From NCBI GenBank assembly GCA_036867785.1, contig CP145413.1, positions 1,178,001-1,242,000 on the forward strand: a stretch of DNA of 64,000 nt, in the 5' to 3' direction. Within the stretch, counting starts at the first letter, position 1, and every line of letters starts with the position of its first letter. The stretch is from Plasmodiophora brassicae (Eukaryota). Positions 1 to 64,000 of the stretch are shown here, piece after piece. Made by a program: the position numbers and the translations under genes. The notes below the pieces were generated by a model that searched no databases, was not told the origin of the DNA, and saw only the letters and a list, made by a program, of their open reading frames with translations.

Positions 1-11059: not shown

Positions 11060-12091
11060 TCATCGTCCTGGTCGCAGGTACAGAGAGCCGATATGGACGG
11101 TCTGGAACCGGGATTTAGCATACCGCTCCAGATCAAGTTCGCGATCTTCCGCTAACAGGGCGTCCATATCGAGCACGGACCCTCCAACGATATTATACGT
11201 GGGGTTCTGTCCATTATATAGTAATGTCAGTTCAAGAACGGAAGTGCTCTTGGAACGCGGGCATCACCTGGTAGACATCCTGGACTCGGTTCACAGTGAT
11301 GATGGACATAGTCGCTTCTAACGGGCAAGCACTAAACGGGTATTCCGCGGAAGGAAACAACCCCAGCTTGCCCAAAGCCTCGTTTCCATGAACTTCGAGT
11401 TTGTTCGGATGGGACCGTTCGGGAGGCGAAAGACTATCCATAACCTTAATGCAACAGTCAGTCAGTACTCGAGTGACGCCACATAACGGACAAGATGTAC
11501 ACTTGCCTGGCGCGCGGTCTTTGTTCGGTAGAAGCATCCGCTAAGGTCCCATTCGTAACACCACTCACTAGTGCCTGCATACTCAATGTGAACTGCGACG
11601 CAACAGGGAAACATGTCGAACCAACCAAGAACTGGAAGGTACTGGTAATGCGTGCCGCGATCAAAGAGTGGCGGCACCTGCACAGGTCCATCTCGATTAA
11701 AGCTTCTGGTGATGTTCTTGTGCAGTCGAAGATGAAACGCCAAGCACTGCGACTCGCACCCGCCCAACGCTTTCGCGACGGTACCCAGCGAAAATTCCCG
11801 GTAAAACACACAGTCGTCGACGACGAAAAAGACAACGTGAGAGTGCACATTTAGCACCGCATCGAGCAGCACCTGGAACGTTTCACGTTCACGTTCGCGG
11901 TGGAACGCCACCATCGGAAACAATCGCGCCAGTCGCTTGTACGACTCCGCCAACCCTGCCGTAGACGCCGCATAGATAACGTGAACGTCGATCGCCTGCC
12001 CATCGAGGCGCATACACGCCTGCATCGACGTCAGGCAGGCGCGCAGCTGGAACGCTCGGTCCTTGGAGAACGCCACGCACAGGAACTGCAT
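11060..12091 (-). CDS. GT-A-fold glycosyltransferase-like protein, multi-exon
   Basis: VAFSKDRAFQLRACLTS, VHVIY, VFFVVDDCVF (DxD-like), FHLRL, YEWDLSGCFYR, HPNKLE, VNRVQ; includes a GC-AG intron at 11445-11506. Confidence 0.65.
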
Positions 12092-12241
12092 TGCGAATGC
12101 CGAACGCGCGTTGCGCGTCGCCGTAACACAATCCCCCGCATTGTATGGGGACCCTGTTTATAGAACGGGCCGTGCGCTAATTTGTTGTCACTTGGCAACT
12201 TGGCGCAGGTCAAGGCAGGCCTGAACGCGTGTTCGTCCACG

Positions 12242-13621
12242 ATGTCAGCGAGATGCAGGAGCGCGGCGAGTAACGGGCTGACGCCCGGCGAATGCGATGT
12301 GCTCGAGGAGGTGGTCCGTTCGCTGGAGCAGACGACGCCGCTCGATGGGCTGAAGGCCGTCGAACCGCTGCTCGACCGCCTGTCTCAGATTCAACCGCCG
12401 TTGCAGTCACCATCAGAGCCATCACGAGCGAAGGCGCTCGCCGATCTTCAGCAGTGGTTCGCGAAATCGAATCCGTCTGGCGGAACAGATCAAACCTGGT
12501 CGTTGTCAGCCGACGTGAATGGCGTCAAGGCCTGTCGCGACCTCCCTGCTGGATCGACGTTCATTACCGTCCCGAAGTCCATGATGGTGATGGCCACCGA
12601 GCCGACGATCGCGATCGACGCGGTCTGCGAGAAGATCCCAAGCGTGGCGCTTACGTTGCAACTGATCCATGAGCGACGAGTCGGCGGCGAATCCCGCTTC
12701 GCGGCCTACATCGCGTCACTACCGGCCCTGGGAAGCACCGAACTCGACGCGGCAGCGTTCTGGCCCATTTCCCAGATCAAGACGGCGCTGGAGCCGACGA
12801 CGGCGTACTCGGGCGCGATCCGAACCCGCCTGTCCACAGTGCAGCATTATGTCTATCTGGTTGGATACGTTGTCCTTCCCCCAGGTTTCACACGCCTATC
12901 GTGGGCGGAATGGTCCTGGGCAAGCGCGATCGTCCTGTCGAGGCAGAACAGCATCGTTCCCGGGACGCTGGCGTTGATCCCGTGCTGGGACATGGCCAAT
13001 CACGATCCCAACGGATGCAGGTCGTTCTACAACGAAGACGGCAACGTTCTTGTTAGCGAGACGTCATCGTCGGTCGCCGCTGACGACCAGATCTTCATCA
13101 ACTACGGCTGCCGCCCTGCCTGGCAACTCGTCGTCTATCAAGGTTTCGTCGGATCGTCGTCCGACTGCGGGTCGTCGCTAATGCGAGCCGCTCTGAACGA
13201 TCTCCAGCAACCTCGAGACGATATTGTCAAGCTGCGGTCGATGTTGCTGGAGAAACGTGACATCGCCAATGCTGACATGCAGGTTGGCGGCGATGGCAGC
13301 GTCCCTGATGCACTGCTGTGGGCGGCCCGTATCAACAGTCTCGATCGGGAATCGGCAGCGATCGCGCTTCGCAACCCGAACGCATCTTCGGTGTCACCAG
13401 CGAACGAGCGGGCCGCCCTGCTGTCCCTGTTCTACGTGCTCAGCACCAGGTTAGAAGACCGTGAGGCAGTTTGCAAGCAGAACGCGCCAGGGATGGGTGC
13501 TGTGCCCGAACGGCGTGCCCATGTCGCCAAGATGCTGACGTCGATGGAGATATCGACGCTGAGGAAGACGATCGGATGGATCCAGGCGAGGATCGCTGAG
13601 TGTGGCAATACAGGTAAATGA
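12242..13621 (+). CDS. SET-domain methyltransferase, SETD3/Rubisco-LSMT family
   Basis: FITVPKSMM, SRFAAYIASLP, WASAIVLSRQN, ALIPCWDMANH, QIFINYG; C-terminal substrate-binding region (VSPANERAAL). Confidence 0.85.
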   Translation: MSARCRSAASNGLTPGECDVLEEVVRSLEQTTPLDGLKAVEPLLDRLSQIQPPLQSPSEPSRAKALADLQQWFAKSNPSGGTDQTWSLSADVNGVKACRDLPAGSTFITVPKSMMVMATEPTIAIDAVCEKIPSVALTLQLIHERRVGGESRFAAYIASLPALGSTELDAAAFWPISQIKTALEPTTAYSGAIRTRLSTVQHYVYLVGYVVLPPGFTRLSWAEWSWASAIVLSRQNSIVPGTLALIPCWDMANHDPNGCRSFYNEDGNVLVSETSSSVAADDQIFINYGCRPAWQLVVYQGFVGSSSDCGSSLMRAALNDLQQPRDDIVKLRSMLLEKRDIANADMQVGGDGSVPDALLWAARINSLDRESAAIALRNPNASSVSPANERAALLSLFYVLSTRLEDREAVCKQNAPGMGAVPERRAHVAKMLTSMEISTLRKTIGWIQARIAECGNTGK

Positions 13622-13651
13622 GCTCATTGATCAAGCATATACCTTCATTGT

Positions 13652-14218
13652 TCACATCGCATGGCGCTGACGCTCTTGTTTCGCGGCCTCGTCTTCGAGG
13701 CGGCGTTCGCGTTTCGCGGCCTCGAACTTGTCGATGATCTCCTGCTGGTGCACATGGATATCGTCCTTGGGGCGATGTTTCTTGATAATCCCAATGTCAA
13801 AGTCCAGTTCTCGGATGGGGTCCTGATGACCCTCGAACGGATGCACGATCATGTCAATGGTCTCATCGAGAATCCCAATAACGACGTTGAACCGCGCACG
13901 ATCGCCTTCAGTCATGGTCGGCAATTCCAGGTGCTCGCCATCGCCGGCGTCGTGGAACCCCATGGCTTTCAGCAGATCAATCGTGCCGGGAACCGGCATC
14001 AGCCGCTCCTGAATCGCACGTGCCGTCATCTTCAAATGGTGGTACACGGTGTCCTCCGGATGGTGCTGCACGTTCGTCAGGATCTGCTTCAGCAAGCGCG
14101 CGGCGCCCAGCAGCGCGCTCGGGTTCTCGTGCGTCACCAGGACGCGCAGCGCATCGAACACACCACTGTCGCTGACGATCGCCGACATGTTCGGCGGCCC
14201 CACCCACTTCGGATCCAT
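13652..14218 (-). CDS. PUB (PUG) domain protein
   Basis: LLKQILTNVQHHPEDTVYHHLK..AIQERLMPVPGTIDLLKAMGF matches the PUB consensus. Confidence 0.8.
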   Translation of the reverse strand: MDPKWVGPPNMSAIVSDSGVFDALRVLVTHENPSALLGAARLLKQILTNVQHHPEDTVYHHLKMTARAIQERLMPVPGTIDLLKAMGFHDAGDGEHLELPTMTEGDRARFNVVIGILDETIDMIVHPFEGHQDPIRELDFDIGIIKKHRPKDDIHVHQQEIIDKFEAAKRERRLEDEAAKQERQRHAM

Positions 14219-14230
14219 CGTGCCAGACTC

Positions 14231-14249
14231 TGTGTGTGTGTGTGTGTGT
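14231..14249. repeat. (TG)n microsatellite
   Basis: tgtgtgtgtgtgtgtgtgt immediately upstream of the PUB ATG. Confidence 0.9.
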
Positions 14250-14575
14250 TTATGAGTGGCTGCAACGCACTTTTGAGCCGCATGGCCGCATGGGCCGACC
14301 CGACGTTAGGAAAAGTCCGACCAGTTTTCGATCAGGAAAACGACAGCCGTTTTCGAAACGTAAGGTGAAAGCGACGACAGGCAACTGCCAACCTGCCGGT
14401 TGCAGTCACTGAGTCGTGCAGATAAACGCGCGGCCAATGGGTCCCCGACGTCTGTGACGGGGTGCGCTCCAGAAGGGTCTGGAAGCGGTCGGCGCCGGTT
14501 GGTCCGGTTGGGCGGGCGAAGTGGCCGTGGCGGTTGGCAAAGCGCTTACTGTGCAGGTCTGTCTGCGGGTGCACA

Positions 14576-14928
14576 ATGAGTCCAGTGTGGCGAGCGCGAT
14601 TCGGCGCCAGGGCGCTGTCAACGAGGCGAATGGCCCAGATGACTATCGTTGTGCCTGTGGACCCTCCCATGCCGTACGTCATCAGCAGCCAACTCGAAGT
14701 GTACCCCAATCACCACCTGCTGCAAGACCGCCTCCTTCGAGCAGAGTACTGGCGCTTGTATGGTTACTTGATCGCATTGCGTCCTGACTGGCCATACGTA
14801 GGTTGGTCTACTTTGGCATGAAGAACAAGAACCTACCAGCGCGGCGGAACCCCGGCGGCGCCCTGCAGAAGCATGTTGACCCGCTAAACGACGGCCTATG
14901 GCCGTTCCCGTGGGGCTTCAAGAAGTAA
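14576..14928 (+). CDS. Small two-exon protein (102 aa) with mitochondrial-presequence-like N-terminus
   Basis: Exon 14576-14757 + 44-nt GT-AG intron 14758-14801 + exon 14802-14928 gives 309 nt in frame: MSPVWRARFGARALSTRR...EYWRLLVYFGMKNKNLP...WPFPWGFKK*. Confidence 0.6.
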
Positions 14929-15338
14929 TCCATCCCGCTTCCACAACTCGCTCAACCTACCGCTCACCCACTATTGACCGTTTCGAACATCACCGTCATC
15001 CACACTGTGTACATATTTATAAACCATTACCAACTCCTGCCTCCTGGCCGACAGTCTGGCCGGCCGATCCTGCGTCGGGTTGCCAGCTGTTGACATACAT
15101 AATCTTCGGTCGCCTACCTACGGTACAGTAGCCGTGCTGGACGCAGTGTCATCCAAAAATAGCATTCTGCGTGACTCGCGCTGACGGGAGGCCACGCCGT
15201 TGCATTTGAGAAACCGTGCCTGGGTTTTTCTCGAACCGTCGACTGTCTCGATAGTCGAGGCCCAGCGCAGCCGCTCAGTGAACTCTTAAGCGCCGGTTAC
15301 TTGGCGCGGGTGCGCGCGAGGCAGCCACTCACCGGGAG

Positions 15339-16312
15339 ATGTCGCGGAAGGGCGCCGATGGGTACCTTCTGCGGAAGATGATCGAGGACCTGCAGTCCAT
15401 CCAGCGGGAATGCGACCCGCAGGCCGTCGAGGCCGACGAGGGCAAGGACAAGCTGGACGCGTTCGAGGCGTCGAAACGCGACCTGACCTTTATGATCGTT
15501 GAGCTGAAGAAGGTAATTCCTTTATGACACTCGGCGTAATGTTCCTCCTGATAATCGTATTGCTACCAGAATATTGAACGGCGTAACGAAATGCTGCAAA
15601 ACCATGGCCGACAGGAGCAGACGATCCGGTTGAAGGCGGAGAACGAGAAGGCGCTGACGAGTGCCAAGTTGAAATTCAACGAGATGCGAAAGGCGTATGA
15701 CGCGCAAGTCGCCAAGAAACGTGGCAAGCGCCTACCCGATGACGTCCTCGCCAATCGGAAGGAAATGATTGAGCTGCTCGAGCAGGACATCAAGGACCTC
15801 GAGCAGGCGCACAGTCAGATCCGACCACGACGTGGAGGCGACGGAAACCGCGATCTTGCGCGCCAGTTGAAGGAGAACCGGCAGAGGGAACGCGAGGAGG
15901 ATGCGAAGCTCGGGAAGGAGGCCGTGCCGATGGGCGAGCTGTCTGCAGGAGCGCAGCAGTTCCAGATGGAGAAGGAGGACCATGATGCCAAGACCGATCA
16001 GCAGCTGGACCTGATCAGGACAGGCGTTCGCGACCTGCACGACATTGCCAGCGAGATGCATGAAGAGCTCCAGGTCCAACAGGTTGTCATCGAAGAGGTC
16101 AACAAGGAGTTCGACGTTCTCGAGAAGAAGTTTAAGACTGCGAACCAGCGACTGAACACGCTTCTCGAAGAGGTACGGTGATTATGGTTCGTGTACAATG
16201 GCCACTGACTGACTGGCCCCTGTAGAGTGGCGGGACTGCACGATGGTGCTCGTTGATGATCGCATTTATCATATTGCTGGCGTTGCTGGGCTATATCTTC
16301 CAACTGTTCTAA
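15339..16312 (+). CDS. Qc-SNARE/syntaxin (SYP7-like), 3 exons
   Basis: Coiled coil, SNARE motif DQQLDLIRTGVRDLHDIASEMHEELQVQ..., C-terminal TM WCSLMIAFIILLALLGYIFQLF*. Confidence 0.85.
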
Positions 16313-16674
16313 TTATAAACGAGCACCTGCCCCGTTGAAGCACGCGTGTCCAGCTGCCCCCCGTCGACACCTGGTACTACACGGAAGCACCTGCACCAGG
16401 CAGAATGGCCAGCACCATGGCGATCTCTACAACACACATTCGGCGGATGGCGTCAGCACCTGTCGCCCCGATCCTGTGGACGCGTTACGCGCATGGTGCC
16501 ACCTGATGCACTTTGGAACTTGGAAGCCTGCTGCGGCAATGGGCCCTACAGTGGGCAACCGCAGACGTATACCCACCTGGTCGTCTCCTCCGGTGCCGTT
16601 CTTTTGAGAGCGTCGAAGGCGGAGCTCCCTCAGTGGTATTTTGTGTCGGCGGCATCACGGCGGGGTGCTGCTCG

Positions 16675-18721
16675 ATGCTGGTCCGGTGCGGGGCATGGCG
16701 TCGATCGTGGGCGTGGGCCACGCGTGCCTTCTCCAGCAAATGTATGTACGGGGGAGGGTGCATGTGCGTCGCCTATCACGTGCTTGACGATCCGCCTTGG
16801 GGGGCAGATCCGGAGTTCACCAAGCTGACCATGCCGGCGCTGTCGCCGACGATGACGAAAGGTCCACCCGGGCGCTCCGGTTGAACGTCGTCGGTAACAC
16901 TATCGTGATTAGGTGGGATCTCGAAATGGGTCAAACAAGTGGGGGACCGGATCGAACCCGGCGACGTGTACGTTGGATGCCGGCCGCATCCGAGTGTGCC
17001 TCAGTGAGACGTGTGGCAGGATTGCGTCGATCGAGACCGATAAAGCGACTGTAGATTTCGGTACCTGCTGCTCACGTGGTGCCATGCTTCAAGTAATGTG
17101 CTGCTGTTGCAGAGGCGCAGGAGGAAGGGTACCTCGCAAAGATACTTGTTTCTGAGGGGGCCGTTGATATCCCCGTCGGGCAATTACTGGGCGTTGTGGT
17201 TGACGAAGAGGACAGCGTGCCGAAGTTCGCCGACTTCCAAGCCGAGGCACCGGGGCAGGCAGCGTCGCAGACGGAGGACGCGTATGAGTCGGAAGATGAG
17301 GCCGAGGAGGCACCAGCGAAGACGTACCCCGCTCACGACCTGTTGAAAATGCCAGCTCTGAGCCCTACTATGACCAAGGGGTACGATGCCTGCATTCGCT
17401 GGTTCTCGCATGGACTGAGTCTTACATTGCCATGCAGGTCTATTGCGAAATGGCTGAAGAAGGTTGTTGCTGAGTGCGCAGGGGAATCGATAGCTGTGTT
17501 TGACAGTACCGCGTAGAAAGGTGACCCTGTCAAAGCAGGCGACGTCCTCGCTCAGGTGGAGACCGATAAGGCGACCGTTGACTATGGTACTTTCACGCGA
17601 ACGCTACTTGCTTATCATTTGCTCAACGGTTTTTAGAGGCGCTTGAAGATGGGTTTGTCGCAAAGGTCCTGGTGGACGCTGGGACACCAGATATTGCTGT
17701 GGGACAGCCCGTCGCCGTGATTGTCGAAGACAGTGACGCTATCGAGGCGTTCCATGACTTCAAACCGCCACGTGCGTCAGGGCCCAAGGCGCCTTCGACA
17801 CAAGCGCGAAAAGAGGCACCGAACCCGTCTGCTTCGGCCACGAAGGAAACGACCAGACCATCAGGTCCTTCGAAAGCGTCGCAGACACCACGAGCATCAG
17901 CTAAACAGCGCTCTGACGGCGGCCGAGTCTTCGCCAGCCCTTACGCACGTAAGATCGCTGCCGAGTTCAACATCGACATATCGCAGGTTCCAGGATCAGG
18001 ACCTGAGAACCGGATCGTGGCCGCTGATGTTCAGAAGTATGCTGAGGAGAGGGGAGCCGGAACAGGTGCGCCTAGCGCAGGCATCGCTGTCGGTAATGTG
18101 GATGCCGAGCGCGTTGCTCTGTCAAAGAAGTCGATCCCGCATTACTACCTGACGTCGGCCGTCAACGCAGACGCGATTATCAAGACGATTGCTTCCATCA
18201 AGGACGACTGCGATGCTGCCGCTGTTCCGGTTGACGTCAGGTCGTTTGTCGTCAAAGCTGCTGCGGCTGCAATGAAAGACGTACCGGTCGTGAACTCCCG
18301 ATGGAATGACGACTCCATTCGGCAATTCGACTACGTCGACGTTGGCGTCACCATCGTGGGCGCCCAGGGCCAAGTCGTCAAGCCCGTCGTCACCGATGCC
18401 GACCTGAAAGGCCTTCGCGAAATCGCCCGTGACCTCGCAGGCGAATCGGCATCCGCCGACTCCACATTCACCATATCGCATTTGGACATCCCGGCCATGG
18501 CGCAAGCCTCGGGAATCGTCGACCCGGATCAGGCAGCCATCCTCACGATCGGCGCCGTGTACGACGTCGTCCTCGAACGGCAACCGGGTCAGTTCGCGCG
18601 CTCGCAGGTCTTCAACGCGACGCTGTCCTGTGACCATCGTATCATCGACGGCGCCGTCGGCGCCCAGTGGCTCCAGGCCTTCAAACGGTATTGCGAGGAC
18701 CCGCTGTCGCTCTTGCTATAA
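16675..18721 (+). CDS. Pyruvate dehydrogenase E2 (dihydrolipoamide acetyltransferase)-like protein with two lipoyl domains, mitochondrial
   Basis: Presequence MLVRCGAWRRSWAWATRAFSS; two MPALSPTMTKG..(I/V)ETDKATVD lipoyl domains; PSBD FASPYARKIA..GSGPENRI; IPHYYLT; SCDHRIIDGAVGAQWL. Confidence 0.9.
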
Positions 18722-18903
18722 AATTGGTCAAAGTTCGCGCAGTTTTGGCGTAACCAGATGTAACCGCGAGCGAGCGTGTCAGCGTGAGGTGCCCCGTTTG
18801 CAGTTCGTGCGGGACTGCGGATCGGGATCGGGTCGGAAGAATCCAGACAACGGACCTGACTGCGTCCGGGGCTACGGGGCGCACACTGTGAAGAGTGGCA
18901 GCA

Positions 18904-19998
18904 ATGAGCAGTGTAATGAGGGTACCGCCGCCACTGGCCGACGCAGACCTCAACAGCAGGCTGGCGGGGCCGGTCGGTCGGTTCCAGATCGGCCGTCGCG
19001 TTCCAGAACGGGACCAGACCGGTATGGTGGCCGAAGGGCAGTCGTCCAGCAGCGACGACCTGGAGAAAGACCTGCGCCTGGCGGCCGAAATCGGAACCGG
19101 GTTGCTGGCGCGCAACGAGGAGCTGGAGCGGGCGCTCGCCGATGCGCAGGAACGGGAGGCGTCCGCCCTGGCCACCTGCGATGATCTCCGACGCCGGATC
19201 GCCATCAGCGAGGACGAGATCCTGGCGTTATCCGCCGACGTCATGCAATTGTCGAAACCGGACCCGCGCCTGAAGGAAGCCGCTGCCCGCATTCGTCAGC
19301 TGGAGAACGCCCTGCGCGATGCCAAACAGGTGGCCGACGAGAACGACGACGCCGTTGTGAACCAGCACACCGGTGGCGGTGAATCCGACGACCACTACAC
19401 TGCCGCGGGCCTAGGGCCGATCTCCAGACGGAACGCCCTGTCGGAACTGAAGTCGTTTGCTCGCGAACGCCAACTTGAACGAGAGCTGGCGGAAAGGCAG
19501 CGATCACTGGCGGAGACGCGAATGGCGCTAGAAGACGCCAGGACGCAGACGGCAGGGCTCTCGGGGACGGTCGCAAACCTAACGGCAGCGAATGCACGCC
19601 TTCGGGAGACCGTTGAAGCACTTGAAGAAGAGCTGGCGAAGAGAGGGGAGCAGCGCTCGAGAGCGTCGTCGGCGACGACGTTGCTCGAGGAGATGACGAA
19701 GAACGATGAGCCGGCGTCGATCGGCAACGATAGGAACGGCGGGAACGTGCTGGTCGAGTTCTTCTTCCTGACGGCGATGGCGTGTAAGCTCGAGCTGGTC
19801 CGACAAGGGCTGTCCAGTGAGGTCTACACGATCACCAACGAGCAGCTGTACGACGACATGGTGCGGGAGCAGCAACCCGTACCGTTCTGCTACTACCATT
19901 ACTGGATCAAGGCGCGCCTGACGCAGACGCTTCGCATGCGAGATCAACAGGCGAAATCGGAGACGAGCATCTGGCATGCACTCTGGAACTGGATATAA
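18904..19998 (+). CDS. Coiled-coil protein with CC1-box/HAP1_N-like motif (putative dynein adaptor)
   Basis: DLEKDLRLAAEIGTGLLARNEEL at the N-terminus, long heptad repeats, C-terminal globular motif EFFFLTAMACKL..LYDDM..VPFCYYHYWI. Confidence 0.7.
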   Translation: MSSVMRVPPPLADADLNSRLAGPVGRFQIGRRVPERDQTGMVAEGQSSSSDDLEKDLRLAAEIGTGLLARNEELERALADAQEREASALATCDDLRRRIAISEDEILALSADVMQLSKPDPRLKEAAARIRQLENALRDAKQVADENDDAVVNQHTGGGESDDHYTAAGLGPISRRNALSELKSFARERQLERELAERQRSLAETRMALEDARTQTAGLSGTVANLTAANARLRETVEALEEELAKRGEQRSRASSATTLLEEMTKNDEPASIGNDRNGGNVLVEFFFLTAMACKLELVRQGLSSEVYTITNEQLYDDMVREQQPVPFCYYHYWIKARLTQTLRMRDQQAKSETSIWHALWNWI

Positions 19999-20167
19999 AC
20001 GACGGGCGGCGCGTCGACGAACAATATCGGCTGTGGTATATTACGTGTCAGAGGTCGTTAATTGTCGGGTCGCTGACGCGAGGATCTCTTCTGTCGTATT
20101 CAGCGCCGGTCGCGAGCACCTGCACGAAACAACATGTTAAACGTCGTAATCCCACACGACAACAGCA

Positions 20168-20869
20168 TCAGCGACCGCTTACCCAGATGCCATCCCGGTT
20201 GCGGTTGAGGTTCTTCTGTTCCCGCGATCGGCGCTGGCGGCGAACGACAATGTACGCGCAGGCTGCAACAGCGACGATGAACACGACACCGACGCCACAC
20301 CAGACGAAGATGCTCCGCTGCCAGGGTTTGTGTCGAAGATAATCTTGCCCACTACCCTCTTCGATACTAGCGCCCATCTTAACAGGAGCCTTCCGAGCAT
20401 CCAGCCGAATCGTCGCATTGACCGAACAGGACGGCTCGCTCAGACATGATACCACGAGACAGACGTCGGTGAAGGCGTCCTGCAAACCGGCAGGGACCTG
20501 CAGGGCACGGTTGCAGTTGCCGTCTGGTTCGCTGGACGACGAGCAGACTGATGCTTTCAGGAATCCGTCAGGCACAATCGGCCGATTCGCTTGGCAGGCA
20601 GCGCCGCTCGACAGGAACGTCGAGAACTGGCACCGGTCCGACTGCCCGACGTAGTTGCACGATACCGAGTACTGCAGCTGGTGAACGGGCTCTTCGAGCG
20701 ACGTTGTAGAGCACCCAGCAACAGAGGTGGTGCGGCCATTGCTGAGAATTAGAGGTTCGGAGAGCTTGCAGATCTTTGCAGAGCGCTTTGGGTGCTGCTG
20801 AGCACTAGCCGGTGCCGCTAAGGCCACCACCGCAAGGAACGCGACGATCGCCATGCGATCAAATCGCAT
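20168..20869 (-). CDS. Cys-rich single-pass (type I) membrane protein, unknown function
   Basis: Signal peptide MAIVAFLAVVALAAPASA, Cys-rich ectodomain, TM IFVWCGVGVVFIVAVAACAYIVV followed by RRQRR. Confidence 0.7.
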   Translation of the reverse strand: MRFDRMAIVAFLAVVALAAPASAQQHPKRSAKICKLSEPLILSNGRTTSVAGCSTTSLEEPVHQLQYSVSCNYVGQSDRCQFSTFLSSGAACQANRPIVPDGFLKASVCSSSSEPDGNCNRALQVPAGLQDAFTDVCLVVSCLSEPSCSVNATIRLDARKAPVKMGASIEEGSGQDYLRHKPWQRSIFVWCGVGVVFIVAVAACAYIVVRRQRRSREQKNLNRNRDGIWVSGR

Positions 20870-20999
20870 TCGTTCAGCGCTCAGCTAACGGGTCGAAATA
20901 GGAAATGATGAAGGCGAAGATTGACTTCGAGTTGTGTCATGGGCGCTGTGCAGTGGAGTCAACATACGATCAGGGAGTGAGTCACTGGGAGGAACCGGG

Positions 21000-23883
21000 T
21001 CAGGCGTAGTCGCCGACTGCAATGTCTGCATGGACGAACTCAGTGAAGCTGTGTGCATGCCCTCGACCACCTAGCAATTTCGAAAGCTCGCCGTGATCGA
21101 GCTGGACGAGGTCGGCAAGGCAGTTTGCACGTTTCAGGACAGCGTTGACGTTGTTGGAGTTGATTCCTGGCAGACGTCTGAGGATATCTCCGGCGACGTA
21201 AGCAGACGCGTCCGGGGCCTCGCCATCATCGGGGCAGGTGATCGTCGCCGCCGTTGCAACGTCAGGCTGCGGATTGCCCATCTTCAGCCGCGAGAATATC
21301 GAGGCGGTAGCGAGTGGGCCCCTGCTCCAGATGATCCTGACTTGGGGGAACGTTAGGCAGACGAGTGCAAGTTTCCCACACGTGACGGAGAGAAGCGGAC
21401 CTCCCGAGCGTGGATTTACGTCCTGTTGCAGGCAGAACGCTTGCGTTGGACTGAACTCAATCAGGAGAAAGGGGTGAGCATAAAACCGGATCATTGCCGT
21501 CAGCTGGGTGAAAAGCCGTCCAGAATTCAGCGACTGGAACAGATCGGAGATGCTCTTCCGTTCAACGCATATCTGTGGCGTCAGAACGTAATCGCCAACC
21601 TCCAGAGTCACCGGAATGACATGAATGTCACGTTCGTACAGCACGCCTGGAAGCGAACTTCGGAACTCGCGAATGTCGATAATTACGGTCCGTTGGTCAG
21701 CGGCCTGTGGAATACCGCCTTTTCGAGTAGAAACGGTCGGCTGAGCAGGCGCGCGCGTTTCCTCGTCGTCAGCTGGCATCACGAGTCGGGATTTCCGGTG
21801 AGCCAGAGACTCGAAAGCACCGCATTCCTGGCGTATCTGTCGCTGGTGCGTAGCATCTTCAATAGAACCCTCGTACGTCACAGTGTACACTCGACGCAGC
21901 AGATGCGGGGACCTCGACTTGTACATTTCAAGCTACGAAATTGCATGCAAATGATTCAAAAGCCACGAGAAACGCAGAACCGTAATCGTACCTGGCGCAA
22001 CGTCCCAATGTCGGGATCGTAGACGATGGCGAAAGCAGGCTAAGCGACGTTCCGTGTCAGTGTTGGACCTCATGAAACACGCAATGCGGCCGTACGTTGA
22101 TGGTGTCAAGGGGAATGCAGCCGCTGCCTTTCGCCCAGAACATGATAGAGATACCGCGTTGCTCTTCCAGGACCTCCACAGCCTTGGACTGCGCCGAACG
22201 TTTCACGATTGACTGCAAAGAAGGTACCGACGAATTCGGGGATGGTTCTGCCACCGGAGGCGCAGGCGGCTTTGACACCTTAGCACGCTTTCTCGTTCTG
22301 GTGGGAGGATTCCTCTGCGGCAAGGACTTCGTCGATGATGACGCCGACTTGACACCGAAGCGCGCTAACGTTGCCTGGCGAGGACCCGGCTGCCCAAGTT
22401 TCAGGTACTCTTGACGCAGAAGAGCACGTTCACGTCGGCGCGCGGCAAACGCGTCTTCCGAGGCTTCTTCTTCATCGTCACGCTCAGTCGCAGTTGAAAC
22501 GGCGTCCAGCCGCATGCTTTTCAGAAACTGTAGCCACCGACGCTGCAGGAAGGCCTGATCTCCAGTTTCGAGTATCTCAGAAGCTGTCAGACACGCGGCC
22601 TGATCAGCACAGATGACGAGAATAGGACCAGAGCAAGGAAGTTCCTCGGATTCGATCTCGCCCAAGATCTGACGAAGGATCGACCATTTCGGGTTGGGCT
22701 GAAGGGCCACTCGCAGCTGATTGTTCGCGACTGAGTAGATACGACGTTTGGCAAGCTGAAACAACCGGTCGGCTTGATCAGTAAGTAGCCACTGCGAGTG
22801 CTGCGGGCGTTCCGTCCCTCGGATGGACAGCAGAAATCGATAGAAAGAAACGCAGTCGAGCTGAACCAAGAGAACAAAGAGCTTGCGAAGCAAGCTGACG
22901 TCGTTCAACAGTTGCTTTGTCTTCGGGCCAACAAGGTGCCACCGTTTCTGCAACTGCCGCCGCAGGCGCCGTTCAATATCGGCTGAAAACACGTCGTCGT
23001 CCTCGGTGACGTCTGCGACGTCTTCGTTGGCCAGGTACCGTTTCGCAGACGTAATTAACTCAGAAAGAGCAACACGAACGACAACCTTGATAGCGTTGTG
23101 AAGTTGCTCCTGCTGTCTGGACAGCTGGACGAACACACCGACACTGTCGATTGGCGTACGAGCGACGGCAGCGTCGAGCCTCGTTCGGAAGCGCGGCCAG
23201 AGGTGAACATGCTGAACACGACTGCACGCCACAACATGCTCCAAGCGGGAGCCACCTTCGAACGCGGCGGCATTACACGTGATCAGCTTGATAAACGGGC
23301 GATGCGGAAACGGGCGGCATTTGTCCCGCAGTAGGCGAAGGACGAGCGCCTCCTTAGAACCAGGAACAACGCAGTGCGCATCAAGAATGACGACGCCCTT
23401 GACGAGGTTCGCAGGAAGAACGCCGTTAATCATATCAAGCGAGGCAGTCGCCAGCGACATGGCAACCACACGACCAGCTATGTACAAACGTTGGCGGGAA
23501 GACGCCGGGATTGCCGAGCTCGCCATTCGCGACATGACCAGCGATGGGCGAAGCGCCCCGCGAATGTCGTCGGCGACAACATCATCATTCACGTTGAACA
23601 GAAGAACCAGGTCGGTTGGGCGAGTGCCCGCTCGCCGAATGCACTCCGCGACGACGAACGCAGGGTTGATCCCGTCGCTCAACACCACCAGGCAATCATG
23701 ATCGGGGGCGGCGACCTCCAACGCCACTTCCGCATCCGCCGAGACCTCGGGCCCGCCCTCGATCCACGCGCTGTCATCGTCCTCCACCACCAGCACGTCG
23801 TCGTCGTCGTCGGCGTCGTCGTCGACAATGTCGAACAGAACCTCCTCGTTGGCTCCGTCGTCCTCCGCGATCTCGCCCACCAT
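21000..23883 (-). CDS. ERCC4: DNA repair endonuclease XPF/Rad1 (ERCC4), multi-exon
   Basis: Helicase-like N-terminus (LWPRFR, NPKWSIL), VSTRKGG, IIDIREFRSSLP, LEVGDYVL, VERKSISDLFQSLNSGRL, HhH LRRLPGI. Confidence 0.95.
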
Positions 23884-24159
23884 TATGCCGAGTGACAGTC
23901 CGGAGCTGCGCCGCGCCACTCGCCAGCCCAGCTGCCGTCAGGGCGATTCGGTATTCGTTCATGCGAAAATGAACGAGCCGGGAGGGTGAACGCAGAGACA
24001 GCAGAGATCCAGATAGACCGCGTTAGGCGAAGAGCAGCGACGTCTCGTCGGGAGACGATTTCGATCCGGCGGGAGGAGTCGTTGTCGTTCGGAATCGTCA
24101 CGCGACACGCGTCAGGCGTTCCGGGTTCCGCGTGGCGCAGTTGCTGGCAGGTCCATCGC

Positions 24160-26747
24160 ATGGGAAAGGGACGGCGGCGGTCCGGTGGCGGACGTCGTTC
24201 CAGTGAGGTGGGTGTCGTCGTTGTGGACGACGACGAGTACGACGTGTTGAACCCGCGACCGGCGGTCGTGTCTGGGGAGCGGGCGGCGACCGCTGCGGAT
24301 GGCAACGCGGCGGTGGTCTGCTCTGTCAGCGCGCTGGAGTCGGCGCCGGCGAAATGGCGGGCGGTGGCAAGCACGATGACGCAAGCCCTTGTCCTGTGCA
24401 ACGCAACGGCCTGCCCACGCCTAGCACTGATCATGCCGTTCGGCATTCCATGCCAAATATGTCATGCGACCGTGAACAAGGTTCGTTCGTCCCCCGCCTG
24501 CAATCGAAATGTGCATCTGATCAGACACGGCGGTCAGGCTCATGGGTACGTCCCACGACATTACCTTGGCGACAATGCCTCCATGACGGGCACAGTTGAG
24601 CCGCTGTCAACGTCTCCATCGTTGGCGCTGTCGGTTCGCGCTGAACCGCTCGATGGAGTCGTGAATGACGATTTACGAAACCATGCACTACGATCTGCCA
24701 TGTCTGAAATTTACGGTACCTGTGTGCAGGCCGCCGTCGTCAATTTGACATTAATGCGCCTCTGCTGTCCAGTGATTCAAGGCCAGATCGTGTCAGTCGA
24801 CGTCCTTGGGCGGGCATTTCACTATCGGGTTGATGTGCAAGACCCCCGGCCGGAGAATGCCCAGCCAGTGTACCGACTGGGGACCTGCACGACCATCACC
24901 ATTGCGGTCGGGCCGTGTGACGCGTCGGCCGCAGGTGGTGTTGATCCTCCCGATGAAATGCCTGCGGATGCGTTCCCTGGCGTCGGTGGCCTGGCTGTCG
25001 AATTGATGTCGATTTGGCAGTACGCCTCGCTCTGCCTGTACAAGACGGAGCGCCTCGAACACATCGGCATTGCTGCGTCGTGCCGTGGATTGTTGCTGTA
25101 TGGACCGCCGGGCACAGGCAAATCCCTTATCGTGCGGCGCCTGGCGGCCGCTATGTCAGCAACGTTGCTTACCGTTAACGGTGCCGACTGCCTGTCTGGT
25201 GCTGTTGGCGAATCAGAACGCGCTCTTCGACGAATCTTCAGGGATGCTGCCTCTCGTCGACCATCCATAGTCTTTCTGTATGACGGGCGTGTTTGCATTC
25301 GCTATGCTCCACTGGTTGACCTGCGCAAATGTTAGAGACGAGATCGACCTCCTTTGTCCAGCAGCATCGAAAGATGACGGGGGCATGCATCAGCGACTCA
25401 CGTTTACGTTGACGTCGCTGTTCGATACGCTGCAACGAAGCGTCCTTGTGATCGCTGCAACAAACAGGCCCGATTCAGTCTCAGGACTGCTTCGCCGCCC
25501 TGGTCGGTTCGACCGAGAGGTCCTGATTGGCGTCCCGAATGCTGCTGACCGCCTGGCTATTCTCAAGGCTATCCTAAACGCCCAGGTCGGCGGACGTCTG
25601 TCTGACGTTTCGGACCAGGATCTTCAGAAGATCGCGGACGACGCGCATGGGTTCGTGGGTGCTGATCTTCGCGCTCTTGTGCAGGAAGCAGCGCTGTCAG
25701 CACTTCGGTCTGGTGGTGACACGCCCGTCATCACATCTGCTAATCTGAAACGCGCGTTGAACGTCATTCGACCTTCGGCGCTTCGAGAGACGGTCGTCGA
25801 GGTCCCCAAAGTTTTCTGGGACGATATCGGTGGTCAGGAAGCCGCCAAGGCTGCTCTGCGAGAAGTTGTCGAATGGCCACTCCGGCATCCTCAGGCGTTC
25901 GCCAGGCTTGGTGTTCGTCCACCGCGAGGTGTTCTTCTGTACGGTCCTCCCGGGTGCTCCAAGACTATGATGGCGAGGGCACTCGCAACGGAATCCTCGT
26001 TGAATTTTATCGCCGTGAAGGGTCCTGAGTTGCTCTCGAAATGGGTCGGAGACAGCGAGAAAGCCGTTCGAGACGTATTCGTTAAGGCGCGCGCGTCCGC
26101 GCCCACCATTATTTTCTTCGACGAAATCGACTCCATTGCGTCGGCCCGTGCTGGCATGGGAGGCGATTCATCGTCATCGTCGGGAGTGGGTGACCGTGTT
26201 CTAAGTCAACTGCTAAGTGAGCTCGACGGACTGGGGTCGTTTGGTGCCGCGCCTGTAATCGTGGTCGCTGCCACCAATCGCCCTGATGCACTTGACCCGG
26301 CAATATTGCGTCCGGGCAGGATTGACCGACTGTGCTACGTCGCCTTGCCTGACCGTACTGCTCGGGTTCAAATCGCGCGCCTGCATGCGTACGCCCAGGG
26401 AACGTTCCGGCATCCTGCAGCGCATACTGACTTATTACGAACAGGTCTAAGTATGCCTGGAAAGAACCTGTTGATGCGGAGGCGGTTGCTGATCGAACGC
26501 AAGGTTTCTCAGGGTGCGCTAGCGTCCCCTCGCTGATGCTGGCTTGTTGCTGACTTCGTGCAGGGCTGAGATCGGGGCTTTATGTCGAGAAGCTGCGCTG
26601 AAAGCACTGGAAGAGCATGACTTCTCCAATGCAGGTGGGATGCCTTTCATTGCACAGAGACATATTGAGGCAGCGCTGCGCGAAGCCAGGCCGCGGATCG
26701 CTCCGGAAACGATTGCATATTATGAAGCGTTCGCTGCCGGTCGATAA
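24160..26747 (+). CDS. Double-ring AAA+ ATPase, AFG2/SPATA5 (Drg1)-like, multi-exon
   Basis: Walker A GLLLYGPPGTGKS and GVLLYGPPGCSKT, VEVPKVFWDDIGG, IIFFDEID, AATNRPD, RPGR.DR. Confidence 0.9.
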
Positions 26748-26826
26748 ATGTCTAATGTCATAGACCACCGTCTGCGTCGAATGACACGTGATTTGTACCA
26801 TGGACAATGGAGACGGGTTTATATCT

Positions 26827-28287
26827 CTACATGTGGATGGGCTTGTCGTACGTGGCCATGGCGGCTTCGCGGAACGCCTCCGATAACGTCGGGTGGGCGT
26901 GACAGACTCGGGCAATGTCTTCAGATGACGCGCCGTATTCCATCGCCAGGCATCCTTCGGCGATCATCTCGCCGGCGTTGCATGCAATGATGTGTATGCC
27001 CAGAACGCGATCCGTCTTCTTGTCCGCCAGAATCTTGATAAGACCGTCGGTTTCCTGGTTCGTGCGCGCTCGACTGTTCGCCATCATGGAGAACTTCCCG
27101 ACGTTGTAAGCGACCTTCGCCTCTTTCAGTTGCTCCTCGGTCTTGCCAACGGACGCCACTTCTGGCGACGTGTAAATCACGCTTGGAATGACGTCGTAGT
27201 TGATGTGCCCATGCTTTCCAGCGAGGTGTTCTGCAACAGCTATGCCTTCGTCTTCTGCTTTGTGCGCCAGCATGGGGCCAGGAACGCAATCGCCAATGGC
27301 GTAGATCGATGGCACCTTCGTCTGCCAGTCCTTGCTGACGGTGATGAACCCACGCTTATCGGTGTCGATGCCGACGGCGTCAAGCCCGATGTCGCGAGTG
27401 AACGGTCGACGTCCGATGGCAACCAGAACAGCGTTAGCATCGATTTCGCTCGTCTCCCCACCTTTCACAGCTTCGACCTTGACAGTCACCTGGTCGTCGC
27501 CGTTCTTGGTGGCTCCCAGCACCTTGTGCCCCAGGCGAAACTTCATGCCTTGCTTCTCCAGCAACCGTTGGAATTGCTTAGCGATCTCTCCATCGAGGCC
27601 AGGCGTGATCCGGTCGAGGAACTCAACGACGGCCACCTCAGACCCAAGCCGCTTGTAGACGGATCCCAGCTCCAGGCCGATGACGCCCGCCCCGATGACG
27701 ACCAGCTTCTCAGGGATCCCCTTGAGGCTCAGCGCCCCCGTCGACGAAACAATCGTCGTCTCGTCAATGTCAATGCCGGGGAGGGGCGTGACCTCGGACC
27801 CGGTGGCGATTAGGATCTTGCTCGCGTCGATCTTCTCCTTGCCCCCTCCATCCGATAGCTCGACTTCAACGGACGTCGGGCCGGTGATCCGCCCGAAACC
27901 CTTGACGTACGTCACCTTGTTCTTCTTGAACAATCCTTCAATGCCCGATGTCAGGCCTTTAACGGCGTTTGCCTTCGCCTCCATCATCTTCGGGAAATCA
28001 ACGGACAGCCCGTCGAATTTGATGCCGTGTTTGGTGAAATCGTGCTGGGCCTCATGGAACTTGTGCGACGCGTTCAGGAGCGCCTTCGACGGGATGCATC
28101 CGACGTTCAGGCACGTGCCGCCCAGCGTGCCCCGCGACTCGACGCATGTCACGGACAGGCCGAGCTGGGCGGCCTTGATCGCCGCCACGTACCCGCCGGG
28201 CCCGGCACCCAGCACGACCAGGTCCACCTTCCCCGATAGGTGCCGAAGGCCTCGGCCCCGACTCCATGACGATGCCACCCGCAGCAT
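26827..28287 (-). CDS. DLD: Dihydrolipoamide dehydrogenase (E3), mitochondrial, intronless
   Basis: [32 protein letters not shown] redox disulfide, [21 protein letters not shown]. Confidence 0.97.
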
Positions 28288-28672
28288 GGCGATTTCGACA
28301 ATGCGTTTTTGACGTTCAGACACGCGTTTTTGTCAGAAGTCAACTCTGCCCATGCTTAGATTTTGCCATTTTGGAGCGCCCTTGCTGGAGTGCGGCTCCG
28401 TCGCAACTGGTACGGAACTGGCGAACTGCAGCTGCGTGCGCAGCGCACGCAGCTGCCAGTGGCAGCGTCCGCACCGCGCGCACGGGCAAGTGGCAGCTGC
28501 AGTCCGCACCGCGCGTCATAGTTGAAGGTTCCCCCCAAAGGCGCATCCGCGATGTTGAAGGTTGCCGCCCAAGCGTTCGCCCCGCGCAGCGTGCGCAGCG
28601 TCCTCCCCGGAACTCGTCCGGCATCGGGCAATCGCGGCCATGTCTGCAGTGGGCCCGCGTGCTCGCACGCTG

Positions 28673-28782
28673 CCCACGGCGCACGCGCACACGCCTGCTC
28701 GGGACCGGCATGCCCGCACCCGTCCCACGGCGCACGCGCACACGCCTGCTCGGGACCGGCGTGCCCGCACCCGTCCCACGGC
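28673..28782. repeat. 51-bp tandem repeat (2 copies + partial)
   Basis: cccacggcgcacgcgcacacgcctgctcgggaccggc(a/g)tgcccgcacccgt at 28673-28723 and 28724-28774. Confidence 0.9.
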
Positions 28783-29003
28783 CACGTTTGCGTCGGGCAA
28801 CGCTGCCAACACCCTACGCACATGTCTCGCATCACCCAAGCCAGCGACCAGCACTGCTGTGGCCCCACCTGCGCGCACTAGATCCCTCTAATCATCAATA
28901 CCCGTTTGCATCGTTTCTCTTCTCTGTTGCGCTGCTGCCTACAATGCGTAGTGTACTACAGACAGTCGCTCAGTGTGCAGCTCACAAAACGCCGTCGGTG
29001 ATC

Positions 29004-29941
29004 ATGACGACCGCGACGATTCCGATCGTGGATTTGTCGCGACCGCGCGAACATGTTCTGCGCCAGTGGCATGACGCGTTCGCCACGAACGGGTTCGCGA
29101 TCGTCACGGGGCACGGTGTCGCGCGCGCGACAGTCGCCGACCTGTACGCGAGCGCGCGCGCCTTCTTCGAGGGCAACGCCCCGGACGCGAAGATGGCGTT
29201 CGCGCACGACGGTGACGCGTATGGCCCACCGGGGTACACGCCCGTGGGCGGCGAGGCCGTCGCCGGCAAAGGCCACGGTGCCGACCCTGTTGAATCGCTA
29301 GTCCTGCACCATGGTGGGTCGCCGCCTGATCGCGTCCCGGCCTCGATACGCGAGGCCACGTTGCCGTACTGGACCGCAATGCATACCTTGCTGTCCAACA
29401 TCATGTCCATATCCGCATCCGCACTACGCCTGCCCGAGTCGTACTTTCAGGATTTCTACAACCCAGCGTAAGTGCTTCCTCCCGTCTGTGCCTCAGATCT
29501 GATCCGCAATGGTCTAGGCATTGCTCGCTGCGCTTGGCGTACTACGCTGCTGGCAGGGAGGCGAATCGGGACCGGTATGGGCCACATACGGATTACACCG
29601 GCTTCACGATCCTGTGTCGGGACGAGGTCCCCGGTTTGGAGGTGCTGATCAATGGGGAGTGGGTGCCAGTCCCGTTCGTCCCGGATTCGTTCGTGGTCAA
29701 TGCGGGCGACCTGATCCAGCGCTGGACGAACGACGTGTGGAAGTCCAACGTTCATCGAGTCGCACCGGTGGCGGCGTCGCGATCGCGCCTGTCGATGGTG
29801 TTCTTCACTGGCCCTAGGCATGACGCCGTTATAACGCCGCTCGAGTGCTGCTGTTCTACCGACAATCCGCCCCGGTACGACCCGATCACTGCCGGTGAAC
29901 ACCTCCAGCGCAAGCTCGCCGCATCGAACCCATCGAAGTGA
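29004..29941 (+). CDS. 2-oxoglutarate/Fe(II) dioxygenase (IPNS/DIOX_N family), 2 exons
   Basis: IPIVDLS, GFAIVTGHGV, intron 29469-29517, HTDY (HxD), NAGDLIQRWTND, SNVHRV, RLS (RxS). Confidence 0.92.
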
Positions 29942-29946
29942 ATGTC

Positions 29947-31036
29947 TCACTGGCCGAGATCTTCGTTAACAATGAGGCTAAGGAGGTAGTCGGGGCCCAT
30001 TCTGGACTTGTCGGCGGCGTTCTTCGCATCGAGATCGCGTTGTCGCGCCAGCGCCCTGTCGCGCAGGTAGACAGCGAATCGCCGGTCAACGATCTCCATG
30101 CCGACAAGGATGATAACGGCACCGATGAGGGAACAGGCTAGAGCGATGTCGAACTTGCGCCAGGCATTCGCGATCATCTGCGCTCGAGCATCCGTGTAGG
30201 TGTACGTGACCTCCCCGAACCAGTTCGTTCCGTCGTTCGTCAGCTGTCGTGACGATTCAGAACAAGGCGGTACAACCTAGGGACGTCATGGTTACGAACC
30301 TGAACGGGGGCGGCACCTGTGAATCCATCGCGACGAACAGGGGCGATCGCGTGTATTTCTGTGCTGGATACGAAGGTGCACGAGGGGCGTTGCTGGACGA
30401 TAGTCCCGAATCGGCACTGTAGCCCTGTCGTGTTCTGGAATTGGCGTCCAGTGACGACGACCGGGACCGGTTGCCGATTGTCGCCTCCGGTCGGCTCGAC
30501 CTGGACGATTTGTGGTGGGTCTGCTGCATAGTGTTAAACGTCGTCGGCAGACAGGGATGGCGTCAAATCACCTTCGACAGAGATCGAAATGACGTTTGGT
30601 TGGCTGGACGTCATGTTGCCATCGTGCCAGGACACGACGAACCCCAGCGTGACTGACCGTGGGTCGCGGCTGATGCCCTGTGGGATGCCAGCGACCTGGA
30701 GGTTGGCCGGTGTCGTGTCGGACAGGTTGTGGAAGACGAGTTGTGCAGTGGGCAGAGTGATGGACGGGGTGTCGGCATCAGAACGGATGACGGATACGAA
30801 GACGTCGGAAGCGATCGGACATGTCAACGATACGGTGACGTTAGTGGCCGGCGCGCTGGACAGGATGGTGAGGTGCGGCGACGAGGCGACGATGATCGCG
30901 CACGCGAGCTCGCTTGTTGCCGACGCTGATGCATGAACTGCCAACACGCAAGTCAACCGCTCGATCGTGAAGGGCGAAGGCATCAGCGTCACACACCTAC
31001 GACGACGGAGGCGATGATCAGCGCCACGGTAGCCAT
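29947..31036 (-). CDS. IPT/TIG-domain type I membrane protein, multi-exon
   Basis: Signal-like MATVALIIASVVVG; spliced exon PPQIVQVEPTGG..VVVTGRQF..LQCRFG..FVSSTEIHAIAP..LTNDG; C-terminal TM IALACSLIGAVIILVGM. Confidence 0.7.
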
Positions 31037-31804
31037 GGACCCCTACTTAAACATAGTGCGACCTGTTGGCGTACCTTCGGGATACCTCAATGTGGTTCCA
31101 GGATGTTGTGCACAAACGCCTGCACGTCCATTATCATTCGAGGTCGGTTCACGCATGGCAGCTAGCAGCTGGTCCGCAACGCCTTTCGAGCAACGACCGA
31201 ATTGACTATTTGCTAACGGCGCTCTGACGCCGGTTACCAATAGTTCTGGCGTCAAGGCTCCGGTTATGCTAACTGGACGCTCTGCAGCCGGGTCCTCAGG
31301 CAATGCATGAGGACATACACATCGCCGATGCGCGCGGCTCCATACCTGATTCCACTCCAGATGGGCACGCTGGCCCACCCGCCAGGCATTGCCGGAGGAC
31401 TGTGCCCCAGAGAGCGTTTCCGGTTTTACATGGCGGTGGAAGCCTTGATGATGGAACGCGATCATGCTCGGATAGTTCTTGATCAACAGTTTTCGCTGAT
31501 CCTGCCTGACGGGCCTGACGATGATGCCAGGGTGTGTGGGTGGGCATACATGCGATGACCCGCTGACTGGAACGCTCCACGGCAAACACGGACACGGACT
31601 CAGGGAAGTGTTGCTCACTCGGCTCTGACGACACGGCACCGCATTTCCATTTCGAACGCATTGGACGCGCTTGCCCGGGCTGCCGAGCATGTAGCCTTAT
31701 AACCGGTAGTGGTCTCTAGGAAAACGTAACCTGGTTTCAGAATTATGACATGTTGCCAGACGTACATAGGCAGCGCGTGTTGGCCTGTCTGTCAGTCTGC
31801 GGAC

Positions 31805-31844
31805 TCCGTGGCGGACACGGTAACTCCGTGGCGGACATGGTAAC
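31805..31844. repeat. 20-bp tandem duplication
   Basis: ctccgtggcggacacggtaa / ctccgtggcggacatggtaa. Confidence 0.8.
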
Positions 31845-31889
31845 CATGACTGTACCTGGCACGAGCGAGGTCTCTCTGCAAGCGACCAA

Positions 31890-33671
31890 GGTTGGCCAGT
31901 TATCCCGCCGTCGGCAATGCACCTGATGCGATATTTGACATTACGTCTGTGCAGGCGGTCGTGGTTGCTGGCGTTGTGGACTGCGAACTGCTTGATGGGT
32001 GCTGCAGCGTCTTTGGTTACGATTTCAGGCAGGGCGTCATCAGAATTACGTCCGAGCCTCATGCCCGAGTGGCTGTCACTGCCATTACTGATTCCAGACT
32101 CGTGTTCCGACCGGTCGACGGCACGACCTTCTCGGTGGTACGAAACTGCATTGGGTTGCGACGGGGTCTACGCTGACCATTAGGATAGATTCCAGAAGAG
32201 GAAGAAGGCGTGGAAGGCGAAATGCTTCAGTGCCCAGATGCCTGGTTCCAGATATGTGACCGTATCGTCTCAGGTTGCCATAGATGGCGCTCCAACCAGT
32301 CCGCACGTTTCTCACTTTGCTTAGGTGTTCCCGAGGGCGGCGATGACGGCCTGCGTATTCTGATCCAGGGCCCTGGCTCCTCAGGAAAGTCCACACTTTC
32401 CAGATTCGTCACGAACCGATTTTTGAGCCGGTATTCCGAGCATACCTGTTTTCCAGATGTGGTCTTACTGGGGCCCGTGATTGCCTAGTGTCCCTCAAGT
32501 TGCCTACTTGGACTGCGATGTGGGACAGTCAGAATTCACGCCCTGTGGGAATGTCTCCGTTATTGTTGTTCGCAAGCCTGTGTTTGGGCCCCCGTACTCG
32601 CATCAACTCGCCCCTCAATTGTTAGTTGTCCAGTGTCCGCACATCGATGGTTGCTGACGAGTGTGTGTGTGTGTGTCTGTCAGTTCTGTTCACATTGGAG
32701 ACGTCACACCTATTTCGAACGTGCGGTACTACATTGATGCCATTCGCAAACTGCTGGATACGTTCGATGGCTCCTGCCCGCTTGTGGTGAACACGATGGG
32801 CTGGGTGGACGGCCTTGGTGCCGATCTGCTAGCCGCCGTCACCGGCCTGTGCCGGCCCCAACACATCATCCAGATCAGCCCATCGACCGACAGTGCACCA
32901 CCGCGGCTTCCTTCGTACCGGCCGTTCGAGTTCCATCATGTAGCCGCGTTGTACCTCGGCCTTGTACAGGGCAGCTTACAGTATCCCATGACAGGTATCC
33001 AGCCAGACAAGAGGCAAGCGTCCCCAGGCGGCTCCGAGCCCCAGGGAGTACCGGTCCATGGGTCTTGCGGCGTACTTTCTTCCAGATCGCTCTCCTTTCG
33101 CTGGTCTGAACAACGTCGCATCTTCCATCACATCATTGTCTGTGTAACCTGGCCCGATTAACGAGCATTATATGAACGAGTGTATAGGCCTGCGTATCGC
33201 ATCAAGTTTGACGACATCCGGGTTCGAGACTTGAGTGGGGAAGCGTTGCACACGTCGGAAAAGGCCCTGTACTGGCTGAATGGGAGCCTGGTCGCCCTCG
33301 CCGTGGAAGTTGACGAACAGGACCCGTTTCCGAACTGCCTTGGGCTAGGCATCGTTCGTGCTGTTGACCTCAACGACCAGTGCCTTTACGCTACGACGCC
33401 TCTTTCGCTGGACCAACTCGAGGCGGTCACCTGCATCATCCGGGGCAGCATTGGCATTCCCGCCGACATCGCGTTGCAGGTGACGGTGCTGTGTGTGTGT
33501 TCGTCACGGTGGCAGTCCCGACTCACCCAACGCGAATAGGCGGACGCGAGCTCGCTGTTCCACCAACCGTACAAGCGGGCGCATCCGGCTTCCAACGCGC
33601 TGGGCTCGTTCGAGATGAAAACGAGGCATAATGTGCAGAGGCATCGAGGCGCGGACGCTGACGGAGCGTGA
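31890..33671 (+). CDS. NOL9: Polynucleotide 5'-hydroxyl kinase NOL9/Grc3 (Clp1 family), multi-exon; start uncertain (upstream exon likely)
   Basis: ILIQGPGSSGKST, YLDCDVGQSEFTP, VFGPPYSH, PLVVNTMGWVDGLG, NGSLVAL, CLGLGIVRAVD. Confidence 0.85.
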
Positions 33672-33787
33672 CGGTGAAGGCCTACAGTAATATAAGGCGT
33701 GCACATTCGACGGGCCCGACCATGCCGGTGCTGTGTCTTCACTGAGCAGCACTTGCTGCATCAATCGTATTGGAACTAAGCCTGCAA

Positions 33788-34937
33788 ATCTTGCAAGTCG
33801 TGACCTCTGATCTGTTGCCGATGCTTTGGCCGTCCTGATTTCATCCTTAGCGACCGTTGCTGACGGTTCGCTAACGTTCCCATGGGCGCCACCGGGACAC
33901 CCTCTGGCGGGTTTGACCCTCTACGCAACGCCGATAACGAACTTGATTGGGCCGTAACCCTGCGATGTGTCTAGCAGGAAGACGGACCCTGTATTACTGT
34001 TCAGCAGCGATCCATTCGAATCCTGCCCAGCGCCGTCTTGATAGGGTCGGGCGTGATGGCCACCGCCTTCTTTGTGTTCCACATGCGCCTCATCAACGAT
34101 CACTACGCGGCCGATGTGCCGGCGGGGAGGCGCTCCTGTGCACCATGGGTCAACCTCGTCCTGCATTCGTGGGGACTTCCACACGCTGTGCTCGCTATCG
34201 AGATGACCACTGCCACACTGTCCGGTATCATACTGGCCATCGGCGGGTACTACAGCACGCCGAACCTGTCGTACCCTGTTGTGCAATACTTCGTCACCCT
34301 CCTCGGAGGCTTCAGCCTGGCATCGTCCATCCTATCCGCCTCGGACTGGAACCCTCAGCTGGCCGGCTTGTTGTCCTCGGAATCGTTGCTCACTCGGGTC
34401 TTGCGAGGCGACCTCCCAGTCGCATTCGTCCCGCTGGCCACCGTTCCCGTTGTCCTCGACACAGCGATCAGTGCCTCCTGGGCGACGTACTACTACTCGA
34501 GCGTGATGACGACCATTGCAGCATTGACCATGTTCCTGCTTCAGTTGACAGTGGGCCTGCACGTTCTGGTTTACGTGATCCGATATCACCGGGTCGTCGT
34601 CGGCCTGCAATCGAAGACGAACCGTGCCACGAGGCAGTCGCCAGGAATGGGCCCGTTGCTTGCCCGACTGAGTCGCTGCGCCCTGGGCATGTCCCTGTCC
34701 ATGATCCTGTTTTCCATTGGTACCGCGATGACCGCGTCGTCGTCTGTGTTCCTGACAGCCCGATGGTCTGGACCACCTGCTTCTTGCTGACCTACAACGG
34801 CCGTGCACTGGATACTGCCTTCCCAGTCGCCATGTTCAAGCCCAGACAGATACGTCCGTTACAGGGCCGACGTCAGTCGCTTGAGCCATGTGACGCCAAA
34901 GACCAACCCCAAGGGTTCCACAATTGGTGCTTCGTAG
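33788..34937 (+). pseudogene. Pseudogenised copy of the PA-like+7TM gene at 43647-45190
   Basis: Close nucleotide match to 43647-45190, but the ATG is lost, there is a TAA at 33955-33957 (CAA in the paralog), a 399-bp internal deletion and a 1-nt frameshift near 34755. Confidence 0.9.
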
Positions 34938-35068
34938 CCAGCGAGGCCCGGAATCCCATTTGCACGAAATAAAATGGCTCGTTCGTCTTCACTGACTTCC
35001 TACCGAGCCTCTGTCGCCCTGTAGTGCGTGCCAGTGTTGACATGGCACAGGTCAGCGTGGTGAACACC

Positions 35069-37522
35069 AACACCGACCGGTACCGAGTCAAATAATCTTC
35101 TGAACGCGACGATCGCAGCGTCCACAAGGCTTCATTTGGTGTCCTGGCGACTGCTACCGCACAGCACCTGAACGAATGTGCGGTTGGACAGTGGAACCAG
35201 TTCACGGCGTACAAAACACTTGTTCCTACTTCAAGAGCGGAGGTCGCACTGCTGTCCATTAGGATCGCACCCCGTTCGGCGAATGAAGCTGGATAGAGGG
35301 GCTCTATTACACGAGTTCACCCGCAAGCACGAGGATCACATGTGGACCGAATACGGCAACAGGTCGTCCACCCTTGAAGGCAAATCGGTTCCACCGGTCG
35401 TACTCCTAGACCACAAAGATGATCCTCGGTGCCCGTTACCATGTATTTGTCGGCGGAAAGTAATACTCTCTAGGGCTAGCGCTATATCCAGGTGACAGCG
35501 ACGTCCATAGCGACGCCAGAGCGAACGAAACGACGCCGGAAGCGACGCTGACATGGGCAGTGACCCGTATCGCGGGCGCGCTTCCGCGAGGTCGCCAGAC
35601 GGCTGAGCCTTCCTCAACAACCTGGTGGACACGGTTGACCATGTGACATTCGAGAGTCTTCGCGTTCTCTATCACCTCATCGAAGTTGCTCGATATCGGA
35701 TCTGTGACGTACGACGGCCTCCATCTGGGTGATGTGGCACCGCATTACCAGTGCAGACAAACCGGATCGGCGCTTTCACTAGTTTGGCGGACGTCAGGTT
35801 GAGAGAGTGGACTGGTTGAAATCAGCACGTCTCGCCTGGGATTCGTTCGCAGACAACGACACATGCTGGCGCCTATGCCGTCCTGTTTCTCGCGAACGGG
35901 TTCATAGTGGGGCTGACCACGAACATCATCCCATCCCCGATGGGCGGCTGATCTTCATCGAAACAACGGGTACGCGGAGGCTCTGCCGAACGGCTTGGCA
36001 ATGGGATTCGGCCAGTGCTCCCGACCTTGCAGGCAAGTGTCCCTAATACAATCTATAATTAGCAGAGCTATATTAGGGCCTACTACAACCTGCGGCCCGT
36101 AGGATGCGCCGAGCGCAACTCCGAGGGCCGTGCAGGTGCAGGCCGGCGGGCGACGGCCCGACAACAGTCAAAGTCATTGAGTGAAATGGTCGTCGAGACG
36201 CACATCAGGGGCATCATCGCGCTCGTATTGCTGGCGGTCAGCGCCGTGGCGACGCTGGGGCCGCCGCTGTATCCATGGGAGACTCATCCTGGCGAATTCG
36301 TCCGAGTCGACCTGTCTTGGGTGACGGACCCGGCGACGCTGAAGGATGAAGATCTGGAATCGGCCGCCGCCAACCTGGTGTCCGCCGCTCTCGCTACGTC
36401 CCCTAATGGCAAAGAGTGTTTCCAGAGGCTGCTCGCGTACTGCGCCCCGCACAACGTCGGCAAATTCGAACACATTCGCATTCCAGACAGCGTCATCTCC
36501 CGGGTTGAGATAAGCGCCCTCCGATGGCTCTTACGCTCCCTCCCCCAACAGTATCTGCGCCATGGCATGCAGATATTGCAATCCGCTTACGAGCGCAACA
36601 ACATCTCTCTGATCCGGCTCCTCTCAACGTTCGGGGTGAAATGTTCGCTAAGCGCGGGCGACACGTATGCATACCTGGTAACCATGACGGCGATCGATAT
36701 GCTCGATCTCTCTGCCGCAGCAGGGCTTCGACCGCCCAGCAGCGACGATGACCCGTTGTGGCATGTGGAGCTGTACCAGCGCAGCCACGATAACGGCAGC
36801 GTCCGCAAGATCGACGTGAGCGGCCTACGAAACATCGGCGCCTGGTCGACTGAAGTCGACTTTGTGGCGTACGGGCAGATCTTACGTTTGCTTATCGTGC
36901 TTGTCGAGCACGGCTTCCAGCTGGTGACGAGGATGACCGCGTATGACCAGGTGATCGCGGAGCATCCGCTGGAGCAGGACATCGCCAAGGCGATCGACCT
37001 AGATCCCGCTTGGCAACTGAAACTGTTGGATCTTCTCGCATGCAGTGGCGCCCGGATGACCAACGTTCTGGAAGAGCTCATCATGTCTCGAGCGGGACGA
37101 ATCGATTCCGCTCTGAATCTGATGCAGACGCATCACATGCGGCCATCGTTCGACCCAACCTATATCGAGCGGCTGATTAACATGGGCGGCTCCGATCGCA
37201 TCCGTCGAGCCAAGCTGGTTCTGCGATATGGCGGGTACACGGCAACAACGCTCCCGAACGGCATGACACCGCGACAGATGGCAATGAAGCTCGGCGACGT
37301 CGATCTGGCAAATGTATTCGACGAGTACGATGAGTATGCAGCGTTCGCAGCCATGTACGACACGTGGATCGATTACCATTAGCCGCGTTCGTGATGCCTT
37401 ACCGACGCACGTGGCATATGACACTAACGAGGGAGTCGTAATCAATAAAACCGAGGAAGGATCGTTCGGAGACGGGAGAAGCAGCCCAATAGTTACAGTT
37501 GAGCACCCAGCGGCGCCTTCGA
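35069..37522 (+). repeat. Left arm of large inverted duplication (matches reverse complement of ~39860-42240)
   Basis: e.g. aacaccgaccggtaccgagtcaaataatcttctgaacg vs the reverse complement of ~42203-42240; similarity continues through the ankyrin-like gene and its 3' flank. Confidence 0.9.
36186..37382 (+). CDS. Secreted protein with degenerate ankyrin-like repeats (effector candidate), copy A
   Basis: Signal peptide RGIIALVLLAVSAVATLG; ankyrin-like LQSAYERNNISLIRLLSTFG and NGMTPRQMAMKLGDVDLANVF; intronless. Confidence 0.75.
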   Translation: MVVETHIRGIIALVLLAVSAVATLGPPLYPWETHPGEFVRVDLSWVTDPATLKDEDLESAAANLVSAALATSPNGKECFQRLLAYCAPHNVGKFEHIRIPDSVISRVEISALRWLLRSLPQQYLRHGMQILQSAYERNNISLIRLLSTFGVKCSLSAGDTYAYLVTMTAIDMLDLSAAAGLRPPSSDDDPLWHVELYQRSHDNGSVRKIDVSGLRNIGAWSTEVDFVAYGQILRLLIVLVEHGFQLVTRMTAYDQVIAEHPLEQDIAKAIDLDPAWQLKLLDLLACSGARMTNVLEELIMSRAGRIDSALNLMQTHHMRPSFDPTYIERLINMGGSDRIRRAKLVLRYGGYTATTLPNGMTPRQMAMKLGDVDLANVFDEYDEYAAFAAMYDTWIDYH

Positions 37523-37559
37523 CCCGCCTTGACGGAGGCCGAGGCCCAGATCAATACGG

Positions 37560-37970
37560 TTCCCGTCAAGAACCGTTACACCGTACCCTTGATCGACCAG
37601 ATCCTGGCGCAGCTGAACGTGACGCGCGCGTGTTCACCAACACTGATCTACGTGACGCGTACAACTAGATCCGCATTCACGAAGGTGATCAATGGAAACC
37701 CGCGTTCCGCACGCCTAACGGCCTCTACCTAGATCTTCGAGTACCCTGTGATGCCCTTCGGTCTCTCCACCGACCCGGCAGCCTTCCAGAGATTCAGGAA
37801 CGAGCTGTTCAAGGATTATTTGGATGTGTTCGTCGTCGTTCATCTCGACGATATTCTCGTGTTCTCTCGCAACGAACAGGATCATGAACGCTACGTGGTA
37901 ATCTTCCTCGACCGTCTCCGGCAGGCCAAGCTGAGCGCCAAGCTCGCGAAGTGTTCATGCGACGCCCGTG
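37560..37970 (+). mobile_element. Ty3/Gypsy reverse transcriptase fragment (degenerate)
   Basis: VKNRYTVPLIDQIL, IRIHEGDQWKPAFRT, VMPFGLS, VVVHLDDILVFS (YLDD changed to HLDD), KLSAKLAKC; frameshifted. Confidence 0.9.
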
Positions 37971-38042
37971 AAGTCGTTCCACTCGAGCATGATCATCGAG
38001 GAGAAGCGTGGGATCGGACCGCCCGCTCCCGCCGAGATACTT

Positions 38043-38200
38043 CACGGGACACGCCAGGCATAGTCTCTGGACCATTATCGAACCCGGTTCACGTCCATCT
38101 CGATTGCGTCCACCCACAGCCACGCGCAGCGCTGGCAGCGAATGTCAATGTACACGTGGTGCATAGGTTAACGTAGAAGGGGCGACGATCGATAGGGCCT
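38043..38200 (+). repeat. Duplicate of ~45298-45455 (3' flank of the 7TM gene and the end of the ERGIC gene)
   Basis: cacgggacacgcca...gcgctggcagcgaatgtcaat...agaaggggcgacgatcgatagggcctc present at both places. Confidence 0.9.
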
Positions 38201-39482
38201 CTTACGTCCACGACCGAACACGACGCGTTGACCGACTGGCGTCGGTCCCCGCTCGCGCGAACTCCAGAAGCCCAAGTAGCCTGCTGCGGATGCACCATGC
38301 AGGGTCTGGAGGATCTAGAGCTTGCACGCGTCCCCGACAACGATTAGACCGTTGTCGCTGTAAAGCAGGCCATCGATCAGGCGGAAACGACGGCCCTTGT
38401 GGTGTGCCGACGAGTGCCGTCACCTTCTCGACGTAGAGATCGGTCGCTTGCTCTGTCCGAAAGCGTTTTCGCGTCCCCGTGTTGAATGGTGCGAATGGTG
38501 TGCCCAAGCGGGCCAGGGAGGAAGTGGTCCGGGGACAGCAGTCGGAAGGAGCGTTGGACTGTGTCGTCTTCGTCCCGGCACTCGGGTCGGTGGGATAGTG
38601 CGTCTACCTTACTTACCATGGAGGCATCCATGGCGGTGTTGGATGCGGAAGTCGAATCCACTTTGTGCTCAAGGGGGAGGGGGTAAAGTGGGCCAGTACT
38701 GGGCCGGGCAGACGTAAAGGCGGCTTGCAAGGAACGTAATGCATCATTGTTCCCGATCAATCCAGCGGAAGGCAACGTTGCGAGTCAGGCTGGTCAGCGG
38801 TAAAGCTTCCGGCAGAAGTTCGCGAACCCGAGGAAGGCGCGTACGCGTCCTTGGGCGGCTCCCATGCCAAGATGGTGTCCACGCGTGACTGGCCCAGGCG
38901 GAACCGATGAGCACTTCGCGGGCTTGGCGCTCAGCTTGGTCTGCCGGAGACGGTCGAGGAAGAGTTTCACGTGGCGTTCATGATCCTGTTCGTTGCGAGA
39001 GAACACGAGAATATCGTCGAGATGAACGACGACGAACACATCCAAATAATCCTTGAACAGCTCGTTCATGAATCCCTGGACGACTGCCGGGTCGTTGGAG
39101 GGCAGCACAGGGTACTCGAAGATCTAGAGGTCGTTAGGCGTGCGGAACGCGGGTTTCCATTGATCACCTTCGTGAATGCGGATCTAGTTGTACGCGCCAC
39201 GTAGATCAATCTTGGTGAACACGCGCGCTCAGCTGCGCCAGGATCTGGTCGATCAGGGGTACGGCGTAACGGTTCTTGACAGTGGCCGGCGACGTCTGCC
39301 AGAATCTGCTCCGCTGCAGCCGGAGGCTCGGCGCGCTGCCCCAGTAGGGCTTCCGCCACCACCGCTGCAATGGAGCGCGTCAGCGTCGGCAGGCCGAGCG
39401 CTGCGCGCAGGCGCCGTACCGGACGTCCCCGGGGCTTCAGGGTTCTGAGATCCGTCTCCTGGCTCTTCCTGGTCTTGACCAT
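38200..39482 (-). mobile_element. Internally deleted, degenerate Ty3/Gypsy retrotransposon (gag-like start, RT, RNase H and integrase remnants)
   Basis: KNRY.VPLIDQIL, VVVHLDDILVFS, VRAFLGFANF, LQAAFTSA, VDALSHRPE, ILQTLHGASAAGYLG (integrase Zn region), with stops and frameshifts. Confidence 0.85.
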
Positions 39483-40013
39483 GATGGCGGTCGGTCAACA
39501 ACAAGGTCGACGCCGGACAACATCGGGCAGATTCTGTTTGGGGCCGCTCGCGCTGTTCTCTGGTCGTAGAACTGTTCCTTCAACAGCTCCCCGGGTGACG
39601 CTCTTCAGCGTCCTGAATCGTCACCTGTTGATCTTGAGCATCTTTGTCTCGATGCTGGGTGGCGTAGCGACGATGCCGAAAGAACAGACAGTCGTCCCGA
39701 ATGCGGCGTCCATGACCGGCTCGCATGACGTATCCGGCAAGACATCGCGTCAGATTGGCCCGGCTGTGCAGAGGGGTGAACTATGTGAGCTGGGGCAGCT
39801 GGACCACGTTGATGTTCATATTCCCAGGCCCCGTCCAGGAAACCGACTCTCGTCTGCATTCGAAGGCGCCGCTGGGTGTTCAACTATAGTTATTGGGCTG
39901 CTTCTCCCGTCTCCGAACGATTCTTCCTCGGTTTTACTGATTACGACTCCCTCGTTAGTGTCATATGTCACGTCCGTCGACAAGGCACCGCGAACGCGGC
40001 TAACGGTGATCGA

Positions 40014-41195
40014 TCACGTGTCGTGCACGGCTGCGAACTCTGCATGCCCATCGTACTCTTCGAATACATTCGCCAGCTCGACGTCGCCGAATTTCATTGC
40101 CATCTGACGCGGTGTCATGCCGTTCGGGAGCGTTGTTGCCGTGTACCCGCCATATCGCAGAACCAGCTTGGCTCGACGGATGCGATCGGGGCCGCCCATG
40201 TTGATCAGCCCCGCGATATAGGTTGGATCGAACGATGGCCGCATGTGGTGTGTCTGCATCAGATACAGAGCGGAATCGATTCGTTCCGCTCGAGACATGA
40301 TGAGCATTTCCAGCACGTTGGTCATCCGGGCGCCGCGGCGTGCGAGAAGATCCAACAGTTTCAGTTGCCAAGCGGGATCGAGATCGATCGCCTGGGCGAT
40401 GTCCTGCTCCAGCGGATGCTCCGCGATCACCTGGTCAAACGCGGTCATCGTCGTCACCAGCTGGAAGCCGTGCTCGACAAGCACGATAATCAAACGTAAG
40501 ATCTGCCCGTGCGCCACAAAGTCGACTTCAGTCGACAAGGCGCCGATGTCTCGTAGGCCGCTCACGTCGATCTTGCGGACGCTGCCTTTAACGTGGCTGC
40601 GCCGGTACAACTCCACATGCCATAACAGGTCATCGTCGCTCCTGGGCGGTCGAAGCCCTGCTGCGACATGGTGGCCGCCCTTATCCATCGGGGTCCAGGT
40701 TAGCAGGGAGGCATACGTGTCGCCCGCGCTTAGCGAACATTTCACCCCGAACGTTGATAGGAGCCGGATCAGATGGGTGTTGTTGCTCTCGTAAGCGGAT
40801 TGCAATATCTGCATTCCATGGCGCGGATACTGTTGGGGTAGGGAGAGTAAGAACCATTGGGAGGCGGGTAGCACAACCTGGGAGGTGACGCTGGGCGGAA
40901 TGCGAATGTGTTCGAATTTGCCGACGTTGTGCGGGGCGAAATACGCGCACAGCCTCTCGAAACACTCTTTGCCATTAGGTGACGAAGCGAAAGCGGTGGA
41001 CGCCAGGTTGGGGGCGGCCGATTGCAAAACTTCGTCCGTCAGCATCTCCGGGTCCGTCACCCATGACAGGTCGACTCGGACGCGTTCGCCAGGGTGAGTC
41101 TCCCATGGATACAGCGGCGGCCCCAGCGTCGCTGCGGCGCTGGCCGCCAGCAATACGAGCACGATGATGCCCCTGTTGCGCGCCTCGACGACCAT
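40014..41195 (-). CDS. Secreted ankyrin-like protein, copy B (inverted paralog of 36186-37382; 5 aa shorter through a 1-nt deletion)
   Basis: MVVEARNRGIIVLVLLAASAAATLG...; colinear with copy A. Confidence 0.75.
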   Translation of the reverse strand: MVVEARNRGIIVLVLLAASAAATLGPPLYPWETHPGERVRVDLSWVTDPEMLTDEVLQSAAPNLASTAFASSPNGKECFERLCAYFAPHNVGKFEHIRIPPSVTSQVVLPASQWFLLSLPQQYPRHGMQILQSAYESNNTHLIRLLSTFGVKCSLSAGDTYASLLTWTPMDKGGHHVAAGLRPPRSDDDLLWHVELYRRSHVKGSVRKIDVSGLRDIGALSTEVDFVAHGQILRLIIVLVEHGFQLVTTMTAFDQVIAEHPLEQDIAQAIDLDPAWQLKLLDLLARRGARMTNVLEMLIMSRAERIDSALYLMQTHHMRPSFDPTYIAGLINMGGPDRIRRAKLVLRYGGYTATTLPNGMTPRQMAMKFGDVELANVFEEYDGHAEFAAVHDT

Positions 41196-42249
41196 TTCAC
41201 TGTCTCTGACTGGGAATATTGTCGGGCCGTCGGCCTGCACCTGCACGCCGCACGGCCCTCGGAGTTGCGCAGGGCGCATGCCGCGCATCCCACGCATCCT
41301 ACGGGCCGCAGGCTGCAGGCAGATTGACAGTACGTACTGTAGTGCTCTGCTAATAATTATAGATTGTATTAGGCGCTTGTCTCCAAGGTCGGGGGCACTG
41401 GCCGAATCCCATTGCCAAGTCGCTAAGCGACTGGCCGTTTGGCAGCGCCTCCTCGTACTCGCTGTCCGCCCATCGGGGGTGGGACGACGTTCGTGGTCAG
41501 CCCCACTGTGAACCCGTGCTCGAGAGACACGACGACAGAGCTTCCAGCATGTGTCGTTCTCTGCAAACGAATCCCAGGCGAGGCGTGCTGGTTTCAACCA
41601 GTCCACTTTCGCAACCTGGCGTTCGCCTAATTGGCGCAGTATCCATTGCCGATACGGTTGTCTTCGTCGCCCTCCGTCGGTGGATATATGTTCACCCAGG
41701 CGGGTTGGCACGCCTGTCGAGGCAACGGCATTCGTCGGCACTGGTGATGCGGCGCCAGAGCATCCAGATTGAGGCCGCCACAGACCCGATATCGAGTAAC
41801 TTCGTCGAGGTGATCTAGAACGCCAAGATTCTCGAACTTTCCGCCGACAAATACATGATAACGGGCACCGACGATCGTCATTGTGGTCTAGGAGCCCGAC
41901 CGGTGGAACCGATTTGCCTGCCAGGGTGGACGACCTGTTGCCGAATTCCGGTCCACACGCGAACCGCGTGCTTGCGGGTGAACTCGCGTAAAAGAGTCCC
42001 TCTATCCAGCTTCATTCGCCGAACGGGGTGCGATCCTAATGGACAGCAGTACGACTTCCGCTCTTGAAGTAATGAGAACAACTGTTTGGCACGCCGTGAA
42101 CTGGTTCCACTGTTCAACCGCACATTCGTTCACTGTGCGGTAGTGGATAGTCGCCAGGTCACCATATGAAGCCTTGTGGACGGTGCGATCGTCGCGTTCA
42201 GACGTTCAGAAGATTATTTGATTCGGTACCGGTGGGTGTTCGTACTGAG

Positions 42250-43338
42250 TCCCCACTGGTCAGTAGCGAAGGGGGGGATGAACTGGCTGGATCCAAGGCA
42301 ACACGCGCATGTTCTTGCTGACGACCCTACGAACGGATCCGGCTTCGGGCACAGGGTTCGTAACGACGGCCTGCGACTGTCTTCGATTTCGGTGCGCCTT
42401 TCACGCAAGCCTGGTCCATGAGGCCGACAGATCATAACAGCTGTTGAACCGAAAAGGTACCGTACCCAAATGCAATCTCGCGACCATTTGCTTCAAGGGG
42501 TATATCAGTTTGCGGTCGAACCGAATCATCGGCCAGCGTCGACGTAGCACACGGGAGAGGGTACCAATGCCGACAAACGGAGCCAATTCCAGAATCCCTT
42601 CCCGTTCCTCGGTAGTCAGCTCAGCGTCCTTCTGCTTACATAGGTGAATAAAACTCCGTCAACAACAAGAGTTGCCGAAGAGTGATTGTGTCCAGTAACA
42701 ATGTTGTCCTTCTTTACAACGTACCGTCGGTCCTTGAAGACGTATGTGAAGTCGACGTGAAACGGACAGCCTGCATTAGAACTGCAGTAGAAATAACCCC
42801 TCTGAATGACCTTTTCTTCCCCGAGACGTTGCAACGCCTTCGCCGAATCCATCATGTGTGCTTTGCGTGCGAGAACAAATCCATGCTTGACGCCGAACGC
42901 GTGCATAAACGGCAACAGCCCATTCTGGAAAGATGCGAAGTGTGTGGACGCGAGCCGGTCGACAGTATCAGCCGGCTGGTCGCCAGGTGCAGATAAGGCG
43001 CAATACGATACAGGGCAGGACGGCGTGGCTGGCGACGATGAACATGCGTTGGCGGGTGTGGCGGAATCGGACGCGGACGCTGGGCGGTCAGGACTTAAAC
43101 CGCGGCCACATGGGAAATTCGTCTCTGGAGAATGGGACCCGGAAGACAATACGGATGTTGTAGCATCGTTGCATGGCAGCGGAAAGAGAGGCGTAGATTC
43201 TGGACGCGAAGAATCGTAGTTAGGCGACACACGCGTGCGAAACAAGGGTGTAGGCGATGACGGAGCGCTGGGAGAGCACTTTGGCAAAGCTTCTCTCGCA
43301 TCAGCGTGGTCGTTCGGTGCGCCGTCAGCAGATGTCAA
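42250..43338 (-). mobile_element. Degenerate MULE/FAR1-type DNA transposase relic
   Basis: FMHAFGVKHGFVL..FYCSSNAGCPFHVDF..YVV..GHNH (FAR1/WRKY-GCM1-type Zn domain), followed by frameshifted helical sequence; no DDE core recognised. Confidence 0.6.
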
Positions 43339-43435
43339 CCATCACCAGAACGACGACATTAGCGGCGGCAATGATACCCCGCGCGAAATTCCTCGTATGT
43401 CACAGTGTCCCGGGTTACTAATTCTCAAACAGTTG

Positions 43436-43612
43436 GCGAACCTGGAGGTGCGCGCACCTGGAGGTTCCTATGACTGGGTGGGCGCACCTCCAGGTTCGCG
43501 CACCTGAACGGGAACGCCGCCGGTCACAGAGTCCCAGATGACTGGTGCGCTGGAGGTTCCTGTGACTGGGTGGGCGCTCCTCCAGGATCGCGTACCTGAA
43601 CGGGAAAGCCGC
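43436..43612. repeat. Mixed inverted/direct repeat array upstream of the transposase relic
   Basis: Perfect 18-bp inverted repeat 43436-43453 / 43482-43499; 63-bp imperfect direct repeat 43458-43520 / 43550-43612. Confidence 0.85.
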
Positions 43613-43646
43613 TGATCATTATACGTATCGTGAACCAAGCTCGCGG

Positions 43647-45190
43647 ATGCGGCAAGTCGTGACCTCCGATCTGTTGGCGAAGCTGGCCGTCCTGATTGCA
43701 TCCTTAGCGCCCGTTGTTTACGGATCGCTGACGTTCCCATGGGCGCCGCCGGGACACCCTCTGGCCGGTTTGACCCTCTACACATCGCCGGTAACGAGCT
43801 TGATGGGGCCCCAACCCGGCGATGCGTCTAGCAGGAAGACGGGTCCTGTAGTACTGTTCAGCGGCGATCCATGCCGACCAATGCCACGTGCGCCAGCCAG
43901 CATCATCCTATTCGCCCCTGAAACGCGCGCGCCGTGCTCCTTCGAGACCCATTACCTGGCTTTCAACGCCAGCGGTGCTGCGGCCGTCATTTGTGAGTGT
44001 GACCCCTTACTGTGTTGTCGCCTCCCTTGTCTCTATAACGATGCTCTGCAGGGCTAGTTGTCGACCTCGTCCCATCGCCCAATGTGTACAGCCACGACGG
44101 GTCCCAGGGTGCCCACACGCGCCATCTCCCAATGCTGTTCGTCCGGCTAGGACCGAGCACTGATCTGTTCAAAACGTTGGCAGCGCATGCGCCTGGGCAG
44201 AACGTCACCGTGTACGCAGATACGAATGTCTGGCAGGCCACGTTCTCCTCATGGTACTACCAGTTGTTCATTCGAATCCTGCCCAGCGCCGTCTTGATAG
44301 GGTCGGGCGTGATGGCCACCGCCTTCTTTGTGCTCCACATGCGCCTCATCAACGATCACTACGCGGCCGATGTGCCGGCGGGGAGGCGCTCCTGTGCACG
44401 GTGGGTCAACTTCGTCCTGCATTCGTTGGGACTTCCCCACGCTGTGCTCGCTATCGAGATGACCACTGCCACACTGTCCGGTATCATACTGGCCATTGGC
44501 GGGTACTACAGCACGCCGAACCTGTCGTACCCTGTTGTGCAATATTTCGTCACCCTCCTCGGAGGCTTCAGCCTGGCTTCGTCCATCTTGTCCGCCGCGG
44601 TCTGGAACCGTCAGCTGGCCGGCTTGTTCGCTTCGGAATCGTTGCTCACTCGGGTCTTGCGAGGCGACATCCCAGTCGCATTCGTCCCGCTGGCCACCGT
44701 TCCCGTTGTCCTCGACACAGCGATCAGCGCGTCCTGGGCGACGTACTACTACTCGAGCGTGTTGACGACCATTGCAGCATTGACCATGTTCCTGCTTCAG
44801 TTGACAGTGGGCCTGCACGTTCTGGTTTACGTGATCCGATATCACCGGGTCGTCGTCGACCTGCAATCGAAGACGAACCGTGCCACGAGGCAGTCGCCAG
44901 GAATGGGCCCGTTGCTTGCCCGACTGAGTCGATGCGCCCTGGGCATGTCCTTGTCCATGATCCTGGTCTGCATTGGTACGGCGCTGACCGCGTCGTCGGC
45001 GGCGTTCCTGAACAGCCCGATGGGCTGGACCACCTGTTTCTTGCTGACCTACAACGGCCGAGCACTGGATACTGCCTTCCGAGTCGCCATGTTCAAGCCC
45101 AGGTACGTCCGTTACAGGACCGACGTCAGTCGCTTGAGCCATGTGACGCCAAAGACCAACCCCAAGGGTTCCACAACTGGTGCTTCGTAG
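43647..45190 (+). CDS. Signal peptide + PA-like domain + 7TM protein (copy 2, intact)
   Basis: Intron 43993-44051 at the same position as in copy 1; shared motifs FPWA.PG, WQAT..SWYYQLF, RLSRCALGMSLSMIL, YNGRALD.AFRVAMFKPR. Confidence 0.8.
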
Positions 45191-45421
45191 CCAGCGACGC
45201 CAGGAACCTCATTTGCACGAAATAAAGTGCCTCGTTCGTTTTCACTGACTTCCTACCGAGCCTCTGTCGCCCGCTCGTGCGTGATCATGAGGCTAACACG
45301 GGACACGCCAGACGTCGTCTCTGGACTATTACTAAACCCGGTTCAAGTCCATCTCGATAGCGTCCACCCACAGCCACGTGAAGCGCTGGCAGCGAATGTC
45401 AATTTACACGTGGTGCATAGG

Positions 45422-46985
45422 TTAACTTAGAAGGGGCGACGATCGATAGGGCCTCATTGGTCGCGAGAGTCGGTAGATGAGGCCGTCGATCATTGTTGAC
45501 ACGGCAAACACGCCGCCGATAATGGCAAACGTGCTGGTGAAATATTCGACAATTGACGTTCGCCGATCGTCAATGGCGACCATGAACGGAGAGAACTTGT
45601 ACTGCACGGGGTGTCAGTTTCAGCATGCCACACGTACCATGTACAGCATCATCTGACCTGAAAGAAAACGCCAGGCATTCCTGAGACGCTTGCGGAACCG
45701 GTGAAGTCCAACCGCTTGAAGTAATCATTCACGGACACCTGATTCGTGTGCAATTGCCTGCCGAGCATACTCTTGAACGTCGTCGGCGTCAACTCAATGT
45801 GGTACTGAAACAGGCCGGACACGATTGCGTCGGCTACGAAACGATTAAGGAGGACGCGCCTCGGGATAGGTGGGAACTCACGATTAGACGACGGTTCAAT
45901 TGTACGGGTCCATCCATTCAGCGGGCTCTCTGGCTGCCCAGAGTAACGGGGACCAAACGACATGGCATGGATGGTATGAGAGGTATTGAAGTGGGGCAGA
46001 TCACCTAGAGCGATATCAGCGAGCGACTACGCAGACCGCATGCCCCGAACTCATTCTGAAGTTGTGAACATGATGTCCTACGGTACCAAGTTAGCCGGAC
46101 CCGTAAAAAGGAAATGCAACGACGCAAACAGACCTTGCGACTTATGTGACCGACCAACGGCAACGTGAAAGTTGCCCTCGACCTTGTTGACGATCAACGT
46201 CCCCCGAACAATGCATCCCTCATGGCCTGCACGTTGCTCGGCAATGCGATGGTCAGTGCCGACCAGGGACATCAGCCCGATCCCAGGCATTTGAATATCT
46301 ACGCAGACGTATCAGGACAGGCCAGAGGCAGACGATGGCCGCGCCAGCTCGTACACAGCTTTGGCGAAAGGTCCTTGTCAATGAACTCCCGCCCGATCGC
46401 ATTCCCAAACATGTCTAGACGTGTCTTCCATATGCTTTGCACGACATTGACCTGCTGCTCGCCAGTAACGTCCATCGTGTCAACGTGGACGTCGGCGCAG
46501 CAGATCGCCGGAAACGTGATGTGGAAATAGATCTCGGTCATCTGCGATCGCGACGTGTCAACCTGGGAGGCGTCACGATCGCGTTAGGTGGCGTATGGAA
46601 ACACTGCCCTGTCGTTCATACTTTCAAATGTTCGTATCGGTTGGAGAACAGGAACCGAGATGTTTCCGAAACGAAAAGGACGAACATCAGGAAGTAGCAT
46701 ACGACGGAGACTATTCCAGGTCAGTCAGCAGTGTCGACAAACGCGCGAAACAAAACGCCCCTCCCTACCGATGCCGCCAGCAGTCGTCCTGAACGCGACA
46801 TCGTCCAGCTGGGTCGAATCGATCTTCCCGAACATATCGGCGGTCTGGACGCGCGACGCCCAGGACGGCGCCCGACGCGTCGGCGACCCGCGCCCGTCAT
46901 CATCGCCCCTGTCGGCATTGTTCCGCCGCCGCACCCTCCCGCCAGCGTTCCCGTCGTCGATCAGGACCTGGTCCTCATCACCCAT
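45422..46985 (-). CDS. ER-Golgi intermediate compartment protein (ERGIC3/Erv46 family), multi-exon
   Basis: RTTAGGI, IYFHITFPAICC..VHVDTMDVTGE, EGCIVRGTLIVNKVEGNFHV, SFGP, PLNG, PGVFFQY, TFAIIGGVFAV. Confidence 0.88.
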
Positions 46986-47207
46986 CTTGCGTTATGACTG
47001 CCCCCGGCCCGATCAGTGCCGTGGCCGTCGGCGTCGCCCGACCCTCCCCAAACCCCCCAAAAAATCAGCTGCTCAACGGGTCCAGAAGGAGCGGGACATG
47101 CGAACATCAGCGCTCTCTCACTGCGGATGCCCTTGTGGCCGCCCGTGCCGTGGCCACGAGCGCTCCAGCGTCGCAGTAGCACGTGTGCTGCAGCAGGAAA
47201 CAGCACA

Positions 47208-49256
47208 TCAGTGTGTGACGTTGTATTTGTAGCCAACGTTGCGTTTGAATCCGAGCCTGGCCGCTAGCTGGTCCGCTTGGGGCGGGCCGCGCGATCCGAA
47301 CCGATACGGGATCGGCGGGATGCGGTCCCGTTCCAGGCGGGCCAGCGTAGGCGTGAAGATCGACCACGCTGCCAGTAATTCGTCGTCGCGAACGAACAGG
47401 CTGCGGTCGCCGCGAACGACATCGAGCTGTTACAATACACTAAGACGCATGCCTGCCAAACGATGCCCCAGGTCCTACAATCAGTCGTTCGTAGGCGTCG
47501 GGCAGGCCGGCCCGTATATGGTCCTGAGCACATTGTCGTCAGCTGTACCGAAAACCCTTTGAAACGTCCACCGAGCGAGCTCACGAATCGCTTCTTGTAC
47601 GTCAAATCCAGCTCGGTGTGGTGGAGTTTCTCGAACGTCAACCCTGGCTCCTTCGTGTTCATCTTCATGTAAATCGCCTCGTCTGGCTGGACGCGAACGA
47701 CGAGCTCGTTCGGGGCAGCCTCCATATGGTGATATAGGTCACCGGGCGGCTTACGGAATTGGATCCTGATTTCAGTCTTGTTCGCATCCAGGGCTTTTCC
47801 ACATCTACCACGCGAGCATGATTAGATATCCTGCTGAGACGTCATCTGCGTGAAACGACGTACTTCAGAATGAAAGGAACGCCGTCCCAGCGGTTGTTCT
47901 TGATGAACACCACCGCCATTGCGTACGTGGGGGTTAGCGATTCGGGTGGCACACCCGGGTCGTCCAAATAGCCTGGTGTTCCTCCATGACCGGTATACTG
48001 TCCGACGACAAGGTTGTCCAACGTTACTGGAGCGATGCAACGCAGAACTTTGACCTGTCATACGCTCAGCTGTAGCCCCAATAATAATTACTGAGCGAAC
48101 GACGGCAGCCCACCTTCTCGTTGCGGACGTCTTCGGCGTTTAACGACACAGGCTGTTCCATTGCCACCAGCGAGAGAATCTGTGTCAGGTGGTTTTGCAT
48201 GACTGAAACCGTTTGTCAGTCGCTCCGTGTTTACATGGGCCGAAAACGGTCTGGTTACGGACCGTCACGAATTATGCCGAACTTGTCGAAATATCCACCG
48301 CGTCCAGCCGTCCCAATGTTCTCTTTGAATGTGATCATGACGAGCTCGATATGATCCCTGTTCCAAACAGGCTCGAATATGGAGTTCGCAAACCGCAACG
48401 TTGATAGGTTCTGGACCATCTCCTTCCCTGAAGGGAGAGTCAAGCGTCCGAGAGAATCGAAAATGACACCCGTGTGCATACCTAAGTAGTGGTCTATGCG
48501 AAACAGGTGCTCTTCAGTGAAGTACTGTCTCAGGGAGGCGCCCAACTTGGCCGCAGACGCAAAGTCGGACCCGAACGGTTTCTCCACGACGATACGATTC
48601 CAGCCCGTTGTGCTCATGCACGACAGGCGAATGTTGCGAGCACTGGTAACAAACACGTTTGGCGGGATCGCGAAGTAAAACAGGCGATTCGCATGTCTGA
48701 AGCCATGCTCCAGCTTCGAACAGAATTCAGAGAGCTCCGTGAACGCAGACGCATCGTCATAACTGCGAAGGATGTTAAAGATGACCCAGCGTAACGATGT
48801 ATGCTACGCGTACGATCCCCTCTGGTACGTGCACCGGGCGAGGAACTCTTGTTGGTCTGCTTCGGGCACTCTCTTGCTTGTGATATGGGACCGGAAATCT
48901 GCAGCAGAGATCGAAGTCCGAGCGTAACCGATAACGTCCACGTTGCTGGGGAGTAACTGGACGGCACAATAGTCATTCTCCGACACAATCTCGGATTGCA
49001 TCACGGTCGATACCTTTGCATTGTAGAGGGCGAGTAGCGCCGGGTACGTTTTCTTCTTGGCAAGATCGCCGCTGGCCCCAATGACGATAATCGACAGGTG
49101 CGCATCGTCACGCGGGGCGTCAGCCTCCTGGCCCGACCCGGCGGCCATGTCCGACCCCGTACCCTGGCTGTACAGGATCCTCTTCAGGTCATCGTTCTCG
49201 CGGCGCAGGCGCTCCAGCTCGCCGCGCAGGTCGCTGTCGTCACCGTCCCCGGCCAT
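47208..49256 (-). CDS. G6PD: Glucose-6-phosphate 1-dehydrogenase, multi-exon
   Basis: [66 protein letters not shown]; the exact 3' end is uncertain. Confidence 0.96.
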
Positions 49257-49509
49257 TGCAGTATGTGTGAAAGCACGCTCGGACGAGCTGCACGCTGACA
49301 CGTTTGACGCGCCGCTCGGTCGAACTGCACCCTCTGACTGCGTGGGCGCCTCTAGAATGCGCCCATAACCATCTTCCAGAACGTTCTCAACCCACCGAGA
49401 CGCAGGCGACAGACCGTATTGCAGACCGGTGTGGCGCACCGGTCTACCATGCCCTGTCACGAACCGTAGGCCGGTATACCTAAAATATAATTATGATTGT
49501 GTATAGTTT

Positions 49510-52500
49510 TCACGTGTCGACTGATGGCTTGATGACGGCGAGGATCTTGTCCTTCATGACATGGCGCGATGAGTATTCGGGAAGATCGAGCCGGAATTCG
49601 CGCGCGTAGACGGTGATATCGCAGGAGTCGGGATCGGCGCTGGCAGGCGTGCAGATGGATAGCCTGGCTGTCGGGTGATCTTGGATCACAGAGAAGGGAT
49701 ATGGAGAAATCAAGCTGAAGAACCTGAAGACAACGGCCCGTGTTTAGCGTAGTGTGTTAACCTCATCGCATAGCAACCGTACCCTTTCTTGTTCTCCGGT
49801 GATAGCTTCTTGAATACAGACCAAAACAACGATACGTGACGAGTGGATTCGGAACAGCCGTCGTATGCTGCCCGCGATTCAAGCAGGTCGACGTCAATGT
49901 GCGCAGGTCCACAAACCTAAGGGCCAGAGTGAGAAGGGAGACGGAAGACCTGTTTCGTCTGAGAATACCGTCTGTTGAAACTGAAGCCAGGTGAACACTT
50001 GCATGACGCCTAGCGGCACTATCGACCCAAGGCCGTCCCGGATAGCCTGAATTTGTTTCTCACCACCAGACGACGGAGGTTGGTCGACACGAGTGAGGTC
50101 CTGCCACAAGCATGGAGGGAACCTGAAATTCATGGTGTGCCCGGTGCGAATCGACATGCCCATGAGCATTCCCTGCAGCCGGACCCCTTGAGCCAGACAC
50201 GACGCAGGCAACGCGAGCGGTCAAACCAGAAAATTGAACATGGCCAAATGGTGTTGTTCGGTTGCAGAGCGGCAAGGAACAAGGCAGTCTGACGCAGGTG
50301 GCCTCCAGCAATTATCCGCCGTGTCTGCCCAACGTTTATCACAAAAGCGCCTGGCAGACGAACTAGACCTTACCTGGTTCGAACAGCGACAGCAGAGGCG
50401 ACTTCAGTTCGTTGCAGATACGGTCGAGAACAATCCTGTACAAGCGTTCTTGATTATCCCGCCCGCATTCGTCGACGACGCACGACCACGCTCGTGAACC
50501 GCGCGCAACATGGAACGCCTGGCGTAACGATCAGGATGCTCAAGATCGCTTACCAAATTGATTACGAAGGTGTACCTTCGCGTCCTTGCTATATAGTGCA
50601 TGGAACAGCTGCAGAAAAACGGATTGGGACCGTTTCTTGAACTCAGCTGCCAATTCTAAGCGGACTTCAGGTACGGCGCTGGTAGGTGTTACTGACGACT
50701 GCAAGGCAGTAGATAGCAACTACACACAACAAGGTATCAGGGTGACGAACACAATGGTAATCTGTAGGGAGACAGTTACCTCATTCTTGACTGAGGCAAA
50801 GATCAGCTCTTTGCAGGAGATGATTGCGCGGACCATGGGAGATTTGCCACACATTTCGGTGAAGTCAACAACTGAACCAGGTTTATCGCAAGGTGAGTTG
50901 AATACGAAACAATATGCAATGATGCACTGACATGGGCAAGCTCCCAGCAAGGTCCTGTTGAAGCTGTGCAAAAGATGAACGCGGTGTCGTAGGTCGCTGA
51001 TGTCAACGCCGTTTAGCGATTGGAACACGGTAAAATCAAATGGGGACGGCTCAAAAGTCAGGCACTCAGCGTCAAGAGCGTCGTCTCCGATCGCAGAACC
51101 TGTGAAAAGTCGTTAAGAAAATGTGGCTGTTGCATAAGATAGGACCGGTACATCCTTACATTCGCGGTCTATGACAACGACGATATCGGAATCGATCTGG
51201 TAAGAAAAGGGACATACACGATGAGCCGCATCGACGTCATCCATCCAGTGCGGTCTTGAAGGATGACGAAATTTCATTGGCGAATGGTGAACAAACCAGT
51301 GCATGTGATATATCGACTGCAACAGTCCCGTAAACCACGGTGGTGGGGAGTCATCTGTAGGCGGCTTGGCGATACGGATTGCACAGACAGCCGTGCGCTT
51401 GCGACACATTGATACCGCCACTTTGACAGGGAACGCGACGTCTTCGAAGGTGGCAATCTGATGATCGTCATTTAAGACGAACGATACTGTTCCAGTATCT
51501 GCATTGGCATGCAGGGTGACGGAGTCTCCTTCTGCAACACGTGACGACGTTTGGAATGTCGGACGACTGTTGTTGGCATCATTACAAATTCCTATACCGC
51601 CTCCGGCAATGTATCCCCAGCCGCCTGTTCCAAATGAGCGCGGATATGAAACCTGAAGAAACATTCGCCACGCCTACCTTGAGACCCGCCGATTACAGAC
51701 TGTTCCACGTTGCATTTGAAGGCTTCGGGGACAAGGCCAATAATAAGGTCGGCTGACAGACGTCCATCCCCGAGTGGAACTCGGCACGGCTTGCAGAGCC
51801 GAACGATTTTGAATACGATTGTTTCACACCCATTGGACACGACGTGACTGGAACAGACTGTAATCCAGCGCTCTGGCCCAATCTTCACCAGCTTTCCATC
51901 ATTCCAAACTTTGACATCCGACAAGAAGCCGTCGGTCACCCAATGCAGATGTGATGACAAAGCCTGTGTCAGCAAACATTTGTTTAGGTCCAACGCTAAC
52001 TACATGGCAAGCGTTAGGTTGACCGGTCGGATTGGCTGGCACGGCCCGATCGGAGGGAGAATTGTGACTCGACATCCGACTGACGTCATGCAGACAGCCA
52101 GTTGCACAGAAGGCGACAAGTTCGTGAATGCCGTTCCGAAGGATTCTCCTGTCATTTCCCACTGTTATTGGGTATACTGAACCGCGGAGGTAAGCAGCCC
52201 CGACCATTTAGGGAGAAGTCGACAGTTGATGAATCACAGTTCAAGTTAACCGTAACGATGTCCCCAGCGGTCGTAGGCTTTCCGTAGTTTTGGCTCATAC
52301 CCTGATGGTACTTGAAGCCAGTCCCGCATATATAGCCCCAACCGCCTTTTGTGCCTCCAATACAACGAGACCCGGATTGGTTGATCTGCGACTAGACATC
52401 GGTATTGATGCAACAGCCATGCATTGCGGGGACGTTCACCTTAAATGTTGGAGGGACTACACCGACGACGATTTTCCATCCATTTGTAGACGGCGGATCC

Positions 52501-55500
52501 ACGTCGATTCTCACATGCAACTGACATGTACCGCTTCGGAAGACTTGCTTGGACTTCACCACACGCCAATTGCAAGATGCACCCGTCTATTGATAGACGG
52601 TCAAGCGAAATGGGTTTTAAAGACGCTCGTATTACCTTCGTAGCTGAAAGAAATTCGTCTGCCGATTCGCCTGCGAGCTCAATGTCAGCAAGGTCAGCGT
52701 TCGACCATGACGCGAATGATGAAGGTTCTGTTTCAGAATCGCTTTCCGATTCATATGATAAGACTCCTAAAGAGCCTGTATCGAACGTGTCAGCGTCAAA
52801 GACTGCTATGCAAGACGGTCAGAGCATACAGTTGTTTGCAAGGTCGGCCGAGATGCACCGCTTTGAAGAAGCGCGTGCAGCGTCATACAAGTTCTCCACT
52901 GGATAAACGTTTGTCTCACAGCCTTGTCCAGAACCTAATCACGTGAGTGAGCCCAAAGGAGACCTATCGAAGAGATCAAACTGACCTCCTCGGGTCGAGG
53001 ACTGATAGCAATAGACTGCCAGGTTGTACTCCACCAAAGCCATTAGCAACGGTGAGGGACTAAGGCTTTTACTTGTGTGGCCGTTCTTGATACTGTCCAT
53101 CAAGTGAACGGAAGAAGTGTCAGGCTCATTAATAACGCCTATCTCTACAAGACGAGAGAGAAGGCGGATCAGACGAATTCTGTTTGGTGCTGACGTCGTC
53201 GCAATGCAATGGAAAATCATGTTGATAATCTGTGGCAACAAATGAATTGGTAACGACGTTTTCGATGGTGGCAAGCTTGAAAGACCTGGTTTCCAAAAAT
53301 GTGTCCCCGAGCAATAGCTGTAAGATGAGGATGGCGCATCACAACGCCAATCAGACTGGACATTAGTGAGATTAATTGCTGGAGGAAAACATCGCTCCGT
53401 GGCCAAGGCTCGGTACACGCCTGGTAGCATAGGAACAAGATTTCCTGCACCTAAGATGCAGTTAGAAGATGGCACTGTCATTAGAATCAAGACGAAGCTT
53501 ACCAAAGAATGGGATACGGGCAACAACCCAGGTTGTACGTCGCTACCACATGACCACTCTGCAGTCACCAGGCTTCGTATGAATTTGTCAACAACAGCGG
53601 GCCCTTCCTCAACAGTCGATGCAAGTTCAAGAAAGGCACCGAACGAGTGGGATCCGCCAAGGTCGGACAGTGTCAAGCTAGTTGACCAAGACGTTGCGTT
53701 CTGCGTCATCGACATAATGCAACGAAGGGCATAGTAAGAGGTAAGGCGAGTAGTTGCTGAGATAATGTCAACTAAAGAAGCCTGCGACAGGTCGCTACTC
53801 TCAGAGTCCACAGAACAGGGTTGGAACCCGGAAGCTACAGACGCCTTAACAGACAATGGCATGGCATTGTTTGATGGCGGATTATCGCACCCAATGATCT
53901 GGGCCCAAACTCGAGGCTGAAGCTGGCGACCAACATGCACCTGCAAACCGAGCAACCGTTCTATTGAGGATCGAACAGAGTCGCCGGTCTGAAATAGAGC
54001 TGTCATGCACATTTCGACAGGGTACCCAATATGTGCCAAGTGCTGAGCAGAGCGACGCCGTTCTTCGGTTGCATCATCTGCTAGAAGCGTGCAGCGATTG
54101 TTGATGATCCAGTCAGAGGCACGTCTGCGATTCAGGTCGCAGGCTTGAAGGGCTCGAAGGCACCAGTGAGATGGGTAACCCATGAGAAGAAGCGATGACG
54201 CTATCGTTTTGAGAGATCGTCCATCGGTCAGAGGACCTTTAGCGAATGAGGACAATTCACGAACTGATGACAGAGGAAGTGCATAATCGCGAACCTGCAG
54301 GCCGGCAAACCCAACAGGGACTGAACAGAATTCGGGAGACGGATCAGCAAAGAGCGAGAAGAAATGCTGGATGGCCATGTCCGCGATAGGAATTTGGTGC
54401 TCTGAAGCCCGAAGTACGACGTGCCCATCAACGTGAATGATGACATCGTTTCTGATATCCAGGTCGACGACAATGACTATTCTAGAACCTTTACCAGGCG
54501 TTAAACGTCTTCCGGTGCCGAAGCTGTTCTTGAAGCCAAACTGTCCGTTTGAATTCACAAAGATGTCTGCAGGTCCGGAACCCTCTGATGACGATCGGAA
54601 GATTGCTTGTTTCGAATTTGGCATTGTTGGGAGAAGGATGTCAAGAATAACCGAGTATTGAGTGAGCCGTTGCATTCCATCTTCTGATGCAAGCCCGACT
54701 GCCTGGGGAATTTTCAAATGTTGACCTGACCAAAGCATAGCAACGTGCCGTATCTGCAAATTGGATACGTTAGAGCGTAATAAGGTTACAACTGCCAAGG
54801 ACTTACTTCAAATGCATCTTTGCGTTTGATACCAATATTGCGTAGATTCCAGGCAGGCTCGGATGGAACAACTTGAATTTGAGGATTCAGGTTACCACCT
54901 TTGATACCAAACAGCTTCGTGTGTTGGGAATGTTTTGCGTCATCTTTAAGGTCGCCTTCAACAAATGATAGACCGCTTCCGAATAGATTCGCGACGTGGT
55001 CTTCGGACAGTGCAAAGTCCCAGTACGCGAGATCGCGGATATCACCTTCGAGAAGTGTACTAGCGGCGACGTTCGTAGGCCAGATATCGTCAAGGGATGT
55101 AATTGTATCCACCTGAAAACGCGTAAATGCAACGTCCATGAGAACGATCACTGCCAAATGTTTACCTTAATGCAGCGAATACCGTCTACATATACAGACA
55201 TTTGACGACCGGAAACGATAATGCAGAGGCAATGCCACTCGCAGCAACTGATGGCATTGGAAGCACAGAACGCATGCTCGTGCGATTCGTTGTTGTCAAT
55301 AACGATGTTCAAGCTAAGCTTGCAACTGTCATGGGCACCATCTGCAAGGGAGACGTACACATCAAAGAGACGGGGCCCGTCGCAATACAGCTGGAGAAGC
55401 TTTGCAGTACCAAATGATTCCAGTGTCGGGCAGAAACTCACTGCGACTGTCAGAGAGCGCGGCGCACTCGTGTTTGACCATGACAATGGGAAACAGACTC

Positions 55501-58500
55501 TGACGTCACGTCGAACTCGAAACGGGGACTGCTCTGTCTTCAGCACCTTCCCAGCGCCAGGGGATTCATAAACCTGGATTGTACCAGCACAAACGCCGCA
55601 TAAATCGGCAACACGATCATTGACAACTTCGACATTATGTCCGACGAGGAAACAGCTTCTCGGATACGGCGGAAGTGGTGAAAACGCGCTGTTGTTGCCG
55701 CCAAAGACATATGGATGAGAAGGGCAGTGAGGAAACCGCGATGATGAAATAAGGAAATTGCATTTCTGACCGCAGGCGACAGTTTGAAATATGTATCTGC
55801 CAGCACAGGACTGGATACGTTTGGGGGTTGTTCGGAGAGCATTGTCCTCGTGGCCAAGATGACTGCCAGCGCTGCCCCACGTCCAAACCTCGCCTTTCTC
55901 GGTAACGGCACATGTGTGGTCCTGACTGCCGTCCACCGAGACCACACGCTCACTTTCGAGTTCGTGTGCAATTCGATACGGAAGAAACTCATGCTGGGAG
56001 TTCTGTCCATTGCCTAAGGAGCCCGCATTGTTCCCACCCCAGCAGTAGACGCGACCGCGTTTGGATAAAGCAATGGAATGGTCCCAGCCACATGCAATCT
56101 GAACGATGACCTCCTTGGCAAGAGCCTCAATGAGCTTTGGAATGAGCTGTTTTTCGTTCGTGCCATGACCGCAAACAGGTCTCCGGAGCTCGTAACCACC
56201 GCCCCAACTAAATACCCGACCGTCGTTGAAAAGGCACAAAGAATGATCCCATCCACCAGTGATTTGCACAATGCGCGACATTGTAACAGGCAGCGTTACA
56301 GGAACTGGACATTTCTGCATGGTGGTTGACCCAATGCCCAGTTGACCACACTATAAACCGACATGAATGCTAAATTTAATACGTGCAAGCAACATTAATG
56401 ATACAGTTACCTGATTCTTTCCCCAGGCAAACAGGTCACCCGTCGACGCGACAGCAAATGCATGATAACCACCAGCTCCAATTAAATCGATATGAACCTT
56501 GTCTAACCCGCCTGCCGTGACAGCAACAGGGGTTCGGCGGTCGGTTACCGCACCGTCCCCGATTTGCCCAGTATTTCCTTGGCCCCAAGCCCATACTTTC
56601 CCGGAAACATCGAGGGCCAAAGAGAAGGCGTTACCAGCAGCGACTTGGACAATTTGCATCGACGTCAATGTCTCAACGACCCTGGGTTGCCTCTGTAGCA
56701 CAGCGTCGCCATGACCAAGACGTCCATGGTCCCCATTGCCAAAGGTCATTACTTTTCCGTCAACAGTGAGAACAATACAATGAGACCCAAATGCGGAGAC
56801 TTGGCGAATAGTGACTTTCGATATCGATGGAATAAGAGTAGGAGTAGATAAGGATGCCGTCGAATTCTGGCCAAGACGCCCAGAATCACCTTTGCCGAAG
56901 GAAAACATAAACCAAGGATCACAGCCATTTGTGCTTCCCATAACAGCTTGTCGGTTGTGCCCTTGTGATTCCCTTGAAAGCGGATCATTGCCATTAGCGC
57001 GAATCACAGGCACAGAAGGAGTTGTTGAAGTAGAATCCGACTTCACGACCGGGACCGACACGATAGTTCCATCAGCATCACGAAGCCAGCCGTATAGCTC
57101 GATGCCACCAAGAGCCAAACGCCAAGACCCGCTCGAATTAGGCCCAGTCATTGTTACCCGGAAGCACTGGAAAAACTCGGTAGACTCGACAATGAAGTTT
57201 GCCTCAGAGTTCTTCTCTTTAAGCGAAAGGTCGTCGGTGAAGGAGCGAATGCACACCCATTGTTGGTTATATGCAGCGCTTTCCGCAATAGCATCATCTG
57301 CTGCGCCTGGGACGCTGGGTGGAGCAGATCCCGTGTGCGGTCTCTGTCCCTCAAGTTTCCATGATCGAAGTGCAAGCTGGTCTGATTCCCTCCAATGTTT
57401 GAGAGTAAATGAGCTTAAACGAGCAGCCCTTGAAAGAAAATCGATGCAGATACGTTCATACGGAATAGATTCCGTGCAGAAAGATGCACCCTCGCAAGAC
57501 AATTCCGATAACGAACCGAGAAGAGAAGCCACAGGTGCCGACGAGGGAGCAACTGATGTCGATGACAATTTGACTTCATTAAGATGGTGGGGATTAGTCC
57601 AAGGCATTGTACCGTATCGGGTTCCTAGACAATGGAGAATCCCAAAACTGCCCCGAAAAGTTGCACTGATCTCGTTGTCAGACGACGTTTCGTGAACGAT
57701 ATGATCCATGGAAGGACTAAATCTGATGGGGGTTCGGATTATCCCAGCCCTCCGTTTGGAAGACATTGATGATCTCTTAAATACGGCAGTTGGGAGAGGC
57801 CCTGGTGTCGATCTGGACTGAGTTGCTGATCTGACGCTCAAGGCGCACGGTTCACTGGAGTGGAATGTCTGCCGCGACGGTGTTATGTTTTCGTGCGCGA
57901 CAGGGGCATCAAGACTGCTATGTGGCCGAAGCAACTCCGAGATTCTAGACACAACTCGTCGTTCGTATTCGCGAGAAGGCATTGCATGCTTGCAACCTGT
58001 TAGGTCTTCGGGAACAGCAACTGTCATAAGCTTTTGAAGCACTTTCTTTTCTGAAGCAACCTTAGACCACGAGTCGGCGGCTAGCAGATTGGAAAGGCCG
58101 AGGAGAGCCTGACAGCGCAAGGTTTCCAACAAAAGAGACGCATCACGTGGGCCAGGTGATGAACTCCTTTGCGAGCATTGCATAATTCCCGTAAACTTGA
58201 AGAGTTCTTCAAGAATTGCACCAGCAAATGGAAGAAGAGATAGGTGAGGCAGAGGAACGTTATCGATTGCTCTCAAGGACGATACACTTTGAAAGACAGC
58301 AAACGATTTCGTTGCTCCAGAGTCCGTTGTGACAATAATGGTCCCATCACTCTCCACAGCAACGACAGTCCCTACCGCTACAAGTCAGCACGCGGCGGTT
58401 ACCAGGACAACTGACACCTTACCAAGCAATGGGATTTCACGACCGTCCAGAATTTCGCAACGACACCCTTCGTATAACGGGCGGCTTAATCTGCCTCCAA

Positions 58501-61500
58501 TCGACAAGAAAACCCCATTGACGCGTCGGAACAGTGACGCGCTTACGTCATCTAGGAGAAGCTGTCCCGCCTGATCCCATGGAGTGCTGACGTCATCCTT
58601 AACCATCGAAGCCAGTTTGGTTAATAGTATCGGAACGTCGTTTTGAAGTATAGACACAATCGAGTGAGCCACCGGGCACGACCATTTCGGAGACGACAGC
58701 AAGGTACGAATTACGTCCACAGCTTCGCAACCCAGAACAGTTAGCGAAGGATCAGGTTGCCCATCAGGGTTGACGCTACTATCCAACATGGAATTCTGTC
58801 CACAAATGTCCCACAAACGGTCTAAAGTATCACCAAGATTAGGTATTGACGAAGAGCGCCGTTCACGGATTGCATCGACGTTCGCCGCGTCAAAAGCGAT
58901 CATTCGCCGATACAGTCGAAGGGATAAAACACGCGTCACCATTGACGAAGATGAGAAATGTTGTGCTAGTACTTGCAGGAAGCCAAACCGCCACAGTTGA
59001 GAGGTAAATTCAGCCTGGTTGCTGCAGCGAAGCAATGCCGACAGCTTTTCGTTGACAAATAAGTCAATCTCTAATTGTGACAACGATGGACTGCATTGAC
59101 GATAACTCCCCCGATATCCTACATCAGCTTTCTGGTGGATGTGCCTATAAACGCGTAAGCGGTTACTCTTCCTTTCAAAGTACCCGTGATACGATACCAG
59201 TTCACTGGCGCATTCAATAACCGCGCTAGCTTTGCTCGAGTATCCCAATCCGTCCCCGGCACTTTTCCAGAGTTGATTCCGGAAGATGATTCTCCTGCGA
59301 ATTCCCCATGAAGCATAGTGATCCGCGTGTCCATAGCAGTGAACGAAGCTGCTAATCTCACAGGCCCAGACAAGTTGCGAAATGCAATTCCTTGCGAGAC
59401 GCCGTTGCGAAGAAATTCGATTGTGCGCATGTCAAAATCCAAGATAATACCAATGACATCACCTGAGGAGAACTGATCACCATATTTCTCGGCGGAAGAA
59501 GAGTGGTACTTCGAGCCAGTTGCAGCAACATATCCCCAACCACCCTGCGTTCCACCAACACAACGACTGACAGAATAGTTGGTCTCGAATGATGTCGGCA
59601 CAACGCCGATTACGATTTTCCAAGTGTTCGGCGTTTCACCGCTGTTGTCAATCCGAACTTGTAGTTTGCACACGCCAGAGAGGTAAGACTTTGCGGAACG
59701 AACGACTTGCCAGTTTTGCGAATCGGATTGATTACAGACGGAGTCAGGACGCGAACGATCAGACCCAATAAATTCGATGTCTTGAGAGCCGTCAACTTCC
59801 CAATAGTCGGAGCCCGACAAACTAGACGAGCTGGCAGAACTGTGCACTGCATCGTGAATAACTGGATTAAAAGGGGCGTTTCCGGATATGGGCAAGCCAG
59901 GGGTCAGACGGTCGTCAAGCACACTTTGCGGATGACATAACGTTCCGTAGATCTCAAACCCACTCAGGGCCAAGTACCTACAGAGAGTTTGTTCAATGAC
60001 TTACGTGAAAATAACACTTACTATACTGTACCAAGTGTTATTCGAATTTGGACCAGTCATTAAAATGCGGAACATGCTATAGAAATCAGCGCACTCGAGA
60101 GGCCAAGAAAATGACTGTCCGGAAGCTTGTAAAGAGTCGTCATTGTCATGTACTCGAATCCAGGTCCACGACACTCCATCAGAAGAGCCCTCAAGCCGCC
60201 AACTGCGAAGCGCTTCAACGTTGTAACTTGAGTAGTGGCGGAGCGTGTAATAAGTTGGCCGAATAAGGCGACCAAGAAAGTCGACAATAAACCACTGGTT
60301 CTCTGCCGCAGCAGAAACACACCGAACGGCTGTGCGACCAACTATTGCTGTCGCAGGAACAGAGGTTGCCGCGAGACTCGCGTAACGTATCTGAGGGTTC
60401 ATGGGTATCAGGCAATACCAACCAGGACAAACAGTCAACTAACCTTAACGGCTCCGGTTTCTGCAGGGTTCTTGAACGTGACGTTTGAAGCTCGGGGACC
60501 GGTGATATTGTTGGTGCCCAGCGCAAACACAACTCCGTTCTCATCAAAGTCACTTTCATAGCAGAACTCTGTAAACACCGAACGTGATGATGAAGTATTA
60601 TGTGCACCCGTTTGCCCATTATAAGACATGGCAGATGGAGGCGAGCCACAAGCTCTGCACGCATTCCATTGGATACCATTTATAAACGTGCACTGTACAA
60701 GTAGGACCTCGAATCAGAGTTCAATCTGGCCACTGACGAATATCTTACCGTGTGACATTGCCAAACATAAGCGTCAGGAGCACTGCCCGTCTTATCCATC
60801 ATCAAGTCATTCCCGTTATTTCTGGCGATCTCTCGGTGGTACTGGAAAGCATTCTTAATGTCGCCGGAAGCAGCGTTTACTTCGAAGGACCGCATAACGC
60901 AAAGAAGGTTGACCTGCTCGGCGACCTTTCCGACCAGGATCCCCATCGAACTGCTGTCAACCTGCCCTAGCCCAATGTCGATAGCAGAAGTAGGCTTTGT
61001 TTGCGTACAGGAAACATAAAGAAGCACGCGGAACAAAGACCAAGCGCAGAAGCGAACGTTCCAAGGCATCAACCGTAAACGCCCTTCTCGAAGCAGGTCA
61101 CTTAAACCTTTCGGGACACCCAAAATTCCTGCATTACAAGCTGGATAGGCCAAGAGAGGCGACAAGGAGTCCACTATCCCAGTTCGTAGTAGGTGATCCA
61201 GGTCCCGACCACAATATGGAAACGTGCAGAGATCCATTAACTTAAGATATTGCTGAGCGGTTTTACGAGGGCGACCAACAAGTTGCGATATCACCGAAAA
61301 GAAGCAGTCACGGACTGCACCCCGCATTTTGATTTCGCATCCATCTAGCCCATAGAGGTAGTGTGCAGAACTATTCTGTTCAACAACAGTGGCTAAACAA
61401 ATTGCAGATGAAGGTTTCATCGACGAAGATTCCGCCGAAGCGATGTTGTCACCTGCTTCAGAAGTTGACACATCTACCGGTTGTCTGAGAGACAGAACCT

Positions 61501-64000
61501 CTGGCACATCAGAAGGAGATTCGTTGGGCGCAGGGCGATGAGGGAAACCGGGTATTCCAGTCGGCAATAGCAATGGAAAGTTTTCAAGAGTCAACAGTGC
61601 CGGAACGGTGTCAGCGTCATGTGCAGCGCATGCACGCGCGAGATCGGCTAATGTCTGGGGAAACCTTCTGGATTGCCAGCCGGCAACGGATCGGCTAAGT
61701 ATCGCTCGAATTGCGTCAGAAGGGTGTCTGCTCGATGATCTTCCGAGACGGGAAATGGCAGATGAATCTGGTGACTCCCCAGACGGTACAATATCACTTG
61801 TAGGACACCGAAAACGAACCTGACGAAGTACATCCGTAACCAGATCATCCGTGTGCAGTTCCGATATCATATTCGAGATGACGTGCAGACCCAAAAGGCG
61901 ATTGAATCCTCTCACATGACGAACGCAGAGACACTCATGAACAGCGCAGAGGTCATTTTCCAAGTCGAAGACGAACGCAGAGACCTCATTAAAGCATCGT
62001 ATAACAACAGCGTCCCAAGACGATACAATGCTGCTTGACTTGAAAGGAGCATAACCTTCAGGGATCTCCTTTTCACGGAAAGAACCATTTTCCCGTGTAA
62101 ACACGCAATTCTTTGGCGATGGATGAACCCTTAAGAGAAAGCGTAGCCGTTCTTTGCAGCGGGCGATTACAGAGCCAGCGTCCGAACCGGCATCGCACTG
62201 AGCAGCGAACTTCGAGATTTGTTCAGAAACCCTGCTTGAGTGACGAGAAATATCATGCAGGAGGTCGACTATTGTACCCGTTGAACCATGCACTTCAGAC
62301 AAACGTAGATGGAGAACACCAGTGTCCGATGCCAGAAGCTCGCAATCGTTGAAATCTTTTCGCAACATATCAGTAATTCCGCAATGATGCAAAGCAACTG
62401 CAAAGCACAGTCGGTCGAGATCGCTAGGAAGATTGAGGCCGCTGCGACCAACTAATTTTAAGACCTGCTGTTCAACAAACTCGAACTCCTGGTCCAGCAG
62501 ACTGCAGGCGTCTTCGCCGTTTGAATTTGTGGCCAGGTCATAGATAACTTGAGATATTTCAGGGATAGAATGGGCGAAATCCTCGGACGATATCGATAGA
62601 GACGTTCTCAGACCACCGAATAAAAGGCCTGACAGCCATTGACAGTTCGCGTCCTCTGCCGTCGTTTTTATCTTCGTTCCTATAAGAGTATCACCGCACA
62701 CGCTAAGAAGATTTGCCATAGTCTTGCTTAGGTCCAGAAACCAGGCCAATGGCTTCGTTTCGACTGAAGCGGTCGCCGTGACAGAGACACCCCACCCGGA
62801 GGTAGCCGGTGAAGCATCCGAACTATCGCCAGTTTTAACATGCACGATTACCGTATCGCCAGAGACCTTCAGCGGTTCTGAAGGCCACAGAGAAGCGGCT
62901 GCTGCAGAATCCACCGCAAACTGTGGTTGAACATTTGGCCCCCATATCCTTTCGGTAACTGGGACAAAAGCGTTATGACTGGATGTAAGGAGCTGCACAA
63001 AATCATCGCTCGAAGAAGTGCAAGATCGCGAGTCAAACGCTAGAGACAAAGACGACGCATATGGGATCGATAAACGAAACTGGCGGTCCATGTTCCGCGG
63101 CAGTGGATGCTCGGTCTCAACGACCCTTTTCTCAGAGACAATGGAGACGGAATGCAAACAACCCTGGCCGTCAAGAAAAGAGCATATCCTGTCAGCGGCG
63201 CGAAGACACCCAGCCAGGACATGGATGATACACGAAGAGAGTTTCGGCAGGTTGACATGAATCAACGCCAAGAGGCCACAACAGAGCGGTCGGACAAGCT
63301 GCCCGATCAAAGTTTGTTGCAATCCGGAGAAACGATGGAGATAAAATGACTGAGGGTCGGTTCCTGAGAACTGCTCCAGCTCAAGCAGAACCTTAACAAG
63401 GACAGATTCCGCACTCCTGAAGGCCAATTCAGCATACTCGCAAACGATGCCCAACTCGGGCAATGGATGGTCTCCATATCGGTAACAGATAGCCGCATCG
63501 TAATGCCGTTTTCCCGAAAGCCCTAACAGAGCCTTCTGCAAATTCTGGAGAATTCGCAAAGCCTCTCGTTGCCCAGGCTGAGCAGACGTACGGCACGTCT
63601 GCTCCGCCTTGGCATCCAACGATACCGCCGACGTTACGCATAACGATAAGAGGCTAGAGACGACCTTCCTTAAAGACTCGCGTTCATTTCGCGTGTCCTC
63701 TATAAGAGCAATAGCGGCATGGACGGACGAAAACCGCGAGAGAAGCATGTTCAGCAAATTGTTCTCAGGATGGGCCGAGTCTGGCAAATCTTTCGCATAT
63801 TGCCCCCGTGCATAATTAGCAACACGCTTGTCGAGCAAGTCTGTCAGGTAGACTATTTGCTCGTGCGCCGATGAACAGAAAAACTGCAATCCAATGGCAA
63901 AGGCCTGCGTAGCCTCATCTGCGATTACGCTCAACGAACTCTTTCCGGCGCTGTCAGCCGAGCGGTCAACATGACGTAGAACCTGTTTCCGCAACCGTAT
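49510..64000 (-). CDS. Giant HERC/HECTD-like multidomain protein (CUB-like, two SUN/F5-8-like, SPRY, RCC1 repeats, LamG-like, UBA, degenerate HECT); 5' end outside the window
   Basis: ETEHP..LAFDSR..WP..LKVSGD..WG; FCYESDFDENGV..YTLRH..ALRSWRLEGS..LALSGFEIYG; SPRY (GDVIGIILDFD..IEFLRNG); RCC1 (FGKGDSGRLG, GNGDHGRLGHGD, WGQGNTGQIG); UBA (LLMGYPSHWCLRAL); HECT-like C-terminus. Confidence 0.85.

Follow-up and report, generated by a model that had tools for sequence, protein, structure and literature searches.

The HECT ligases are defined by a thioester relay in which a cysteine receives ubiquitin from E2. Human G2E3 ends in a HECT-like domain that behaves unlike a typical HECT, the activity residing in other domains; the architecture of G2E3 differs from that of the protein described here, having PHD/RING-like domains in about 700 residues. 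Animal HERC1 and HERC2 are more alike in layout, combining an RCC1-like domain with a C-terminal HECT domain at a length of several thousand residues, and fly HERC2 (P0022) aligns with our protein in both RCC1 and HECT. They differ in possessing canonical catalytic HECTs, in their set of accessory domains and in falling outside the clade that the protein forms with its relatives in the RCC1 tree. Among solved structures, the fold closest to the family's comparator HECT is that of HECTD3 (PDB 9r85 and 9r8t; Foldseek E 1.9e-26, 34% identity), which differs in being an active ligase, caught conjugated to ubiquitin, with both small subdomain and Cys present.

Going by sections of a review of the field (PMC10211241), the HECT family is seemingly without dead members, catalysis being read there as indispensable. 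The same sections describe UEV or pseudo-E2 proteins (Mms2 and the UEV domains of BRCC45), in which a dead fold of the ubiquitin cascade has been reused for binding or scaffolding; these have another fold and belong to another step of the cascade, and are comparable by analogy and not by homology. Protist HECT-like sequences without the catalytic Cys are described in parts of a study of Leishmania mexicana (PMC7647121), where HECT13 and HECT14 are termed 'possible pseudo-HECTs'; these are fragments of 60-69 residues, detected by searching for domains, which the authors did not consider further. The gene of Plasmodiophora brassicae reported here differs from them in keeping most of the two-lobed domain, in its transcript support and in having canonical relatives.

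The closest systems are five giant HERC-like ligases of protists, 5274-6599 residues long (P0076, P0079, P0072, P0084 and P0070) and a RanBP2-type protein of Spongospora subterranea (P0109). All six share with the P. brassicae protein a colinear N-terminal region, a RanBP2-type finger, F5/8C-like, SPRY and RCC1 domains, a UBA region, a pre-HECT region and a HECT domain, and all six differ from it in having a canonical HECT with Cys, His and full small subdomain. Each of the first five yields 13-15 colinear or repeat-domain BLAST segments, and the protein groups with these relatives as one clade in the RCC1 tree (support 94/99). Judged by sequence, it is a member of the HERC family by ancestry and not by the enzyme definition, the RCC1 propeller being present and the HECT domain degenerate.

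In the current analysis this degenerate domain has been identified as probably a rare 'pseudo-HECT', and the comparisons given below make it rather likely that the gene encodes a fold-preserving, non-catalytic HECT remnant on the otherwise constrained scaffold of a giant HERC-family protein. The gene lies on the minus strand and extends from 49510 to beyond position 64000, the edge of the window, which is the whole 64,000-nucleotide stretch of DNA analysed. It has 26 exons and 4374 codons within the window, and RNA contigs continue about 1.6 kb upstream past the edge; the product has at least 4374 residues. The long open frames originally predicted for the rest of the gene are borne out by a single frame of 4374 codons, given a chosen set of introns in which intron 50519-50575 and those of 52830-53500 are inferred. 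The 25 modelled introns are of 49-60 nt. Those of 52830-53500 are ambiguous, with 14 to 143 frame-keeping sets fitting the possible totals; the favoured set totals 216 nt against 219 expected, and the sequence of the roughly 150 residues encoded there is uncertain. Spliced contigs in all four RNA runs, from four studies, reveal that the gene is expressed and spliced, including joints of the HECT region. The RNA nature of the runs has been judged from these spliced contigs; contigs and not individual reads were examined, and 15 of the 29 joints are listed.

The domain order proposed for the product would be a helical N-terminus, a RanBP2-type zinc finger, an F5/8C-like domain, SPRY, a further F5/8C-like domain, RCC1, UBA, two SPRY domains and HECT (Table 1). 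The zinc-finger pattern also occurs at the colinear position in the six relatives. The RCC1-like propeller is recognised in Pfam by WD40_RLD (E 1e-37 and 2.7e-44) and by RCC1 repeats (E 6e-32 and 3e-38). A second UBA-like domain, recognised by eye only, lies directly downstream of the first. The pre-HECT region is also diverged.

Table 1. Features of the giant HERC-like gene and of its degenerate HECT end, in window coordinates.
Feature	Position	Strand	Basis
Giant HERC-like gene, 5'-incomplete in window	49510..64000	(-)	spliced contigs, joints, intron set, single open frame
Zinc-finger pattern of RanBP2 type WQCHTCTFINGIQWNACRAC, with intron 60693-60748 inside it	60648..60763	(-)	regex on spliced model
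F5/8 type C-like (galactose-binding-like) domain	60034..60390	(-)	Pfam E 4e-4, below cut-off; 50-59% identity to relatives
SPRY domain	59338..59658	(-)	Pfam E 1.1e-17
Second F5/8C-like copy	within exon 56411-58371	(-)	
RCC1-like propeller, broken by intron 56351-56410	55735..56908	(-)	Pfam WD40_RLD, RCC1
UBA-like domain	54097..54204	(-)	Pfam UBA_7 E 1.8e-6
SPRY (part)	52206..52385	(-)	Pfam E 8.5e-7
Weak SPRY match	51407..51574	(-)	Pfam E 0.0033, below curated cut-off
Pre-HECT region, diverged	50576..51099	(-)	21-25% identity to three relatives, other three without match
Inferred 57-nt GT..AG intron	50519..50575	(-)	contig ends, alignment to relatives
Two exons (50374-50518 and 50227-50324), degenerate HECT N-lobe start (AFHVARGSRAWSCVVDECGRDNQERLYR...)	50227..50518	(-)	
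68-aa exon carrying the sequence on either side of the small-subdomain excision	49969..50172	(-)	Pfam HECT; contiguous in spliced contigs
12-residue Pro/Ser/Gly-rich linker (TRVDQPPSSGGE), about 88 residues here in relatives	50059..50094	(-)	alignment, comparator structure
Exon opening the C-lobe (VCGPAHIDVDLL...LFW...)	49783..49916	(-)	Pfam HECT profile 187-232, E 3e-5; joints in 4 runs
Last exon, end of HECT C-lobe (Arg codon 49600-49602, stop 49510-49512)	49510..49723	(-)	translation, alignment

The final coding exon reads ...PDSCDITVYAREFRLDLPEYSSRHVMKDKILAVIKPSVDT and is followed by TGA; the resulting C-terminal tail is shorter than in the relatives. The spliced C-terminus matches P0001, a canonical giant HECT protein of 4909 residues, in two phmmer blocks (E 4e-14 and 8e-22), and the ungapped alignment places ditvyarefrldlpeyss under lpishtcffsielprys of P0001 with R below C. 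This Arg, that of YAREF, is encoded by CGC. In a MAFFT alignment the catalytic column has Cys in 118 of 120 giant HECT proteins, the two exceptions being a gene-model gap (P0069) and a truncation (P0078). Both methods place Arg at the catalytic Cys, as in the original prediction. The conserved His two residues before the catalytic Cys is Tyr here, VYAR replaces SHTC, SPYPFS replaces WGRSRLP, and the motifs WGRSRLP and GE..DD.GG are absent from the HECT-like domain. Of the 59 columns conserved at 90% or more in the 120-comparator alignment, 27 are unchanged in the protein, 8 fall in a gap and 24 are altered; the comparators retain a median of 98%, with a minimum of 55%. At the position of the Cys that lies seven residues upstream of the Arg, the nine comparators examined carry Tyr or Phe, which makes this Cys an unlikely substitute, in agreement with the original prediction.

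The small subdomain of the HECT domain, consisting of helices 6-8 and strands 5-6, is the site of E2 binding according to excerpts of a published account (PMC3077247). The anchors CLWQ and EKQIQ are separated by 13 residues in the P. brassicae protein, against 60-168 (median 88) in the 120 comparators. The Pfam HECT profile (PF00632, cut-off 23.9 bits) matches the 68-aa exon over profile positions 44-71 (E 1.2e-5, 25.6 bits) and resumes in the next exon at position 187 (24.2 bits); both single-exon scores are barely over the cut-off, and HECT homology is present. In a confidently predicted model of a comparator HECT (pLDDT 85.4) the absent segment corresponds to residues 149-234, which include helices at 155-161, 163-173, 175-178, 182-188 and 219-231 and, at 194-196 and 202-204, the fifth and sixth strands. 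As the missing segment holds strands 5-6 and the flanking helices, it equals the E2-binding small subdomain, whose absence within one exon had been noted from the DNA alone. The exon is bracketed by joints 49914/49967 and 50171/50226 in four of four RNA runs, and no joint inside it occurs among those listed for these runs (15 of 29). The spliced contigs of the four studies carry the exon in a single piece, and no differing letters are listed in the HECT region across the four runs, the coverage of the Arg codon by single contigs being deduced from contig arithmetic and bin depth. A tblastn search of the whole window with the small-subdomain segments of nine relatives gave nothing (best E 0.21); a weak, recurring match at 39536-39589 (+) is a string that resembles WGRSR by chance. 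Taken with the replacements at the catalytic site, excision of this subdomain agrees with the predicted loss of the HECT catalytic apparatus.

Identity to the six colinear relatives is 41-44% in RCC1, 28-37% in HECT and 50-59% in F5/8C (five of the six, P0109 having no match), as against 42-58%, 57-78% and 51-66%, respectively, for P0076 compared with the same relatives; among themselves the six relatives share 57-78% identity in HECT. The end branch of the P. brassicae protein is 4.28 in the HECT tree (median 0.17) and 0.85 in the RCC1 tree (median 0.5). By these sequence comparisons, strong divergence is confined to the C-terminal HECT end and the rest is as conserved as in the relatives. 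The HECT-like part remains open over 264 codons and six exons, with five introns placed in frame, and the other five frames of the region have 5-13 stops each. Of 83 columns in which the comparators conserve a hydrophobic residue, 74 are hydrophobic here as well (43/47 for the N-lobe, 31/36 for the C-lobe), 39 being identical to the consensus and 35 arising by replacement, against 17 of 104 columns conserved as polar (Fisher p 4e-25), a test that rests on the MAFFT alignment, itself biased toward hydrophobic matches. The description of the domain as 'maintained' in the original prediction holds in an indirect form, through the expressed and spliced mRNA, the open codons, the hydrophobic pattern and the conservation of the rest of the protein; on the other side, the HECT-like part has a GC3 of 0.636, outside the 0.42-0.564 of the remaining gene, and no close relative of the C-terminus has been found in the searches described next.

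The protein search with the 108-aa stop-to-stop frame (targets of 190-2000 aa) scored 0 of 146 candidates, and that with the 1084-aa first exon (targets of 1898-5000 aa) returned only the distant P0001; the window's own product was absent among the matches of every protein search. The 70-aa last exon has no believable relative among 1.84 billion representative proteins, the single match (P0002) being a bacterial TPR-repeat protein aligned in 10 short stretches and judged spurious. Scanning metagenomes with the 68-aa exon produced a single locus, L001, and no credible relative; L001 has 66% G+C, its match spans 23 residues only, and it was judged to be due to chance. The PDB search with the same exon returned only designed armadillo-repeat proteins, again by chance. 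No close orthologue with this C-terminus has been found in the protein, 1.84-billion representative and metagenome searches.

Translation of the HECT-like domain depends on the removal of intron 50519-50575, since two in-frame TGA codons (50540-50542 and 50531-50533) end the protein just before the domain if it is retained. The joint of this intron is not among the 15 listed, and the intron has been placed by contig arithmetic and homology. The X15 contig ends, computed at 50520 and 50575, suggest that an intron-retained form coexists with the spliced one. That the intron is retained in the main transcript, the protein ending in ...RNQFGKRS with the remaining HECT-like exons mostly as 3' UTR, is considered improbable. 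Such a reading would fit the 50518/50576 joint being missing from the 15 of 29 listed, the two stops that exon 50374-50719 carries in its unspliced form, and the stopping of X15 contigs at both intron borders, as a mixture of spliced and unspliced transcripts would produce. It is opposed by the intron itself, which has GT..AG borders and a length (57 nt) usual among the modelled introns (49-60 nt) and whose removal clears both stops in frame, by the alignment to the relatives, which crosses the junction uninterrupted, by the open and HECT-like 264 codons downstream, and by the X16 contig intron total (993 nt between 48957 and 53500), which is attainable with this intron spliced. An error of assembly or annotation, with a normal HECT domain in the true gene, is hardly credible and is already contradicted, nothing having been found in its favour: each of 14 DNA runs contains a fraction of 0.98 or more of the sampled words, the RNA contigs of the four studies match the window and its splicing, no differing letter being listed for the region, and coding sequence resembling a small subdomain is found by tblastn nowhere in the window.

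The domain could be a decaying relic whose ligase function has been lost and whose HECT end is a functionless leftover, tolerated beyond the selected domains. We consider this unlikely, though it is the most serious of the rivals. It draws on the extreme divergence specific to HECT, since strongly relaxed constraint would also give an end branch of this length (4.28 changes per site), on the loss of nearly all functional motifs, on a last exon whose lone match among the representatives is spurious, on the pre-HECT region having diverged too and on the shortened C-terminal tail. Neutral drift at such divergence should yield stops or frameshifts, however, and the open frame with its five intron placements counts against a relic, as do the hydrophobic pattern, attained in 35 columns through replacement, and the clean excision with a short flexible linker. 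A ligase that is still active in a non-canonical manner, through another Cys such as that seven residues upstream and with E2 docking elsewhere in the protein, appears very improbable. The C-lobe still has cysteines (PDSCD, LSICT, VCGP), and some annotated pseudoenzymes have proved active, according to parts of two reviews (PMC10211241, PMC12037411); such activity would have to contend with the Tyr or Phe column of the upstream Cys and with the loss of the His, the active-site loop motifs and the entire E2-binding subdomain.

In the preferred reading of a fold-preserving, non-catalytic remnant, the large N-lobe subdomain is still encoded, as is the C-lobe, with their hydrophobic-core pattern kept, the E2-docking small subdomain has been cut out and substituted by the 12-residue Pro/Ser/Gly linker, and the catalytic Cys has given way to Arg with loss of the adjacent invariant motifs. 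The sequence states, the splicing, the expression and the divergence peculiar to this domain are established by the data. From them we infer that the HECT-like domain would be unable to dock a charged E2 or to accept ubiquitin as a thioester. In that case the protein would act without HECT catalysis, and its intact RCC1, SPRY, F5/8C-like, UBA and zinc-finger domains might let it serve as a scaffold or adaptor; the scaffold or decoy ligase of the original prediction is likewise a putative role. The HECT remnant could have a structural function or bind a partner non-covalently, perhaps ubiquitin, in the manner of UEV domains. The stronger proposal of a true HECT pseudoenzyme, selected, folded, Cys-less and E2-blind, which now serves as a binding or regulatory module such as a non-covalent ubiquitin reader alongside the UBA and zinc finger of this plant-parasitic protist's giant HERC, is put forward tentatively, as somewhat less than an even chance.

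If correct, the HECT fold would be reusable without catalysis, and this in a giant HERC protein whose relatives are all canonical. The gene would also offer a natural 'minimal' HECT, composed of the large N-lobe subdomain and the C-lobe, that is informative on those parts alone, and counts of HECT genes would overstate the ligase repertoire of such parasites.

The giant HERC-like gene, encoded on the minus strand from 49510 to beyond the end of the window, terminates in a HECT-like region of 264 codons that lacks both the catalytic cysteine and the E2-binding subdomain. The last coding stretch on this strand is ...PDSCDITVYAREFRLDLPEYSSRHVMKDKILAVIKPSVDT, followed by TGA at 49510-49512, and the arginine of YAREF is encoded by CGC at 49602-49600. 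Each of the final three frames between stops matches the Pfam HECT family (PF00632), with E-values of 1.4e-6, 9.3e-5 and 0.058 and discontinuous coverage of profile positions 40-71, then 187-232, then 277-298. A search with the first exon of the gene identified a canonical HECT protein of 4909 residues (P0001). By phmmer, the spliced C-terminus of the window protein (the model) matches P0001 in two blocks, model residues 79-264 with 75-270 (E 4e-14) and 275-412 with 356-494 (E 8e-22), separated by 10 residues in the model versus 85 in P0001; the arginine falls under the catalytic cysteine in an ungapped stretch.

A search with the HECT region of P0001 revealed 553 giant HECT proteins; the 120 listed were aligned with the model by MAFFT. 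The catalytic column contains cysteine in 118 of the 120 listed comparators and arginine in the model. Two entries were rejected as Cys-less comparators, P0069 being a gene-model gap and P0078 a truncated entry. The deposited P0069 model (Saprolegnia parasitica) jumps the CFF..LP.YS region, LPVAHT running directly into EELLA, which looks like a mis-set intron and not a genuine loss of cysteine. The inter-anchor length is 13 residues in the model and 60-168 (median 88) in the listed comparators, 113 of the 120 being in the 80s. Other motifs are also changed, namely SHTC to VYAR, WGRSRLP to SPYPFS and GE..DD.GG..R to DECGRDNQERLYR. Among 59 columns with at least 90% conservation the model retains 27, is gapped in 8 and differs in 24, and the listed comparators retain a median of 98% (minimum 55%). 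No coding sequence resembling the small subdomain was found elsewhere in the whole window by tblastn (best E 0.21). The arginine replacement and the missing E2-binding subdomain of the original prediction are borne out, and the HECT profile alignment proposed with it passes from position 71 to 187.

The structure of the P0001 HECT domain, predicted with an alignment of 11 relatives (mean pLDDT 85.4, pTM 0.79), resembles solved HECT domains, the best being HECTD3 (PDB 9r85, E 1.9e-26, 34% identity). The segment absent from the window protein corresponds to residues 149-234 of this prediction, comprising helices 155-161, 163-173, 175-178, 182-188 and 219-231 and strands 194-196 and 202-204, which are strands 5 and 6 of the HECT domain. 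A passage of PMC3077247 describes the small N-lobe subdomain, the site of E2 binding, as helices 6-8 with strands 5-6. The excised piece is probably this E2-binding subdomain, matched by order of elements and not by superposition.

BLAST among the 120 listed proteins identified five full-length colinear relatives (P0076, P0079, P0072, P0084 and P0070); P0109 of Spongospora subterranea is likewise colinear with lower identity. All six have canonical HECT domains and carry the RanBP2-type zinc-finger pattern (model residue 1080) at the colinear place. The RCC1-region tree places the model and these relatives in one clade (support 94/99), internally unresolved. The model shares 41-44% identity with the six in the RCC1 region (P0076 versus the other five, 42-58%) and 50-59% in the F5/8C-like domain (P0076, 51-66%; neither matches P0109). 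The corresponding values are 30-37% versus 57-77% in the HECT N-lobe and 28-34% versus 58-78% in the C-lobe. The pre-HECT region shares 21-25% with three relatives, the remaining three being unmatched. The model end branch is 0.85 in the RCC1 tree (median 0.5) and 4.28 in the HECT tree (median 0.17). These identities and branch lengths show family-typical constraint on the rest of the protein, only the C-terminal end, including the pre-HECT region, having changed drastically.

The share of sampled words is 0.98 or more in fourteen DNA runs, some labelled as plant metagenome, and about 0.70 in six further runs guessed to be RNA. Contigs of four of the latter, one from each of four studies, were compared over 48200-64000. 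Spliced contigs occur in all four, with joints CT..AC, equivalent to GT..AG on the minus strand. The comparison printed 15 of 29 joints; 12 of them belong to this gene, lie between 49721 and 52829, and were fixed to GT..AG. Eight more introns are uniquely determined by contig arithmetic and open frame. Within 52830-53500 (minus strand, 671 nt) about four short introns admit no unique set, the best totalling 216 nt versus 219 expected; a 622-codon stop-free frame spans this area. With the best set, the window contains 26 exons of this gene, which form a single frame of 4374 codons, with 25 modelled introns of 49-60 nt, and RNA contigs extend about 1.6 kb past the window end. Together with the plant-associated runs and the Spongospora relative, these short introns suggest that the source may be a plasmodiophorid-like protist.

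Zinc-finger pattern and introns with printed joints in the giant gene
Feature	Positions	Strand	RNA runs with joint	Borders	Remark
RanBP2-type zinc-finger pattern	60648-60763	-			split by intron; TF dipeptide
Intron	49724-49782	-	4/4	GT..AG	
Intron	49917-49968	-	4/4	GT..AG	
Intron	50173-50226	-	4/4	GT..AG	
Intron	50325-50373	-	4/4	GT..AG	
Intron	50720-50779	-	4/4	GT..AG	
Intron	51100-51159	-	4/4	GT..AG	
Intron	51625-51677	-	4/4	GT..AG	
Intron	51964-52023	-	4/4	GT..AG	
Intron	52149-52204	-	4/4	GT..AG	
Intron	52386-52439	-	4/4	GT..AG	
Intron	52587-52635	-	4/4	GT..AG	
Intron	52776-52829	-	4/4	GT..AG	

Shortly before the HECT start, the exon 50374-50719, as printed, contains two in-frame TGA codons, one at 50540-50542 and one at 50531-50533. 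A candidate 57-nt GT..AG intron at 50519-50575 (minus strand) takes out both and keeps the frame; its joint is absent from the 15 of 29 printed. Two contigs of RNA run X15 terminate at 50520 and 50575 (computed from printed pieces), which, given assembler behaviour at a bubble, would be the last bases common to spliced and unspliced forms. A contig of RNA run X16 has an intron total of 993 nt between 48957 and 53500, attainable with this intron spliced out, and the family alignment continues without a break across 50518/50576. These observations indirectly indicate that the intron is removed; the X15 ends at both borders suggest that a retained form exists beside the spliced one. In the retained form the protein would terminate ahead of the HECT-like domain. 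That the domain is mainly untranslated through such retention is improbable: the X15 ends and the unprinted joint are in its favour, but the unbroken alignment and the X16 total speak for splicing. An artefact is the least probable explanation, considering the 14 DNA runs and the agreement of the four RNA runs in their printed joints.

A functionless relic, ranked second, is a doubtful but more serious alternative. It would agree with the drastic divergence of the C-terminal end seen in its HECT-tree branch, and no orthologue of this C-terminus was found by homologue search, among 1.84 billion representative proteins or in a metagenome scan. Against it, the 264 codons are open over six exons, the other five frames having 5-13 stops each, and all five introns keep the frame (four are printed joints). 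The model has a hydrophobic residue in 74 of the 83 columns where at least 85% of the comparators have one (large N-lobe part 43/47, C-lobe 31/36), versus 17 of 104 polar-conserved columns (Fisher p 4e-25), in a test that leans on an aligner favouring such matches; just 39 of the 74 match the consensus residue. A point that may count against maintenance is GC3, which is 0.636 in the HECT-like part (49510-50518) versus 0.491 in the rest of the gene, where 264-codon windows range from 0.42 to 0.564, none above; introns have 0.467 G+C.

HECT catalysis is a thioester relay from E2 to HECT. With the E2-docking subdomain, cysteine and histidine gone, this relay would not run in the model; non-canonical ligase activity is very improbable. 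The domains retained are the RCC1 propeller, SPRY, F5/8C-like and RanBP2-type finger, with UBA represented at least once (Pfam E 1.8e-6), and the TF dipeptide of the finger is one that we take to resemble ubiquitin-binding NZF fingers. From the catalytic losses and these domains, the reading ranked first, and held to be probable, is that the protein acts as a non-catalytic scaffold or adaptor through the retained domains, with the HECT remnant playing a structural role or binding partners non-covalently. The original interpretation as a dead scaffold is partly supported, in that both catalytic-feature losses stand and the scaffold role is one that we infer. The findings rest on one lineage; the pseudo-HECT observation itself is confirmed.

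By descent the protein is a member of the HERC family, with RCC1-like and HECT domains; as an enzyme it falls short of the definition in two features that were tested. G2E3 is known to have an atypical HECT domain. A literature search, with supplementary material outside its scope, found no description of the present case. Dead members are well known among E2s, such as Mms2 and UEV domains, according to a passage of PMC10211241. The Leishmania HECT13 and HECT14, "possible pseudo-HECTs" set aside by the authors in a section of PMC7647121, are fragments of 60-69 residues.

Directly downstream lies a glucose-6-phosphate-dehydrogenase-like (G6PD-like) gene (48255-49490, minus strand) with an N-terminal extension, identified by eye from the translation; joints of its three short introns occur in all four RNA runs. 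The transcript 3' end of the giant gene lies about 10 nt past the stop (49499-49512, by contig arithmetic; a loose end of RNA run X19 is at 49501), and one X16 contig covers both genes, which share a strand, so their transcription units must adjoin or overlap each other. At 63506-63507 X16 reads AA versus CC in the window, the sole difference listed over 15.8 kb in the four RNA runs, which suggests very low diversity among the sampled isolates.
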